From: a bacterium
Lineage (GTDB): Bacteria; Cyanobacteriota; Vampirovibrionia; Gastranaerophilales; JBAXKC01
Length of the DNA stretch: 64,000 bases
Assembly (NCBI GenBank): GCA_037137535.1
Contig: JBAXKC010000009.1
Location: forward strand, 26,871-90,870
Direction of reading: 5' to 3'
In this document: positions 1 to 64,000 of the stretch, in pieces
Layout: every line of letters begins with the position of its first letter
Position numbering within the stretch: position 1 is the stretch's first letter
Translations under genes and position numbers: made by a program
The notes under the pieces: model-generated
Databases searched by the model: none
What the model was told of the DNA's origin: nothing
The model's input: the letters and a program-made list of their open reading frames with translations, nothing else

Positions 1-4
1 TTCA

Positions 5-64
5 AAAAAATAACCATAAAAAATGACCTTAAATTAATAAGGTCATTTTTTATGGTTATTTTTT
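5..64. terminator. Long perfect inverted repeat; likely terminator of the def-fmt-peptidase operon
   Basis: 27-bp arms (5-31 and 38-64) around a 6-nt loop, A/T tracts at both ends, about 10 nt past the stop at 75. Confidence 0.7.
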
Positions 65-74
65 ATAAGAGAAT

Positions 75-797
75 CTAGTCGTCTCTGCCTCGCCCGAAAA
101 GAATCCATGCCCAGTAAAGTAGCTCTATTAATGAATAAAGAGCTGTTGCAACATAAGTAAGAGCCGCAGCATTTAACACTTTTCTTGCTCCAACAACCTC
201 TTCACTCTGAATAAATCCACCGTTAGATAACGCTAGAATAGCTCTATTACTGGCATTAAACTCAACAGGAAGAGTAACAACGTGAAATAAAACAGAACCT
301 CCATAAAGTAAAACACCTATAAAAGCTATTAAATTATAGAATTCAGGGCTTACAGAGTGAAGAAACCCTCTTAGAAGAAGGCTTCCCATTATCAACATAG
401 GAGCTAAAGACTGTGTCATATTAACTAATGGAACAATTCCAGCTCTTAACTTCATTGGCTGATAACCGACATGATCTTGAATAACATGCCCGATCTCGTG
501 AGCTGCAACACTTACAGATGAAACAGAAGTCCCATAGTAGTTTTCTCTTGAAAGCCTGACTGTTTTACTATTTGGATCATAATGATCGGATAATTCACCA
601 TCGATAGCTTCTATAGAGATACCTTTAATATTTGAATTAGAAAGTATAGCTTCGGCAACTTCTTTGCCAGTCATATTATTTCTTGTATTAACTTTTAAAA
701 ACTTGCCGTAAGTATTTTTAACAATAGTCTGAGGAATAAAACTTATTGCCATACCAATAAGTCCAATTACCATATATGCAGGATCGAAAAAAAACAT
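75..797 (-). CDS. Membrane zinc metallopeptidase, YugP-like
   Basis: HEIGH (HExxH), GELSDHYDP, TLPVEFNASNRA and AAALTYVA motifs; TM segments; AGGAGG RBS. Confidence 0.85.
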   Translation of the reverse strand: MFFFDPAYMVIGLIGMAISFIPQTIVKNTYGKFLKVNTRNNMTGKEVAEAILSNSNIKGISIEAIDGELSDHYDPNSKTVRLSRENYYGTSVSSVSVAAHEIGHVIQDHVGYQPMKLRAGIVPLVNMTQSLAPMLIMGSLLLRGFLHSVSPEFYNLIAFIGVLLYGGSVLFHVVTLPVEFNASNRAILALSNGGFIQSEEVVGARKVLNAAALTYVATALYSLIELLYWAWILFGRGRDD

Positions 798-808
798 TTA
801 CAAACCTC

Positions 809-1747
809 CTAATTGAATTTATCACCAACTTGCAATCTTGCTCCATTCGCCCAACTTGAAGCATCCATTGCCTTTTTACCTTGTGGCTGTAATTGTTGTA
901 TAAGAATATCACCTTCTAATGCTGAAACAACTACTCCATTATTAATTATAGCTTTGATTAATCCAACTTCTGAATTATTAATGTTTTCTTCATAAATTTC
1001 TGATTTTATAATTTTTATAATATTTTCTTTATATTCACAATAAGTAGAAGGCCAAGGCTGCATTCCTCTGATTTTATTATGAATGGCTCTTACACTCATT
1101 GCCCAATCGATTTTACCATCTTCTTTTTTAAGTTTAGGCGCATGCGTTGATTCATCATTATTCTGTTTTATAGGAGTTATTTCACCTTTATTTAGACCCG
1201 TAACAGTCTTATAGAGAAGATCAGGACCTAATTCAGCGATCTTATAATACAACTCTTCGCTTGTCATTTCATCGGTTATGATTATATCTTCTTTTAACAA
1301 AATATCACCTGTATCAACACCGATATCAGTAAGCATAGTCGTTACACCCGTTATTTTATCGCCATTAATAATAGGCCATTGAATAGGGTTAGCTCCTCTA
1401 TATTTTGGCAAGAGCGAAGCATGTAAATTAATAGTTCCTAATCTCGGTATATCAAGGACTTCTTGACTTAAAATCTGACCAAATGCAACTGTTATGAAAA
1501 TATCAGGCTTTAATTCTCTTAAAATATCTAATAAGTCAGAGTCTTTTCTTATCAACTTAGGCTGATAAACAGTTATACAATTTTCTTCAGCGACTATTTT
1601 CACAGGTGATTTAGTCAATTTCTGACCTCTGCCTGACGGTTTGTCGGGTTGAGTTATGACTGCAACAACGTCTATATCTTCTTTTTCAATCAAACACTTC
1701 AACGATGGAACTGCAATTTCAGGAGTTCCAAAAAATACAAGTTTCAT
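809..1747 (-). CDS. fmt: Methionyl-tRNA formyltransferase
   Basis: FFGTPE, TQPDKPSGRG, NLHASLLPKYRGANPI; follows def. Confidence 0.97.
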   Translation of the reverse strand: MKLVFFGTPEIAVPSLKCLIEKEDIDVVAVITQPDKPSGRGQKLTKSPVKIVAEENCITVYQPKLIRKDSDLLDILRELKPDIFITVAFGQILSQEVLDIPRLGTINLHASLLPKYRGANPIQWPIINGDKITGVTTMLTDIGVDTGDILLKEDIIITDEMTSEELYYKIAELGPDLLYKTVTGLNKGEITPIKQNNDESTHAPKLKKEDGKIDWAMSVRAIHNKIRGMQPWPSTYCEYKENIIKIIKSEIYEENINNSEVGLIKAIINNGVVVSALEGDILIQQLQPQGKKAMDASSWANGARLQVGDKFN

Positions 1748-1764
1748 TTCAAATCTCCTGCAAA

Positions 1765-2364
1765 CTACTCGACGATAACTGTTTTTTCTTTTTCTTCAAC
1801 TTCTTTAGCTTGAATTTCTGCCTCTAAATCTGATTCATCTAATAATTTTTCAGGGTCTAAAGCAGGAAGACCAAACTCTGCAAGTTTTTGCTCAGTATCA
1901 AATCTATTTCTTGAATGGTCAATAAAAACAATGCCGTCCAAATGATCTGTTTCATGCTGTAAAGCTCTGGCTAATAAACTTCCGCCTTTAGCCTCCATTG
2001 TAAAAATACGGCCTTTTTCATCTTTAGCTCTTATAATAATGTCCGTATATCTTCTTACGTCAATGTAAACATTTGGAAAACTTAAACAGCCTTCATTGCT
2101 ATTAATAGCACCGGATTTTTTTACAATTTTAGGGTTAATAAATACAACAAGGTTTGGTGGTTCTTTGCCACTTGCCGTATCAATTACAAATATTCTGTAA
2201 TTTTCTCCGACTTGAGGAGCAGCAAGTCCTACACCATCTTTAGCATACATAGTATCAATTAAATCTTTTATTAATTTCTGAATTCTAGAAGTTACTTTTG
2301 TAACCTCTTTAGATGGTGTTCTTAATCTTTCATCACCATATTTTATAATTTCCAAAACAGCCAT
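1765..2364 (-). CDS. def: Peptide deformylase
   Basis: GVGLAAPQVG, EGCLS, QHETDHLDG. Confidence 0.97.
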   Translation of the reverse strand: MAVLEIIKYGDERLRTPSKEVTKVTSRIQKLIKDLIDTMYAKDGVGLAAPQVGENYRIFVIDTASGKEPPNLVVFINPKIVKKSGAINSNEGCLSFPNVYIDVRRYTDIIIRAKDEKGRIFTMEAKGGSLLARALQHETDHLDGIVFIDHSRNRFDTEQKLAEFGLPALDPEKLLDESDLEAEIQAKEVEEKEKTVIVE

Positions 2365-2558
2365 AAATTAAAATCTCATAAATTGCCATAAACCTTACTG
2401 ATATTTTAACATAAAATAGTAATCCAACTTGTTTTAAGCCTATTTGATAATTAAACCGATTTATCTTACGACTTTTTATTTTAATAATTTAGATATATTA
2501 TAAAAAAGCATAAATTTATATTTTTAATATAAAAAACGGTTTAGGAGAAAAACTCAAC

Positions 2559-3335
2559 ATGGATTTTAATTTTAATTTAATAGGCTGCGCTTCTTGGACA
2601 CTAGAAATTGATAATACTATTAAAATAGGTTGTGATCCGGGATTAGCACCTAAAGGAACAAGCTACATCTATAAAGGTCTTAAAACATCAAGAGTAGAAG
2701 CTCCTGTGTACGATGAAACCACCTTTGAAAATATAAAATTATGGCTATTAACTCACGACCATTTTGATCATTTAGACGAACTTGGATTAAGCAAAATAGA
2801 AAATGGTGCACAGGTTATCAGCAGAAAAAATTGCACAAAATTATTAAAAAAACGCAATGATTTAGATGTAACTTATCTCGAGTGGAATGAAGCGAAAACT
2901 ATTGAAATAAATGACTACAACATTAAAGTTAAGGCAATTCCCGCTGTTCATGGAATGAATTTCATTGCAAAATTATTAATGGGCGATGTAAACGGATATT
3001 TAGTTACAATCACTAATAAAGAAGAAACTAAAACAATTTATGTAACTTCTGATACTGTTTTCAGAAATGATATTATAGAAACTATTAATAATCGTAAAAT
3101 TGATGTTTTAATTGCAAATATGGGACAAGCAAAATCAAAAATGTTTGGCGGACCATTCACAATGAATACAGAAATGCTCCATAAATTCAAGGAAGAATTA
3201 AAACCTACAATGACATTACCTATTCATACAGAAGATTTTGCTCACTTTGAAACATCAAGAGCAGAACTTAAAAAGTCCGAACAAGACGACATGAAAATAT
3301 TAGAAAACGGTGAAACAATTAAATTTAAAGCTTGA
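2559..3335 (+). CDS. MBL-fold metallo-hydrolase (UlaG/RomA-like)
   Basis: THDHFDH (HxHxDH), PAVHG, TSDT, LPIH motifs; AGGAG RBS. Confidence 0.8.
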   Translation: MDFNFNLIGCASWTLEIDNTIKIGCDPGLAPKGTSYIYKGLKTSRVEAPVYDETTFENIKLWLLTHDHFDHLDELGLSKIENGAQVISRKNCTKLLKKRNDLDVTYLEWNEAKTIEINDYNIKVKAIPAVHGMNFIAKLLMGDVNGYLVTITNKEETKTIYVTSDTVFRNDIIETINNRKIDVLIANMGQAKSKMFGGPFTMNTEMLHKFKEELKPTMTLPIHTEDFAHFETSRAELKKSEQDDMKILENGETIKFKA

Positions 3336-3341
3336 GATATT

Positions 3342-4790
3342 ATGATAAAAATAAATTCTGAAACAATTAAAAAAACTGTTTATGACCTTTGCTTTCAAGC
3401 AAATATCTATACATCAAAAGATGTTTATAATGCTTTGTTAAATGCTTATAAAACTGAAACTTCAGAAAAAGCTAAAAATGTAATAGGCGAAATCCTGCAA
3501 AACATCCAATTATCAGCTATTTCACAAAGACCTTTATGTCAAGATACAGGTTTTGTGACTGTCTTTGTCGAAATTGGAAATAATATTTTTATAGAAGGAC
3601 AAAGTATAACAGATGCAATTAATGACGCTGTATCACAATGTTATACAGAAAATTTTTTCCGCAAGTCAATGGTATCAAATCCAATTTTTGAAAGAAAAAA
3701 CACCAACGACAACACTCCTGCAATTATTCATACAGAAATCGTTACAGGAAATGAAATCAATATAAAAGTTGCAATTAAAGGCTGTGGCAGCGAAAACATG
3801 AGCCAAATCAAAATGTTAAAACCATCTGACGGAATAGAAGGAATTATTGATTTTGCAGTTAATACAGTAAAAGAAGCCGGCTCAAGACCTTGCCCCCCAA
3901 TAAGATTAGGGCTTGGAATAGGCGGGACATTTGATAAATCAGCAGTTTTAGCAAAAAAATCGTTATCTTTACCTGTTCAAACAGAAGAAGACCTAAAAAA
4001 CAATAATGACGATATTTCTAAACTAGAACTGGGAATAATGCAAAAATGCAACGAGCTTAAAATAGGCGCAGCAGGATTAGGCGGTAATAATACTGTTTTT
4101 GGAGTAAATATACTAACTCACCCTACTCATATTGCGGCAATGCCTGTTGCAATAAACATAAACTGCCATTCTTCAAGGCATTCAGAGGCAACTATTTCCG
4201 AAAACGGTGTTAAATATCACACCGATGAACTTCAAACAGAATTTGAGAATATTGAAATAAATAACAACTATGAAAAAAGAATAAATACCGATGAAATAGA
4301 AAAAATCAGAAATTTATCAGCAGGAGAAAGCGTATTATTGAGCGGTAAAATAATAACTGCAAGGGATGCAGCGCATAAAAAAATTGTCGAAATAATACAA
4401 GCAGGAAAAAACTTACCCTTTGAGCTGAAAGACAAAATTATTTATTACGTCGGACCTTGCCCCGCTAAAGATAATGAAATAATAGGTCCATGCGGACCGA
4501 CAACCTCATCACGAATGGACAAATATATGCCTGTTATACTAAAAAACGGAATGTTAGCCTGTATTGGCAAAGGTTCAAGAGATAATCAGGTAAAAGAAGA
4601 ATTAAAACAATACAAAGGTCTTTATTTTATTACTACAGGCGGAGTTGCAAATCTTTTAAAAGAAAAAGTCAAAGCCTCAAAAATAATAGCCTTTGAAGAA
4701 CTAGGCCCTGAAGCCGTTTATGAACTTGAAATAAAAGACTTTCCAATAACTGTTGCAATAGATGCTGATGGTAATAATTTCATCAGATAA
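3342..4790 (+). CDS. Class I Fe-S fumarate hydratase (alpha and beta domains in one chain)
   Basis: PLCQDTG, KGCGSEN, PCPP, NCHSSRH, TARDAAH, GPTTSSRM. Confidence 0.88.
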   Translation: MIKINSETIKKTVYDLCFQANIYTSKDVYNALLNAYKTETSEKAKNVIGEILQNIQLSAISQRPLCQDTGFVTVFVEIGNNIFIEGQSITDAINDAVSQCYTENFFRKSMVSNPIFERKNTNDNTPAIIHTEIVTGNEINIKVAIKGCGSENMSQIKMLKPSDGIEGIIDFAVNTVKEAGSRPCPPIRLGLGIGGTFDKSAVLAKKSLSLPVQTEEDLKNNNDDISKLELGIMQKCNELKIGAAGLGGNNTVFGVNILTHPTHIAAMPVAININCHSSRHSEATISENGVKYHTDELQTEFENIEINNNYEKRINTDEIEKIRNLSAGESVLLSGKIITARDAAHKKIVEIIQAGKNLPFELKDKIIYYVGPCPAKDNEIIGPCGPTTSSRMDKYMPVILKNGMLACIGKGSRDNQVKEELKQYKGLYFITTGGVANLLKEKVKASKIIAFEELGPEAVYELEIKDFPITVAIDADGNNFIR

Positions 4791-4799
4791 AAAAACGCA

Positions 4800-4876
4800 A
4801 AATAAAAGCCACCTTTTAGGGCGGCTACCAGACTTTGGGGAGGAGGTTGGGGTATGACCATTTGTTTGGTCTATAC
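4800..4876 (-). ncRNA. Candidate sigma-28-dependent small RNA with anti-Shine-Dalgarno tract
   Basis: GC-rich intergenic stretch: 5' hairpin (4852-4876), CCCCAACCUCCUCCCC (4852-4837), terminator AGCCGCC-loop-GGUGGCU-UUUAUUUU (4826-4800); consensus sigma-28 promoter directly upstream; ends approximate. Confidence 0.65.
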
Positions 4877-4881
4877 ATTAT

Positions 4882-4908
4882 TTATCGGCAGCTTTCTGAA
4901 AAACTTTA
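4882..4908 (-). promoter_or_regulatory. Sigma-28 (FliA/SigD)-type promoter
   Basis: Minus strand TAAAGTTTTTCAGAAAGCTGCCGATAA = TAAA-N15-GCCGATAA, including the extended TAAAGTTT -35. Confidence 0.8.
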
Positions 4909-4941
4909 ATACTTTATTTAGATGATTTAACAAAACTTAAT

Positions 4942-6354
4942 TTATTTTAAAAAATTCTGCTTATGATTTAACTTAATATCATTAATTTGTTTTATAAAAT
5001 TTTCATATTGTGCATTCAATTTATTTTTAAAATTGTATTTTTCAATATCCTCAAAAAGTCTTATAAAGTATAAATCTTTATTCAATATTTTTTCTAAAGT
5101 ATCAATAACTTCCTCATATGATTCATTTTCTAAAAATATATTTATTAAATTGCACAACAAAAAATAACTTTGAGAATTATCAGAAAGGATTAAACTCATT
5201 TCTAAAATTTTCTTATAATCGTTTTTGTCTTTATTTTTCAAATAGGCTAATTCTAATAGAGCCAGTACATATAAATCATTAGAATCAATCTCAATAGTTT
5301 TCAAGAAATACTTTATTGCTGTTGAATATTTTTCTAAATAAAAATAAGTACAAGCTAGATTGAAATTGCTATCATAATTTAAAGGTTCAAGCTCATAGGC
5401 TTTTAGATAATATTCTATGGATTTATCATTATCTATATTTAGATATGAAAGTCCCAGATTACAATTAACATCGAAATTATCTGAATTAATAAAATTAGCC
5501 TTTTCATAATACTCTATAGCTTTATCATATTCTTCTTTTTTATGATAAATAAGACCAAGATTAAAATTAACATCAAAATCATTCTGATTAAAATTTAAGG
5601 CTTTTTTAAAATATGGAATTGCTAAATCATACAAGGTTTTATTATAATGAATAATGCCTAAATTATAATAAGGAGTAGCACAATCAGGATCAATAGCAAT
5701 TGCTTTTTCACAACTATTAATTGCTAAATCATATAATTCATTTTCAATGCAAATTGCACTTATGTCTAAAAAACGAGCAAGATTATTAGAATCTATACTA
5801 GCAGCTTGATTATATGAATCAAGAGCAAGATTGTATTCTTTTTTCTTAGAGTAAATACGAGCAATAACATCTAAAATTTTATAGTTATTGGGTGCCAATT
5901 TTAAAAGCTCTTTATATGCGTCAATAGCTAAATCATATTCTTTTTGGCACAAATATGCATATCCTAGATTATTATGAGCCACAACTTCATTTGGAGTTAA
6001 TTTAATTGCTTTAATACAATTTTGAATAGCCAAATCGTATTCTTTATGGAACAAATAGGCATATCCCAAATTAGCATAAAAAGATTTATAATTGGAATTT
6101 AACTTTGAAATTTTACTAATAACTATATTATTAACATCAAATTCAATAGCTTTTTCATAATTTTTAATAGCTAAATCATATTCTTTCAAATAAAAATATA
6201 GATCACCCAAAAAAATATATCCTGAAATTTCATTAGGTTTTAAAGTTATAACTTTTTTAAAATTATGAATGGCTAATCTATATTCTTTTTTTTCAAAAAA
6301 TGAACCACCTTGTTCTAAATAATACTTATAATCTTTTTCTTCTGAATTAGTCAT
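4942..6354 (-). CDS. Tetratricopeptide repeat protein
   Basis: About ten 34-aa repeats (NLGYAY...EYDLAI..Y.KAI); start moved to ATG 6354 behind GAGGTG RBS. Confidence 0.85.
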   Translation of the reverse strand: MTNSEEKDYKYYLEQGGSFFEKKEYRLAIHNFKKVITLKPNEISGYIFLGDLYFYLKEYDLAIKNYEKAIEFDVNNIVISKISKLNSNYKSFYANLGYAYLFHKEYDLAIQNCIKAIKLTPNEVVAHNNLGYAYLCQKEYDLAIDAYKELLKLAPNNYKILDVIARIYSKKKEYNLALDSYNQAASIDSNNLARFLDISAICIENELYDLAINSCEKAIAIDPDCATPYYNLGIIHYNKTLYDLAIPYFKKALNFNQNDFDVNFNLGLIYHKKEEYDKAIEYYEKANFINSDNFDVNCNLGLSYLNIDNDKSIEYYLKAYELEPLNYDSNFNLACTYFYLEKYSTAIKYFLKTIEIDSNDLYVLALLELAYLKNKDKNDYKKILEMSLILSDNSQSYFLLCNLINIFLENESYEEVIDTLEKILNKDLYFIRLFEDIEKYNFKNKLNAQYENFIKQINDIKLNHKQNFLK

Positions 6355-6778
6355 TTCACCTCTTTTAGTAAAATTTAGTCTACTGTAAAAAAACACTTAT
6401 AAAATAATTACTTAATTTTAATTATAATAATAGCTTTGTCATAATCATAAAATTCAATGACCAAATCGTCAAACAAAAAACTACTCTATATTAAAAGGGA
6501 TATTAATCTAAAGAGCAATTGTAACATTATTTTAATTTAGTTATTATTTTTGGTTTTGAATAAAATTCCTCAAAAAAACTGTATTTTTACTCTATGCAGA
6601 TAAATTCCTCTAACATTAATGACATTTTCTTAATTTATTAGCAGTTATTAAGCAAAATTAAACAATAAAATGTTCCATTTCGGATTTTCGAAAAAAATCA
6701 AATGCTTGACCAAAACTTTTTTAAGTATGAAAATCATTATATGAAGTAAGAATCATGTTATTTTTAGGAGGTAGACAA

Positions 6779-8137
6779 ATGTCCCGTTTCGTTCCAACTC
6801 CAGGAAAAGAGCTAACAAACGACGAAATCAAAGCTATTATTAAAGAAGAAAATGTCCAATTTATTAGAGTACAGTTCGTTGATGTACTTGGACAAGTTAA
6901 AAATATGGCTCTCCCTGCTACACAAATTGATAGAATTTTAAACAATGAAGTAATGTTTGACGGATCTTCTGTTAAAGGTTTCAGAAGCATCGAAACATCA
7001 GATATGTTCTTTTATCCAGATAAAAGCACTTTTACAATTCTGCCTTGGAGAACAAAAACAGGCGGAACTGTTGCTCGTTTAATCTGCGATACCTATAATC
7101 CGGATGGAACTCCATTTGAAGGTTGCCCTAGAAATAACTTAAAAAGAGTTATGGCAGAAGCAAAAGCTCTTGGATATACAATGAACGTTGGTCCTGAAGC
7201 CGAATTCTTCCTTTTCAAAAAAGATGAGAATGGTTGCCCAACCACAATAACACACGATACAGCAGGCTACTATGACCTTGGTCCTGACGATCTTGGAGAA
7301 GATGTAAGAGCTGAAATCGTTAACACTTTACATGAAATGGGCTTTGAAGTTGAAGCAAGCCACCACGAAGTTGCTAAAGGTCAGCACGAAGTTGATTTCA
7401 AATATGCGGATGCATTAACAACAGCGGATAACGTTGTAACCTTCAGAGTTGTTGTAAGAGCTATTGCTGCAAAACATGGCTTACACGCAACATTTATGCC
7501 GAAACCTATTTTTGGTATCAACGGTTCAGGTATGCACGTTAACTTCTCACTTTCAAAAGATGGTAAAAACGCATTCTTAGATGAATCAAAACCTTACCAA
7601 CTTAGTCAAGATGCTATGTACTCAATCGGTGGCGTATTAAAGAACGTTAAAAACATTACAGCTATCTGTAATCCGACCGTAAACAGCTACAAGCGTTTAG
7701 TTCCTGGTTATGAAGCTCCTGTAAACTTAGCTTGGTCAAATTCAAACAGAAGTGCTCTTTTAAGAGTACCTGCAAAAAGAGGTCAAGGAACAAGAGTTGA
7801 ATTAAGATCACCAGATCCTTCATGCAACCCATACCTTGCTTTTGCTGCAATCTTAACAGCTGCATTAGACGGTATTAAAAATAAAATCGATGCTCCTGCT
7901 TCTGTTGACGTGAATATTTACCACTTAACAGACAAAGAGAGAAAGAAACAAAAAATTGATTCACTTCCAGGAAGTTTAGCTGAAGCTGTAGACTACATGG
8001 AAAAATCACCTGTTGCTAAAGAAGCTCTTGGTGAGCATATTTACAACGAATTCATCAATGCAAAAAGAATTGAGTGGGATGAATACAGAACAAAAGTAAG
8101 CCCATGGGAAGTTGAAAAATATTTAGAAACATACTAA
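6779..8137 (+). CDS. glnA: Glutamine synthetase type I (GSI-alpha-like)
   Basis: FDGSS, EASHHEVAKGQHE, ATFMPKP, NGSGMH, NSYKRLVPGYEAP, ELRSPD; ATG 6779 behind AGGAGG. Confidence 0.97.
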   Translation: MSRFVPTPGKELTNDEIKAIIKEENVQFIRVQFVDVLGQVKNMALPATQIDRILNNEVMFDGSSVKGFRSIETSDMFFYPDKSTFTILPWRTKTGGTVARLICDTYNPDGTPFEGCPRNNLKRVMAEAKALGYTMNVGPEAEFFLFKKDENGCPTTITHDTAGYYDLGPDDLGEDVRAEIVNTLHEMGFEVEASHHEVAKGQHEVDFKYADALTTADNVVTFRVVVRAIAAKHGLHATFMPKPIFGINGSGMHVNFSLSKDGKNAFLDESKPYQLSQDAMYSIGGVLKNVKNITAICNPTVNSYKRLVPGYEAPVNLAWSNSNRSALLRVPAKRGQGTRVELRSPDPSCNPYLAFAAILTAALDGIKNKIDAPASVDVNIYHLTDKERKKQKIDSLPGSLAEAVDYMEKSPVAKEALGEHIYNEFINAKRIEWDEYRTKVSPWEVEKYLETY

Positions 8138-8159
8138 ATATAAATTAACTGAAAACTTT

Positions 8160-8185
8160 AAAAGCCTCCTGTAAAGGGGGCTTTT
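8160..8185 (+). terminator. Intrinsic terminator after glnA
   Basis: AAAAGCCTCCT-GTAA-AGGGGGCTTTT. Confidence 0.75.
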
Positions 8186-8287
8186 AGCTAAATAATAAGC
8201 GAAACCTCTATTCAATTTTCATTTATCAATTTTTTTCATTTATGGTTTTATAGTATATAGGTGAAATATTTATTTTTTGAGGTCATC

Positions 8288-8605
8288 ATGCAAATTAACA
8301 ATTTTAATACCTTAAAACCTTTTCACAAAAATAATACACCGATAAATAACCGAATTAAAACTAACTTTTCTGGAACAAGCACAATCAACAATGAAAACAA
8401 ATTAAAAGATATTAACGTTATTTGTGCAATGGGTACTCATGCAATATTTGCTTTTATGGCTGCTGTCGGAGCACAAATCTTAAGCAATCAACGCAAAGGA
8501 ATACCAGAAAATAAAGGGTGTCTTCCTTGGGCTATTATAATGATGATAATATCATTAAGTGCTGATTTTACTATTTTAAATAGTAAAAAAAATGATACTA
8601 AATAA
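8288..8605 (+). CDS. Hypothetical small membrane protein
   Basis: ATG 8288 behind GAGGT; Asn-rich N-terminus, two hydrophobic C-terminal segments. Confidence 0.55.
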   Translation: MQINNFNTLKPFHKNNTPINNRIKTNFSGTSTINNENKLKDINVICAMGTHAIFAFMAAVGAQILSNQRKGIPENKGCLPWAIIMMIISLSADFTILNSKKNDTK

Positions 8606-8621
8606 ACTAAAAAAATGAGGG

Positions 8622-11027
8622 CTAAAAGCCCTCACCAAAAATATATTCTATAACTTCATCCATGTTTTCAACAATTTTAAAGTTGATTTTTTCTTTCACA
8701 TAATCAGGAATGTCATCAAGATCTTTTTTATTTCCCTTAGGAATAATTATATTAGTAATATTATTTCTCAAAGCCGCTATGCATTTTTCTTTCAATCCAC
8801 CAATCGGTAAAACTCTTCCACGAAGAGTTATTTCCCCTGTCATAGCGACATCGCCTCTTATTGGCTTATTAGTAATAGCGCTTATAATTCCTGAAGTTAA
8901 AGCAATACCTGCTGAAGGACCGTCTTTTGGTGTTGCTCCGTCAGCTGCATGAATATGTAAATCATGCTTTTCTACAAAATCTTCAGGAATATCATATTTT
9001 TGATAATTACTTCTTGCATAACTTAAAGCAGTCTTTGCAGATTCCTGCATAACATCGCCAAGTCTACCTGTCAAATTCAAGCGACCTTTACCGGGCATTA
9101 CACCAACTTCAATTTCTAATAATTCACCGCCAACCTCAGTCCAAGCAAGACCATGAACCAATCCTACCTGTGGCTGTTTTTCTGCTTCAGATCTTTCAAA
9201 TTTAGGAGTACCCATATATTTTGAAAGATTTTCAGTTGTTATATTTACGCTGAATTTTGGATCTGAAACTATTTCCATCGCAACTTTTCTACAAAGTTTT
9301 GCCGCTGCTCTTTCAAGATTTCTTACTCCTGCTTCACGAGTATAATTATTAATTATTGCAAGAATTGCATCTTTTTCAATTTTCATTTTAGAAGATTTAA
9401 TTCCCGAAAGCTTTGTTTGTTTTGGAATAAGAAATTTTTCGGCAATATTGGCTTTTTCTTCTTCTGTATAACCTGAAATATAAATAGTTTCGATTCTATC
9501 CCTCAAAGGCTTATATAATTGATCTAAAGAATTAGCGGTGGCAACAAAAAACACTTCTGACAAATCAAAAGGAATATCAATATAATGATCAACGAAATGA
9601 GAATTTTGCGCTGGGTCTAAAACCTCTAGCATTGCTGCTGTCGGGTCACCCATATGGCTCGGTATCATTTTTTCTATTTCATCAAGCAAAATCAAAGGAT
9701 TTTTGGTCCCGGCATCTTCAACAGCTCTGATTATTCTACCGGGCATAGAACCTATATAAGTACGTCTATGACCTCGAATTTCAGATTCGTCATTAATACC
9801 GCCAAGACTTACCTGAGCAAATTTTTTATTCAAACTTTTTGCAATAGACTTTGCTAGAGAAGTTTTACCGACACCCGGTGGACCTACAAAACAAATAATG
9901 GTGGGAAGCTTTTCTTTTGAAAGTTTTTTAACTGCTAAAAACTCCAAAATCCTTTGTTTTACATCCTCTAAACCATAATGATCTTTATCGAGAATTTTTT
10001 TAGCCCTATCAATATCAAGAATATCTTTTGTTCTATTTTCCCATGGCAAAGCCAAAACCGAATCAATATAAGTTCTGATAACAGAAGTTTCTGCTGTATA
10101 ACCAGGCATTCTTTCAAGGCGATTCAGTTCCTTATTAAGTTTAGTTTTAACTTCTTGAGGCAGTTTTGCTTTTTCAACGGTTTTTCGTAACTCGTCAATT
10201 TCATCAGCGCCTTCTTCGTCACGAAGTTCATCTTTAATTGCTCTTAATTTCTCTCGCAAAATATATTCTTTTTGAGCTTTTCCGAGCTTAAATTTAATTT
10301 TTTCCTGCAAGCCTTCTTCAATACTAAGCATTTCCAGCTCTCTTGAAAGAATTTTACTGACTTGCTCAAGTCTTTCATAAGTGTTAGCTGTTTCAATTAA
10401 TGTTTGCTTTTCTTCAGACACTACATTCAAGTAGGTAGCAATAATATCAGCTAATTTACCCGGTTCTTTAATTTCTAAAATAGAAACAAAATGTTCAGGG
10501 CTAACTTTTGTACTTCTCTGAATATAACTTTGAAATAAATCCAGCGTCAATTTCATCAAAGCTTTTATATCTTCCTCTTCAACAGAAGACTCAACCAGCT
10601 CTTCGTAATTAGCTCTTATGAAATCTTCTTCAAAACTCAAATCAACAGCTTTAACTCTTTTTACACCTTCAACAAGAGCTTTAACAGCACCATCAGGAAA
10701 TTTTAAAACTTGAACGACTTTACCTAAAATACCTATGTCATATAAATCCGCTATTTGAGGCTCATCAGTTTGAGGCTTTTTTTGAGCCAAAAGTATAACT
10801 TCATGACTTTCTGACATCAAAGCATTTTCAAGGGCGATCGTTGAAACTTTTCTATTAACAAAAATAGGCGCAACCATATGCGGGAAAGTAACAATATCCC
10901 TCATAGGAATAACAGGAGTAAACTTGGGCAGTTCTTCTTTTTGAACTTCTATATCATCAGCTTGTTCTTCATTTTTTTCATCAAGAATTTCATCTTTTTC
11001 TTCTAGCTTTTTATTCATTATTTTCAA
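8622..11027 (-). CDS. lon: Lon (La) ATP-dependent protease
   Basis: GPPGVGKT, LLDEIEK, GHRRTYIG, PKDGPSAG, GGLKEK; start may be ATG 11018. Confidence 0.97.
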   Translation of the reverse strand: MKIMNKKLEEKDEILDEKNEEQADDIEVQKEELPKFTPVIPMRDIVTFPHMVAPIFVNRKVSTIALENALMSESHEVILLAQKKPQTDEPQIADLYDIGILGKVVQVLKFPDGAVKALVEGVKRVKAVDLSFEEDFIRANYEELVESSVEEEDIKALMKLTLDLFQSYIQRSTKVSPEHFVSILEIKEPGKLADIIATYLNVVSEEKQTLIETANTYERLEQVSKILSRELEMLSIEEGLQEKIKFKLGKAQKEYILREKLRAIKDELRDEEGADEIDELRKTVEKAKLPQEVKTKLNKELNRLERMPGYTAETSVIRTYIDSVLALPWENRTKDILDIDRAKKILDKDHYGLEDVKQRILEFLAVKKLSKEKLPTIICFVGPPGVGKTSLAKSIAKSLNKKFAQVSLGGINDESEIRGHRRTYIGSMPGRIIRAVEDAGTKNPLILLDEIEKMIPSHMGDPTAAMLEVLDPAQNSHFVDHYIDIPFDLSEVFFVATANSLDQLYKPLRDRIETIYISGYTEEEKANIAEKFLIPKQTKLSGIKSSKMKIEKDAILAIINNYTREAGVRNLERAAAKLCRKVAMEIVSDPKFSVNITTENLSKYMGTPKFERSEAEKQPQVGLVHGLAWTEVGGELLEIEVGVMPGKGRLNLTGRLGDVMQESAKTALSYARSNYQKYDIPEDFVEKHDLHIHAADGATPKDGPSAGIALTSGIISAITNKPIRGDVAMTGEITLRGRVLPIGGLKEKCIAALRNNITNIIIPKGNKKDLDDIPDYVKEKINFKIVENMDEVIEYIFGEGF

Positions 11028-11164
11028 CTTCTATTATCTAGGCTCATATGGAATTAATCTTTTAGTTTAACACAAAAAATTGTTTATATCTCTTACACAG
11101 ACGACCATAAACCATTTTTATTTTATCTTCACTTTTAAAAATTCTCTTATTTCTTAATTAAAAG

Positions 11165-11839
11165 TTAATCCTTTTTACAAAAAGAGAAAAAATTACAATA
11201 GATACAATGCTTTGCTTCATTTCTTGAGTAAATGGAAATCTGATCCATCTCATTGATTTTTTCTAAAAGAAGAGTTTCATATTCCATTTCTTTTTCTTCA
11301 GAATATTCTATTTCTTTTATTTCTATTTCTTCCGCAATACGAATAAAACTAAAGACCAAATTCTCATGAGGAAATTTAAGCTTTAAGCTTTTTTGAGCTT
11401 TATAAAATGAATACAAATAAATAATAGATTGATAATTCTTATCGTCAGACGGGATTTTCTGACCTGTTTTCCAGTCGATAACATATATTTTATTGTCTTT
11501 ATCTTTAAAAACAGCATCTATTCGTCCGCTTAACCAGCTTCCGCTATCGGAAAGAGGTGTCCAGAATTGCCATTCTGTAGCGACAAGTTCTTGTTTTAAT
11601 AAATTAGAGGCTTTAATAATTTCCCACATATTAACAACCTCAGTATCGGCATTTTTTAAAAGATGACTTATTTCATGACCTTTTAAATAATACTCTATCA
11701 GCTTATGGATAGCTTTTCCGAGATAAAAATCAGATTGAATCTCAGGGATATTAAGTCTTTTAATATATTTATAATAATATTGACGCTTACAGATATCCCA
11801 AATATTAAAGCGATCATGATTAAAAATTGATTTAGTCAT
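11165..11839 (-). CDS. PD-(D/E)XK nuclease, RecB/AddB/Cas4-like, with putative 4Fe-4S Cys
   Basis: GKAIH, GRID, VIDWKTG, QSIIY; N-terminal Cys plus C-terminal CxxC-x5-C; ATG 11839 overlaps the helicase stop. Confidence 0.85.
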   Translation of the reverse strand: MTKSIFNHDRFNIWDICKRQYYYKYIKRLNIPEIQSDFYLGKAIHKLIEYYLKGHEISHLLKNADTEVVNMWEIIKASNLLKQELVATEWQFWTPLSDSGSWLSGRIDAVFKDKDNKIYVIDWKTGQKIPSDDKNYQSIIYLYSFYKAQKSLKLKFPHENLVFSFIRIAEEIEIKEIEYSEEKEMEYETLLLEKINEMDQISIYSRNEAKHCIYCNFFSFCKKD

Positions 11840-14800
11840 TAATTTTCCACCCATCGAGAACAGAATATTCCGCAAAATAATTAAGAATTTTCGAAGGCTG
11901 TTTTTCATCAAGCCATGCCGCACCATCATTTTTATAATACGAAGTCATGTAAAGCTGACGTTTTGCCCTTGTAATACCGACATAGATTAGTCTTAAGTGC
12001 TCATTACATTGCATTATACGATTATCCGCATAATCTGTTTTTAATTCCATAATTTTATCTAGTTCTTTTGTAAGTTTATGCTTTGATGAAGAAATAGTTT
12101 TATCGGGCGAAACAGAATAAGAATAACCATCTTCATGCATTGACGGCATAAAAACAACATCAAAACCTAACCCTTTAGCCTTATGAACCGTCATTAAACA
12201 GGTCTGACCCTGAATATTCTCTTCTTCTTCCTCAAAATATTTTATTCTTATATCTTTTCTGCCTAATTCTTCAAAATATTTAACTATTTCAAAAAGCCCT
12301 ACAGTTATATTTCTTTGATAATCAGTTTCTTTTTCTCTGAATTTTTTCACAAAAAGGGCGAAAAGATGCATATTTGCTCTATCAAGTGTATCTATAAAAT
12401 AGTAATGTCCAAGTTTTATAACCAATTCTTCAACAGGCAAAGATGCAAAATAAAGCCAGTATTCTAAATCAAGTTTAAACCTTATAAGCTCTTCCGTTGG
12501 CAACTCATAAGTTTTAAAAGCCAAAAAAGGAGAACCGAGGTTATTTAAAAAATTAAGTGAAACAAAATCTTTTTTATAAAGTTTATAAGAAGTTAATACG
12601 TTAAAAAGCTCTACAACTCTGTCTTTATTATGTGGAGCAGCCAAAAATTTAAGGTATGACAATAAAAATCTGAACACTTTTTTCTGTTTAAGCGAATCAG
12701 TTTTACAAATAAAAGGAATTTCATTACTTTCCAAAAGACTAGCCCAACTCAAAACCTGAAAATTATTCCTCAATAGAACTGCAACAGAATTATTTGGATT
12801 TTCTTTAATTATTTTTTTGATTTTACTCGTAATATAATCTTTTTCTTCTTCTGAGGTTTCAAAAGTCTTAAAACACAAATTATCTTTGTTCACAGGATTA
12901 GAATTTTTTACGGGCTTCATATAAATTTCATAAAAAGCATCAGAAAACATTGAATCTTCCCGCGAGAACTTAATAAGCTCATTTGCAAGTGTGTATATTC
13001 CCTCTGCGCATCGCTGCGAGCAATCCATCTCTACTTTATTGTTCTCGTTAATAAAGCTTTTAAAACCCTCTACATCAGCATTAGAAAAGGTTGTAGTAAT
13101 TGCTTGATTGACATCGCCACATCTAATAAGATTTTTATGCTTTTCACAGATACAAGAAAGTATTCTCTGCTGTATTTCAGAAGAATCTTGCGCTTCATCT
13201 TCAATAACATAAGTAAATTTATCTTGATAATAAGCTCTAACCTCTTTGTTTTCTTTTAAAAGATTTGAACAAAGATAAAGAACATCATCAAAATCAATCA
13301 TATTTCTTGATTTTAAAAATTGTTGATAATCTCTATATATAGGCAAAAACTCTGAAATTATCTGATTTTTTTTTGCTAAAGGAGACTTTTCAATTTTTTC
13401 AACGGATAAACCGTTTTGCTTTGCGTAAATTATTCCTTTATCTATCATTTCAGTCCATTTTTTAAGGTCTTCACCTGTAGGAAGAAAAATTCCGCATCGT
13501 TCATTTATTATCTGTGGTCTTAAATCACCATCACAAATATTAAAATCATATTCCAAGCCAAGTCTGGAATAATTATCATTTTCTTTTAAAATTTTCAAAG
13601 CAAGACTGTGAATTGTCGAAACATGAGGAAGCTCTGAACCGCAAAATGATTTAATTTTCTCTCTTATATTTTCAGCAGCAGAGTCCATATAGGTTAATAC
13701 CAGTATTTTTTCAGGCGGAGTTCCGTCCTTAATAAGTTTATGAATTAAACCTTGCATAACAGTAGTTTTACCTGCCCCTGGAACCGCAGGAACAGCAAGC
13801 ATGCCACCTTTATAATCAATAATATCTTTTTGATCTTCTCTAGGAGTAAAATTAAAATCTTTGACGGCTGTTTCTATTATTTGCCCGAGAAAAAGAACAA
13901 TGCCACCATAAGCATTTTCTCTTCCCGTACTGTCATAATCGCTAGAGTAACAGTAAATATGCTCTTTTGAACATAATACAAGTTTTCTAAGAAGGTGAGC
14001 CGATTTTTCAAGTGTTAATTTTCTATGAATATCAGGAGTATAATCAGAAATAGCACAATTTTTTCTTAACATCCAAGAGTTATAAAGTGGTCCTGTATCG
14101 TCTTTAATCCAGCTGTTTGATGAGGTATCAATCCAAATTTGATAGTTAGAATGAAGTTCAAGATCAACAACTTTTTGCGGTGTTGCGATTTTTATTGCAT
14201 TTTCGTTAATTTCTTCGGCAACAGCAGGATTATCAGAAACTACCGTACTTTTTATCTGAATAATCCATTCTCTTTCTTCATTTTTAAGTTCTTTTCCAAG
14301 TTTTATGATTAATTCCTGAAATTCTCTCAAAGACTTCAAAAGGTTATTAAAATCATTAAGTTGAGTATTCTCATCAATTATCGGCAAAATTATTTTTGTA
14401 AAAATAACTCCTAGTTGAGAGTAAATATCAAGATTTTCCTCGCTAATTTCTTCGATTTTACTTAAAAATTCAGCATATTTAACATCTAATTCTTCAATTC
14501 CAAAAACTAAAGATTTTAAACTTTTACTGTTTAATCTTTTATTCTGATAAATGTCGGCTTTATTAACAGCATAATTCCATAAAAAAGAGAATAATTCTGA
14601 TAATTCCGACTTTGAAGGGAACAAATACCACTCTTTATTTATAATTTGAGCAATTATAAGAACCGATTTTACGATTTTATCGTCTATCAACTTTTTAGAG
14701 CCTGAGAAAAACTGATAATTATAACTATTTTGCTCAAAGAACTCTTGTAATGAATATTTCATACAAATATCAAAATCTGGGGCAACTACCACAATTTCAT

Positions 14801-15806
14801 TAAAATCAACACCATCAGCCACTAAATCAGTAATTTTAATCATTGCATTTTTTATCATATCAGTTCGCCACAATAAATTATCATGATAAAAATTATCTAA
14901 TTTAGCAGAGATATTTGATTTTATGGCAACAAATAATTTTTCTGCATCGTCCTGCATTTTATTTGGTTTAGTCAATTTAACGGTACGAATATTTTCTATA
15001 TTTTTAATTTCATCCAATCCTTCGGGATATGCGCAAAGGTAGCCACGTCTTGAACCTCCGTTTAAATCAGCAGAAATATAAAATTTTTCTGACTTTAAAC
15101 GAATTTCACGAATAAAATTTTGAGCAACATATGGGATTTCATCAAAATCATCAACGAAAAGATATTTTATATCTTTAAAATAATCAAAACGTTCTTGAAA
15201 AACGCTTGAAAATATTTCGGTTTGTCTTAAATAATCAAAATGGCGTAAAACCAATTCCTGTTTTTTTATAGATTTAATGGCTTCTTCAACCTGCTGGGTA
15301 TGCGTTTCATTAAGTATAGAATTTGCATTATTAATTTCATAATCAGATAAATTATTTTGAATAATGAGCGAATATCTTCTTAAAATCTGATGCAATAAAT
15401 TATGAGAAGAAAGATAATCTCTAAAACTATCAGAAACATCTTTGCGTTGATTTATAACGTTAATTATATTTCTCAATAAATATTCTGTAGATTCAAGTCC
15501 GCAGAGATTTGGAAAAATTTCACTTTTATCGTTTAATTTTACAATTTTTTGCTCTATATAAGACCAATTATCAAAAATAAAATTATACACAATGCCGTTA
15601 AAAGTTCTTATGTTAAAATTTGCAGACTGGTTATAACCCAATTTCGACAATTGAGTTAAAACTCGAGAAGTAAAATCATTTTGCTTATGCTTGTTTTGAC
15701 AAATTACCATAATTTCAGAAGGTGAAATACCCGACATAACAATATTACAATATTGTTCTACAAGGTAAGAAGTTTTTCCTGCTCCGAGTTCACCAGTAAT
15801 TAGCAT
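11832..15806 (-). CDS. SF1 UvrD-like ATP-dependent helicase with an additional N-terminal degenerate helicase module
   Basis: C-half: AVPGAGKT, VLTY, STIHSL, DEAQD, GDVNQ, MTVHKAKGLGFD, YVGITRAK; N-half: GELGAGKT and FVDDFDE. Confidence 0.85.
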   Translation of the reverse strand: MLITGELGAGKTSYLVEQYCNIVMSGISPSEIMVICQNKHKQNDFTSRVLTQLSKLGYNQSANFNIRTFNGIVYNFIFDNWSYIEQKIVKLNDKSEIFPNLCGLESTEYLLRNIINVINQRKDVSDSFRDYLSSHNLLHQILRRYSLIIQNNLSDYEINNANSILNETHTQQVEEAIKSIKKQELVLRHFDYLRQTEIFSSVFQERFDYFKDIKYLFVDDFDEIPYVAQNFIREIRLKSEKFYISADLNGGSRRGYLCAYPEGLDEIKNIENIRTVKLTKPNKMQDDAEKLFVAIKSNISAKLDNFYHDNLLWRTDMIKNAMIKITDLVADGVDFNEIVVVAPDFDICMKYSLQEFFEQNSYNYQFFSGSKKLIDDKIVKSVLIIAQIINKEWYLFPSKSELSELFSFLWNYAVNKADIYQNKRLNSKSLKSLVFGIEELDVKYAEFLSKIEEISEENLDIYSQLGVIFTKIILPIIDENTQLNDFNNLLKSLREFQELIIKLGKELKNEEREWIIQIKSTVVSDNPAVAEEINENAIKIATPQKVVDLELHSNYQIWIDTSSNSWIKDDTGPLYNSWMLRKNCAISDYTPDIHRKLTLEKSAHLLRKLVLCSKEHIYCYSSDYDSTGRENAYGGIVLFLGQIIETAVKDFNFTPREDQKDIIDYKGGMLAVPAVPGAGKTTVMQGLIHKLIKDGTPPEKILVLTYMDSAAENIREKIKSFCGSELPHVSTIHSLALKILKENDNYSRLGLEYDFNICDGDLRPQIINERCGIFLPTGEDLKKWTEMIDKGIIYAKQNGLSVEKIEKSPLAKKNQIISEFLPIYRDYQQFLKSRNMIDFDDVLYLCSNLLKENKEVRAYYQDKFTYVIEDEAQDSSEIQQRILSCICEKHKNLIRCGDVNQAITTTFSNADVEGFKSFINENNKVEMDCSQRCAEGIYTLANELIKFSREDSMFSDAFYEIYMKPVKNSNPVNKDNLCFKTFETSEEEKDYITSKIKKIIKENPNNSVAVLLRNNFQVLSWASLLESNEIPFICKTDSLKQKKVFRFLLSYLKFLAAPHNKDRVVELFNVLTSYKLYKKDFVSLNFLNNLGSPFLAFKTYELPTEELIRFKLDLEYWLYFASLPVEELVIKLGHYYFIDTLDRANMHLFALFVKKFREKETDYQRNITVGLFEIVKYFEELGRKDIRIKYFEEEEENIQGQTCLMTVHKAKGLGFDVVFMPSMHEDGYSYSVSPDKTISSSKHKLTKELDKIMELKTDYADNRIMQCNEHLRLIYVGITRAKRQLYMTSYYKNDGAAWLDEKQPSKILNYFAEYSVLDGWKIND

Positions 15807-16066
15807 AAAATCAAAGTTTAATACCTTTTATAATTATCTGAATATAAATACTTATTTATACTAAAACAAAAACAAATTGTTAAAAACTTTTGCTATAACA
15901 ATCAAACTTAATTTTTGATAATTGAATTTAAAAAGTGTAATACCCGAGCGATTTGCTTCTTTTATTAAAAATAATAAACTTTTTTTAAAATATATAAGTC
16001 CTACTGACAATTTAAACATTTATTTGTTTTTATATAGATAGTCGTATTAAAAGAAGTAAGTGAATA

Positions 16067-16897
16067 ATGCAAGGAACAATCGAAGATCTTGTCAATATGT
16101 GTTACTTTCTAAACGGCGAAAACGGCAAAGAAAGTAAACATGGCCAGCCCCCGCAAGGCTGGGAAATTGTCGATAAACTTATTGACAATAAATCAGGATT
16201 TTTAGGATATACTTTCAAAAAAGATAATAACGTTGTTGTTTGTTATAAAGGTACAGATTTTAATAGTGCAGCTGACTGGTTTGGGTCAGATTTATCCTTC
16301 TTGCTTGGAAGAAAACCACCTCAATATACTTTTGCAAAACAACTATATTTAAAAGCAAAAGAAAAGTTTGGCAAAGATAATGAAATAATGGTTTCAGGCA
16401 CTTCTTTGGGCGGTGGACTGGCTGAATTATTGGGAACTGATGTTTGCAAAGACAAAGTAATTACTTTTAATCCTGTCGGTACTCATAGAGTAAATAAAGC
16501 TCCTAATAATAATCAGGAAAATTCTCATATTTTTAATATTGTTATAAAAACTGATGTAGTTGGAAATTTATTTAAACATCATGGAAACGTTTTATACGTT
16601 GATGGACCTGTTCCAATCAATAATAAAAAAACTCATCATCATCCGGTCAAACCCCATCATGGTTTAAAAAACAGGCTTGTAGATTCACATTTAGTAGGTA
16701 ACTTTAAAAACTTTGTTCCTAAAAATATATTAAAAACACCAATTGATACTATTAATATATTATTTAATGTTAAAAGGTTAGATATAATTGATAAATCACC
16801 TTTTCAATATAATACCTTTCCTCAAAAAACAATAATTCAAAAACCTTTAACTAATAATCCATTATTAAATGTTTATCAGTCAGGGCTAAAAGTTTAA
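16067..16897 (+). CDS. Alpha/beta-hydrolase, lipase class 3/Mbeg1-like
   Basis: YKGTD, GTSLGGGLA nucleophile elbow, TFNPVG, DVVG, C-terminal His. Confidence 0.7.
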   Translation: MQGTIEDLVNMCYFLNGENGKESKHGQPPQGWEIVDKLIDNKSGFLGYTFKKDNNVVVCYKGTDFNSAADWFGSDLSFLLGRKPPQYTFAKQLYLKAKEKFGKDNEIMVSGTSLGGGLAELLGTDVCKDKVITFNPVGTHRVNKAPNNNQENSHIFNIVIKTDVVGNLFKHHGNVLYVDGPVPINNKKTHHHPVKPHHGLKNRLVDSHLVGNFKNFVPKNILKTPIDTINILFNVKRLDIIDKSPFQYNTFPQKTIIQKPLTNNPLLNVYQSGLKV

Positions 16898-17079
16898 TTT
16901 TTACTGAATTAATAGGCGATAAGATTAAGAACATATTTACTTTATCAATGTTGTAATTATTTTATTGTGTTCTTATTAATATTTTTTTTAAAACTTGAAT
17001 AACTTTTGTAAACTTTTTCGCATGAATTTAATTTCGCATGTTTTTATATATATATGTAAGTTATTAAGTAGGGTAAAAT

Positions 17080-17331
17080 ATGTCGAATTGGCAAAGTAAA
17101 TTTGAATTTTCTAGTGGAGTTTCAACATCTCCCGTAAATGAAATAAAAGGCATTTCTACTCAAGAAATTAAAAGTCTTAAAAATCGAATTGTGTTTTATA
17201 TTGAACATTATTCTATTATCGTAAAAAAATTACCGACAAAAGACACCACCTCAAAGATTGATAAACTTAAAGCAGTTCTTATATTGATTGAAAATGAAAT
17301 TATAAGAAGAGCAAACAGTTTAAATATTTAA
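17080..17331 (+). CDS. Hypothetical protein (83 aa)
   Basis: ATG behind AGGG; helical-looking; fills gap before the pgk terminator. Confidence 0.5.
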   Translation: MSNWQSKFEFSSGVSTSPVNEIKGISTQEIKSLKNRIVFYIEHYSIIVKKLPTKDTTSKIDKLKAVLILIENEIIRRANSLNI

Positions 17332-17350
17332 TCAATATTTTTTTCATGAA

Positions 17351-17382
17351 AAAATAGCCGTACAATTAAGTACGGCTATTTT
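17351..17382. terminator. Bidirectional terminator between the 83-aa ORF and pgk
   Basis: AAAATAGCCGTAC-N6-GTACGGCTATTTT. Confidence 0.8.
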
Positions 17383-17407
17383 AAAAGAATTTATTTAAAG
17401 AAAATTC

Positions 17408-18607
17408 TTATTTTTCGTCTAAAGCAGCAACACCCGGAAGAACTTTTCCTTCGATGAACTCAAGACTAGCTCCGCCGCCTGTGCTTACATGTGAGTAAGA
17501 TGCAGGATCAATTTTGAATTTTTCAATTGACGCAACTGTATCGCCACCGCCAAGAACGCTTATTGCTCCGCCTTTTGTAGCTTCTGCAACGTTTCTTGCA
17601 ATTGATTCTGTTCCGCCTTGGAATTTATCTAATTCAAATACGCCAACAGGTCCGTTCCATAGAATGGTTTTTGCGCCAAGAATAATTGATCTGATTTCTT
17701 CTCTTGTATCAGGACCAATATCAAGACCTTCCCATCCATCAGGAATTTCATTTGAAGGAACGATTTGAGTGTTGGCATCATTACTGAAACCATCAGCTGC
17801 AACAACGTCTTTAGCGTAAATAAGTCCGACATTTTTTTCTTTAGCTGTTTTTAGTAACTCAAGAGCAAACTCAAGTTTATCATCTTCAACGATTGAATTA
17901 CCAATTTTTCCACCTTGCGCTTTAACGAAAGTATAGGTCATTCCGCCGCCAAGAATAATGGTATCACATTTATTAATAAGGTTTTCAAGTACACCAATTT
18001 TTGTGCTTACTTTACTTCCGCCTACGATTGCTACGAATGGACGCTCAGGAGCTTCAAGAAGTTTTCCAAGCATTGATATCTCTTTTTCCATTAATAAGCC
18101 TGAAACTGACGGAGAAAGGAATTTAGTAACTCCTTCAGTTGAAGCGTGAGCTCTGTGAGCAGCACCGAAAGCATCATTCACATAGAAATCAGCAAGTGAA
18201 GCTAATTTTTCAGCAAATCCTGCATCATTTTTTTCTTCTTCAGCATAAAATCTGATGTTCTCAAGAAGAGCAACTTCGCCATCTTTAAGAGTAGCAAGTT
18301 GAGCTTTCACTTCATCACCAATGCAATCATCAAGTTTTAAAACAGGAACGTTTAAAAGCTCGGAAAGTCTTTTAGCAACAGGTCCAAGTCTTAAACTATC
18401 TTTAAATTGACCTTTTGGTCTTCCAAGGTGTGAAGTTAAAATAACTTTTGCGCCTTTTTCCATTAAATATTTAACAGTAGGTAGAGCAGCTCTAATTCTT
18501 GTGTCATCAGTTACGTTTTGATTTTCATCAAGAGGTACATTGAAATCAACTCTTACAAGAGCTTTTTTACCTTGAATATCTTTTAAATCAGCTACGGTCT
18601 TTTTCAT
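17408..18607 (-). CDS. pgk: Phosphoglycerate kinase
   Basis: [41 protein letters not shown]. Confidence 0.98.
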
Positions 18608-18739
18608 GCTGTTTTTTCCTCATAATAATATGAACATGTTTAATTTTATTCGCTAAAGGTTTTATTACAAGCACTATTCCTATTGTCCGTCAGTAAAAAG
18701 GTTTTTTCTTATTCTTTAATAAGTATTTTATTATAAATA

Positions 18740-19624
18740 CTAAATCTCCTTATCAGGCATTTTCAGCATAACAACACCATTCATAATAACCATTTCATCT
18801 TTATTCAAATAAGGAATTCCAGTTGAACTCCCGTAAAGACCTTTAGCTTCATCTGTTAAAACAGGTTCCGCTTCTTTTTCAGTAATAAGTTTTCCATTAT
18901 TAAGTTTGGAAAAATCCAAAAATAAATTTTCTGATTTTTTATTGTAAGGGTCATGAATAATTATATTATTAGGATTATAATTTTGCCCATTAAAACCATA
19001 TCCAACAGCAGTTACCCAGTGTCCGTACTGCTTAGTATAAACAGGAGTACCATCAACCGAAAGATTTTTTTTATAAATCCCTAAATTAAGTAAAACCATA
19101 CCTTTAGCTTCTATTGAATCCTTTATCTTTGCTAGATCAGGACACATAGCCACAACCCCATATTTGCCGCCTGGTCTGATTCCTTGATATTCTATTTTAT
19201 ATCCTCTATAACCTTTATCAGAAATAAACTTATCTAGTCCTTCGCATAAATCTTTAGTTGACGTACCAATTGGGGCTGGCTTAGTCTTAAAATAACAAGC
19301 AAGTTCATTAATTAAAGCAGATTTATTCTTACTATATAATTTTTTATAACCGTTATTACTTAACCAAACTATTGCATTAGCTGCACAATAAGGTCCACAA
19401 TGAGATTCTGAATGTTCTTTATTTTGCCACTGTTTAAAATTAGGGATTTTACTAAGTCGCTCTACAAAAAATAATTTACTTTTAAAGTTAATTACATCGT
19501 TATGCAATGATGGCTTTAACTTTAAAGACGAACTATTCACATTATTAATAGAGCATTGAGGGTTTATTTTTATGATTGTTCTATTAGATTTTATTCCTAA
19601 ATATTGATTTAGAGAGTTTAACAT
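18740..19624 (-). CDS. Papain-fold cysteine peptidase (C39-like), orphan
   Basis: Cys-His-Asp order: HCGPYCAAN, GHWVTAVGY, IIHDPY. Confidence 0.65.
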   Translation of the reverse strand: MLNSLNQYLGIKSNRTIIKINPQCSINNVNSSSLKLKPSLHNDVINFKSKLFFVERLSKIPNFKQWQNKEHSESHCGPYCAANAIVWLSNNGYKKLYSKNKSALINELACYFKTKPAPIGTSTKDLCEGLDKFISDKGYRGYKIEYQGIRPGGKYGVVAMCPDLAKIKDSIEAKGMVLLNLGIYKKNLSVDGTPVYTKQYGHWVTAVGYGFNGQNYNPNNIIIHDPYNKKSENLFLDFSKLNNGKLITEKEAEPVLTDEAKGLYGSSTGIPYLNKDEMVIMNGVVMLKMPDKEI

Positions 19625-19718
19625 TTAAATAATTCCTAAAAGCAGTCTAATAAATTTAAGTATTAATCTATTTAATTATTGCTTAAAAATTTTCTTGATT
19701 ATTAATTTTCCAAACTAA

Positions 19719-20110
19719 AATGAGATTCATGCTAGTTTAGAACCAACTAAATTCAAATTACTTCTTTTTAAAGAAAGTCTACTTAATGACGATAGATTCG
19801 GCTTTAATTTCCATTTACATGATAAAAAAAACGTCAACTCGCAAGAGCAGGACTAAAAGTAAATTGTTTAAAAAAAATTTAAAATATAGTTCACTCGATA
19901 ATAGAGAGTGATAAATGTGTTTTTGGAACATGTGAAAAAATATTTAATGCAATTATTGGTAACGGTTATAATTTTAAAGTTAATAATGAAAAACAAACTG
20001 TTTTAAAAATTAATACTGATAGTTTGTTCTCTAATAATAATTTAATGGAAGCAACTATAAAACGTGATAATCAAATTTTAGCCGAAACCTCAATTAAGAA
20101 TACTAGATAA
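19719..20110 (+). pseudogene. Possible decayed gene fragments
   Basis: Two stop-free stretches in different frames (19719-19856 and 19883-20110) lacking a start at their 5' ends, in very AT-rich DNA. Confidence 0.3.
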
Positions 20111-20222
20111 AAAATATGTAAAGTCTACAGCTAATTTTCTAAAAAAGCTTTTAAACCTATGTATGAAAAGCTAAGTTTGTAATTGAGCTAGTATTTTAAC
20201 TTTTAAATCATTGTATTAATAA

Positions 20223-20257
20223 TGAAAAAAACGGCCAACAATTTGACCGTTTTTTCA
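20223..20257 (-). terminator. Terminator of the radical SAM operon
   Basis: Hairpin AAAAAACGGCCAA-loop-TTGACCGTTTTTT just past the stop at 20264. Confidence 0.75.
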
Positions 20258-20263
20258 CATTTA

Positions 20264-21373
20264 TTAACACAAAGCTAATTCTTTCTCTTGAGCCGTCATC
20301 TTTCGCCTTCTTATCAAATCAACAAAAGCCTCGAGTCTTGTTACAAAACCTGCTTTACCCATCTGCTCATCAAGAACTAAGGATAAAATAGGAATATCAC
20401 GCTCACTTCTGACATTTGGCATAATGTTCTGCGACATTATTTCAGGCATGCAGGTAAAAGGTAAAAGGTGAACTACCCCATCCCTGTTGTCTTCAGAAGC
20501 ACTTACCGCATCACCGATAGATTCAATTGAATCACCGCCAATATCTCTTTTCAAAAAGGATTTAGCAAATCTTTCAGCAATTTCGCCATGTGTTTCTTCT
20601 CTTAAAAAAGAAGGGAAGAGAAAAGAATTTATCCATTCACCTAAGTTGACTTTTCTATGGACGTGAACGCCTAATTTCCCGAGTTCTTTTTCTACTTCCA
20701 TATTAGAAAATTGATCAAGAACTACAAAAAATTCACCAGTTAAATCAACATGCAAAACTTCTCTTTTTTCATCAATCGGAGTAGTTTTAATTTCAGCAAG
20801 ACCAAATTCAAGAGCCTTTTTGCACTGTTTATAGGTAAGGGCTTCATCAATTTTCTTCAATGCTCGATTATAACGAATATCGGCCGAACCTGTTTTAATT
20901 TCTCTAGCTCTATAATAAGCCAAAGCTGCATCAAACTTGTCCATAACCTTAACTTTTGTTATAGCAATATTTATTGAGCGAATTAAATCAAATGGATTAC
21001 CATTACCGGTTGCTCTTTTGAATTTGGTAAACATTTCCTTTAATTTACCTTTATACAAATCCAGATTAATGAATTCGACTTCATAACCTAAATCTGTCAA
21101 AGCACTTCTAGCACCATCACTATATTGTCCAAGCCTACATATACCAGGACTGTCAATCATCATAATTGCTTCAGCACCGTTTTCAATAGCTTCAATATAG
21201 TTGCCGAGAACAAGTTTATAAGGCAAGCATATCGCTTCAGGACTATTTCTTGTTCCCAGAGATAGAGTTCTTTTATTTGTATATGGCGGAACTACTAAAT
21301 CTGCGCCCAGTACCCTCATCGCTCCCGAAAGAGCAATATGCAGGTTTCCCATATGAGGAAATGATACTTTCAT
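20264..21373 (-). CDS. 2-hydroxyacyl-CoA dehydratase-like / CoA protein activase-related Fe-S subunit
   Basis: MKVSFPHMG, CLPYK, GICRLG, GEFF, PFTCMPE, DEQxGxAGxxTRLEAF; ATG 21373 behind GAGGT. Confidence 0.8.
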   Translation of the reverse strand: MKVSFPHMGNLHIALSGAMRVLGADLVVPPYTNKRTLSLGTRNSPEAICLPYKLVLGNYIEAIENGAEAIMMIDSPGICRLGQYSDGARSALTDLGYEVEFINLDLYKGKLKEMFTKFKRATGNGNPFDLIRSINIAITKVKVMDKFDAALAYYRAREIKTGSADIRYNRALKKIDEALTYKQCKKALEFGLAEIKTTPIDEKREVLHVDLTGEFFVVLDQFSNMEVEKELGKLGVHVHRKVNLGEWINSFLFPSFLREETHGEIAERFAKSFLKRDIGGDSIESIGDAVSASEDNRDGVVHLLPFTCMPEIMSQNIMPNVRSERDIPILSLVLDEQMGKAGFVTRLEAFVDLIRRRKMTAQEKELALC

Positions 21374-21403
21374 AGTTACCTCGATTGACAAATCATAGCT
21401 AAA

Positions 21404-22459
21404 TTAAACTTTTTCATAATTCTCGCTAAATTCGTTTCCGTGAACATTAAGATCCATGATCTTATCTAGTTTTTCAACAATTGTTGAACGTTTCTTTCTG
21501 TGTAACATATCTGTAAACGCTTCAATTCTTGTTACAAAGCCAGCTTCTCCTGTATGCTCATCAATTGTAAGGTTAAGAAGAGGCTTTTTAAGTCTTTTTG
21601 CATAACGTGTCATACGCTCAACCATTAAGGAATCAGGTCCACAACCAAATGCGGTTATTGTAATAAGACCATCTATATTATTATCTTTTAAGAAATGACC
21701 CGCTGCGCCAGTCATTTCATATTCATTAGCCCAGTATAAATTTGTTTCAAGGTTATTTATACCTGCTGCCATTTGTTCGAGAGTAAGATTTTCAGGAACA
21801 AACGCTTTAACATTATATTGTTTAAGTTTTTCAAGAACTTTCATACTTACCTGTTCGTCATAAAGGTTATAGCCATGAGCTACAATACCGATATTAGTAA
21901 CATAGTCTGTTTCTTCCTGATCAAACTCAACAGTTCCTTCAACAGCACGTTTCATAGCAACTCTAGGATCAACACCGCCTCTGGTCATTAGATTGTAGTT
22001 ATTCATACATTCCCAACCTGCTTTTGATGCTTTTTTGATAAGTTTTTTATCGGTAATTCCAAGAGGAGCAACTGATTCATAAAGATATTGGTATAATCCT
22101 TGATTTTTTTCTGATTTATCAAGAGTAGGCTCAATAAGCATAAAATCTTTTTTAACTACATTTCTGATTAAATCCGGTAATCCTCTGAGTTTGGAACAGT
22201 TATATACTTTTGGTGCTATTGATTGAATACTTGGTGAGTAAATCACGTCAACACCTTTTGATAAAAGATCTAAAACATGTCCTACATATACTTTTACAGG
22301 AAGACAAGTTTCTGAAACGACTAATGCACTACCATTTCCAACCAATTTTTTTGTAGTTTTAGCTGATAATACAACTTCCATTCCAAGTTCATTAAAGAAA
22401 CCGTGCCAAAACGGATAATATGAATAATAGCCTAACGCTCTAGGTATACCAATTTTCAT
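21404..22459 (-). CDS. Acyl-CoA dehydratase activase-related protein (DUF2229-like)
   Basis: MKIGIPRALGYY, ETCLPVKVYVGH, YNCSK, AFGCGPDS, DEHTGEAGFVTRIEAF. Confidence 0.85.
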   Translation of the reverse strand: MKIGIPRALGYYSYYPFWHGFFNELGMEVVLSAKTTKKLVGNGSALVVSETCLPVKVYVGHVLDLLSKGVDVIYSPSIQSIAPKVYNCSKLRGLPDLIRNVVKKDFMLIEPTLDKSEKNQGLYQYLYESVAPLGITDKKLIKKASKAGWECMNNYNLMTRGGVDPRVAMKRAVEGTVEFDQEETDYVTNIGIVAHGYNLYDEQVSMKVLEKLKQYNVKAFVPENLTLEQMAAGINNLETNLYWANEYEMTGAAGHFLKDNNIDGLITITAFGCGPDSLMVERMTRYAKRLKKPLLNLTIDEHTGEAGFVTRIEAFTDMLHRKKRSTIVEKLDKIMDLNVHGNEFSENYEKV

Positions 22460-22482
22460 AGATGTTTACTCCTTCTCAAAGT

Positions 22483-23607
22483 TTAGATTGCTACTGCTGA
22501 TCTTTTTCTTCGTCTTATAAGATCAACGAATGCCTCAAGTCTGGTTACTAGTCCTGCTCTACCGGTTTGTTCATCCATAGAAAGAGAAATAACCGGAATA
22601 CTTTCATTTTTACTTACATGTGGAAGTATATTTTGACTTACTACTTCAGGGTTACAATTGAAAGGACCAATATGAACAACACCGTCAATGCCTATTCTTG
22701 AAGCATGTACCGTATCGCCGATTGATTCTACACAATCACCGCCAATTGCTCTGGTCATATAAGTTCCTGAATATCTCATAGCTTTTTGTCTATGAGATTC
22801 TTTTTTATGTAACCACTTAGGTAGCAAAATGTTATTAGTCCAATCTGAAAGCATTACTTGCCTTTCAACTTCAACTCCGAGATAACCGAGTTCTTTTTCT
22901 ATCTCCATATTTGTAAACGGATCTAAAAGAACAAAGAATTCCCCGGTTAGGTAGACTTTAATAATCTCCCTGTCCTTGTCTATAGGAATCTGTTGAAATG
23001 CTTTAAGTGCTTTTTCTGTAGCTTGTTTAACCGTTCTTACCCTGTTAGCGTTCTCAATTTCTTTTAACGCTCTTTTATAAACTTTTTCAGAATCACCTTG
23101 TTTAATTTCTCTGGGGCGATAATGAAATAAGGCTCTTTCAACTGTATCCATAGCATCAAATTTGCTATGACCAAGCCTAAAGCCTTTAATTGCTTTTATA
23201 AAACTTTTGCAACCTGTTGCATAACTGAATTTTTTAATAATTTCAGAAATTTTACCTTTATAAAGGTTAAATACTACCATTTCGCAGTCATAGCCAAGCT
23301 CTTTAAGCTTAGCATCAGCTAAAGCAGCATAGTTACCTAATCTGCAACTTCCCGGAGCTTCAAACATTATTAAAGTGTTTGCCCCGGATTCAATAGCTTG
23401 AATATAGTTACCTAAGTTTAATTTATATGGTAAACAAACAGTTTCAACGCTGTGTCTTGTTCCAATTGACAATGTTTCTCTATTGTTTGGATCAGACAAT
23501 TGGATTTTAGCACCCATTGTCTGGAACATTGCCACTACGGGAATATGCGCATTTCCCATTCTAGGGAAAGAAACTACTCTTTCTTTTTCTTTAGTATTTT
23601 TACTCAT
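22483..23607 (-). CDS. 2-hydroxyacyl-CoA dehydratase-like Fe-S subunit, paralog of 20264-21373
   Basis: SFPRMG, CLPYK, GSCRLG, TGEFFVLLD, PFNCNPE, TRLEAFVDLIRRRK. Confidence 0.8.
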   Translation of the reverse strand: MSKNTKEKERVVSFPRMGNAHIPVVAMFQTMGAKIQLSDPNNRETLSIGTRHSVETVCLPYKLNLGNYIQAIESGANTLIMFEAPGSCRLGNYAALADAKLKELGYDCEMVVFNLYKGKISEIIKKFSYATGCKSFIKAIKGFRLGHSKFDAMDTVERALFHYRPREIKQGDSEKVYKRALKEIENANRVRTVKQATEKALKAFQQIPIDKDREIIKVYLTGEFFVLLDPFTNMEIEKELGYLGVEVERQVMLSDWTNNILLPKWLHKKESHRQKAMRYSGTYMTRAIGGDCVESIGDTVHASRIGIDGVVHIGPFNCNPEVVSQNILPHVSKNESIPVISLSMDEQTGRAGLVTRLEAFVDLIRRRKRSAVAI

Positions 23608-23609
23608 AG

Positions 23610-23816
23610 TTAATTTGCTCTCAGCTCCAAGTATTCTTTTGGTCCGCCATTTATTGCCTTTTCAGGACAAATTCTCCAACAGGTTTGACAATCTACACAT
23701 TCATTTGCATTAATTTGTAATTTTGCTGATTCCAGAACTGTAATTGCATCTACAGGACATTTGGAGACACATATTTTGCAACTTATGCAAGTATTTTGAT
23801 CTATCTGATGAGGCAT
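23610..23816 (-). CDS. 2x[4Fe-4S] ferredoxin
   Basis: Two CxxCxxCxxxCP motifs; AGGAG RBS. Confidence 0.92.
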   Translation of the reverse strand: MPHQIDQNTCISCKICVSKCPVDAITVLESAKLQINANECVDCQTCWRICPEKAINGGPKEYLELRAN

Positions 23817-23828
23817 TTCTTTAGCTCC

Positions 23829-25406
23829 TTATTTATTTGCAGTTACGGCTTCTTCAGCAATTTTTTGCATAGCTGAAAGGTCTTTTCCGCATGAACATCC
23901 GCCATGGCTTTCACATCCGCCATGAACTCCACCTTGCGGTACTTTACTGCTGCAAAGAATTTGTCTGTCATGATAATATTCGCCAGGTAATGGGAACAGT
24001 GTCATATAATAATCTTTTTGCCAATTATCGTCCATTAATTCTTTAACTTCTGCGGCATATTCGTCAATTTTTTCCATAATATCAGGTTTTGTTAAATAAT
24101 CTGCCGCACCTTCATGGGTTTCATAAGGCTTAAATTTTTCGTAGTAGCCTCTTAATACCCAAGGTCTGTCAACAATCATACAAGGTCTAAGCATATTACC
24201 GTCATAAGGGGCACCTTTTCTTACAGCTTCCATAAACGGAGCAGCAAGAGCTTCTGTAAGGGTAGAGGTTTTAATATTGTGAGTAGCAAGGTGAACAAAG
24301 GTACAAGGCTCAACGTCACCTTTAGCATTAACGTGAATATATTGTCTTCCACCAGCAATACAACCCATCATTTCAGGACCATCGCCCCAGAAATCAACGG
24401 TCATCATAGGAAGCGTATTTCTGGCATTATATACAGCCTGTTTAATATGCTCTCTTTGTTGCGCTGTAGGCATTAAAGTAGGATCAGGATCTTGTCCGAC
24501 AGGGACATAATGGAAGACCCACGTCCATAATGAACCTTTGTCAGATAACATTTTCATAAACTCATCGGATACAACTTCTTCAGCATTATCTTTAGTTGCA
24601 CAAAGGCTTGCACCAAAGAAAACGCCTGCTTCTTTAAGTTTATCCATTTTTTCCATAACTTTATCAAAAGCACCTTCGCCTCTTACAGCATCAGTAGCGT
24701 CTTTTAATCCACTTAAACTAAACATTGGAGCAATATTGCCCATTTTTTTAATTCTTGCAATTGTAGAATCTGTTAATAAAGAACCATTTGTAAATACTAA
24801 GAAAATACAATCCGGATATTGTTCGCAAAGATCAAGAAAATCTTTTCTGATAAACGGCTCACCACCAACAACAGGCATAATGTGCATACCCATTTCGTCT
24901 CTAGCTTCATCAAAAACTCTTTTCCATGTTTCTATAGGCAGATCTTCTTTTTGCTCATAGTTATCAGCCCAACAGCCTGCACATTTGTAATTACAGTTTT
25001 GTGTGATGCTTGATAATAAAACAGTAGGTGGATAAAATCCGTGTTTTTCTACGAAAGATGCTCTTTTTCTCTGATTATCGGCATAATAGCCATGAAAGAA
25101 AAAGTTAATTAAAAATTTATTTCTGCAATTCGGGTCAAGGTCATTAATAACCTTTTGCCACCAGGCTAAATGCGGATGATCTGTTTCAAAAAGCCATCTC
25201 ATTCTTTTTGCATGGCGAACTGATCCTTCAGAGCCTGCAACCATTTCAAACAGCTTAGTTAATAGTATTAAATTATTTTTACTTGAAGTTCCAATTAAAT
25301 TGATTGCTTGCCCGAGAACAAATTCTTGTCCTTTAAGCTTAAGCTGGTCAATATAACCTTTACCGCTTCTCTTCTTCCACATAATATCCTGGGGTAAAAC
25401 TCTCAT
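23829..25406 (-). CDS. Radical SAM protein with SPASM/Twitch-like C-terminal domain
   Basis: CNYKCAGC, GGEP, FTNGS, GCIAGG...GDVEPC...RPC; AGGAG RBS. Confidence 0.92.
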   Translation of the reverse strand: MRVLPQDIMWKKRSGKGYIDQLKLKGQEFVLGQAINLIGTSSKNNLILLTKLFEMVAGSEGSVRHAKRMRWLFETDHPHLAWWQKVINDLDPNCRNKFLINFFFHGYYADNQRKRASFVEKHGFYPPTVLLSSITQNCNYKCAGCWADNYEQKEDLPIETWKRVFDEARDEMGMHIMPVVGGEPFIRKDFLDLCEQYPDCIFLVFTNGSLLTDSTIARIKKMGNIAPMFSLSGLKDATDAVRGEGAFDKVMEKMDKLKEAGVFFGASLCATKDNAEEVVSDEFMKMLSDKGSLWTWVFHYVPVGQDPDPTLMPTAQQREHIKQAVYNARNTLPMMTVDFWGDGPEMMGCIAGGRQYIHVNAKGDVEPCTFVHLATHNIKTSTLTEALAAPFMEAVRKGAPYDGNMLRPCMIVDRPWVLRGYYEKFKPYETHEGAADYLTKPDIMEKIDEYAAEVKELMDDNWQKDYYMTLFPLPGEYYHDRQILCSSKVPQGGVHGGCESHGGCSCGKDLSAMQKIAEEAVTANK

Positions 25407-25761
25407 TATTTTCTCCTTTGAGATTTTGTCAAGTCTTATGACTTAAATTGCAATTATTACATATCATATTTCTTACATAAAAAAACATGAAAATACAGAG
25501 AAATGCTTAAAAACCGGCAAATTGTAAACTAATGTAAAATAAACACTTGTTTCACGATATTGCTAATTATCAAGCACTTTAGTAGATAGAGCTTTATTCT
25601 TATTTAAAATGATTATAAATAGCAAGTCTTTACCGATAACAGAAGTCTTTAAGCATAAATAATTGTATTTTAGCTATATACTGTACAATAATGATTGTTA
25701 ATTTATTTATCATGCTTATTTATTCTTACAAATACGAATGATAAGAAAATAATTTAGGACA

Positions 25762-25798
25762 AAAAAATCCTGATAAAATATATTTATCAGGATTTTTT
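25762..25798 (-). terminator. Terminator after MCP-hemerythrin
   Basis: AAAAAATCCTGATAAA-loop-TTTATCAGGATTTTTT. Confidence 0.75.
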
Positions 25799-25815
25799 AT
25801 TAATTTAAACTGAAT

Positions 25816-26220
25816 TTAAAGTTTATCTTTAAGGAAAGCTCCAAGTTCTTTATCAACTTTAGAAACATGTGTTACTAACCATGTAGCAATGATTTGGTTT
25901 ACCTGAATAATATATTTAATATTTATTCCTTCAGCTTCAATTTTATTTTTAACATCAACAAACTGAGCAATGAAAGCTTCATGTTTTGCTTTATGCTCCG
26001 TATATTTAGGATAATTGTATTTTTGCTGAAGAGCTTCTTCTTGTGAAAAATGGTCAATTACATAATTGCCTAAGAAGTCGATCATATCTTTAATTACTTC
26101 TTTACTTTGTCCTGTATTTGAAGCTTCAGAAAGTTTGTTAACCATGTCAAACAGCTCTTTATGCTGATCGTCAATTGTACCTACACCAACTAATAAATCA
26201 TCTTTCCACTTTAAAAGCAT
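25816..26220 (-). CDS. Bacteriohemerythrin
   Basis: IDDQHKELF, HFSQEE, EHKAKH, WLVTHVSKVD di-iron ligands. Confidence 0.93.
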   Translation of the reverse strand: MLLKWKDDLLVGVGTIDDQHKELFDMVNKLSEASNTGQSKEVIKDMIDFLGNYVIDHFSQEEALQQKYNYPKYTEHKAKHEAFIAQFVDVKNKIEAEGINIKYIIQVNQIIATWLVTHVSKVDKELGAFLKDKL

Positions 26221-26264
26221 TCTTTTCTCCTTTTTGCAAATTTACAAAAGCTATACTACCTAAA

Positions 26265-28070
26265 CTACATCATAAACGACCCTTGCAATAATTTAAGCAT
26301 TATTGCCATATTCGCAAGATTTTGAGCATTTTCGTTTACGTTTTGCATTCCATCCATATGTTCAGAGCAAATACTTGATATTTCTTCCGCTTGAGCGGCT
26401 ATTTCCTCTACAATGGCCATGTTGCTATCCATTTGATCTACGATACTATTTGAATTAGTCGATACTTCTTTTATTTCTTGACTCATAAATTGAAACTGCA
26501 AACTTATAGTTGATGAAGAGTCAAGAATCTCTTTCAAAATAGATTCAATATCTTTTATGACAAAAACTCCTTCTTTTACCATTGAAAGACTCTCTTGCAT
26601 CTCTAAGTTGGCAGAGTTTGCATGATTCTGAATAGACTTAATCATATCTGTAATTTCATTACTGGCGCTAGAGGATTGATCAGCCAGCTTTTTAACTTCT
26701 TGAGCAACAACAGAAAAACCTTTGCCGAATTTACCCGCTCTTGCTGCTTCAATAGAAGCATTTAAGGCTAACAGATTAGTTTGAGTTGCTATAGCTTTAA
26801 TAATTCCGGTTATTTTCTGAATACTTGTGCTTATATCATTCAACTGCTGAATATTTTTGGTAGTGACTGTAACTGCTGATTCTATTTTATTAATAGCAGC
26901 AACTGCAATATTAGATTGATTACTACCACTTCCTGACAAGGTTTCCATTTTTTTAGCCATTTCAACTATAGATTGAGAAGTTTCATATAAATTTTCAATA
27001 GTTTGATTAAGCTTATTTACCGTTTCAAAAGACTGAGTAATATTATAGGCTTGTTCAGTAGCTCCTTGAGCCAGTTGAGCTGTACTTTCCGCAGTTTGTT
27101 CAGCCCCCTGAAGACTTTGATCGGCAAGCTCTGTAAGATTTTCAGAACAAGTTCCAATCTCATCAGCAGATTCAATAAACTGTCCTATTAATTCTCTAAG
27201 ATTCATTACAGTTTTACGATAAGATACCGTAAGAACATTCGTTTCGTCTTCTGAATTAACTTCTTCTTCCTCAGGAAGGATAAAACAACCTTCGGATAAT
27301 TCATTCAAATGGTCATTTACTTTTGATATAGGACTAACTATCCTTTCAGCAAGTTTTGTCGAATAAATAAAAGCAGCTGTAATTGCACCTATAACTAAAA
27401 GTATAACAATCGGCATAAATATATGAAAAATAATATTCGAAAAAACAAAACTAAATCGTTCTTTTTTTATGTTATGTTTATTGATTTGGTCCAACAGATT
27501 AATTTTTTTTGAGCTTAATGGAACTAACTCTTTGAAATAAATTGCTTCCGCTTTATCAAATTCAGATTGTTTTACTAAGTCTATTATCTGAGATTCTTTT
27601 TCAGTCAAGACCATTTCTATTTCTGACAAAGCACTTGTTTTAATTTTTTCATATTTATCAAGCTTAATATTTTGGAAATAAGTATCAACGTTTAAATTTT
27701 GATTATTTAAGTTTTTTATTTCTTTAGAAAGATACTTATTATTATCTTTGGATAATTTAATTAATACTATTAAATCATTAATGGTTTTTTGTTCAATACA
27801 CCTTGCATCATTAATTTTTAATTCTATTGCAGAATAATCTTTATAAAAAGCCTCCATTCCTTCATGGCTGCCTATTGTAGTTAATATACAAATAAAGCTA
27901 ACTGCAACTAAAGTTACTATTAAGGCACCAGATAATAAGTAAATCTTACCTTTTATTGTACGTTTTAACTCATTGATTAGTGGCAATACATCTTTGTGTG
28001 AAAAATTTCTAACTAAAGATATTTTTTCACGAAGAAGGTTAAACAACTTCGTGACATCTTTAAAGTTCAT
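26265..28070 (-). CDS. Methyl-accepting chemotaxis protein
   Basis: Two TM helices flanking a sensor domain; [20 protein letters not shown] signalling hairpin. Confidence 0.93.
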
Positions 28071-28313
28071 TTTTACCCACTTTCATTAATTCAAACATCC
28101 TAAATACCGCTATTCATAATAACAGTCCAAACTATTTAACCTCTTGAAACTTTTAAGCTATTCCTCCATTAAACTCACCTAAGTTAGTATTGTTTGTAAT
28201 TGTATCAGATTAATTAGACTATTACAATAGCTTACAACATAGAATTTCAAATAAGAGCTAACTTTATAAATTCAATTACATTTTATCTTATATTTCAGAT
28301 AATGTAAATTTGT

Positions 28314-28850
28314 TTATTTTAGAATACTATATTTACACCCACAATAAGATTGCCTATATAAGTTATTCTCTTTGGAGATAATAAGGCTTTTTTTAAACCC
28401 CTCCTGCTTTTTAAAATTTTCTTCTATAAACGCAATATCATGTTTTTTTGCAAATTCTGAGCCTATTTCATTTATTATTCTTGAGTTTTTATGAGGGCTT
28501 ACGGTTAGAACTGTCGTAAAGGCATCAAATCCGTTACTTTTGGCAAAAATAGCTGCTAGCTCCAGCCTTATCTTAAAGCAGAGAGTACACCTTTCTCCTC
28601 CCTCTTTTTCATTTTTTAAACTTAATGTTAAATCTTCCCATTCTAAAAAATTTGCATCTTGAATATAATAATCTATGTCATTTTTATTCATATATTCTTT
28701 AAATTCATTAAGTCTACGATTATATTCTTCAACAGGAAAAATATTGGGATTATAAAAGTATCCCTTAACTAAAAAGCCCTCATCAGAGAGCTTTTTATAT
28801 GGATATGTAGAGCATGGAGCGCAACAAGAATGAACAAGTATCTTTTTCAT
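28314..28850 (-). CDS. queH: Epoxyqueuosine reductase QueH
   Basis: HSCCAPCS, FYNPNI, EGGERCTLC, YRQSYCGC. Confidence 0.9.
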   Translation of the reverse strand: MKKILVHSCCAPCSTYPYKKLSDEGFLVKGYFYNPNIFPVEEYNRRLNEFKEYMNKNDIDYYIQDANFLEWEDLTLSLKNEKEGGERCTLCFKIRLELAAIFAKSNGFDAFTTVLTVSPHKNSRIINEIGSEFAKKHDIAFIEENFKKQEGFKKSLIISKENNLYRQSYCGCKYSILK

Positions 28851-29971
28851 TAATTTGTAGCCTCTTTTATACTCTGAATTAAATCTTGGTAAGACTCAAC
28901 TCCTTCATACTTATGTATTCCTATAAAGTAAGTAGGAGTTCCTGTAACACCGAGCTTATGAGCTCTTTCAACATCAACGCTTATTTCTTTCTTAAATTGA
29001 GGTGATTTAATATCAACATTTAACTTGTTCATATCAACACCTATATCTTTCGCCATTTTAGCAAGATTTTTTTCCTCTAAATGATCTTGATTCAAGAAAA
29101 GCATTGTGGAATATTGCTTAAACTTACCTTGTTTTTGAACAGCTTTAGCGTACATAACAGCATTACAACTGTTTTTATGAAAACTTTCCTTTATGTATTT
29201 ATTACAAGTTTTATTAAGTGGAAAATCATGGTGATTAATTTTTATGGTTGGATAATTTTGCTCAAGCTGTAAGAAATAAAATTGCGCCAATTGACAATAA
29301 GGGCATTGATAATCTGTATATACGTCTATTGTTACAGGTCTTGTTAATTTCAATGATTTTGCATTATTTGAACTTATTTTATCAGCTTTCACAAAAAGCC
29401 CTGATGCGTTAGCATAAGTAATAAACGAAGCAATAATTACCGTTAAAGTTATTGTGAAAATAATTTTATGTTTTGTAGAAAATAGTTTTTTCATATCGTT
29501 AAAGCAATTCCTTACATGATCGATAACTCCGAGATTAGTTTTACTTAAAAAGAAAATCATAAAATTAAGCAAATAAGTAAAAGAGCAAAGCACACACAAT
29601 GCGTGAATTTGGAAAAGGCTAACACAACCTAAATACAAAGAAGATAATACCGCTAATATAGAAGCACCAAAGATATAACTTTTATGGTTATTAAATTCTT
29701 TTAAAAAATTAATTTTGGGTAATATTTGCTCAATAAAGAGAACAAACATGTAAAATGCCAGTCCATAAACAGATAATGGCAGTCCAAATAATACTGAAAA
29801 ACTGCTTTTTTCTACTTTATCACAGTTAATATAACTATTTACCGTACAAAAACTACTTCCCACATTCGTTAGAAAGTTAGCACGATAATACAAATATGTA
29901 AGTACAAGTGTAGTTAATATCCCTAAAACAGCAATAATAGTAAGAATATTTTTTTTAATGAAAGCTCTCAT
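28850..29971 (-). CDS. VKOR-family disulfide-bond protein fused to a DsbA-like thioredoxin
   Basis: VKOR loop C-x7-C and CVLC in a TM domain; C-terminal DYQCPYC and GTP cis-Pro motif. Confidence 0.85.
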   Translation of the reverse strand: MRAFIKKNILTIIAVLGILTTLVLTYLYYRANFLTNVGSSFCTVNSYINCDKVEKSSFSVLFGLPLSVYGLAFYMFVLFIEQILPKINFLKEFNNHKSYIFGASILAVLSSLYLGCVSLFQIHALCVLCSFTYLLNFMIFFLSKTNLGVIDHVRNCFNDMKKLFSTKHKIIFTITLTVIIASFITYANASGLFVKADKISSNNAKSLKLTRPVTIDVYTDYQCPYCQLAQFYFLQLEQNYPTIKINHHDFPLNKTCNKYIKESFHKNSCNAVMYAKAVQKQGKFKQYSTMLFLNQDHLEEKNLAKMAKDIGVDMNKLNVDIKSPQFKKEISVDVERAHKLGVTGTPTYFIGIHKYEGVESYQDLIQSIKEATN

Positions 29972-30051
29972 AAAGATTACCCCTGCAAGCCTAACAGCTG
30001 TAATTTACAATAATATAATACCACAGGTCGTGTCATCAGATTAAGTAACAA

Positions 30052-30085
30052 ATAAAAAGTATCTTATTTACAAGATACTTTTTAT
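30052..30085 (-). terminator. Terminator after clpP
   Basis: ATAAAAAGTATCTT-N6-AAGATACTTTTTAT. Confidence 0.7.
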
Positions 30086-30106
30086 AAAGAAATTATACTT
30101 TTATAA

Positions 30107-30730
30107 TTAATCGTTTGATGTTGGAACGGAAGGAGCTTTTTCAACAACTTTATCAATTAATCCATAGTCTTTTGCATCATAAGCTGACATAAAGAAATCT
30201 CTTTCAGTATCTGCTGCAACTTTTTCGTAGCTTTGTCCTGTATGTTTTGACATTAATTCATTTAAAGTCTTTTTCATTCTGCCGATTTCTTGAGCTTCAA
30301 TTTGAATATCGGTAGCTTGTCCTCTAGCACCACCTGATGGTTGGTGAATCATAATTCTTGAATGAGGAAGAGCCATACGCTTACCGGGAGTACCTGCTGA
30401 TAAAAGGAAAGCACCCATACTTGCCGCCTGACCAAGACAAATTGTTAAAACATCAGCCTGAATTAGATTCATTGTATCAAAAATAGCTAATCCGGCAGTA
30501 ATTACGCCCCCAGGGCTATTAATATACATCATAATATCTTTTTCAGAATTTTCAGAATCAAGCACTAAAAGTTGAGCAACGATTGCATTTGCCATATCGT
30601 CCTCTACTTCAGTACCTAAATATATAATTCTTTCTCTTAGTAATCTTGAAAAGATATCAAAGGATTTTTCTCCTCTGCTTGAACTTTCAATAACTGTAGG
30701 AACGTAACTTAATATTTTTTGAACATCCAT
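30107..30730 (-). CDS. clpP: ATP-dependent Clp protease proteolytic subunit
   Basis: [37 protein letters not shown]; start uncertain (GTG 30763 or ATG 30730). Confidence 0.96.
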
Positions 30731-30852
30731 TTTTTCAGCCCTTTGACTTTTGTCATAACGCACAATTAGTTTAGCACAAAATTATATTTATGGTGGATGT
30801 TAAATATCATAAAAAATTATATAAATTTATTTATAGGCTGGGAGTATAAATA

Positions 30853-31416
30853 ATGATAACTAAAGCAATTGAATTTGCAGCGATTGCACATAACGGACAA
30901 TATCGAAAAGGCACAAATATTCCATATATAGTCCATCCTATGACTGTAATGTACTATTTAATGGACAATTGTTGTTGTGAAAAACAATTAACCGCAGCTA
31001 TTTTACATGATGTTTTAGAAGATACAATCTCAACAAGTAAAGAGATAGAAAAAGAATTTGGTACAGAGATTTTAGAGATGGTGACTTATCTCACCGAGCC
31101 GAATAAATCAAAAAGCTGGAAAGAAAGAAAAGAACACACAATTAATGTAATAAAGAATGAAATGCCCTTAAACGTTCTCTACGTTTCTTGTGCGGATAAA
31201 CTACATAATTTACGTTGTTTTCATGAAAATTATTTAAAAATCGGTGAAAAATTATGGTCAAATTTTGCAGCACCGAAAGAAGAACAAAAATGGTATTATA
31301 AATCATTGGCTGATGCATTTATACACAGAGCAAAAGGACTTGATAACAAAAAATTATTTGAAGACTTTAACGAAGAAGTAAATGTTTTTTTTAATAGTAT
31401 TGTTAAATTTGATTAA
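30853..31416 (+). CDS. Stand-alone HD-domain protein, small alarmone hydrolase/Mesh1-like
   Basis: HNGQYRKG, PYIVHP, LHDVLEDT, ADKLHN. Confidence 0.8.
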   Translation: MITKAIEFAAIAHNGQYRKGTNIPYIVHPMTVMYYLMDNCCCEKQLTAAILHDVLEDTISTSKEIEKEFGTEILEMVTYLTEPNKSKSWKERKEHTINVIKNEMPLNVLYVSCADKLHNLRCFHENYLKIGEKLWSNFAAPKEEQKWYYKSLADAFIHRAKGLDNKKLFEDFNEEVNVFFNSIVKFD

Positions 31417-31560
31417 AATATTGTAAACAGTTATTAATTGGGGTTATATACTGTTTTTACATGCTTTTACGCTCTTATACTGAACAAATAAATAGGCAGG
31501 CTCTTTACATATTGAACATATGAATATATTATACTATTGTCTATTAGTCTATCGAGAACC

Positions 31561-31977
31561 ATGAGTATGTTAAATACAGACGGTCATAAAAAAATACTTA
31601 TTATCGAAGATGATCTTGATAATCAAGAGCTTTTAAAAGAAGTTATCGATTATTGCTTGCCCGGTTGTACTTATGCTACAGTCAATGATGGTGAAGAAGC
31701 TGTTAATGTTGCAGGTTCTTTAGATTTTGACATGGTATTTATGGATATGGCGTTGCCAAGAAAAAACGGTTTTGAAATAACCGATATTTTAAGAAAAACT
31801 CAGGATTATAAAGACACACCTATCGTTGCCTTAACAGGACAGGTAATGAAAGGAATGAAAGAAAAAGTTTTAACTTCGGGCTTTGACGAGTATTTACCTA
31901 AACCATGCCGTCCGAATGACATAATAAATGTTCTAAAAAAATACATAAATCAAAAAGCAAAAATTCTTATAAAATAA
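31561..31977 (+). CDS. Single-domain response regulator (CheY/DivK-like receiver)
   Basis: IIEDD, FMDMALP, ALTG, KP; start 31561 or 31567. Confidence 0.9.
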   Translation: MSMLNTDGHKKILIIEDDLDNQELLKEVIDYCLPGCTYATVNDGEEAVNVAGSLDFDMVFMDMALPRKNGFEITDILRKTQDYKDTPIVALTGQVMKGMKEKVLTSGFDEYLPKPCRPNDIINVLKKYINQKAKILIK

Positions 31978-31983
31978 ATATAT

Positions 31984-32069
31984 GGGAGGAGTCAGGGATA
32001 CTGACCGGAGTTTTTAAAACTCATATTGAATTTTACACTATCAGCAATTTTTGCAGGTAGTGTCTTTTT
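31984..32069. ncRNA. Structured intergenic element similar to the 4838-4859 sRNA core
   Basis: Three hairpins (31991-32005, 32008-32022, 32035-32063); 18/23 identity to 4838-4859; strand unresolved. Confidence 0.4.
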
Positions 32070-32149
32070 GTAAAGTTGTTATCATTTGGCAAATAAGATA
32101 TAAATTATTAATATTGATATAATAATTAGTTTACAATAAGGAGAAACGG

Positions 32150-32407
32150 ATGAATCCATATCAAGCACAAATCCAGACAAGAAAACCGCTTTTAATCTTT
32201 TTAAAACACGTTGGACCTCCTGTTGTTTTGTATATAGAAGATGTTGAAACTGCTTATAATGAAGTTAAAAAAATAATCACTACAGCTAATCCGCAAGCTC
32301 CTAAATTAATAGAAAAAATTGGAAATGGTCCTTTGAAAAAAGTAGCCATTCTTGATACGCAGATTGCAGGAGTTGCAATTCAAGAAGAAAATTTTGTCGG
32401 GCAGTAA
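32150..32407 (+). CDS. Small conserved protein, possibly cyanobacterial UPF0367-like
   Basis: AAGGAG RBS; size and pattern (LIFLKH.GPP..., KKVAILDTQIAGVAIQEE) recall UPF0367; recognition by eye only. Confidence 0.6.
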   Translation: MNPYQAQIQTRKPLLIFLKHVGPPVVLYIEDVETAYNEVKKIITTANPQAPKLIEKIGNGPLKKVAILDTQIAGVAIQEENFVGQ

Positions 32408-32414
32408 GTTAATA

Positions 32415-33062
32415 ATGAAGAAATTTATAATTACATTTATTATTTTAATGGCTTTATCTTTTACTAGCAGATGCTTTGCGGCAGAAAAAACTATTGAAAA
32501 AGAATATAAAAACGGTATTTTATCTATTCATATTAATCAACTTCGCCCTGATGGAGTTGATGAAAAAAAATATGAAGCCTATAAAATATTAAAACCGTAT
32601 TTAAACAATAAATTACTTAAAGCCGCTGTAATTTGGAGAGAAGACGAATTATCCTACGGTGTAGAGGTTTCAATTTCACATTCTTATATTTCTCAAAAGT
32701 TAAAAAGAAGAATAACTACTGAAAAGTTTATTGATAAATTCCAAATTAATTTCATAGAGCCTGATCATACTATTATCCCTAATAACTTAGTCGAAGTTTC
32801 TTCTGAAGAAGTTCGTCAATCAAAACGTTTAAGAGAAAATGCCGATGTGTTCAGACATCATCAAGACTACGAAGCAGCATTAAGAACTTATTTACAGGCT
32901 CTCGAACATTATCCTTCCGACTGCGTTTCCTTGTATAGAATAGCAGAGATTTATCAATTTTATGGACAACTGGATACAAGTGAAGCATATTGTAAAAAAA
33001 TTGAACAAATTAATCCAAATTTTGCTAATTGGACAAGAAATAAACTGAAATCATCAAATTAA
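32415..33062 (+). CDS. Exported protein with C-terminal TPRs
   Basis: MKKFIITFII...CFA signal peptide; TPR-like helices near C-terminus. Confidence 0.7.
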   Translation: MKKFIITFIILMALSFTSRCFAAEKTIEKEYKNGILSIHINQLRPDGVDEKKYEAYKILKPYLNNKLLKAAVIWREDELSYGVEVSISHSYISQKLKRRITTEKFIDKFQINFIEPDHTIIPNNLVEVSSEEVRQSKRLRENADVFRHHQDYEAALRTYLQALEHYPSDCVSLYRIAEIYQFYGQLDTSEAYCKKIEQINPNFANWTRNKLKSSN

Positions 33063-33217
33063 AGTTATATCTCCTCACGAATGAACATTGTGATTACAAA
33101 ATCCATTGGCTGACTTTTTATTTTTTTTACAAAATGGGATTTCTTTAATTAACTTTAGTCGCAAAATAATCAAAAGTCTTATTATTAAGTTTTAAATTAT
33201 TAAAAATATATAGAAAT

Positions 33218-33242
33218 GCAAAAGAGGCTACGCCTCTTTTGC
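33218..33242. terminator. Perfect 11-bp hairpin, terminator-like
   Basis: GCAAAAGAGGC-TAC-GCCTCTTTTGC. Confidence 0.55.
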
Positions 33243-33459
33243 CGCTGATGGGTGGCTGCGAGCAGGGTTTTTGATAATTTAAATTAGCGATTCAATTTAA
33301 CTATCTATATTCACGAATAACTTTAACCGACTAACTTAAACAACACGACTAATGTTAACCAATATGGATAATGATAATATCACTTTTTGTAAGATTAAAT
33401 AATACAATCTGTTATTAATCTTGATTATTATTGATTAAATCTATATTAAGGGGAATTTT

Positions 33460-33657
33460 ATGAACGAATTAAGAGCAAGTGTAAACAAAAATGCATGTAT
33501 AGGTTGTGGACTTTGTGCTGAAATATGCCCGTCTGTTTTCTCAATGACTCCACAGGGACTAGCTGAAACAACAGCTTCTATAGTTGATCCATCAATGGGA
33601 CAAGCAGTTAGAGAAGCGGCTCACTCTTGTCCGACAAATGCAATTTCAGTTTTCTAA
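33460..33657 (+). CDS. Mono-cluster [4Fe-4S] ferredoxin
   Basis: CIGCGLCAEICP and SCPTNAI; AAGGGG RBS. Confidence 0.92.
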   Translation: MNELRASVNKNACIGCGLCAEICPSVFSMTPQGLAETTASIVDPSMGQAVREAAHSCPTNAISVF

Positions 33658-33681
33658 GAAAAAATAAAATTTTTAAAAGGG

Positions 33682-33718
33682 AAGGCTATGCGTGAATTTT
33701 ACATGTATAGCCTTTTTT
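33682..33718 (+). terminator. Terminator between ferredoxin and convergent TPR gene
   Basis: AAGGCTATGCGTG-loop-CATGTATAGCCTT followed by T tract. Confidence 0.6.
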
Positions 33719-35501
33719 ATAAAGCACTATTCCAGTTTTTTATCATCTTTTGTAAATCACTAATTTTAAACTCCGGCTTTGCAGACGGATAAAGTCCTTC
33801 TAAAATTATATATTTTTTTAATTCCTCAATCGCTTTTTGCGTATTCCCGAGTTTATTCAAAGCTAATGCATAATAAATTCGAGTTCTCTTATGAGTCTCA
33901 TAAAATTTTATATTATTCTCAAAAACAAAGATTGCGCCTGTATAATCTTTTTTTCTATAATTTTCTAAACCAATTTCACAATTTTCATCAGCAGTTTTAA
34001 GCTTATTTGAAATTCTTTGCTGTATTAAGTTTGCCTGCTCCGAATATTTTTGAGTAGTTGCCAGAAGTTTTAAACTTTCTTGGGCTAAGTCATAATTTCT
34101 GTCAAAACACAAGTAACAGGTCAACTCAAAAATAAGATCATCGCTCATTCCATCTTTTAAAATAAGATCATATTTATTTTTTGCACTTAAATAATCTTCA
34201 TTGAGATTAGAAGCTCTAAAAGAATCTATTAATGTTTTCTGATCGGGATATTCTGTAAGATTTGAAAGCTGGTAAATAACATCTTTCAATTGAGCAGAAA
34301 TACCTTGTGAAGAAACAATATTATTTTTAATCAAAGCAATTTTTATTTTGTTATAATCTTCTACTGCCGATAAATATTCACTATCAGCAATATAATTTCT
34401 TAAAGTAAAAACGCCTGTAAGATATTGCGTATAGTACAACTCCGCAAGTCCGTTCAAGGCTTTCAAATTATCGGGATTAGCCTTTAAAATACTTAATAAT
34501 AATTCTCTTGCTTCGGTTTCCCTGTCACAAATCAAAAAATAATAAGCCTTAACCGCTTTTTCATCTTCTTTATCAGTATTGTCGACATCCTCCGAAACTT
34601 TAGTTGAAGGCATTTCAGAAATAATAGCATCTAATTGGTTAATTCTTTGCTTAACCTCAGTTTCAAAGGGTTTAATTTCTAAAACAACATAATATTCATG
34701 TTTAGCTTTAAAAAAATCACCTAATTTTTCATAAATATTACCCATAAGATAATGAGTGTAATATGATTGCTCAAGGCTATAATCATTGGCTTTTTGCAAA
34801 TAATTCAATGCTTTTTCAAATCTTGCCTTTTCAATGCAAAATTCAGCTAAATTAATAAGCGTCTGAGGATTATAAACATCAAGCTCTTCAGCTTTCATAA
34901 GTTCATCTTGTCGTCTAAAATCATTACGGACTGCTTTATAATACATAGAAATCCCGATATGAGCCTGTGCATTTTTTTCATCAACTTCCAATGCTTTAAG
35001 AAAATATTTATTTGCTTGAGTTAAAATTCGTTGTTTCTTTGAATTAGCAAAAAAAGAATTTAAGTATTCAGGGTTTTCAGACTTTTTTAAATAGATTTTC
35101 CCCATCACGATATAAGCTAAAGCACAGTCTTCACTATAAGAAATAGACTTTCTCGCCGCATTTTCAGCCTCTTGAATTAAACCTTCATTAAATAAAATAT
35201 CTGAACCTATTGCATAAACTTCTGCATTTTGAGGAGCAATTTTTTTAGCAATATTAAGATAATATACCGATTTTTCTTTTAAACCTGCATCTTTATAAAA
35301 TTTCGACAATTCTAAGTTCAAACTTAAATCTTTTGGATTATTTTTGACCGCATTGGATAAATAATTTTCTTTTTTAACCGCAGGGCTTTCCTCATCTTCA
35401 TGAACTGTTATTGTTTGTGAATTTGCGCTCGAAATTATCGAACATGCAATAACCAACAATAGCAACATATTAACGGATTTAAAAATTCTTTTTTTCTTCA
35501 T
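33717..35501 (-). CDS. Exported TPR protein
   Basis: Signal peptide MKKKRIF...SSANS; multiple TPRs; start 35501 or 35537. Confidence 0.8.
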   Translation of the reverse strand: MKKKRIFKSVNMLLLLVIACSIISSANSQTITVHEDEESPAVKKENYLSNAVKNNPKDLSLNLELSKFYKDAGLKEKSVYYLNIAKKIAPQNAEVYAIGSDILFNEGLIQEAENAARKSISYSEDCALAYIVMGKIYLKKSENPEYLNSFFANSKKQRILTQANKYFLKALEVDEKNAQAHIGISMYYKAVRNDFRRQDELMKAEELDVYNPQTLINLAEFCIEKARFEKALNYLQKANDYSLEQSYYTHYLMGNIYEKLGDFFKAKHEYYVVLEIKPFETEVKQRINQLDAIISEMPSTKVSEDVDNTDKEDEKAVKAYYFLICDRETEARELLLSILKANPDNLKALNGLAELYYTQYLTGVFTLRNYIADSEYLSAVEDYNKIKIALIKNNIVSSQGISAQLKDVIYQLSNLTEYPDQKTLIDSFRASNLNEDYLSAKNKYDLILKDGMSDDLIFELTCYLCFDRNYDLAQESLKLLATTQKYSEQANLIQQRISNKLKTADENCEIGLENYRKKDYTGAIFVFENNIKFYETHKRTRIYYALALNKLGNTQKAIEELKKYIILEGLYPSAKPEFKISDLQKMIKNWNSAL

Positions 35502-35607
35502 GTAAACAATTTTACTATATTTTATTAATAAATCCATGTAATCTGAAGTATAATCTGTTAAAATAGTTTATAATTTTTGTAATACGTACATATTAAAAAG
35601 TAGAGTT

Positions 35608-36177
35608 ATGGTGAAAAAAGGTAATGTATTTGTATTCTCCGGTCCGTCCGGAGTAGGTAAAGGCACTTTGCTAAAAGAAATTTTGCAAATAATGCCCGAC
35701 ATTAAGCTGTCTGTTTCTGCAACAACTCGTACTCCAAGAAGTATTGAAGTTGAAGGAGTAAATTATTTCTTTACTACAAAAGAAAAATTTACTGAACAAA
35801 TTGAAAATAATGAATTTGTTGAATGGGCAGAATTTGCAGGAAACTATTACGGTACATATTTAAAAACCGTTAAAGACTCCCAAAAATCAGGAAATGATAT
35901 TGTGCTTGAAATTGAAGTGCAAGGAGCTATGCAGATAAGGGAGAAAATTCCCGAGGCCATATTAATCTTTATACTACCGCCATCACTTGATGAACTTGAA
36001 AAAAGACTTCTTAAAAGAAATACCGAAACAAGGGAAAGCATTGACAGAAGGCTTTCTATCGTAAAAAAAGAACTTACCTTGCTTGAAAAATTTGACCATA
36101 ATGTCGTAAATGAGGACCTAAATCAAGCTGTTGGCGAACTTATAGAAATTATAAATTCTGAACGACAAAAGGTTTAA
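35608..36177 (+). CDS. gmk: Guanylate kinase
   Basis: SGPSGVGKGT, SATTRTPR, GNYYGT, EIEVQGA. Confidence 0.97.
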   Translation: MVKKGNVFVFSGPSGVGKGTLLKEILQIMPDIKLSVSATTRTPRSIEVEGVNYFFTTKEKFTEQIENNEFVEWAEFAGNYYGTYLKTVKDSQKSGNDIVLEIEVQGAMQIREKIPEAILIFILPPSLDELEKRLLKRNTETRESIDRRLSIVKKELTLLEKFDHNVVNEDLNQAVGELIEIINSERQKV

Positions 36178-36182
36178 TACAA

Positions 36183-37391
36183 ATGTCACTTAAAGATAAA
36201 AAAATTCTTATCGGAATAACGGGTGGTATTGCAAGCTATAAAATTTGCGAACTTATAAGAATGTTTGTAAAAGCAGGTGCGGAAGTTAAAACCGTATTAA
36301 CTCCATCTGCTCTTGAATTTGTAACTGTTACAACATTACAGACCTTAACTAAAAATGACGTTTATGTTGAACAATTTAATTCAGAAAGCTGGAAACCCGA
36401 GCATATAAGTCTTGCAGACTCCTCCGATTTATTTTTAATTGCTCCTGCAACTGCCAATACCATAGGTAAAATTGCAAACGGTATTTGTGATAACCTTTTA
36501 ACCTCTTTAGCATGTGCTTTTTCAAAGAAAATAATCATAGCTCCTGCCATGAACTGCAACATGTGGAATAATAAGTTTGTTCAAAAAAATCTAAACAAAC
36601 TTATATCATTCGGCTGCAATGTTATCCCGACAGAAAAAGGCTTTCTTGCCTGTGGATACGAAGGACAGGGAAGAATGGCAGAAGTTGAAACAATTTATAA
36701 TACAGTTTCAGAGTTTTTTAATCAAAATAATCTATTAGAAAATAAACGCATAGTTATTACAGCAGGCGGAACAAAAGAACCTATTGATCCTGTAAGATAT
36801 ATTGGTAACAACAGTTCAGGAAAAATGGGCATTGCTATAGCTGATAAAGCCTATGAAATGGGTGCTGATGTTATCTTAATATCAACTGTAAAAGCAGAAA
36901 AACCCTATAAAGTTATTAATACTTCAAGTGCGATAGAAATGCTTGAATATACAAAACAGGAATTTCTCCAATCTGACGTCCTTATTATGGCTGCTGCTGT
37001 AGCAGATTACAGACCTGTAAATATTGCTGAAAATAAAATCAAAAAAACAAACAGCGATAATTTAACAATAGAATTAGTTAAAAATCCCGACATATTAAAG
37101 GAAATAGCTTTAATTAAAACAGAAAATCAAACAGTGATAGGCTTTTGCGCAGAAACACAAGATTTATTGGCAAATGCAGAATTGAAATTAAAAAATAAAA
37201 ATCTTGATTTCATTGTAGCTAATGATGTTTCAAATACTGAAATAGGTTTTAACAGTGATAATAACGAAGTTACCTTACTTTCAAAAAATGGAAGCATTGA
37301 AAAAGTAGAAAAAATGCCTAAAAAAATATTAGCTGATATTCTTTTAAAAAAAACACTCCTAAATAATAAAGTGATGTTAAATAATGGTTAA
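36183..37391 (+). CDS. coaBC: Bifunctional phosphopantothenoylcysteine decarboxylase/synthetase
   Basis: GITGGIASYK, APATAN, PAMN, TAGGTKEPIDPVR, SSGKMG, AAVADY. Confidence 0.97.
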   Translation: MSLKDKKILIGITGGIASYKICELIRMFVKAGAEVKTVLTPSALEFVTVTTLQTLTKNDVYVEQFNSESWKPEHISLADSSDLFLIAPATANTIGKIANGICDNLLTSLACAFSKKIIIAPAMNCNMWNNKFVQKNLNKLISFGCNVIPTEKGFLACGYEGQGRMAEVETIYNTVSEFFNQNNLLENKRIVITAGGTKEPIDPVRYIGNNSSGKMGIAIADKAYEMGADVILISTVKAEKPYKVINTSSAIEMLEYTKQEFLQSDVLIMAAAVADYRPVNIAENKIKKTNSDNLTIELVKNPDILKEIALIKTENQTVIGFCAETQDLLANAELKLKNKNLDFIVANDVSNTEIGFNSDNNEVTLLSKNGSIEKVEKMPKKILADILLKKTLLNNKVMLNNG

Positions 37392-38130
37392 AAGCTCTAA
37401 AATCATAGCTAAAATAGAAAAATTTGCACCTCATGAGCTTGCCTGCGAATGGGATAATTCAGGATGGCAGGTTTTTTGTAATAATAATGACATTAAAAAA
37501 GTCATGTTAGCCCTTAATCCTGATGAAGAAGTTATAAATCAAGCAATAACAAATAATTGTAACCTTTTAATAACCCATCATCCTTTAATATTCAGTAAAA
37601 TAAACAGATTATCCATAAAAAATCCCAATCAATCCGTAATAATTAAAGCAATACAAAACGAATTAAATATCTATTCAGCTCATACGAATCTTGATAAAAC
37701 AGAGGGCGGAACAGGCGACTACCTTGCAGAAATATTAGGACTTACAGGAATTGAAACCATTGAAGAGTTTGTCAAAAAAGGAAGCCTTGCAAAACCTGTT
37801 TCAATTGAAAAATTTGCTTTAACCGTAAAAAAAGTTGTTAATACGGACTGCCTAAGAATAATAAATAACGCAAATACAGAAATGGTTAAGAATGTTGCAC
37901 TTTGTACAGGCTCAGGAGCTGATTTCATCCATAAATTAAGAGATATTGACGTTTATATAACAGGTGATGTCAAATATCACAATGCTCTTAATGCAATTAA
38001 GTTTGCGGTAATTGATGCAGGACATTTTGAAACGGAAGTGCTTTATTTGCCTGTAATCAAAAAATTATTATCTGATTTAGATATAGAAATTATAATAGCA
38101 GAAGAAAAATCGCCGTGGAAAACTCTTTAA
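37384..38130 (+). CDS. Nif3-like dinuclear metal protein
   Basis: WDNSG, THHP, HTNLD, TGDVKYH, GHFETE. Confidence 0.92.
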   Translation: MVKSSKIIAKIEKFAPHELACEWDNSGWQVFCNNNDIKKVMLALNPDEEVINQAITNNCNLLITHHPLIFSKINRLSIKNPNQSVIIKAIQNELNIYSAHTNLDKTEGGTGDYLAEILGLTGIETIEEFVKKGSLAKPVSIEKFALTVKKVVNTDCLRIINNANTEMVKNVALCTGSGADFIHKLRDIDVYITGDVKYHNALNAIKFAVIDAGHFETEVLYLPVIKKLLSDLDIEIIIAEEKSPWKTL

Positions 38131-39107
38131 TTGATAAAGCGATACTAGGCAAATCAGGGTTATCAGTATCTAGGCTTTGTTATGGAACTCTGGCATTAAG
38201 TCCTTATCATTCAAATCCATCGAAAGAAAAAGCCTTTGAACTGTTAAACTATGCGTATTCAAGAGGAATAAACTTTTGGGATACGGCAGAGCTTTATGAT
38301 AACTATGATTTAATGAGTTACGCACTTAAAAACATTGATAATAATAAAGATATAATTATATCAAGCCGTTGTTATGCAAAAACCTATGACGAAATGTCAA
38401 GAGCGATTGACGAGGCATTAAGTAAACTTTCAATAGATAAAATAAGCATCTTCGGGCTACATGAAGTTTATCCCGAAGAACTTAAAAACGGATATTTTCG
38501 CAAAGATGCTTTCTTTGCTTTAATTAAAGCAAAGGAAGAAGGAAAAATATCAGCAATATCAATAACTTCACACTCGGTAAAAAGCGTTGAACATTCATTA
38601 TTAATAGATGAAATAGACATTATAATGCCCTTAATCAATTATAAAGGGCTGGGAATACTTGACGGGACAAAAACCGATATGCTAAATGCAATTAATAATG
38701 CCAAATCAAAACAAAAGGGCATATTTGCAATGAAAGTTTTAGGCGGAGGCTTTTACTCAAAGGACGTAAGAAAAGCCTTAGCGTTTGTGCTGAATAACCG
38801 CAACATTGATTCAATTGCAATAGGAATGGATGACATTGAAGAAATAAAATTTAATATTTCAATATTTCAAAACTCAATTACAGACTATGATATTGAAAAT
38901 AAACTAAAATTAAAAAACAAAAGAATTTCCATAGAGCCATGGTGCGAAAATTGCGGCAAATGTGTAAAAACATGCCCTCAAAATGCTATTTACAATGAAT
39001 ATGGAATGTTAAAAGCAGATGATAAAAAATGCGTAAGATGCGGATATTGCATTCCTGCTTGTAAATATTTCAATATAAAATTTTTAAATCAAAATGAAAC
39101 AATTTAA
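38115..39107 (+). CDS. Aldo/keto reductase with C-terminal 2x[4Fe-4S] domain
   Basis: LGKSGLSVSRLCYGT, DTAELY, AMKVLGGG; two CxxCxxC motifs. Confidence 0.88.
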   Translation: MENSLIDKAILGKSGLSVSRLCYGTLALSPYHSNPSKEKAFELLNYAYSRGINFWDTAELYDNYDLMSYALKNIDNNKDIIISSRCYAKTYDEMSRAIDEALSKLSIDKISIFGLHEVYPEELKNGYFRKDAFFALIKAKEEGKISAISITSHSVKSVEHSLLIDEIDIIMPLINYKGLGILDGTKTDMLNAINNAKSKQKGIFAMKVLGGGFYSKDVRKALAFVLNNRNIDSIAIGMDDIEEIKFNISIFQNSITDYDIENKLKLKNKRISIEPWCENCGKCVKTCPQNAIYNEYGMLKADDKKCVRCGYCIPACKYFNIKFLNQNETI

Positions 39108-39143
39108 AAAAACTAACGTCTTAATAAAAGAATGCCGTATTTT

Positions 39144-39178
39144 AACCCTCTTTAAAGGATTTGAAGAGGGTTCTTTTT
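39144..39178. terminator. Terminator between convergent genes
   Basis: AACCCTCTTT-loop-GAAGAGGGTT followed by T tract. Confidence 0.6.
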
Positions 39179-39179
39179 A

Positions 39180-40037
39180 TTAAATCTTTTTGGTGATTCT
39201 GGCACCAATAGCGACACCATTTGTTCTGCGATTATATTTAACCGAAGGATGGAACTCAATTTTTTGATTATAACCAAATTTTCTTAATTTACTGACACCT
39301 TGCGGGAAAAATCTATTTCCTACTTTATTATAGAAATAAATACCCGCCAAAGCTCCTAACGTATCGTCAATAAGATCTTTTGGAGATGGAGCAACGTAAA
39401 CACCTTCACAAACGTATTCCCATAAAAAGTTTGTCATTTCTGCAAATAAGAGTGTTTCTTTATCAGAAGCACCAGTGGTTTTTAAATAATTAGCAAGAAG
39501 GAAAAATTCGCCAGGATGCCCAATATAGTTAATCCAGAAAGCGTTATCATCAGCTTTCCAACCATCTATTAAACCTTTAGCAGGGTTTTTGATATTTCCA
39601 AAAAATATGTTATCTGCTGTTCTATCGCCAAAAGCTTCTTCCTGACTATGTGTAACGGATAAACCACCAAGCATTAACAACGTTATACAGTCATGAAATC
39701 TTTTTGCGCTATTATATTCAACCACAATTGGTTTGTCATTATAGCTTAAACTTGGCAACTGCGGTACTAAAAGAATATACTCTTTATTGCCTTCTTTATG
39801 TCTGAAAACTTTATATGCAGCTGCTTTTTGTTCCGCTGTGAGATTAAACTTTATTTCTTTAGATATTGACGTATTTACACTAACGCCACCGGCCAACGAC
39901 TTATTACTTATTGGCTCGATTAGTTCTACTTTGTTTTTATTATTTTTAAGCTCAAATTCTCCTGCAAAGACAGGAGTCATTAGATTAGTAAAAAGTGTTG
40001 AAAAAGCTAATACACTTGCAATTACTTTGTTTTTCAT
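39180..40037 (-). CDS. Exported protein, DUF3943-like
   Basis: Signal peptide; NYIGHP, WEYVCEG, PSPKDL motifs. Confidence 0.6.
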   Translation of the reverse strand: MKNKVIASVLAFSTLFTNLMTPVFAGEFELKNNKNKVELIEPISNKSLAGGVSVNTSISKEIKFNLTAEQKAAAYKVFRHKEGNKEYILLVPQLPSLSYNDKPIVVEYNSAKRFHDCITLLMLGGLSVTHSQEEAFGDRTADNIFFGNIKNPAKGLIDGWKADDNAFWINYIGHPGEFFLLANYLKTTGASDKETLLFAEMTNFLWEYVCEGVYVAPSPKDLIDDTLGALAGIYFYNKVGNRFFPQGVSKLRKFGYNQKIEFHPSVKYNRRTNGVAIGARITKKI

Positions 40038-40161
40038 AGCGACTGCGGATTCTCCTAACTAATGATTTATTTTAAATAATATCATGAAATTAAAATAAAA
40101 AAATAAACATACCTTATAGTATTTTATTATTTGTAATAAAAAATAACTATAAATTATTCAA

Positions 40162-40812
40162 TTAAAACTGTTTTGATTCAAGTTTTTTGCTTAAAAGTGA
40201 CAAACTAAAACAAATAATAAAATAAACAAGAGCAATAAAAATCAATATTTCAAATTCTCTGTAAGTTCTCTCATATATTATTTCACCTGATCTTGTTAAC
40301 TCAATTAGCCCAATGGTTGAAGCAAGAGAGGTATCTTTAATCAGTGAAATAAACTGACTGACAAGAGCAGGGGTCATTCTTTTTACGGAAAGAGGCAATA
40401 TAATGTATATTAAACGCTGAAAATAGTTTAATCCTAAACTCCTTGCCGCATCTATATGCCCCATTTCTATGGATTTCAAACCACTTCTTATAATTTCTGC
40501 GATATAAGCAGAGGTAAAAACAATTAAGGCAATTGCAGAAGATTGAAAAAAGCTCGTCTCAACACCAACAATATATGGCAAAAATCCAAAATGAATAAAA
40601 ATTATAAATAAAATAAGCGGAATTGATCTTACAACCTCAACATAAAGTGCAGCAAGCCAGCTAAAAAGTACAACTCTGGAATATCTTATGATTCCTAAAA
40701 TAACTCCTAAAATTAAACTTCCTGTTATTGAAACCAATGCAAGTTTAAAAGTAACGGCAAGTCCTTTCATTAGAAAATCAAAATTTTGAGTTACGTCACT
40801 AAAAGAGATCAT
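40162..40812 (-). CDS. Polar amino acid ABC transporter permease
   Basis: RSIP, AYIAEIIRSG, DAARSLG, KDTSL. Confidence 0.93.
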   Translation of the reverse strand: MISFSDVTQNFDFLMKGLAVTFKLALVSITGSLILGVILGIIRYSRVVLFSWLAALYVEVVRSIPLILFIIFIHFGFLPYIVGVETSFFQSSAIALIVFTSAYIAEIIRSGLKSIEMGHIDAARSLGLNYFQRLIYIILPLSVKRMTPALVSQFISLIKDTSLASTIGLIELTRSGEIIYERTYREFEILIFIALVYFIICFSLSLLSKKLESKQF

Positions 40813-41483
40813 ATTTTAATTGACCTCCCTGGAATTTTAAACATATTATCGATTTTTGAAGCAATAAAAGCAACGCTGCCTGTTAATATCATATAAATTA
40901 CTGCACCTGTTACGAAAAATTCAACAAACCTGAAATCATCCGCAGCACCTTTATATATCACATAAAATAAATCCGTAACGGCAATAAAACTTACAAGTGA
41001 AGAGTTTTTTATAAGATTGATAAACTGATTGGTCAGAGCAGGTAAAATAATTCTTATTGCCTGAGGAAGAATAATAATTCTATAAGTTTGAATGGCGTTT
41101 AATCCTAAGGCTCTAGCCGCCTGATATTGTTCATTTGCGACAGAACTAAGTCCGGAACGGACAACTTCGCAGATGAAAGCCGCAGTATATAGACTTAAAG
41201 ACAATATGCCACATAGCATAGGGTTTAAAGTTATACCAATATTGGGCAAACCCTTATAATAAATGTATAATTGTATAAGTAACGGTGTATTACGGTGTAT
41301 TTCAACATAAATAGCCGCAATTGTTTTTAATACAAAAGATTTAGACCTTCTGCAAAATGCAAGAACTACACCCAATCCAAAAGCAATAATTGCGGAAATA
41401 ATTGAGACGATTAACGTTATTTCTAAACCTTTTAATATTGCAGGTAATGCGTTATAGATTACCCAAAAATCAATTTGATACAT
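40809..41483 (-). CDS. Polar amino acid ABC transporter permease
   Basis: RNTPLLIQL, QAARALG, ILPQAIR, KNSSL. Confidence 0.93.
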   Translation of the reverse strand: MYQIDFWVIYNALPAILKGLEITLIVSIISAIIAFGLGVVLAFCRRSKSFVLKTIAAIYVEIHRNTPLLIQLYIYYKGLPNIGITLNPMLCGILSLSLYTAAFICEVVRSGLSSVANEQYQAARALGLNAIQTYRIIILPQAIRIILPALTNQFINLIKNSSLVSFIAVTDLFYVIYKGAADDFRFVEFFVTGAVIYMILTGSVAFIASKIDNMFKIPGRSIKI

Positions 41484-41488
41484 TTTAC

Positions 41489-42295
41489 CTATTTTTTAAT
41501 GTAGTTGACCATCCATTTTTTTCTAATTCTATCAAGAGTGCCGTCTGACTGCATTTCTTCAAGAGTTATATTTACAAGCTCTTTAAGCTCTCTTGAGCCT
41601 TTGCCTTTTTTAAACGCAATGCCATATGGTTCTTGCGTATATCGATTTGGAAGCATTTTAAAATTATTATCTTCTGCTAAAAAGCCTGCAATAATAGTAT
41701 CATCAGTTGTTAAAGCATCTGTTCTATGTGCTCTTAATGCAGAAAAAGCATCCGTATAGGTTTTAAATCCAACAGGAATTGCTTTAGGGGCAAGTGTTGA
41801 AAGATTTTGTTCACTTGTTGAACCAAGAACAACGCTTACTCTTTTGCCGTTAAGATTTTCCATTGTTTTAATACCGCTGGTTTTAGGAATCATAATAGCT
41901 TGACCAGCCATATAATAAGGATCAGAGAAATCTACAATTCTTTTTCTTTTATTATTTATTGTCATAGTTGCCGCAACAAGGTCAACAGAACCTGAAGTGA
42001 TTGAAGGAATACGATTTGAAGAGGTTACCTGCTGAAACTTTACTGAATCCGCATCACCTAAAATTCTTCTTGAAATTTCTTTTATAAGGTCTATGTCAAA
42101 ACCTTTTATCTGCTGATCCTGATCAATAAAGCCAAAAGGTTTACTATCATATTTTACGCCTGCTTTAATATAGCCTCTATCCTTAATAGCTTGCAATAGA
42201 GGTTTACTTTCAGGCATAAGTCCGCAACCTGTAATATTAACAAAGACTAATAGTGCTGTTATGCTTATAATAATTTGTTTTATGTTCTTTTTCAT
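41489..42295 (-). CDS. Polar amino acid ABC substrate-binding lipoprotein (GlnH/Peb1A-like)
   Basis: Lipobox ITGC; GFDIDL, ATMTI, FSDPY, EPYGIA. Confidence 0.92.
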   Translation of the reverse strand: MKKNIKQIIISITALLVFVNITGCGLMPESKPLLQAIKDRGYIKAGVKYDSKPFGFIDQDQQIKGFDIDLIKEISRRILGDADSVKFQQVTSSNRIPSITSGSVDLVAATMTINNKRKRIVDFSDPYYMAGQAIMIPKTSGIKTMENLNGKRVSVVLGSTSEQNLSTLAPKAIPVGFKTYTDAFSALRAHRTDALTTDDTIIAGFLAEDNNFKMLPNRYTQEPYGIAFKKGKGSRELKELVNITLEEMQSDGTLDRIRKKWMVNYIKK

Positions 42296-42319
42296 AGTAT
42301 TTGGCTCGCTATATCTCAA

Positions 42320-43054
42320 TTACAATTCTAATTTCAATGTGCTTTTCAGAAAATCTTTCGTTATAGAACTTTTCGGATTAGTAAAAATCACATCTGGAGT
42401 TCCTTCTTCGACAATTTGACCATGCGACATGAAAATTATTCTGCTTGCAACTTCTCTTGCAAAACTCATTTCATGAGTAACTACAATCATCGTCATTCCT
42501 TCATTAGCAAGGTTTTTCATTACGTCAAGCACTTCATTTGTCATCTTAGGATCAAGAGCACTTGTAGGCTCATCAAATAACATTATTTTAGGTTGCATTG
42601 CAAGACTTCTGGCGATTGCAACACGCTGAGATTCTCCACCTGAAAGTTCTTCAGGATATCTATCTATTTTAGAAATCAATCCAACTTTTTCTAAAAGCTG
42701 CATAGCCATAATATCAGCATCATTTTTGGAAACTCTTCTAACTTTTAAAGGTGCTAAAGTGATATTTTCTTTTACCGTCATATGCGGAAAAAGATTGAAT
42801 TGCTGAAAAACAATGCCGACTTCAGACCTTAAACGGTTTAAATCAATAGATGTATCTGTTATATCTACACCATCAACCAGTATCTTACCTTTATTTACAG
42901 GCTCAAGACCATTTATACATTTAAGCATAGTGCTTTTGCCGCAACCAGATGGTCCAATTACTGCGACAATTTCACCTTTATTTACTTCTACGCAAATGTT
43001 TTTTAATACAGAAAAATTTTTATAAGATTTAAAAACATTTTCAAGTTTAATCAT
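42320..43054 (-). CDS. Polar amino acid ABC ATP-binding protein, GlnQ-like
   Basis: [36 protein letters not shown]. Confidence 0.95.
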
Positions 43055-43226
43055 ATTACTAATAAACCTATCCTTAAGTGTTAAAATATTGAAGCTGTGA
43101 TATAGAGTTTAGTAGGTTTACTTTGCTATCATAGAGCTTATATAATTTATCTTATACAGTTAATTAATAAAAGTAAACAAAAATTTGAAAATTGCCATAG
43201 CATTTTTTTAAACAGGGGGGATTATT

Positions 43227-43655
43227 GTGTATAGCATAAGCGTTAAAAGACCTGTCATAATTAAAACCATAGTAACCAAAGACTTTAAAAAGCAGGCTGT
43301 AGAAGAATTAATGAATGAATTACAGGTATTAGACTCTCAAATTATGCAATTAGAGCTTCAAAGCCGCCAAGTTCACGATCAATTCTCCACTATGGGATAT
43401 ATGACAGAAGAAAATAAAATGTATGTACATAAAGCGGTAGAAGAAATTCACAGTCGTCTTGAGCAATTAGGGGCATTAAGAAATGAACTTAATGGTCATA
43501 AAGAAAGTATTGAGCATTTAGCTCTTAACAATGTTATAATTACGGGCAGTCTGGAAAATTATGTAGAACTGAAAGTCGGCGAAAATCTTTACGATAAATT
43601 CAAAGATGCGGAAATCATAATTAAAGACGGAATTATTCAAGACATAAGGAGTTAA
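43227..43655 (+). CDS. YlqD-family protein
   Basis: KRPVIIKTIVT, coiled coil, VGENL...EIIIKDG; precedes rimM. Confidence 0.8.
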   Translation: MYSISVKRPVIIKTIVTKDFKKQAVEELMNELQVLDSQIMQLELQSRQVHDQFSTMGYMTEENKMYVHKAVEEIHSRLEQLGALRNELNGHKESIEHLALNNVIITGSLENYVELKVGENLYDKFKDAEIIIKDGIIQDIRS

Positions 43656-43661
43656 ATACTT

Positions 43662-44195
43662 TTGGACAGGCTAATATCAATAGGAAAAATTTTAAATTTC
43701 CATGGAATAATGGGCGAAGTTAAGGTTGGATTTACAGCAGGAAAAGAAGACCAAATTCTTTCGCTTAAAGAAGTTTCCCTTGTAAGCGGAAGCAAAACAA
43801 AAACATTATCAGTAGAAAAAGTAAGACTTCACAAACAATATGCCCTTATTAAATTCAAAGGAATTGATACAGTTAATGAAGTTTTGGAACTAAAAGGCAG
43901 TTTCTTAAAAATTCCAAAAGGTGATCTTGTGAAAACTTTTGAAGAAGACGAATTTTTAATTGACGATCTTGCAGGATGTAAGGTTTATGACCAAAATAAA
44001 GCTTTAGTTGGTGAAATTACTGAAATTGCCAATATCAGAGGACAAGACATGCTTATTATGCTTGACGAAGAGAAAAAAGAATATTTCCTTCCCTTTGTTA
44101 AAGAAATAGTTCCTGTTGTTGATATTGAAAATAAAAAAATCATTATAAATAATATACCTGGATTATTAGACCCTGAAGAGTGCGAAGTGGAATAA
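43662..44195 (+). CDS. rimM: 16S rRNA processing protein RimM
   Basis: GKI..FHGIMGEVKV, EDEF..DDL.G, LPFVKE; precedes trmD. Confidence 0.95.
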   Translation: MDRLISIGKILNFHGIMGEVKVGFTAGKEDQILSLKEVSLVSGSKTKTLSVEKVRLHKQYALIKFKGIDTVNEVLELKGSFLKIPKGDLVKTFEEDEFLIDDLAGCKVYDQNKALVGEITEIANIRGQDMLIMLDEEKKEYFLPFVKEIVPVVDIENKKIIINNIPGLLDPEECEVE

Positions 44196-44197
44196 GT

Positions 44198-44932
44198 ATG
44201 CAATTTGATGTTGTAACACTATTTCCCGAACTGATTCAAAATTATTGTTCTTCGAGCATAATGGGAAGAGCGCAAAAAAACGAAGTCATAACCGTTAATA
44301 CTACAAACCCAAGGGATTTTTCAAAAGACAAACATAAAAAAGTCGATGATACCCCTTATGGTGGCGGTGCAGGCATGGTTTTAATGTGCGAGCCGTTTTT
44401 TGCCTCAATAGAAGCAATTCCAAGAAAAGCAAACACCGTTAATGTTTTATTAACACCTCAAGGGGAAAAATATTCCCATGAAAAAGCCTTAGAACTAAGC
44501 ACTTACGAGCAAATTGTACTTATTTGCGGGCATTATGAAGGTTTTGATGAGCGAATAAGAACAGGCATAGACCTAATCGAAATTTCGCTTGGGGATTTTG
44601 TGCTGACAGGCGGAGAAGTTGCGGCTCTTACAATAATAGATTCGGTATCAAGACTTATACCAGGGGCTTTAGGCAAACATGAATCTGCCTGTGAAGACAG
44701 TTTCTATGATGGTCTTTTAGAATATCCGCATTACACTCGCCCATACGACTATAGGGGGATGTGCGTTCCTGATGTTCTACTTTCGGGAAATCATAAAGAA
44801 ATAGACAAATGGAGACGAAAACAGTCAATAATGAGAACCTTTGAAAAACGTCCCGACCTGATAGAAAAACTAGATAAATCAAAACTTTCCAAAGAAGATA
44901 AAATTTTATTAAACTCACTTTTAAAAGACTAG
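44198..44932 (+). CDS. trmD: tRNA (guanine37-N1)-methyltransferase
   Basis: TLFPE, DDTPYGGGAGM, CGHYEGFDER, SLGDFVLTGGE, PHYTRP. Confidence 0.97.
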   Translation: MQFDVVTLFPELIQNYCSSSIMGRAQKNEVITVNTTNPRDFSKDKHKKVDDTPYGGGAGMVLMCEPFFASIEAIPRKANTVNVLLTPQGEKYSHEKALELSTYEQIVLICGHYEGFDERIRTGIDLIEISLGDFVLTGGEVAALTIIDSVSRLIPGALGKHESACEDSFYDGLLEYPHYTRPYDYRGMCVPDVLLSGNHKEIDKWRRKQSIMRTFEKRPDLIEKLDKSKLSKEDKILLNSLLKD

Positions 44933-44941
44933 GAGCTAAAA

Positions 44942-45763
44942 ATGATTTCTCACTTAACATTATATTTAAACTCGATAATTTTAGGCGTAGTAGAAGGCAT
45001 TACAGAATTTTTGCCAATATCTTCCACAGGACACATGATAATTGTTGGAAATTTCTTGAAATTTGACGGTGAATTTGCAAAATTGTTTGAAATAGTCATT
45101 CAATTAGGGGCAATACTTGCTATTGTCGTACTATTCAGAACAAAAATATTCGATTCCTTAAAAAGTCTAAAACCAAACGGTTCAGGCTTCAAGTTATGGA
45201 CAAGCCTCATGCTTGCCTTTTTACCCGTAGGAGTTATGGGAATACTTTTTGACAAAAAAATCAAACTTTATATGATGAATCCGCTATGTGTTTCATTAGC
45301 CTTACTGATAGGCGGTATATTTATGATTTTTGCCGAAAACAAATACAGAGAAAACAACAAAATAACCTCCCTCGAACAAGTAGGCTATAAACAGGCATTA
45401 ATTATCGGTTGTTTTCAATGTATTGCTATATTATGGCCTGGTTTTTCAAGATCAGCTTCAACTATTATAGGTGGTTGGATAATGGGACTTTCAAGCGTTG
45501 TAGCGGCTGAATTCTCGTTCTTCCTTGCTATACCGACAATGACAATAGCGACAGTTTACGAATTAATTAAAACAAAAATCGTTTTAAGCACACCCGAAAT
45601 TCTTTCTTTAATTATAGGATTTGCGGTTTCTTTTGTAGTTGCAATTGTTGTCGTTGCAAAATTCATCGAATTCTTAAAAGAAAAACCAATGAAAAGTTTT
45701 GCTGTTTACAGAATAGTTGTTGGTGTTTTATTGCTAGGGATGGCGTTTTTTAAACTGATTTAG
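44942..45763 (+). CDS. uppP: Undecaprenyl-diphosphatase (BacA family)
   Basis: EGITEFLPISSTGH, IQLGAI, PGFSRS, AAEFSFFLAIP. Confidence 0.96.
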   Translation: MISHLTLYLNSIILGVVEGITEFLPISSTGHMIIVGNFLKFDGEFAKLFEIVIQLGAILAIVVLFRTKIFDSLKSLKPNGSGFKLWTSLMLAFLPVGVMGILFDKKIKLYMMNPLCVSLALLIGGIFMIFAENKYRENNKITSLEQVGYKQALIIGCFQCIAILWPGFSRSASTIIGGWIMGLSSVVAAEFSFFLAIPTMTIATVYELIKTKIVLSTPEILSLIIGFAVSFVVAIVVVAKFIEFLKEKPMKSFAVYRIVVGVLLLGMAFFKLI

Positions 45764-45787
45764 TGGATGGTTTTTATATTTTATAGA

Positions 45788-45819
45788 TATAAGGCTGGGT
45801 TATTAAATCCAGCCTTATA
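45788..45819 (+). terminator. Terminator after uppP
   Basis: TATAAGGCTGGGTT-N4-AATCCAGCCTTATA. Confidence 0.65.
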
Positions 45820-45909
45820 ATTTAGCTTAATTAAACTTGTATTTTAGCAGTAAAAGATATAGAATTTATTTTGAGAAAGACAAACAGTATTTGTTGGAGG
45901 TGGGAGAAG

Positions 45910-46461
45910 ATGAATATTCTTAAATATTTTATAAATGCTATAAATACCAATACTGGTATAATCGCAATATTAACAATTACAACTTCTTCCATTGTTACAA
46001 TTGCTAACACTTATTTAACCAAAAAATTCGAACTAAAAAGATATAAACAGCAATTAATTACTGATAAAAAAACTGCTATTTATGGAGAATTATACGAAAA
46101 ACTAATTGAATTAATTGAATTACTGCGTGAATATCATAATAATGAACATGAAGATAAAAATACAAAATTTTTCTTACATAAATCTAATTTAATTAATTTA
46201 AAAATAAAATATTCTATATTTTTAAGTCAAAAATTCCTAAAAATTCTTGATGAATGTATAAAAAACCTTTCTGAATCGATGGATCTTAGTAATGCTAGAG
46301 AATATGAATCTAAACAAACAGAGCTAAATATTTGTTTATATACAAAGAAGATACTACGAGAAAGAATAATAGAACAATTTTACGAACTTAATAATATTAC
46401 TTTTAAACATGATAATGATATTTTGCAATTAATAAAAAAAGAATTAGAAGTACAAAACTAA
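45910..46461 (+). CDS. Hypothetical AT-rich protein with N-terminal TM helix
   Basis: ATG 45910 behind GGAG; hydrophobic N-terminus then helical body. Confidence 0.55.
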   Translation: MNILKYFINAINTNTGIIAILTITTSSIVTIANTYLTKKFELKRYKQQLITDKKTAIYGELYEKLIELIELLREYHNNEHEDKNTKFFLHKSNLINLKIKYSIFLSQKFLKILDECIKNLSESMDLSNAREYESKQTELNICLYTKKILRERIIEQFYELNNITFKHDNDILQLIKKELEVQN

Positions 46462-46528
46462 TAATAAAAAATCAAAAGAGTATTATTAAATCAAAATAAA
46501 GAAATTTTACAGCATAAAGGACTAAACA

Positions 46529-46846
46529 ATGCCTGATAAAACGATTATAGATAAAATCATAAAATCGATATTAAAAGTTTTAGTGCCTGATAAAATTATC
46601 CTGTTTGGTTCACAGGCTCGTGGGGACGCACGACCTGACAGCGATTATGATATTTTAATTATTGCAAGTAAAATTGATGACGAATTAAAAACAGAACGGC
46701 TTATTTACAGGGCATTATTAGATTTTAACGATCCTGTCGGTGTAGATATTATTGTTAAAACTCCTGCAAGTGCTGAAAAATCAAGAAATATGATTGTTTC
46801 CGTAGTTAAAGAGGCTTTTAAAGAAGGTATTGTTATTTATGGTTAA
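46529..46846 (+). CDS. Minimal nucleotidyltransferase (MNT)
   Basis: LFGSQARGD...SDYD, VDI. Confidence 0.9.
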   Translation: MPDKTIIDKIIKSILKVLVPDKIILFGSQARGDARPDSDYDILIIASKIDDELKTERLIYRALLDFNDPVGVDIIVKTPASAEKSRNMIVSVVKEAFKEGIVIYG

Positions 46847-47237
46847 TGCAATAGATTGGATAAAGCGGGCAAAAAGTAATCTTGCTATTGCTAAAAATAT
46901 ATATGAACAAGAATTAGAAGCTTTTGGCGGTGAAATTTTCTTTGAGGAGCTTTGTTTTGAAATACAACAATCAGTAGAGAAAGCGTTTAAAGCCCTGCTT
47001 TTGTTTCATAATATCGAGTTTCCAAAAACTCATGACATAGACAGGCTAATAAAAATTTTGAGAATAAACAATATAGAAGTCCCCGAAGAAATGCTTGATG
47101 CAGGAATGTTGACTCAATATGCCGTTAGAACCAGATATCCTGATGATATAAGAAAAATTACACAAGAAGAATATATAGAAGCCCTTAACATAGCAGAAAT
47201 CGTTTATAATTGGGCTAAAGAACAAATTGAACAGTAA
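46839..47237 (+). CDS. HEPN domain protein, partner of MNT
   Basis: QQSVEKAFKA, KTHDI, RYP; 8-nt overlap with the MNT gene. Confidence 0.88.
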   Translation: MVNAIDWIKRAKSNLAIAKNIYEQELEAFGGEIFFEELCFEIQQSVEKAFKALLLFHNIEFPKTHDIDRLIKILRINNIEVPEEMLDAGMLTQYAVRTRYPDDIRKITQEEYIEALNIAEIVYNWAKEQIEQ

Positions 47238-47259
47238 TCATTTTAAAATATCGACTTCT

Positions 47260-48393
47260 TTACAAACTATAAAGATAGCCCTCTAGCCTTTTTTGATTGC
47301 AATATTCAATGACTTCATCGGTATATTCACCGAATAAAGGCAAGCCGAATAGCTGAAAACAGTTAATATCAATTCTTCTGTTATTTATTTCCACAATTTT
47401 CACATTGCCCTCATTGTCAATGCAACAGTCAAAACCTAAAAGTCTTTGATAATTATTTTCGCTTGCGGTTTTTGAGGTTAATGCTTTGATTTCATTATAT
47501 TTAGGAACTTTTCTTATATCGCTGAATTTGACACTAGGCTTAGATGGTAGAGTATAAAATTTATTTCCATATATATCAAGAGCATAATCGGATAATTCAC
47601 CGTTATGATTCACCAGACAACAAACTCCACCCGAAGATACATTGTCCACTTCAGAATCGACACCGCCAATTCTGACGATACTATTAAAAACAACAACTTT
47701 ATTAGTTTTTACCGACCTGTAAGTGTACATTCTTATGGTATTTAAGGAAGTCGGGTTTAAATATTGGAAATATTTATCAGATTCTATATATTTTTGAATA
47801 ACAAAATCCTGTTTATAATTATCAAGCAAATATTTAATAGTAAGTTGTTCACCTGCATTATTATAAAAATTTTTGTTTTTTCTGTAAAAAATCTGAATAT
47901 TTTTACCACCCCACGAATCAATTGACGGTTTGATAACAAGTTTTTGCTCAAAACCAAAATATTTTTCAAACTTGGATAAATCTTCAATATTATGATAATC
48001 ACTATCATAAAAATCTCCATGAATATTTCTAAGTAAGGTTTCAGGAAAAACATCTGTTTCTGAATAATATTTGTTATAAAAATTTTTGTCCGCATAAGCA
48101 GTAGCAAAATTATTGTTATTTAATATCGGCTCGATTATTCCGTAATATAAATCTTCTGGCACATAATCATGACTTTCTTTTCCCGAAATATTAGTATAAG
48201 TCTTATACCAAGTTTCATTTATGTTTGAATCTAAAATGCTCCATCTGTTTTTATATCCATAAATATCCATATCAGCATATATTTTTGATTTTTCAGAAAT
48301 TTTATATATTTTTTGTATTTTAGATTGATAAGCTGTTCTTTTTTTTGATAACAAATACCATTTTTTAAGTTCTGAAAGGCGAGATTTAATCAT
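47260..48393 (-). CDS. Sugar-transfer-associated ATP-grasp protein
   Basis: DKN, VIKPSIDSWGG, FVIQ, SLNTIR, DNVSSGG, GFD, VEIN. Confidence 0.75.
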   Translation of the reverse strand: MIKSRLSELKKWYLLSKKRTAYQSKIQKIYKISEKSKIYADMDIYGYKNRWSILDSNINETWYKTYTNISGKESHDYVPEDLYYGIIEPILNNNNFATAYADKNFYNKYYSETDVFPETLLRNIHGDFYDSDYHNIEDLSKFEKYFGFEQKLVIKPSIDSWGGKNIQIFYRKNKNFYNNAGEQLTIKYLLDNYKQDFVIQKYIESDKYFQYLNPTSLNTIRMYTYRSVKTNKVVVFNSIVRIGGVDSEVDNVSSGGVCCLVNHNGELSDYALDIYGNKFYTLPSKPSVKFSDIRKVPKYNEIKALTSKTASENNYQRLLGFDCCIDNEGNVKIVEINNRRIDINCFQLFGLPLFGEYTDEVIEYCNQKRLEGYLYSL

Positions 48394-48395
48394 AT

Positions 48396-48440
48396 CAATT
48401 TATATCCTTATACAGTTTGAGATTATAAGGATATAAATTG
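48396..48440 (-). promoter_or_regulatory. 17-bp inverted repeat covering the RBS of the ATP-grasp gene
   Basis: CAATTTATATCCTTATA-N11-TATAAGGATATAAATTG ending 2 nt before ATG 48393. Confidence 0.55.
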
Positions 48441-48658
48441 CCACTATAAAAAGCAATTGCCTGTTTTACCTGTCATTAAGGTTAATTATTATGAAAATAT
48501 TGAATTTTTAATAAATATCATTAAACTCAATGATAAGGGAAATACTCTTATTATTCGCAAATTTCATCTTATCGTATGTGTTGTTTTGTTTTAATATCAG
48601 TCAAAATTGGAATACTAATACTAAAATTACTATTATTGTACCCATAGGATGAAAATGT

Positions 48659-49183
48659 ATGGCTTTTGCTTACAGACTACAAAAAGTAATAAATCACAGA
48701 GAGCAAAAAAGGGAAGAACAGCGAGAAGTAGTTAAAAAAGCTGAGGCAGAAGTAAAACGCATTCAAACAGAAATTGACGATACTAAAAATCAGATTTCTG
48801 AATTAAGAAAAAAAATGTACACCTATCACCATACAATGATGGAAAGTTTTGATATTTTTATAAAACACTTAAGAGAAGAACTCGACAGATTAGAAAATCA
48901 AAAGATGATAGCAACACAAAGAGTTATTGAAGAGAAAGAAAAATTGGCAGAATGTGAAAAAGCAGTTAAAGTTCTCGAAAAACATAAAGAAAAATGCCAT
49001 GAAATCTATCTCGAAGAAGAAAAACAAGCAGAAATGCGAGCCCTAGACGAAGTAGCAGGGCTAAAACACTTTGCGAAGATGCGACTTAAACAACAAGAAG
49101 ATATGGACGATGAAGCAAAAGAAGAAGCCGAAAAATTGCTTGAATATATTGAAGGATTAGAACTAAATGAATTTGGACATTAA
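48659..49183 (+). CDS. FliJ-like flagellar export protein
   Basis: FAYRLQKV start, coiled coil, VLEKHKEK...E...LDE. Confidence 0.75.
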   Translation: MAFAYRLQKVINHREQKREEQREVVKKAEAEVKRIQTEIDDTKNQISELRKKMYTYHHTMMESFDIFIKHLREELDRLENQKMIATQRVIEEKEKLAECEKAVKVLEKHKEKCHEIYLEEEKQAEMRALDEVAGLKHFAKMRLKQQEDMDDEAKEEAEKLLEYIEGLELNEFGH

Positions 49184-49976
49184 AAAAAGCTTTAATATAG
49201 TTTCAGGGTTGATAAATAAACTCACTGATCATGGAAAAAGCAATGAGAAAGGGGATTTTTCTTTGTCATTAAATTTTGCTGACTTTATAAATGATAATGA
49301 CACCCAAAAAGATCTGGCAATGATGAATTCATATAAAAGTGAGCCTAAAGCTAAAGTTGAGGAAGCACCTAAGCCTGTTGAGAAAACAGAAAAACCCAAA
49401 ACAGCTTCCAGCTTACTTAAAGAGATTGAAAAACTTAAAGAACAGCAACAAGAAGAAAATAAAATAAAACCACCTCAACCTGATATTTATAATTTTGAAA
49501 TAGAAAAAAGCTTTGATCTGGAAAAAAATAACTTATCCGACAAAGATTTGGACTTTTTCAATTTTATAGTTCAAAATCCTAATATTACAATTATGGATAT
49601 GAGTAAACAATTTAATAATGTAAACTTTATTGTTAATAATCAGTCTGGAAACATATCCTATAAAAGTTTTGACTTTTCAAAAAGTCTTTCTAGCCTTATA
49701 GAATATGCGTTTACAAAACAAAAACCCGTAAGGCTTGATTTTGAAGGACAATCTTCCGTCATTATAAAAATTGACAAAGAAGGCAAACTCACCGCAGAAT
49801 TTATGTCAGCAGATAAAGCAATGGAACAGATTTTAAGAAACACCATACCAAATTTAAAAAGCAAGTTTGAAGCTGAAGGCTTACCATATAAGGACATATC
49901 GTATAAAGACAACTCAAGTAACCGACAAAAAAGTCGAAAAGAGCAAGATGAAGAAAATAATAATGAAGAATCTTAA
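49167..49976 (+). CDS. FliK-like hook-length control protein (short)
   Basis: Disordered N-half; C-terminal pattern (LTAEF...LRNTIPNLKSKFEAEGL) typical of FliK-C; lies between FliJ-like and hook-like genes. Confidence 0.55.
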   Translation: MNLDIKKSFNIVSGLINKLTDHGKSNEKGDFSLSLNFADFINDNDTQKDLAMMNSYKSEPKAKVEEAPKPVEKTEKPKTASSLLKEIEKLKEQQQEENKIKPPQPDIYNFEIEKSFDLEKNNLSDKDLDFFNFIVQNPNITIMDMSKQFNNVNFIVNNQSGNISYKSFDFSKSLSSLIEYAFTKQKPVRLDFEGQSSVIIKIDKEGKLTAEFMSADKAMEQILRNTIPNLKSKFEAEGLPYKDISYKDNSSNRQKSRKEQDEENNNEES

Positions 49977-49999
49977 ATATATAAACGGAGGAAATCCAA

Positions 50000-50833
50000 A
50001 TGAATGACTCATTTATAACGGCGATAAATACGCAAAAAACAACTATGGACTGGATGAATTTAATCATCACAAACATGTCCAGCATTTATCTTCCGGGATT
50101 TAAAGAATATAAAGGCAGCTTTCACACCTTTTTAGGCGGCGTTTCGCTTGATGACCTTAATAGAAAAATGGATCAGGGTAAAGCTCAACCAGGGACTTCA
50201 GGTGAAAATATTTATCTTGAAGGAAAAGGATTTTTTGCTGCAAAAAGAGCTGACGGCAAAATATTATATACTCGCAGAGGTGAATTTACCTTTGATGGAG
50301 AAGGTGTTTATAAAACACCCGAAGGCTTTCCCGTACAAGGTTATATTTTAAACGATAACGGTGAAGTAATGGGAACACCAGCCGTTCAAAAATCCGATCC
50401 ACATACAGCAAACGCAAGCGAAGGCGGCCCAGGAATGATGGCGACAACAGATATTAAACTCTGGACAGACCCATCAAACGGAAAATATCTTGGAAAATAT
50501 GACGAATTTGAATTCAAGGCAGATGGTATTCTTTACGGTAAAGCAGATAAAGGTAAAATAGTAGTGCCTTTATATAAAGTTGCAGTAGTTAATTTTCCAA
50601 ATTCAAGTGCAATGATTGAAGCTGTTGACGGTTATTACATTGAAAGCAAAGACTCTGGAAAACCTGTTGCAGGTAGCGGTGAAGTCCGAAGCGGTCTTAT
50701 AGAGATGTCAAATGCTGATTTAAGAGCAAATATTTATTATCTCCAACAGGCAAAACTTCAACTTGAAATGACAAATAAACTTATAAGTACCAATAAACAG
50801 CTTCTTGAAGAAGCAATGAGATTATTACAATAA
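50000..50833 (+). CDS. Flagellar hook/basal-body rod family protein (FlgE/F/G-like, divergent)
   Basis: PGFK, EGKGFF, YTRRGEFTFD.EG, G..VQG, GLIEMSNAD; GGAGG RBS. Confidence 0.85.
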   Translation: MNDSFITAINTQKTTMDWMNLIITNMSSIYLPGFKEYKGSFHTFLGGVSLDDLNRKMDQGKAQPGTSGENIYLEGKGFFAAKRADGKILYTRRGEFTFDGEGVYKTPEGFPVQGYILNDNGEVMGTPAVQKSDPHTANASEGGPGMMATTDIKLWTDPSNGKYLGKYDEFEFKADGILYGKADKGKIVVPLYKVAVVNFPNSSAMIEAVDGYYIESKDSGKPVAGSGEVRSGLIEMSNADLRANIYYLQQAKLQLEMTNKLISTNKQLLEEAMRLLQ

Positions 50834-50866
50834 AAAATGGTGGGAATTTACTCCCACCATTTTTTT
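50832..50866. terminator. Bidirectional terminator
   Basis: AAAAAATGGTGGGA-loop-TCCCACCATTTTTT. Confidence 0.8.
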
Positions 50867-50874
50867 ATTAATTT

Positions 50875-52266
50875 TTAGTCATCATAATCGACTACATATT
50901 CATTATAAGGATAATCCTGTCTGGCAATAATTTTCTGTTCTTTAGCTATAGGAAGATTTGACTGAAGTTCAGCTTCAATCTTTTGTTTTCCAAAATTAAT
51001 TGCTATTGGTGGATCATTCTCTAATAGAGCTTCGTTAGGATTTTCGATTCCTGTGCCTTCATATAAACTTTTATAAAGATCATCAACGCTATCAGTTTTT
51101 TGTAAAACTTCTTTTTCTACAGCTTGCTCTGCTGATTTAGATTTAGTCAACTTTGAGCTTAAATCAATTTGCAGCTTTTTCCCTTTATTGTTAATAAAAG
51201 CTTTACCGTCTTTTTGCTCAATAACAGGAGCGACAGACAAGTTCTTAACCTCTTCAGTAAATTTAGGACTGATATCTACTTTCTCTACTAAAGGACGCTC
51301 TACATCCAATGGAAGAATAGTTTTAGTCGAAATAGAACTTGATTTACTAGAAAAATTCGAAGGAATGCTATTAAGTATTTCTTCTGTATTTGGTTGTTTT
51401 ATGTTAAAGGTAAATTCTTTTTTACCTGACTTTTCTGTACCTACTGTAATAGTCTTTTTATCCTTAAGAATATCCATTGTTATTTGATGATTGGTTTCAT
51501 AATTTATCGGTGGCTCTATCTTTTCTAATGGCACTTGTGAGTTTACTTCAACATTTGGTTTTGTATTTTCTATTAAAGTTAATGATTTAACTTCATTATT
51601 TGGTTTAATTTCCGTTGACTCTAAATTATTTACTACAACTTCTGATTTATTCTCAAGATTTGTATTTGACGTTATATTTTCTCCTAGAATTTCTGATTTG
51701 TTCTCAAGATTTGCATTTGGCGTTATATTTTCTCCTAGAATTTCTGATTTATTCTCAAGATTTGCATTTGACGATATATTTTCTCCTGCAATTTCTGATT
51801 TATTCTCAAGATTTGCATTTGGCGTTATATTTTCTCCTAGAATTTCTGATTTGTTCTCAAGATTTGCACTTGGCGTTATATTTTCTCCTAGAATTTCTGA
51901 TTTATTCTCAAGATTTGTTGTTGTCTCTAAGTTCTTAGGGGCACCTTCTCTTTTAAATAAATTCTCAACCTTTGTGCATAAATCGTCAATAAAACCGACA
52001 TTTTCTCTTAACGCCCTTCTAGCTTGAGGAATACCAAAAGAAAGCCCTAAAATTAAAGCTGTGCTACCTGCACCAACAGCAACTGCTTTATTTATCTTTA
52101 CTCCGCCAATTTCAACAGTATCTTTATCAACACCTTGCTTCATCTTTGGGGAATCTTTAGAGACTTGTTTATCGGTATTTTGTTTTACTTCTTCAGAGTT
52201 AAGTGTTTTTTTGTTTGCTTGCGATTGAATTTGTTGTTCACCAAACCCCAATTTAAAGCTAACCAT
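50875..52266 (-). CDS. Hypothetical protein with one hydrophobic segment and 17-aa tandem repeats
   Basis: AGGAG RBS; hydrophobic AVAVGAGSTALILGLSFG; NLENKSEILGENITPNA repeats. Confidence 0.75.
   Translation of the reverse strand: MVSFKLGFGEQQIQSQANKKTLNSEEVKQNTDKQVSKDSPKMKQGVDKDTVEIGGVKINKAVAVGAGSTALILGLSFGIPQARRALRENVGFIDDLCTKVENLFKREGAPKNLETTTNLENKSEILGENITPSANLENKSEILGENITPNANLENKSEIAGENISSNANLENKSEILGENITPNANLENKSEILGENITSNTNLENKSEVVVNNLESTEIKPNNEVKSLTLIENTKPNVEVNSQVPLEKIEPPINYETNHQITMDILKDKKTITVGTEKSGKKEFTFNIKQPNTEEILNSIPSNFSSKSSSISTKTILPLDVERPLVEKVDISPKFTEEVKNLSVAPVIEQKDGKAFINNKGKKLQIDLSSKLTKSKSAEQAVEKEVLQKTDSVDDLYKSLYEGTGIENPNEALLENDPPIAINFGKQKIEAELQSNLPIAKEQKIIARQDYPYNEYVVDYDD
51640..51916 (-). 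repeat. In-frame 51-bp tandem repeat, 5 full copies plus a partial
   Basis: TTCTGATTTRTTCTCAAGATTT recurs at 51640, 51691, 51742, 51793, 51844, 51895. Confidence 0.95.
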
Positions 52267-52385
52267 AATTTATTTCTCCTGCATACTTAAACATAGACTT
52301 TGATTTTACATTTGCCATATTAATAATAAAACCTGAAAACATGTAAAATTGCTAGCATACCCATGATTTTTACTGTTTTAAATAC

Positions 52386-52418
52386 TATAAAAGAGTGGAA
52401 ATGATCCACTCTTTTATA
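52386..52418 (-). terminator. Terminator after pgi
   Basis: TATAAAAGAGTGGA-N5-TCCACTCTTTTATA. Confidence 0.8.
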
Positions 52419-52434
52419 AACATGATTATAGAAA

Positions 52435-53817
52435 CTAAACGCTCATTTTTTCTTTTAAGGTGACGGCTGTAGTTTCATAGCCTTTTCTTCCCATTAAAGC
52501 GTATGTGTAATTTTTAGCTTGCTCAACACCAGGTTGATTAAAAGCATCAATTCCATATAAACCGCCTGCAAAAGCTGTTTGAACTTCTAACATATAAAGA
52601 AGTTGAGCTAAATAATACTCATTAACTTTAGGAACTGTAATAGTTACGTTCGGTCTGTTAAAGTCATTAAGGGCAACTTTTGTTGAATCAGCTTCAGCGT
52701 TCATAAGGTCATTGATTGTTTTTCCGCCTAAGTATGAAATTCCTGTATTTTGGAAAATGTTAGGAATTTTAAGCTCAGTATCAAACTCACCAACTCTGAT
52801 GAAAGTAATAATTTTATCGTTAGGACCTTCATTATAAAGTTGAATTTGTGAGTGTTGATCTGTAGCACCAACAGCTTTAACAGGAGTTGGACCTACATTT
52901 ACTTTATTACCTTGAAGATCTTCTTCTTTTCCTAATGATTCGCCCCAAAGTTGAACAAACCAGTCAGAAACAAATCTTAATCTGCTTGAATAAGGCATCA
53001 TTACAGAAATATTTTTACCTTGCTTATCCATTAAATATTGGATTAAAGCACCTTGTGCAGCTAAATTCTCTTTAATATCAGTATTTTGTAATTTAGCATC
53101 CATATCTCTGACTCCTCTTAGAAGTTCAGCAATATCAATACCTACAAGAGCAAAAGGAAGAAGTCCTACTGCACAGAATACTGAGAATCTTCCGCCGACA
53201 TCATCAGGAACGATGAAAGCTCTGTAACCTTCTTCGTCTGTGATTTGTCTTAAAATACCTTTAGCTTGATCAGTAATAGCTACAACGTGATTTTTATAAT
53301 CAGCGCCAAGTTCTTGCTCAAGTCTGTCTTTTACGATCATGAACTGGGACATTGTTTCAGCAGTGCTGCCTGATTTTGTAATAACTAAAACTAAAGTTTC
53401 TTTAAGATTTACAAAGTTCAAGAAACCGTTAATATAATCAGGATCAATGTTATCAAGAACGAAAAGTCTAGGATTTCCGTTTCTTTGTTCTTTATCAAGC
53501 ATATTCCAGAAAGGCTTTAAAATAGCTTCTGAAACAGCAATAGGACCAAGTGAAGAACCACCGATACCAAGAACAACAACATTTTCAAATTTGCCTTTTA
53601 CGCTGGCAGCAAATTCGTTGATTTCTTTAACTAACTCTTCTTTGTAGCCAAGGTTCATCCATTGTAACCATCTGCCGTCTGTAGATCTGTTAGCATAAAC
53701 TTCTTCAACGATTTGAGCCATTTTTTCTCTATAGTTTTCAAATTCTTTTTCAACGTTAAGACCGTGCTCGTTTCCTACGATAGCGCAATCTGCGTTATTC
53801 CAGTTAAAATTTAACAT
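52435..53817 (-). CDS. pgi: Glucose-6-phosphate isomerase
   Basis: GIGGSSLG, TKSGSTAET, VGGRFSV, QLWGESLGK, DQHS, FNQPGVE. Confidence 0.97.
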   Translation of the reverse strand: MLNFNWNNADCAIVGNEHGLNVEKEFENYREKMAQIVEEVYANRSTDGRWLQWMNLGYKEELVKEINEFAASVKGKFENVVVLGIGGSSLGPIAVSEAILKPFWNMLDKEQRNGNPRLFVLDNIDPDYINGFLNFVNLKETLVLVITKSGSTAETMSQFMIVKDRLEQELGADYKNHVVAITDQAKGILRQITDEEGYRAFIVPDDVGGRFSVFCAVGLLPFALVGIDIAELLRGVRDMDAKLQNTDIKENLAAQGALIQYLMDKQGKNISVMMPYSSRLRFVSDWFVQLWGESLGKEEDLQGNKVNVGPTPVKAVGATDQHSQIQLYNEGPNDKIITFIRVGEFDTELKIPNIFQNTGISYLGGKTINDLMNAEADSTKVALNDFNRPNVTITVPKVNEYYLAQLLYMLEVQTAFAGGLYGIDAFNQPGVEQAKNYTYALMGRKGYETTAVTLKEKMSV

Positions 53818-53920
53818 TTAATGCTCCCTTTGCAAAAAATAATAGTGTATACTATCAATTTTATTTGCTCATAATAAAATTGATAGTGTTCGTAAATAAA
53901 CGTAACCATTTTAACTTATT

Positions 53921-54313
53921 TTATTCACTTATTATAGCTTCAGCTTCAATTTCTACGAGCCATTCAGAGCTTATAAACCTTGAAACCTCCATAAATATTG
54001 TCGCTGGCTTTATATCAGAGAAATATTTACCATGAACCACTCCAGCTTTTTCCCAATCTTCAACATTTGTCATAAAAATTCTAGTTTTAACAACATCAGA
54101 AAGAGAAGCGCCTGCTTGTTCAAGTGCAGCTTTTATTATTTCAAGACATCTTTCTGTTTGAACCGCTACATCATTAATTCCTGCAGTTTTCCCATCTTCA
54201 CCGATAGGAGCAGTTCCTGCAACAGTAATAATATTACCTACTTTCACTGCTCTTGAAAAACCGATTGAGTTTTCATATTTTGAACCAGATAAATAATTAG
54301 TTCTGTTTTTCAT
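53921..54313 (-). CDS. RidA/YjgF family protein
   Basis: GFSRAVKVG, VAGT, DVVKTRI, LVEIEAEA. Confidence 0.9.
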   Translation of the reverse strand: MKNRTNYLSGSKYENSIGFSRAVKVGNIITVAGTAPIGEDGKTAGINDVAVQTERCLEIIKAALEQAGASLSDVVKTRIFMTNVEDWEKAGVVHGKYFSDIKPATIFMEVSRFISSEWLVEIEAEAIISE

Positions 54314-54390
54314 CCTTAATTCCTCTATAAAAATAATTTATAAAACTTCATGCTTATATTATTAGCTATTGAAAGTCCATCTCTCATAAA

Positions 54391-54424
54391 GAAAAAGCCA
54401 TTCTCTAAAGCGAATGACTTTTTC
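54391..54424 (-). terminator. Terminator after metK
   Basis: GAAAAAGCCATTC-loop-GAATGACTTTTTC. Confidence 0.65.
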
Positions 54425-54445
54425 AAATTAGTATTTTAAAAGAAA

Positions 54446-55717
54446 TTATACGTTAGCTAATTTTTTTTTACTAACAATAGCTTTAAGTTCTTCAACTCTG
54501 TTTGTTTCTTCCCATGGCACATTGATATCTGTTCTACCAAAGTGACCATAAGCTGCTAAATGTCTGTAGAATGATCCACCATTTTTAGCAGGAAGATTTC
54601 TTAAATCAAAGGTTTTGATAATAGCAGCAGGTCTAAGGTCGAAGTTTTCTTCAACAATTGCGCTGATATCATCATCAGAAATGATTCCTGTTCCAAAAGT
54701 TTCAACAAGAGTAGAAACCGGTTGAGCTTTACCGATAGCATAAGCAAGTTCAACTTCACATTTTTTAGCTAATCCAGCTGCTACAATGTTTTTAGCGATG
54801 TGTCTTGCTGCATAAGCTGCACTTCTGTCAACTTTTGTAGGATCTTTTCCGCTGAAAGCACCGCCACCATGTCTTGAATAGCCACCGTATGTATCAACGA
54901 TGATTTTTCTTCCTGTTAAACCGGCATCACCTTGTGGTCCACCAACAACAAATCTGCCTGACGGATTGATCCAATATTTTGTTGATTCATCAGGTTGAAT
55001 TTTTTCATTGGCAAATACAAAGTCAATAACGTGTTTTCTAAGGTCTTCTGCAATAATTTGTTGAACTTTATCATTACATGTTTCGCCGTTGATAGCTTCA
55101 TCATGCTGTGTTGAAATAACGATAGTATCAATTCTTGCAGGAACTCCATCAACATAACCGACAGTTACTTGAGTTTTACCGTCAGGTCTTAAATATGAAA
55201 GAGTTTCATCTTTTCTCACTGCCGCAAGTCTTAAAGCTAGTCTGTGAGCTAAACTGATTGGTAATGGCATAAGTTCTGGTGTTTCATCACATGCAAAACC
55301 GAACATAATACCTTGATCGCCTGCTCCTATATCGTTAGAAGTATCTTCGTTTACTTTTGGAAGACCTCTTGTTTCGATAGCTACGTTTACTCCACCTGCG
55401 ATATCAGGTGATTGCTCGTCAATGCTGGTTAAAACAGCACATGTATTAGCATCAAATCCACCGCCTGATGTTCCTTCATAACCGATTTGTTTAATTGTGT
55501 TTCTAACTACACCAGGAATATCTACATATCCTTCTGCTGTAATTTCTCCGCAAACAAGAACCATTCCAGTTGTAACGGTTGTTTCAGCAGCTACTCTTGC
55601 ACTTGAATCTTGTGTAAGAAACGCATCAAGAATTGCATCAGAAATTTGATCGCATACTTTATCAGGGTGTCCTTCTGTTACAGATTCGGAAGTAAATAAA
55701 AATCTTTTAGATCCCAT
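54446..55717 (-). CDS. metK: S-adenosylmethionine synthetase
   Basis: [50 protein letters not shown]. Confidence 0.98.
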
Positions 55718-55808
55718 TTTCTTTATCTCCTTGCATAAAAAATAACCTCAATACACTTATCGTTGTGTTGAGATTAATGTTGGTATTATAAGTATAATCT
55801 TATTTTAC

Positions 55809-55914
55809 CAACTTATCTCTCAGGCGTATGCCTGCTGGATTTAGCACCTTGAAATAAAATTTCAGGTTGCCGGGCTTCATCGGGCCAATCCCTCCACCGG
55901 CTCTAGATAAGTTG
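55809..55914 (-). ncRNA. SAM-I (S-box) riboswitch
   Basis: CUUAUC-UAGAG...GGUGGAGGGA..GGCCCGAUGAA...GGCAACC...GGUGCUAAAUCC...GAGAUAAG; upstream of metK; imperfect terminator at about 55772-55734. Confidence 0.95.
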
Positions 55915-56004
55915 TACTAATTTGGATTTTAAGATGAATTTCTTGCAGTGTCAAGTTATTAGAACTTGTTTATAATTATTCTAAATAAATCTTAACATGC
56001 TATA

Positions 56005-56337
56005 TTATTTAATATTATACTCTTTTAAGGTCTCTAAAATTCCATCGATTAAGTTTTTATAATCTTGTTCGGGCAATGTAGCTATTATGTTCATTGTGCT
56101 TAATAATGCAGCGTTTGAATCGTACCATCTTCTTTTATTTGAGGCTTGATACATTCCTAAAACCCTTTCTTTTCCGATACTTATCGGAGTTTCCTCAGGC
56201 GAACGGTTTTTTCGGTATAGGTTTACGAAGTTTATAATCATTTTAGAAAGTTCGTCTTGGATTTCTAAAGGAATTTTATTTAATAATCCCAACAGTTGAT
56301 TTGTTTTCGGATTTGAATCGTACCATCTGTTATTCAT
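56005..56337 (-). CDS. Hypothetical protein with duplicated RWYDSN module
   Basis: AAGGA RBS; NRWYDSN and RRWYDSN 66 aa apart. Confidence 0.75.
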   Translation of the reverse strand: MNNRWYDSNPKTNQLLGLLNKIPLEIQDELSKMIINFVNLYRKNRSPEETPISIGKERVLGMYQASNKRRWYDSNAALLSTMNIIATLPEQDYKNLIDGILETLKEYNIK

Positions 56338-56448
56338 TTTATTCGATATCCTTAATATGTATGTTTTTTGATTTTAATTTAATTATTATAATTGAATTTT
56401 ATTACTATTAACATTAATTTATTCAAATGGCAGAAGTGGGGTTAGATT

Positions 56449-64000: not shown

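Follow-up and report, generated by a model that had tools for sequence, protein, structure and literature searches.

The minus strand of the analysed window, i.e. the whole stretch of 64,000 nucleotides, carries a gene for a small RNA, the family of which is new but belongs to a known type of sRNAs. Judged by sequence comparison, it has been shown to be an independent transcription unit that is conserved across the Gastranaerophilales as well as in three other families of their class, and it is probably a new regulator coupling motility with protein synthesis. The reading that we favour, with some confidence though well short of certainty, is that nine paralogous genes encode trans-acting sRNAs of ~76 nt, which are driven by FliA and block the Shine-Dalgarno (SD) sequences of early flagellar mRNAs. 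Such an RNA would tie translation to the flagellar sigma factor in a concrete and testable manner, and both the sRNA and its promoter are conserved in an uncultured order whose members are common in water and in the guts of animals.

Promoter and predicted transcript of the small RNA gene

The initial annotation had reported an exact TAAA-N15-GCCGATAA promoter at positions 4908-4882 of the minus strand. This promoter is present and matches even the extended consensus TAAAGTTT-N11-GCCGATAA with a score of 16/16; the -35 element of sigma-28 (FliA) type, TAAAGTTT, is located at 4901..4908 and the -10 element, GCCGATAA, at 4882..4889, 11 nt past the -35 octamer (both minus strand). As consensus for sigma-28 (FliA/SigD) we assumed TAAA(GTTT) at -35 and GCCGATAA at -10, which are 15 nt apart (N11 in the extended form). 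The pattern TAAA-N15-GCCGATAA was found once in the window compared to 0.01 expected matches from 100 shuffles. When the entire genome was scanned with the promoter consensus, 70 matches scored at least 13/16, nine of which are copies of the sRNA gene, and all six 16/16 matches genome-wide belong to such copies. The -35 octamer is retained with 8/8 positions in all nine copies of this genome and in most homologues outside family f3. Among the relatives, the promoter is kept together with the RNA in 32 of 35 upstream regions outside f3 (at least 13/16), while in f3 the -10 element is degenerate and only 3 of 27 upstream regions reach at least 13/16.

The genome also encodes the cognate sigma factor, which the initial annotation had named as a point to be confirmed: the gene at C23:27701-28375 matches the FliA model TIGR02479 with 247.4 bits, above the cut-off of 189.6. 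FliA is found above the cut-off in 57 of the 61 genomes of the order, hence the order contains no informative fliA-less control and the comparison was made at the level of the class. There, FliA was found in every family having the RNA core, and the families without FliA (f12, 0/30; f17, 0/2) are also without the RNA (0/104 and 0/3, respectively); the families f11, f13, f15 and f16 have FliA and lack the exact 15-mer core. The same motif is found in front of flagellin genes. The flagellin at C11:19609 is preceded by TAAAGTTT-N11-ACCGATAG at a distance of 168 nt, and the remaining five flagellins of this genome showed no sigma-28 motif within 200-350 nt upstream. Taking own and related genomes together, 11 of 30 flagellin starts have the motif at most 350 nt upstream with scores up to 15/16, and ten of these 11 reach at least 13/16 compared to roughly 0.1 expected from the genome-wide match density. 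Collectively, the encoded FliA, the promoters kept in relatives and the flagellin-associated motifs, all of them sequence features, strongly suggest that the sRNA promoter is sigma-28 dependent, in agreement with its original assignment. The motif derived from the sRNA genes can moreover assist in delimiting the late flagellar regulon of these organisms.

Another conserved motif, TTAAGTTTTGTTAA (TTAAG-N4-GTAA[A/C]), is located at 4927..4940 of the minus strand, ~20 nt upstream of the -35 element. It is kept among the copies of this genome despite diverged adjoining sequences, and similar motifs were found in several relatives with an intact promoter. It could be the site of a second regulator or an UP-like element.

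The hairpin, C-rich linker and intrinsic terminator described by the initial annotation were all located on the minus strand (Figures in brackets below refer to this strand). The predicted transcript comprises about 74-78 nt (4799..4876), and its ends were placed by inference from the limits of paralogue identity: transcription is expected to start at 4872-4876 and to end within the U tract, because the near-100% identity of the nine paralogues extends from AGACC (4872) through the U tract, and the flanks and promoter spacers diverge. The 5' hairpin GUAU-A-GACCA / UGGUC-AUAC (4852..4876) is backed by fold prediction and covariation. Among the nine paralogues only its inner stem, GACCA (4871-4867) / UGGUC (4860-4856) with the loop AACAAA, is kept; the outer GUAU/AUAC pairs vary, probably because transcription starts within them. 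It is followed by the single-stranded conserved region CCCCAACCUCCUCCCCAAAGUCUGGUAG (4825..4852), which is unpaired in MFE and centroid folds. This region includes the proposed seed CCCCAACCUCCUCCCC, the C-rich stretch CCUCCUCCCC (4846-4837) carrying CCCCAACCUCCUCCCCAAAGUC, and the invariant 3' part AAAGUCUGGUAG, also written AAGUCUAGUAG (4836-4825). The intrinsic terminator AGCCGCC-CUAAAA-GGUGGCU (4807..4826) has 7 pairs, 5 of them G-C, and a T-rich tail, and it is the only terminator-like site within 4600-5100. The convergent fumarate hydratase ORF (3342-4790, plus strand) has its stop codon immediately next to the U tract UUUUAUUUU (4799..4807) of this terminator. The 82-nt RNA folds with -22.5 kcal/mol (z = -3.5; 0 of 200 shuffles were as stable), and the C-rich stretch stays unpaired. 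Three sequencing runs of RNA, attributed to the same sample, had a word share of 0.00 and yielded 0 contigs over 4700-5000; these runs have no bearing on expression.

The estimated size of ~75 nt was thus matched, while the accompanying statement that no ORF is present does not hold literally: a 47-codon ORF runs from 4861 to 4718 on the minus strand. The repeat CCU-CCU-CCC could be read as a Pro-Pro-Pro stalling motif of a tiny leader or stalling peptide, and mini-ORFs ending with ...PPPQV(W)* exist in some homologues. Nevertheless, of 64 distinct homologues, 20 have no start-codon ORF that crosses the core, and the ORFs of the remaining ones are spread over three frames (29, 20 and 5). Moreover, an extra A shifts the frame in copies of this genome, and the starts, the one at 4861 included, are located inside the hairpin without a preceding SD sequence. 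A peptide gene is therefore ruled out by the unconserved ORF as far as such comparisons permit, and we regard it as the least probable of all explanations.

Conservation and copy number in the class

A DNA search of 61 genomes from the order (the set of records titled Gastranaerophilales/Melainabacteria) identified homologues of the same layout in 55, and three other families of the class have such homologues as well. The exact 15-mer core occurs in 183 of 401 class genomes compared to 2 matches with the reversed-pattern control. The linker columns (4825..4852) are invariant across 37 homologues, and the conserved single-stranded core comprises 21 nt, far beyond the length of an anti-SD sequence, with the conserved seed CCCCAACCUCCUCCCCAAGUC; from the 3' linker part, the f18 homologues retain no more than AAGUC. 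With MAFFT/RNAalifold only the terminator was recovered; since the hairpin was misaligned in this run, the structure was supplied by hand for the covariance model. In the resulting alignment of 68 distinct sequences, which was fitted to the model and is hence biased towards structure, 88% of the cells are paired compared to 76% after shuffling (0 of 500 shuffles reached this value), and compensatory changes occur at 9 of 14 pairs; slid controls reached at most 60%. These changes affect 7 of 7 pairs of the 5' hairpin and 2 of 7 pairs of the terminator, of which 93.7% of the cells are paired. A covariance model across the Vampirovibrionia had been suggested as a check at the outset; in the present model both helices covary, and the promoter is conserved together with the RNA in relatives. 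The search in Rfam 15 returned RgsA as sole match with 15.4 bits, far below its gathering score of 88.4 (E = 0.56), and six homologues gave 0 matches at E <= 1. Moreover, full-text literature searches retrieved no relevant paper, and apparently no regulatory RNA of Vampirovibrionia/Melainabacteria has been described, which is consistent with the initial statement that no sRNA family is described in this lineage. The covariance model together with the 15-mer core defines a new RNA family that can be used by genome annotators.

Family f3 deserves separate consideration. Its 5' stem has a wholly different sequence, AUGAAAAAC/GUUUUUCAU, and exactly one RNA copy is kept per genome. The searches in this family found neither flagellin (0/4) nor MotA (0/10). 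Since the RNA is nevertheless retained, its role cannot be purely flagellar.

In the present genome, the sRNA gene exists in nine near-identical copies, each with its own sigma-28 promoter. Three of these are arranged in tandem with a period of 161 nt, and one copy (C1:105683-105794) is situated directly downstream of fliK-flgD-flgE. The transcribed part is nearly identical among the paralogues, and spacers and flanks have diverged. Decayed relics of the gene are also present in both orientations. The multicopy nature of the gene was beyond the reach of the initial annotation.

Copies, relics in both orientations and tandem arrays are also features of REP- or MITE-like repeats, and the element supplies the sole terminator found downstream of the upstream TPR gene, such that it might be regarded as an intergenic repeat or a portable terminator, which spreads in the genome and just ends neighbouring genes, rather than as a regulator. 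The joint conservation of promoter and RNA across families is at odds with this explanation, as is the exact single copy in f3 genomes. The covarying hairpin and the single-stranded 21-nt core, invariant across orders of the class, point to selection on the RNA rather than on a terminator. Finally, the aligned flanks of the copies show neither terminal inverted repeats nor target-site duplications. Hence, a non-regulatory element appears very improbable, albeit marginally less so than the peptide gene.

Predicted targets and proposed mode of action

The initial annotation had interpreted CCUCCU as anti-SD sequence. Relatives have CACCUCCUUUCU as 16S tail, which identifies CCUCCU as anti-SD core, and the corresponding stretch of the sRNA is single-stranded and invariant. 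Translation starts are enriched in complementary 7-mers only for the sRNA positions 16-33, and no such enrichment was found for positions 34-47. At starts genome-wide, GGAGGTT was counted 30 times compared to 2 and AGGAGGT 22 times compared to 4. The two seed matches in the window that had been put forward initially, AGGAGGT of glnA (6766-6772) and AACCTCCT at ~797 (plus strand), do exist, but they are unremarkable as targets; the glnA site is predicted to pair with -12.6 kcal/mol, while the genome median is about -9.6 and the 5th percentile -18.15.

Targets were predicted over 2591 translation-initiation regions, with start codons chosen by a heuristic that rewards SD-like motifs. For the 32 annotated flagellar genes, the median of the predicted pairing energies is -17.65 compared to -9.5 kcal/mol, and 16 of these 32 fall into the top 5% of predicted targets compared to 113 of 2550 others (Fisher 2e-13), bearing in mind that genes within operons are non-independent and that the C15 operon was singled out owing to its high rank. 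When flagellar genes were located without regard to pairing energy, 8 of 20 were in the top 5% (tally from listed energies). The enriched classes are basal-body, rod, hook and motor genes. Flagellins are not enriched; the six flagellins and other genes with sigma-28 promoters occupy percentiles 14-98 of the target ranking. The median is -15.7 for the motA orthologues of 15 relatives, and the 24 flagellin starts used for comparison have a median of -11.05 (Mann-Whitney p = 7e-4); the motA leaders of family f9 do not pair (-7.6). The two top-ranked candidates resemble decayed antisense copies of the sRNA and not evolved sites. A match in the coding region of motA, GACUUUGGGAG (codons 2-5), was set aside, because it is not conserved in the orthologues. 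These predictions point to early and middle flagellar genes as targets, and not to strong ribosome-binding sites in general.

The latter alternative needs to be considered in this regard: as an abundant free anti-SD, the RNA would be a competitor of 16S rRNA at all ribosome-binding sites that are strong or G-rich, and would dampen translation or shift its weights globally, without flagellar preference. The CCUCCU core in the seed, the genome-wide enrichment of seed-complementary 7-mers at starts, the high dose suggested by nine copies, and the retention of the RNA in f3 would all fit such a global action. Moreover, the target enrichment is partly compositional, since shuffled C-rich seeds favour flagellar leaders too (AUC 0.249 +/- 0.033 for 60 shuffled seeds, below 0.5). 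Nevertheless, the real seed separates flagellar genes better (AUC 0.144) than all 60 shuffles (0 as low) and than the anti-SD 10-mer (0.275). Genes with canonical AAGGAG sites, flagellins included, rank as ordinary, and the conserved core is much longer than an anti-SD. We therefore regard a global competition as unlikely, though it deserves to be kept in mind.

It might also be possible that the invariant CCUCCUCCCCAAGUCUAGUAG serves as a platform by which a protein is sequestered or delivered, for example a KH-type binder of C/U-rich RNA or a ribosome-biogenesis factor, and not as a pairing seed. Titrating RNAs of the CsrB/RsmY type are typically multicopy, and the multicopy organisation of the present genes is of this kind. 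Furthermore, ~12 invariant nt 3' of the seed are without complementary sites or enrichment at starts: for AAGUCU(A/G)GUAG no complementary partner was found, and allowing up to 2 mismatches gave only the sRNA relic on C45 and three sites in unrelated sequence. The persistence in f3 would be compatible with protein binding as well. On the other hand, no candidate protein was identified, and the f18 homologues, with only AAGUC left of this part, do not fit easily. CsrA is encoded (C1:47184), but the RNA has no GGA motif and is hence not a CsrA sponge. A mimicry of the 16S rRNA 3' minor domain (AAGUC...GUAGCCGU plus a helix-45-like hairpin) was likewise rejected, because its local alignment score of 16, compared to 13.3 +/- 2.0 for shuffled sequences, can be explained by chance (140 of 1000 shuffles were as high). 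Protein binding as main function is accordingly rated as improbable, behind a global competition.

In the favoured model of a flagellar feedback regulator, the sRNA would be transcribed by FliA-RNA polymerase, as is strongly inferred from its promoter. Transcription by the FliA holoenzyme implies that the sRNA accumulates late in flagellar assembly, and the nine copies would sum up to a high dose. The exposed CCCCAACCUCCUCCCC may then pair with G-rich SD regions (GGGGA, GGAGG, UUGGGG) and block the binding of the 30S subunit. According to the target prediction, the preferred targets would be mRNAs for basal body, rod, hook and hook-associated proteins as well as the MotAB stator, while flagellins and other genes with sigma-28 promoters would be spared due to their ordinary AAGGAG sites. 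The sRNA would thereby act as late-to-early negative feedback, shutting off structural genes once FliA is active. A point against the model is that Hfq is represented by a weak match only (17.8 bits, below the cut-off).

A more far-reaching and rather speculative version, to which we assign about as little weight as to the global competition, regards the RNA as a dosage-amplified 'free anti-Shine-Dalgarno' switch that re-programs translation from the basal-body/hook/motor to the filament stage, arose independently of the cuckoo RNAs discussed below, and was re-used in f3. In this case, the release of FliA would allow up to nine genes to flood the cell with a look-alike of the 16S tail, which would match GGGG-type ribosome-binding sites better than the ribosome itself does. 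In f3, the FliA-sRNA pair might have taken over the control of what is left of the flagellar-type export apparatus. If true, the switch would represent a translational checkpoint on top of the transcriptional flagellar hierarchy.

Relation to known small RNAs

The Firmicutes have sRNAs, among them LhrC1-5 of Listeria and RsaE/RoxS, in which single-stranded motifs rich in CU or C pair with SD regions. The LhrC genes are multicopy and arranged in tandem, and two-component systems are the regulators of these sibling sRNAs. Lineage, regulators (two-component systems versus sigma-28) and structures differ from those of the present RNA. Its nearest analogues are the cuckoo RNAs of Alphaproteobacteria and, from Campylobacter and E. 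coli, sRNAs that depend on sigma-28.

The cuckoo family (RSs0680/CcsR, SmelC397/alpha-r14, NfeR1) is characterised by the motif CCUCCUCCC and by clusters of up to 9 copies; its variable stems show many compensatory changes, the motif alone is conserved, and occlusion of the ribosome-binding site has been proposed (excerpts of PMC4615179). The motif CCUCCUCCC is common to both groups, being part of the invariant CCUCCUCCCC (4846-4837) in the present RNA and its homologues, and both are multicopy. However, the cuckoo RNAs present the motif in the loops of 2-4 adjacent hairpins (same excerpts), while the present RNA has it once, in the linker between 5' hairpin and terminator, and its loops read AACAAA and CUAAAA, i.e. 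it lacks the hairpin arrangement of the cuckoo RNAs. Moreover, these RNAs belong to another phylum, and the excerpts of PMC4615179 do not mention a sigma-28 promoter. Hence, the likeness is most likely convergence rather than homology. The anti-SD word CCUCCUCCC, otherwise characteristic of a large sRNA family in the Alphaproteobacteria, appears to have been invented independently here, which bears on the ease with which such seeds evolve.

Regarding the regulatory logic, CjNC1 and CjNC4 of thermophilic Campylobacter are similar, since they are sigma-28-dependent paralogues with predicted pairing to 5' UTRs of earlier-class flagellar genes; they were Hfq-independent in a reporter system (excerpts of PMC4626219). 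They would share the late-to-middle feedback with the present RNA. In contrast, there are two copies versus nine here, their targets are sigma-54-dependent according to the same excerpts, and they are experimentally supported, whereas the present RNA is deduced from genome sequences. No sequence relationship was seen between them, and no Rfam match was obtained.

The FliA-controlled sRNAs of E. coli add a post-transcriptional layer to the flagellar cascade, and they are UTR-derived, single-copy and Hfq-associated (excerpts of PMC10578931). Control by FliA is also predicted for the present RNA; unlike the E. coli sRNAs as portrayed there, it is stand-alone and multicopy, has an anti-SD-type seed, and occurs in a genome with only the weak Hfq match.

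Finally, CJnc230 (FlmE) and CJnc170 (FlmR) balance the hierarchical flagellar gene expression in C. jejuni. FlmR, which depends on FliA, shortens the flagella and lowers motility, while FlmE is located downstream of flgE, RpoN-dependent and processed out of the flgE mRNA (excerpts of PMC11187230). No sequence similarity to the present RNA was seen for either of them. The location of FlmE nonetheless has a parallel here, since the copy near fliK-flgD-flgE is likewise directly downstream of flgE; unlike FlmE, as far as described in these excerpts, this copy has its own sigma-28 promoter.

An RNA gene behind a sigma-28-type promoter

The minus strand carries the -35 element TAAAGTTT (4908-4901) and, separated from it by 11 nt, the -10 element GCCGATAA (4889-4882), as read from the sequence. 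They are followed by the 5' hairpin GUAUAGACCA-AACAAA-UGGUCAUAC (4876-4852), the linker CCCCAACCUCCUCCCCAAAGUCUGGUAG (4852-4825), the terminator stem-loop AGCCGCC-CUAAAA-GGUGGCU (4826-4807) and the U tract UUUUAUUUU (4807-4799), which confirms the order of promoter, hairpin, C-rich linker and terminator described in the initial annotation. The element is flanked by the stop codon of the upstream TPR-repeat gene (ORF 6396-4942, minus strand) and by that of the convergent class I fumarate hydratase gene (3342-4790, plus strand). The promoter pattern TAAA-N15-GCCGATAA has a single match in the window versus 0.01 expected from 100 shuffles. When positions 4600-5100 were scanned for terminators and promoters, the terminator of the sRNA was the sole terminator-like site, and no sigma-70-like site was found ahead of the element. 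The RNA is predicted to fold with -22.5 kcal/mol (z = -3.5; none of 200 shuffles was equally stable), leaving the C-rich stretch unpaired. Collectively, the element is very likely an RNA gene. Two details of the initial annotation need to be qualified: the hairpin is present but its outer part is not conserved, and the region is not free of ORFs, since a 47-codon ORF (4718-4861, minus strand) has its start within the hairpin and extends into the terminal part of the fumarase gene in antisense orientation; however, no ORF is conserved across the homologues, this one included. In one reading frame of the sRNA the C-rich seed would read Pro-Pro-Pro.

The own genome (2.95 Mb, 31% G+C, 81 contigs) harbors nine copies of the gene, i.e. 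the window's copy on contig C9, single copies at C1:105683-105794, C4:111058-111169, C22:34963-35072, C34:8737-8846 and C8:7873-7986, and a tandem triple with a 161-nt period at C4:50434-50867. One copy follows fliK-flgD-flgE, another is arranged divergently to a chemoreceptor gene and the remainder lie amid housekeeping genes; the fumarase-adjacent position was found again in L010, a locus from a relative of another family. The copies are nearly identical between AGACC and the U tract, the exceptions being one loop base (C8) and a few terminator-loop bases, whereas promoter spacers, the 9 nt 3' of the -10 element and the flanks diverge. This pattern places the predicted transcript start near 4872-4876 and indicates that the transcribed part is under selection or subject to gene conversion. 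Decayed relics were detected at C45:~3572 and C8:~58700. Several relatives also hold 3-6 matches per genome, some of them in tandem (DNA search, 61 genomes of the order), and arrays of 2-3 units occur at the relatives' loci L033, L022, L028, L025, L020 and L016; such arrays indicate recurrent local amplification of the sRNA gene.

Each of the nine copies has its own promoter. A genome scan for TAAAGTTT-N10-12-GCCGATAA with TAAA and CGA obligatory yielded 70 sites at the threshold of at least 13/16, among which all six perfect sites and three others belong to sRNA copies; the pattern TAAA-N14-16-GCCGATA[AT] gave 25 sites, seven of them sRNA copies. The presence of fliA, on which the proposal of a flagellar-sigma RNA depended, was verified, with FliA encoded in the own genome (247 bits) and in 57 of 61 genomes of the order. 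The same motif stands 168 nt upstream of the own flagellin gene on contig C11 (14/16), and in own and related loci at 11 of 30 flagellin starts (best 15/16), a count in which the starts are regular-expression finds including one alternative start of the same gene and tandem flagellin genes possibly share a promoter. Hence, the sRNA promoter is very probably of the FliA type. Three paralogous small proteins starting with MGLAASQ(A/G)R (C9:24182-24511, about 2.4 kb before the window start, C15:45683-46267 and C15:29318-29917) are each encoded behind a sigma-28-type promoter (13-15/16); none has a family match, and they may represent unrecognised late flagellar components. Approximately 20 nt upstream of the -35 element, a conserved TTAAG-N4-GTAA(A/C) (4927-4940, minus strand) is shared, at the corresponding place, by the remaining eight copies. 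Families f3, f8 and f9 carry another conserved upstream element instead, CTACATCA...GA(G/T)GAGATTTT, in some genomes as the full hairpin AAATCTCCTC-loop-GAGGAGATTTT. The conserved upstream motif may be a second regulatory input.

Conservation across the class Vampirovibrionia

By DNA search, 55 of the 61 genomes examined from the same order contain the element (f2 1/1, f3 27/27, f4 3/3, f5 7/12, f6 3/3, f7 1/1, f8 5/5, f9 5/5, f10 2/3), with many matches extending across the promoter. A covariance model, for which 37 sequences and a hand-set structure were used, was run on 151 genomes from across the class and detected the element in 34, namely the own genome, 31/32 of f3 and 2/14 of f18. The two f18 matches retain the layout: the -10 contains CGATA and CCCCAACCUCCUCCCCAAGUC is present, whereas hairpin and terminator stem both differ in sequence. 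Of 401 genomes belonging to the class, 183 contain the exact 15-mer CCTCCTCCCC[AG]AGTC (f3 158/188, f8 2/2, f18 17/25, f20 3/5, f14 3/19), compared to 2 matches of the reversed control pattern; it was not found in f11 (0/2), f12 (0/104), f13 (0/30), f15 (0/9), f16 (0/12), f17 (0/3) and f19 (0/1); the own genome does not match because its copies carry an extra A. Among species-representative genomes, the 24-25-nt core occurs at at least 118 loci, under titles such as Candidatus Gastranaerophilales, Candidatus Melainabacteria, uncultured Vampirovibrio and similar, and some of the matches listed lie in MAGs with evidently generic labels.

The linker is invariant in the aligned homologues. In the alignment of 69 matches (68 distinct), which was fitted to the structure and is therefore biased in its favour, 88% of cells are paired versus 76% after column shuffling (0/500 reach 88%) and 26-60% in slid controls. 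Compensatory changes affect 7/7 pairs of the 5' hairpin and 2/7 terminator pairs. Even so, hairpins of plainly different sequence occupy one shared place, AUGAAAAAC...GUUUUUCAU in f3, GGUC...GACC in f5, and GAGC...GCUC and GAGGGA...UCCCUC in f18. An Rfam scan of the window and six homologues gave no match, in agreement with the initial annotation, which knew of no described sRNA family in this lineage. These genes form a genuine and conserved sRNA family that had so far not been filed.

The promoter is conserved together with the RNA, reaching at least 13/16 in 32 of 35 distinct non-f3 upstream regions versus only 3 of 27 from f3, where the -35 is retained as AAAGTTT and the -10 is CCGTATA-like. 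FliA was found across the class in f3 (32/32), f11 (2/2), f13 (28/30), f14 (17/17), f15 (7/9), f16 (12/12), f18 (14/14), f19 (1/1) and f20 (1/1), but not in f12 (0/30) and f17 (0/2). Every RNA-bearing family accordingly has FliA, and the RNA is missing where FliA is; the converse does not hold, as the exact core is lacking in four families with FliA. The f3 genomes (99% complete, about 1.9 Mb; for example G002, G010, G017, G024 and G028) gave no flagellin match in four genomes at E <= 1e-20 and no MotA match in ten, while they retain FliA, an FlhA-like protein (about 700 bits, below the cut-off), rod-type proteins and one sRNA copy with changed -10 and hairpin. Therefore, the role of the sRNA cannot be limited to filament building. 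Family f3 may be a non-motile lineage retaining part of the apparatus and its regulators.

Predicted pairing with translation starts

The 16S rRNA of relatives ends with ...GGAUCACCUCCUUUCU, from which it follows that the sRNA exposes the anti-SD core within a longer C-rich word, so the initial reading of CCUCCU as anti-SD holds; the own anti-SD was read from relatives, because a pattern search found no 16S 3' end in the own assembly. Duplex energies were calculated between the 32-nt single-stranded region of the sRNA and the -40 to +21 interval around 2591 starts, taken from 2598 genes called by a simple ORF/SD heuristic with an SD-rewarding start rule. Two genes of unknown function, C27:7547 and C1:112581, are outliers whose similarity to the sRNA's reverse complement goes beyond the seed, which suggests that decayed antisense copies of the sRNA gene, located on start codons, came to serve as translation-initiation regions. 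Their start regions (C27:7505-7550 and C1:112545-112600, outside the window) precede proteins of 417 and 189 aa without Pfam or NCBIfam match.

Below these outliers, flagellar genes are conspicuous in the predicted ranking. They were annotated by Pfam and NCBIfam after their clusters had been located with FlhA, FliF, FliM and flagellin models. The 32 main-system genes have a median of -17.65 versus -9.5 kcal/mol for 2550 others (Mann-Whitney p = 2e-12), and 16/32 versus 113/2550 fall into the top 5% (Fisher 2e-13), although genes within one operon are not independent in these statistics and the C15 operon was spotted through its high energy rank; for the 20 flagellar genes that were located without use of the energies, the top-5% count is 8 (tally from listed energies). 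The signal is partly base composition. GGGG is found in 9/32 flagellar leaders versus 156/2550 others. With an AUC of 0.144, the real seed outperforms every one of 60 shuffled seeds (0.249 +/- 0.033) as well as a plain anti-SD 10-mer (0.275) in separating flagellar from other genes. The top-5% predicted targets are the flagellar lytic transglycosylase gene, flgF, flgG, flgI, flgJ, flgN, flgK, flgL, flgE, flgD, fliK, motA, motB, fliN, flgC and fliF. Outside the 32, the probable flgM upstream of flgN (no family match) reached -20.4, and -25.8 was obtained for a LuxR-type response regulator gene immediately ahead of the flgB operon. The six flagellins, together with other genes that follow sigma-28-type promoters, are spread over percentiles 14-98. 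Besides the main genes on C3, C36, C15 and C1, a second flagellar-type export and basal-body set exists at C13:60-11210 (FlhA-like, 670 bits, FliF-like, FliE, FliH, FliI-like, rod-like and SLT genes); its nine genes are weakly shifted (median -12.0, p = 0.015).

The motA leaders of 15 relatives retain a run of G residues that lies 10-20 nt ahead of the start, and their median of -15.7 (n=15) compares with -11.05 for flagellin starts (n=24; p = 7e-4); 5/15 versus 1/24 surpass the 5th percentile of the background from the own genome, and no pairing was predicted for the motA leaders of two f9 genomes. Enrichment of complementary 7-mers at starts is confined to sRNA positions 16-33. The invariant AAGUCU(A/G)GUAG beside the seed found no explanation in complementary-site, 7-mer or 16S comparisons. 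The full model including anti-SD pairing appears reasonably probable; that the sRNA would specifically favour flagellar mRNAs of the early and middle stages is a more tentative proposal, at best evenly balanced.

Relation to known regulators

The sRNA would be a new member of an already known kind of regulator. Searches of the literature on sRNAs and non-coding RNAs in Melainabacteria, Gastranaerophilales and Vampirovibrio returned nothing relevant. Further systems for comparison are LhrC and RsaE/RoxS. Hfq is at best divergent (17.8 bits). By sequence logic, the nearest analogue would be the cuckoo family of Alphaproteobacteria, which according to the excerpt of its description shares the CCUCCUCCC word, multiple copies and variable stems (PMC4615179). 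Membership was rejected because the cuckoo motif, as given in the same excerpt, sits in the loops of 2-4 hairpins, unlike the sRNA here (PMC4615179). By regulatory logic, three systems appear nearest as far as the excerpts of the respective papers describe them: CjNC1/CjNC4 of Campylobacter, sigma-28-dependent paralogues predicted to act on 5' UTRs of earlier-class flagellar genes (PMC4626219), FlmR/FlmE (PMC11187230) and the sigma-28-dependent sRNAs of E. coli (PMC10578931).

Follow-up and report, generated by a model that had tools for sequence, protein, structure and literature searches.

Five co-oriented genes and their transcription

The window analyzed here is a stretch of 64,000 nucleotides (contig JBAXKC010000009.1) from a genome that, judging by its nearest database matches, named Candidatus Melainabacteria and Gastranaerophilales, belongs to the Gastranaerophilales (Melainabacteria), non-photosynthetic relatives of cyanobacteria; the first-pass annotation had likewise suggested a cyanobacterial sister lineage. 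The ORF listing contains five co-oriented genes on the minus strand that encode, in the order of transcription, a radical SAM enzyme (525 aa, 23829..25406), a ferredoxin (68 aa, 23610..23816), and three related proteins denoted D1 (374 aa, 22483..23607), D2 (351 aa, 21404..22459), and D3 (375 aa, 20264..21391). The intergenic gaps are 12, 2, 23, and 12 nt, the last one growing to 30 nt should D3 begin at the ATG located seven codons further on, in agreement with the range of 2-30 nt given by the first-pass annotation. The single terminator that it had proposed is a 14-pair hairpin with a T run after it, located immediately 3' of the D3 stop codon (20225..20256, minus strand); this is a consensus match only, and the three terminator-like sites across the region are no excess over the 3.3 in shuffled sequences. 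The upstream intergenic region (25407..25815, minus strand), presumed to be the promoter region, contains no credible small ORF, and a sigma-70-like match (11/12, positions 25432-25405) runs into the radical SAM start codon and is doubtful. RNA contigs from two libraries of one sample cover the D3, D2, D1, and radical SAM genes; those at 20247-21797 and 22405-22618 cross the D3/D2 and D2/D1 junctions, respectively, and, being library contigs, are not proof of one transcript.

The domain assignments agree with the radical SAM/SPASM-like enzyme and 2x[4Fe-4S] ferredoxin of the first-pass annotation. The radical SAM enzyme matches Pfam Radical_SAM (61 bits) and, just below the cut-off of 21.5 bits, SPASM (20.9 bits), and reaches no NCBIfam equivalog. 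The CxxxCxxC core consists of C138, C142, and C145, followed by a twitch or partial-SPASM region (C349, G363-x4-C368, C409); only three post-core cysteines are conserved in the family, suggesting that there is probably one auxiliary cluster, not two. The ferredoxin contains two CxxCxxCxxxCP motifs and matches the Pfam Fer4 dicluster families, and is likely to carry low-potential electrons to the radical SAM enzyme, the reductase, or both.

Families of the D proteins and the radical SAM enzyme

The motif DExxGxAGxVTRxEAF, reported previously for the C-termini of all three D proteins, is present in their translations and alignments. D2 is a PlsA-Red1-like subunit, with a full-length DUF2229 match (169.5 bits) and an HGD-D tail (27.3 bits), whereas D1 is PlsR/Red2-like, with two short DUF2229 stretches (43.5 bits) and an HGD-D tail (24.7 bits), and D3 is, from Pfam and alignment, a second PlsR/Red2-like subunit (33.1 and 20.3 bits); the cut-off for the HGD-D tails is 28.4 bits. 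Each D subunit has three conserved cysteines (C52, C88, and C273 are invariant in D2), which suggests that D1, D2, and D3 bind an Fe-S cluster; the cluster of HadBC is bound by three cysteines. D3 shares 49% identity with D1 and 61% with a solitary housekeeping paralog on contig C14, to which D1 is 44% identical. The genome thus has three Red2-type paralogs (D1, D3, and the one on C14) per one Red1-type protein, the single-copy D2. About 15 of the best 150 relatives carry D2 and D1 as one fused protein; for example, D1 aligns to residues 350-698 of a fused 723-aa protein (35% identity, E 6e-75).

The likeness of these proteins to PlsA/PlsR and Ger, proposed in the first-pass annotation, holds for the DUF2229 and HGD-D make-up, so that D2 and D1 appear to reproduce the two reduction modules of these enzymes, but does not extend to the fused BcrAD_BadFG activase domains, which are absent from D1, D2, and D3 in Pfam searches. 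Two such fused domains have been published as conserved in all alkyl-ether producers. None of the best 150 relatives of D2 has at least 1000 aa, and a PlsA-like B-D protein scores only 63 bits against D2, compared to 175-460 bits within the D2 subfamily. By these comparisons, we assign the D proteins to an activase-less DUF2229 subfamily, and not to the orthologs of fused PlsA. The role of activase-less PlsA homologs "remains unclear" (PMC13274423).

The radical SAM enzyme aligns with a "radical SAM protein [Thermosediminibacter oceani]" (39% identity, 439 residues, E 2e-112) and a "MULTISPECIES: radical SAM protein [Thermoanaerobacter]" (36%, 444 residues, E 4e-100), and named Caldanaerobacter and Moorella proteins belong to the same family. 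The Mss proteins of these four genera were aligned in PMC13159169, in which Mss homologs were defined by E<=1e-50 and >=30% identity and were reported in the "Cyanobacteria/Melainabacteria group". The link to Mss was made via organism names, not via accessions of the tested enzymes Tmari_0825 and WP_129545148.1. In the tree, the window enzyme falls into a mixed-phylum superclade, apart from the anchored Bacillota proteins. The first-pass annotation had left open whether the enzyme belongs to the Mss clade; sequence relationships place it in an Mss-type family shared with the published Mss taxa, as a separate, Melainabacteria-specific and uncharacterized clade.

Distribution, gene neighborhoods, and alternative readings

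The order rSAM-(Fdx)-D1-D2 is kept in 12/13 assessable loci of relatives, at >=74% identity, and D3 follows D2 in 8/10 extended loci; therefore, the arrangement is not due to chance. The ferredoxin gene between the radical SAM and D1 genes is present in loci L095-L102 and absent from L103-L105 and L107. Across the order, D2 orthologs were found in 150/151 genomes, the activase family in 143/151, and a solitary D1-type paralog in 41/41, whereas the radical SAM gene is present in 52/151 and hence accessory; it should be noted that these and the following genome counts cover related genomes and are not independent samples. The activase of the window genome is a single stand-alone protein of the TIGR00241 class on contig C11 (185.9 bits, cut-off 125.4). 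Since D2 is present in 99 genomes without the radical SAM gene, it has its own function, and what the first-pass annotation described as a triple of dehydratase-like genes is in part an ancestral housekeeping locus where the radical SAM gene was placed.

The same counts favor a reading in which the genes are neighbors and not partners, D1-D2(-D3) being an ancestral housekeeping reductase, upstream of which the radical SAM and ferredoxin genes landed, with an unrelated target. The spot indeed accepts insertions: genome G001 carries VKOR/DsbA-QueH-D1-D2 without any radical SAM gene, four relatives have the order VKOR-QueH-rSAM-Fdx-D1-D2-D3, and MCP and hemerythrin genes are also inserted there in the window. 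We consider this reading unlikely, because radical SAM and DUF2229 genes became linked in at least three phyla, in arrangements that differ, and because extra copies of the D1 type accompany the radical SAM gene (25/25 genomes with the gene versus 2/16 without). Furthermore, genomes of the gut clade have an island that combines the radical SAM gene with second D2 and D1 copies of its own (in family f3, a second D2 copy is present in 28/29 genomes with the gene versus 0/88 without), and gaps of 2-23 nt fit translational coupling. From this co-occurrence, we take D1 to be a paralog co-inherited with the radical SAM enzyme. In support of the first-pass annotation, the linkage of this radical SAM family to DUF2229 and lipid genes recurs in other phyla.

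The recurrent linkage was found in Deltaproteobacteria and Oscillospiraceae. Two loci of Deltaproteobacteria/Syntrophaceae (L023 and L026) have rSAM-D-D-activase inside a cluster of ACP, acyltransferase, thioesterase, and B12-rSAM genes; a third locus of this kind (L059) has rSAM-D-D up to the contig end. In the Oscillospiraceae locus, the radical SAM gene is divergent from patatin and a PlsA/PlsR-like set. No DUF2229 gene was within reach in about 61/70 foreign radical SAM loci. A lipid gene lies at most two genes from the radical SAM member in 26/70 non-Melainabacteria loci (23 without MMPL transporters), the genes counted being LpxL-type acyltransferase, ACP, FabD-like, PlsX, PlsC-type acyltransferase, CDP-alcohol phosphatidyltransferase, DegV, patatin, DAG kinase, and DUF2229. 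In gut Gastranaerophilaceae, the radical SAM gene is flanked by PAP2 and DAG-kinase genes. Glycan/EPS-type contexts at several loci (GT2, DUF3473 deacetylase, Poly_export, Bac_transf) count against a membrane lipid and suggest another lipid product, namely acyl tailoring of a glycolipid or of the lipid anchor of a surface polysaccharide. In eight foreign loci (L026, L059, L028, L029, L030, L051, L081, and L087), GT2 is the gene immediately upstream of the radical SAM gene, often accompanied by the DUF3473 deacetylase; the island of gut Melainabacteria has RgpF, Poly_export/SLBB protein, Bac_transf, and GT1 genes; and the radical SAM gene of L131 adjoins Bac_transf and Acyl_transf_3. Nevertheless, ORF and Pfam analysis of the window operon revealed no glycosyltransferase gene, and Mss, the only family member with a published activity, converts ordinary fatty acids of the membrane to diacids of the diabolic type (PMC13159169), so that we give such a product a low probability.

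Structural models bear on a third reading. The D2 model (pLDDT 90.7) resembles the catalytic subunits of HAD/BCR/DCCP proteins, matching HadB/C, DCCP, BzdN/O, and MbdO/N (Foldseek E 1e-7 to 1e-4, TM about 0.5, 380-400 columns), the first three across the whole length of D2, and profile searches of the D proteins detect DCCP (E 2.5e-6) and HadC (E 1.6e-4). Sequence likeness to these HAD/BCR/DCCP proteins is confined to the last ~65 residues, with 10-15% identity in the fold alignments; in the test that the first-pass annotation had set beforehand, the subunits therefore do not group with HgdAB-type dehydratases. The radical SAM model (pLDDT 81.8) has a helical N-terminal domain and a Cys-rich C-terminal tail of low confidence; its best PDB folds are SkfB, SuiB, and anSME (Z 22-25), with GDGT-MAS ranking only 30th (Z 17). 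The enzymes with the closest solved folds, the peptide maturase CteB among them, modify peptides or sugars and are of the SPASM/twitch kind, which counts against a lipid substrate. It is nonetheless very improbable that the D proteins form a fermentative 2-hydroxyacyl-CoA dehydratase or a benzoyl-CoA-reductase-like or DCCP-like reductase and that the radical SAM enzyme matures a cofactor or, akin to SkfB, SuiB, and CteB, a peptide, given the limited sequence likeness, the DUF2229 domain, which is a hallmark of the PlsA/Ger branch, the lipid genes next to radical SAM family members, the lack of CoA-transferase, acyl-CoA, and activase genes in the operon by ORF and Pfam analysis, and the lack of a credible precursor-peptide ORF in its flanks.

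Proposed function and comparison with known systems

The operon probably remodels lipids. That it is an anaerobic membrane-lipid remodeling operon built in modules is a reading that we hold with about even confidence, based on domains, folds, conserved cysteines, operon conservation, the D2-D1 fusion, the extra D1-type copies that are inherited together with the radical SAM gene, and the lipid neighborhoods; we infer every substrate and product in it. The near-universal base of the order would be a relative of the PlsA/PlsR/Ger ester reductases that is split into three parts, namely the Red1-like D2, the Red2-like solitary paralog on C14, and the BcrAD/HgdC-type ATPase activase on C11. Around the single D2 gene, the operon would add the Mss-family radical SAM enzyme, the small ferredoxin, and the Red2-like D1 and D3. 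The ferredoxin may supply low-potential electrons, and the radical SAM enzyme, by analogy with Mss, may take hydrogen from lipid acyl tails, leading to a C-C bond or a related tail change. D1 or D3 would then replace the housekeeping partner of D2, and the resulting pair, using the C11 activase in trans, could retarget an ATP-driven reduction or dehydration of the ketyl-radical type to the modified lipid; the analogous reaction of PlsA/Ger converts an ester to a vinyl or alkyl ether. The coupling of acyl radical chemistry to ester-to-ether reduction in one operon, as proposed originally, is thus partly supported overall. The conserved operon would unite a family of lipid-tail-fusing enzymes with an unusual, split form of the ester-to-ether reductase family.

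Compared to 2-hydroxyacyl-CoA dehydratases (HadBC, HgdAB), benzoyl-CoA reductases (BzdNO, MbdON), and DCCP, the D proteins share the overall fold, the C-terminal motif region, and three conserved cysteines in each subunit, but have Pfam DUF2229 instead of full-length HGD-D and no CoA-related gene context. The archaeal tetraether synthase Tes/GDGT-MAS (PDB 7tom, 7tol) is likewise a radical SAM enzyme, for which the joining of lipid tails has been proposed; it aligns with the window model over 256 residues, the N-terminal part included (Z 16-17, 14-15% identity), about 29 other entries rank above it, and the window family differs in the three post-core cysteines and probable single auxiliary cluster described above. 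The closest known radical SAM system is Mss (T. maritima Tmari_0825; T. ethanolicus WP_129545148.1; Sahonero-Canavesi et al. 2022, PMC13159169). The window enzyme shares with Mss the COG0535 type, the CxxxCxxC core, and a region resembling SPASM/twitch; its identity to the proteins of Mss taxa (Thermoanaerobacter, T. oceani) is 36-39% over nearly the full length of these shorter proteins, and its family has lipid-gene neighbors and a phylum range matching that published for Mss homologs. It differs from Mss in its greater length (by 60-80 residues), in having an extended N-terminus and a Cys-rich tail at the C-terminus, in lying in a superclade other than that of the anchored Bacillota proteins, and in sharing its operon with genes for a ferredoxin and DUF2229 proteins.

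For the D proteins, the systems of comparison are the plasmalogen synthase PlsA/PlsR (C. perfringens) and Ger, a reductase of glycerol esters (T. maritima Tmari_0479, D. alkenivorans). The window proteins differ in having no fused activase domains, the lone single-domain activase being encoded on another contig, and, unlike in fused PlsA, the modules are separate genes, three Red2-type to one Red1-type. In common with these enzymes, they have two reduction/dehydration modules of DUF2229 and HGD-D, a modeled BCR/HAD fold in D2, and a predicted reliance on a BcrAD/HgdC-type activase, which is encoded in the window genome. The published architecture of Ger, BBD-H-DD-H, has its counterpart in the "DH" of D2 and the "DDH" of D1/D3, in the same order.

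Layout and transcription of the five-gene operon

The operon lies on the minus strand, and its genes follow one another in the order rSAM, a radical SAM enzyme of 525 aa (23829-25406; Pfam Radical_SAM, with SPASM just below its cut-off), Fdx, a ferredoxin of 68 aa that is of the two-cluster type according to Pfam (23610-23816), and D1 (374 aa, 22483-23607), D2 (351 aa, 21404-22459) and D3 (375 aa, 20264-21391), in each of which Pfam finds DUF2229 and a short HGD-D tail. The successive intergenic gaps are 12, 2, 23 and 12 nt, and a terminator-like hairpin (20256-20225, minus strand) is located directly 3' of D3. The C-terminal motif DExxGxAGxVTRxEAF is common to D1, D2 and D3. Because the reading frames, the gaps of 2-23 nt, the hairpin, the Pfam domains and the shared ending are all present, the first-pass annotation was correct in describing five co-oriented genes with a terminator that encode a radical SAM enzyme, a ferredoxin and three related proteins. 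Its placement of the DNA in a cyanobacterial sister lineage holds as well, given that the nearest database proteins and contigs are named Gastranaerophilales or Melainabacteria; this DNA is contained in public runs that carry freshwater or lake metagenome labels. For all five operon proteins, NCBIfam yielded no model near its cut-off.

Contigs from two RNA libraries of one sample, possibly the source of the DNA, cover D3, D2, D1 and rSAM; one of them spans the D3/D2 junction and another the D2/D1 junction, which is compatible with co-transcription of the operon and is not proof of it. There are no RNA contigs on 18921-20204 and 25341-25661, and almost none on 23094-24056, it being understood that such contigs cannot show ends or absence. 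A promoter assignment was rejected, since the top sigma-70-like match overlaps the start codon of rSAM and the matches, at 31, are as many as in shuffled sequences (28.6). Downstream of the operon, an ORF of 294 aa (18740-19624) matches Peptidase_C39_2 weakly (22.8 bits, cut-off 24).

The DUF2229 proteins and the activase

The scores for DUF2229 (PF09989) and HGD-D (PF06050) are 169.5 and 27.3 bits for D2, 43.5 and 24.7 bits for D1, and 33.1 and 20.3 bits for D3; all HGD-D scores are just below the cut-off of 28.4 bits, and these matches are limited to profile positions 247-342 of 342. The DUF2229 profile is found entire in D2 and as two short stretches in D1 and D3. Identity is 49% between D1 and D3 and ~19% between D2 and either of them, and the alignments contain three invariant cysteines in each D type. 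A search of 1.84 billion representatives retrieved 2919 relatives of D2 at E<=1e-3, the best 150 of which are 134-770 aa long; most of these 150 are solitary proteins of 300-380 aa, and about 15, at 670-770 aa, carry D2 as their N-terminal part. One such fusion, P0280, resembles D1 in its C-terminal half (35%, E 6e-75), and these natural fusions in relatives suggest that D2 pairs with D1. The reductive domains of the PlsA/PlsR/Ger type (ester reductases) that had been claimed for the operon are thus recognizable as DUF2229 followed by HGD-D, twice, with the D2-D1 order fused in P0280.

PF01869 (BcrAD_BadFG) has no match in any of the five operon proteins. Because none of the best 150 of the 2919 D2 relatives is long enough to include activase domains, and because L058, an Oscillospiraceae PlsA-like B-D protein with a fused activase, matches D2 with only 63 bits, D1, D2 and D3 appear to belong to the activase-less branch of PlsA homologues, the role of which, in the available part of PMC13274423, 'remains unclear'. 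Membership in the fermentative dehydratases HgdAB, HadBC, LcdAB and FldBC, the outcome that would have spoken against the first-pass proposal, was considered and rejected: the fold is shared, but there is no full-length HGD-D match. The D2 model (pLDDT 90.7) has full-length fold matches to HadB/C, DCCP, BzdN/O and MbdO/N, clearly above unrelated folds, and the sequence match to these proteins comprises the last ~65 residues only. A phmmer search of D2 against the PDB gave nothing at E<=1, and the profile match to HadC (E 1.6e-4) extends over only 64 residues. Since only these C-terminal residues match by sequence, the D proteins do not group with the fermentative enzymes.

A fused PlsA is absent from the operon's own genome, and the single full PF01869 match there is a stand-alone gene of 335 aa on contig C11, which passes TIGR00241; the other two matches are weak (a 249-aa ORF, 32.4 bits) or partial. 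This only full activase gene adjoins a gene of the NMO family (C11:9598-11786, locus L006 of G000, the own genome), which resembles the enoyl-ACP reductase FabK and, at 175.7 bits, is far short of the model cut-off of 453. The own genome also has a solitary D1-type paralogue on contig C14, and C1 encodes a relative that is more distant. Across the order, the D2 gene is present in 150 of 151 genomes and the activase family in 143 of 151 (134 of the 135 genomes of good quality), and a C14-type paralogue in 41/41 genomes of a 41-genome subset; the rSAM gene is found in 52 of the 151. Because of these frequencies, we regard D2, one D1-type subunit and the activase, all separately encoded, as a core trait of the order to which rSAM is an accessory.

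Most gut genomes encode the core D2 on its own (L125, L127, L128, L130, L132). One genome, G001, has the order VKOR/DsbA-QueH-D1-D2 and lacks the rSAM gene, compared to VKOR-QueH-rSAM-Fdx-D1-D2-D3 in four relatives; in the window, genes for a hemerythrin (25816-26220) and a methyl-accepting chemotaxis protein (MCP; 26265-28070) lie between QueH (28314-28850) and rSAM, unlike in the four relatives, where QueH is directly upstream of rSAM. From these gene orders, it follows that rSAM and Fdx were inserted ahead of an older D locus. The hemerythrin and MCP genes are possibly an oxygen-sensing taxis pair inserted between QueH and rSAM.

The radical SAM enzyme, its relation to Mss and its linkage to the D genes

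The enzyme matches PF04055 with 61 bits, and the three cysteines of its CxxxCxxC core (C138, C142, C145) are invariant in an alignment of 16 sequences. A full SPASM domain has a seven-cysteine motif that binds two auxiliary clusters. A seven-cysteine domain of this kind was rejected for rSAM, as the only invariant cysteines after the core among the 16 family members are C349, C368 (G363-x4-C368) and C409, and PF13186 (SPASM) scores 20.9 bits, below its cut-off of 21.5; with the motif as customarily defined, a twitch-like domain carrying a single auxiliary cluster agrees better with the sequence than a complete SPASM domain does. In the model (pLDDT 81.8), the nearest folds are SkfB, SuiB and anSME (Z 22-25). 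In the ranking of fold matches, GDGT-MAS (Tes), the tetraether synthase of archaea, is only 30th (Z 17), so that a Tes-like reading was dropped, and so was a RiPP reading, the ORFs of the two flanking intergenic regions all being short (20-42 aa) and of low complexity. ESM Atlas matches are confined to generic radical SAM/SPASM clusters, mostly of Bacillota. The C-terminal residues ~482-525 (window 23829-23960) form a Cys-rich tail, C..GG.HGGCE..GGC.CGKDLSA, whose conservation is restricted to the Melainabacteria clade and whose model has pLDDT <50.

According to the available text of PMC13159169, the membrane-spanning lipid synthases (Mss) tested by Sahonero-Canavesi et al. are Tmari_0825 and WP_129545148.1, a protein counts as a homologue if it matches a tested Mss with E<=1e-50 and at least 30% identity, homologues occur in the 'Cyanobacteria/Melainabacteria group', and Fig. 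4A aligns Mss of genera that include Thermoanaerobacter, Caldanaerobacter, Moorella and Thermosediminibacter. Under anoxia, an Mss makes diacids of the diabolic or iso-diabolic type out of fatty acyl chains. As stand-ins for the tested enzymes, tied to Mss by organism name alone, we used P0155 ('radical SAM protein [Thermosediminibacter oceani]'; 39% identity, E 2e-112) and P0244 ('MULTISPECIES: radical SAM protein [Thermoanaerobacter]'; 36% identity, E 4e-100). Both comparisons pass the threshold of PMC13159169 as far as stand-ins linked by organism name allow. A Tepidanaerobacter family member (L041) retrieves P0155 and Moorella proteins, and a Caldanaerobius member retrieves P0244 and Caldanaerobacter proteins. 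With each species represented by one genome, a scan confirmed at least 599 loci of the family, the phyla of which match the Mss phylum lists in the accessible parts of PMC13159169 and PMC11868695. In a FastTree phylogeny of 97 rows, built without a Thermotoga sequence and without an outgroup, the family splits into a Bacillota superclade, which contains the anchored proteins, and a mixed-phylum superclade; the window rSAM falls in a well-supported Melainabacteria clade of 21 rows within the latter, apart from the Thermoanaerobacter protein. Because of these identities and E-values and this placement, rSAM would count as a homologue of Mss under the criterion of PMC13159169, against name-anchored stand-ins, in a separate clade. 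The rSAM of L019, an 'uncultured Muribaculaceae' contig, nests within the gut Melainabacteria clade, and that of L084, a Methanocorpusculum MAG contig, among Bacillota; either mis-binning or gene transfer would explain these placements.

The first-pass annotation made its proposal depend on co-conservation of the radical SAM gene, and this is observed: of 13 close loci with enough downstream sequence, 12 retain rSAM-(Fdx)-D1-D2, and D3 is next in 8 of 10 extended loci (families f4, f5, f6 and f10). Among the gut genomes of family f3, a second D2 copy is present in 28 of 29 with rSAM and in 0 of 88 without it, and the gene order is D2'-PHP-D1'-small radical SAM-Poly_export-rSAM-PAP2-DAG kinase (L129, L018), D2' and D1' being the second copies. 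At least two D1-type genes are found in all 25 genomes with rSAM of the 41-genome subset, and exactly one in 14 of the 16 without. Outside the phylum, two loci of Deltaproteobacteria/Syntrophaceae (L023, L026) read GT2-rSAM-D-D-activase, after which come a B12-radical SAM enzyme and lipid genes; L059 reads GT2-rSAM-D-D as far as the contig end; and in an Oscillospiraceae locus a patatin gene and a PlsA/PlsR-like set lie divergently to rSAM, with DegV adjacent. Several independent lines, the lipid-gene neighbourhoods given below among them, favour a functional link between rSAM and the D genes. Counted against it are the finding of a DUF2229 gene within ~8 kb in only 9 of 80 fetched loci (flanks of 5 kb on either side are available for only 42 of these 80), the non-independence of related genomes and the frequency of glycan genes among the neighbours. 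Weighing the two sides, we consider it unlikely that rSAM and the D genes are unrelated neighbours. The same glycan genes bear on a glycolipid or polysaccharide-anchor variant, which appears improbable to us. The neighbourhoods, proposed in the first-pass annotation as a check, contain a lipid gene no more than two genes from the family member in 26 of 70 non-Melainabacteria loci (23 without MMPL transporters), a proportion with no matched background rate that includes two contigs too short for any neighbour; non-lipid readings of the operon seem very improbable.

Several further arrangements were recorded. The accessory island of gut Gastranaerophilaceae (L129:7733-17638, L018:1922-12137) is found only in f3 genomes with the rSAM gene and adjoins sugar-transferase genes; its small radical SAM protein is a weak DUF3463 match, its export protein is of the Poly_export/SLBB type, and PAP2 lies just downstream of rSAM, with the DAG kinase gene after PAP2 (L129) or on the other side on the opposite strand (L018). 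A GWF2_37_15-like Melainabacteria genome (G029; L013/L108, L022) has two rSAM copies: the one nearest to that of the window (74-76%) is followed by DUF5131 instead of a D gene, and the distant one (61%) has a D1-type gene after it and a small divergent radical SAM gene before it. In five loci of Actinomycetota (L036-L040), the family member occupies a housekeeping slot flanked by threonyl-tRNA synthetase and IF3-L20, and lipid genes are absent from the vicinity. The clusters at L023:8290-20118 and L026:9258-20348 have the order (deacetylase)-GT2-Mss-like rSAM-DUF2229 x2-BcrAD activase-B12 radical SAM-LpxL-type acyltransferase-ACP-FabD-like-4HBT thioesterase-B12 radical SAM, with a ketoacyl synthase upstream in L023 and an amine-oxidase-type flavoprotein inside the L026 cluster; lipids that are methylated, ether-linked or membrane-spanning are the candidate products of this cluster.

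A lipid-remodelling model and its comparison with known systems

The most economical explanation, to which we give an even chance, is a modular lipid-remodelling system, all chemical steps of which are deduced, and it can be described as follows: (i) a universal split reductase would consist of D2, a Red2-type (PlsR-like) partner and the activase in trans; (ii) D1 and D3, as alternative Red2-type partners travelling with the Mss-family rSAM and the ferredoxin, would join this reductase; (iii) rSAM would couple or otherwise functionalize acyl tails, by analogy with published activities; and (iv) D2, together with D1 or D3, would act on that lipid too, reducing one of its esters or a different oxygenated carbon. 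Under a bolder view, the Mss-type rSAM, the dedicated PlsR-like paralogue(s) and the ferredoxin would be a plug-in that redirects the universal split ATP-driven ester reductase to tail-coupled lipids. That the rSAM cassette and the split reductase form the genetic unit by which anaerobic bacteria make ether-linked spanning lipids, the deltaproteobacterial version being a brGDGT cluster, is a doubtful proposition at present. If true, freshwater and gut Melainabacteria would be unrecognized producers of ether-linked membrane-spanning (brGDGT-like) lipids, and the Deltaproteobacteria/Syntrophaceae loci L023 and L026 would represent a near-complete brGDGT gene cluster that includes the long-sought methylases, with rSAM, two D proteins, the activase, two B12-radical SAM enzymes, the LpxL-type acyltransferase, ACP, the FabD-like protein and the thioesterase.

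Branched tetraether lipids are in wide use as temperature and pH proxies, and, according to the available part of PMC13274423, their anaerobic producers and the interplay of Mss and Ger (glycerol ester reductase) are still open. Both enzyme families and their genomic co-occurrence are already known; in the portions of the literature at hand, co-occurrence of mss and ger in genomes is all that is published, and those portions mention no operon or gene cluster joining the two, no split activase-less form or near-universal base system in the order, and no paralogue that tracks the rSAM gene. The arrangement described here connects the two enzyme families physically and evolutionarily in three phyla, gives the activase-less PlsA homologues their first functional lead, and offers a compact set of five genes, plus one activase, that is directly testable. 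The modular lipid-remodelling model predicts unusual membrane lipids in a non-photosynthetic sister lineage of cyanobacteria.

In PlsA, PlsR and Ger, the activase domains are fused N-terminally, and the D proteins are without them. The published architecture of Ger is BBD-H-DD-H, and its 'BBD' part is reported to be conserved in all alkyl-ether producers. Compared to this architecture, D2 ('D-H') and D1/D3 ('D-D-H') have the same modules, and their make-up also fits the reduction modules Red1 and Red2 of PlsA/PlsR, as these domains are described in the available part of PMC12838417.
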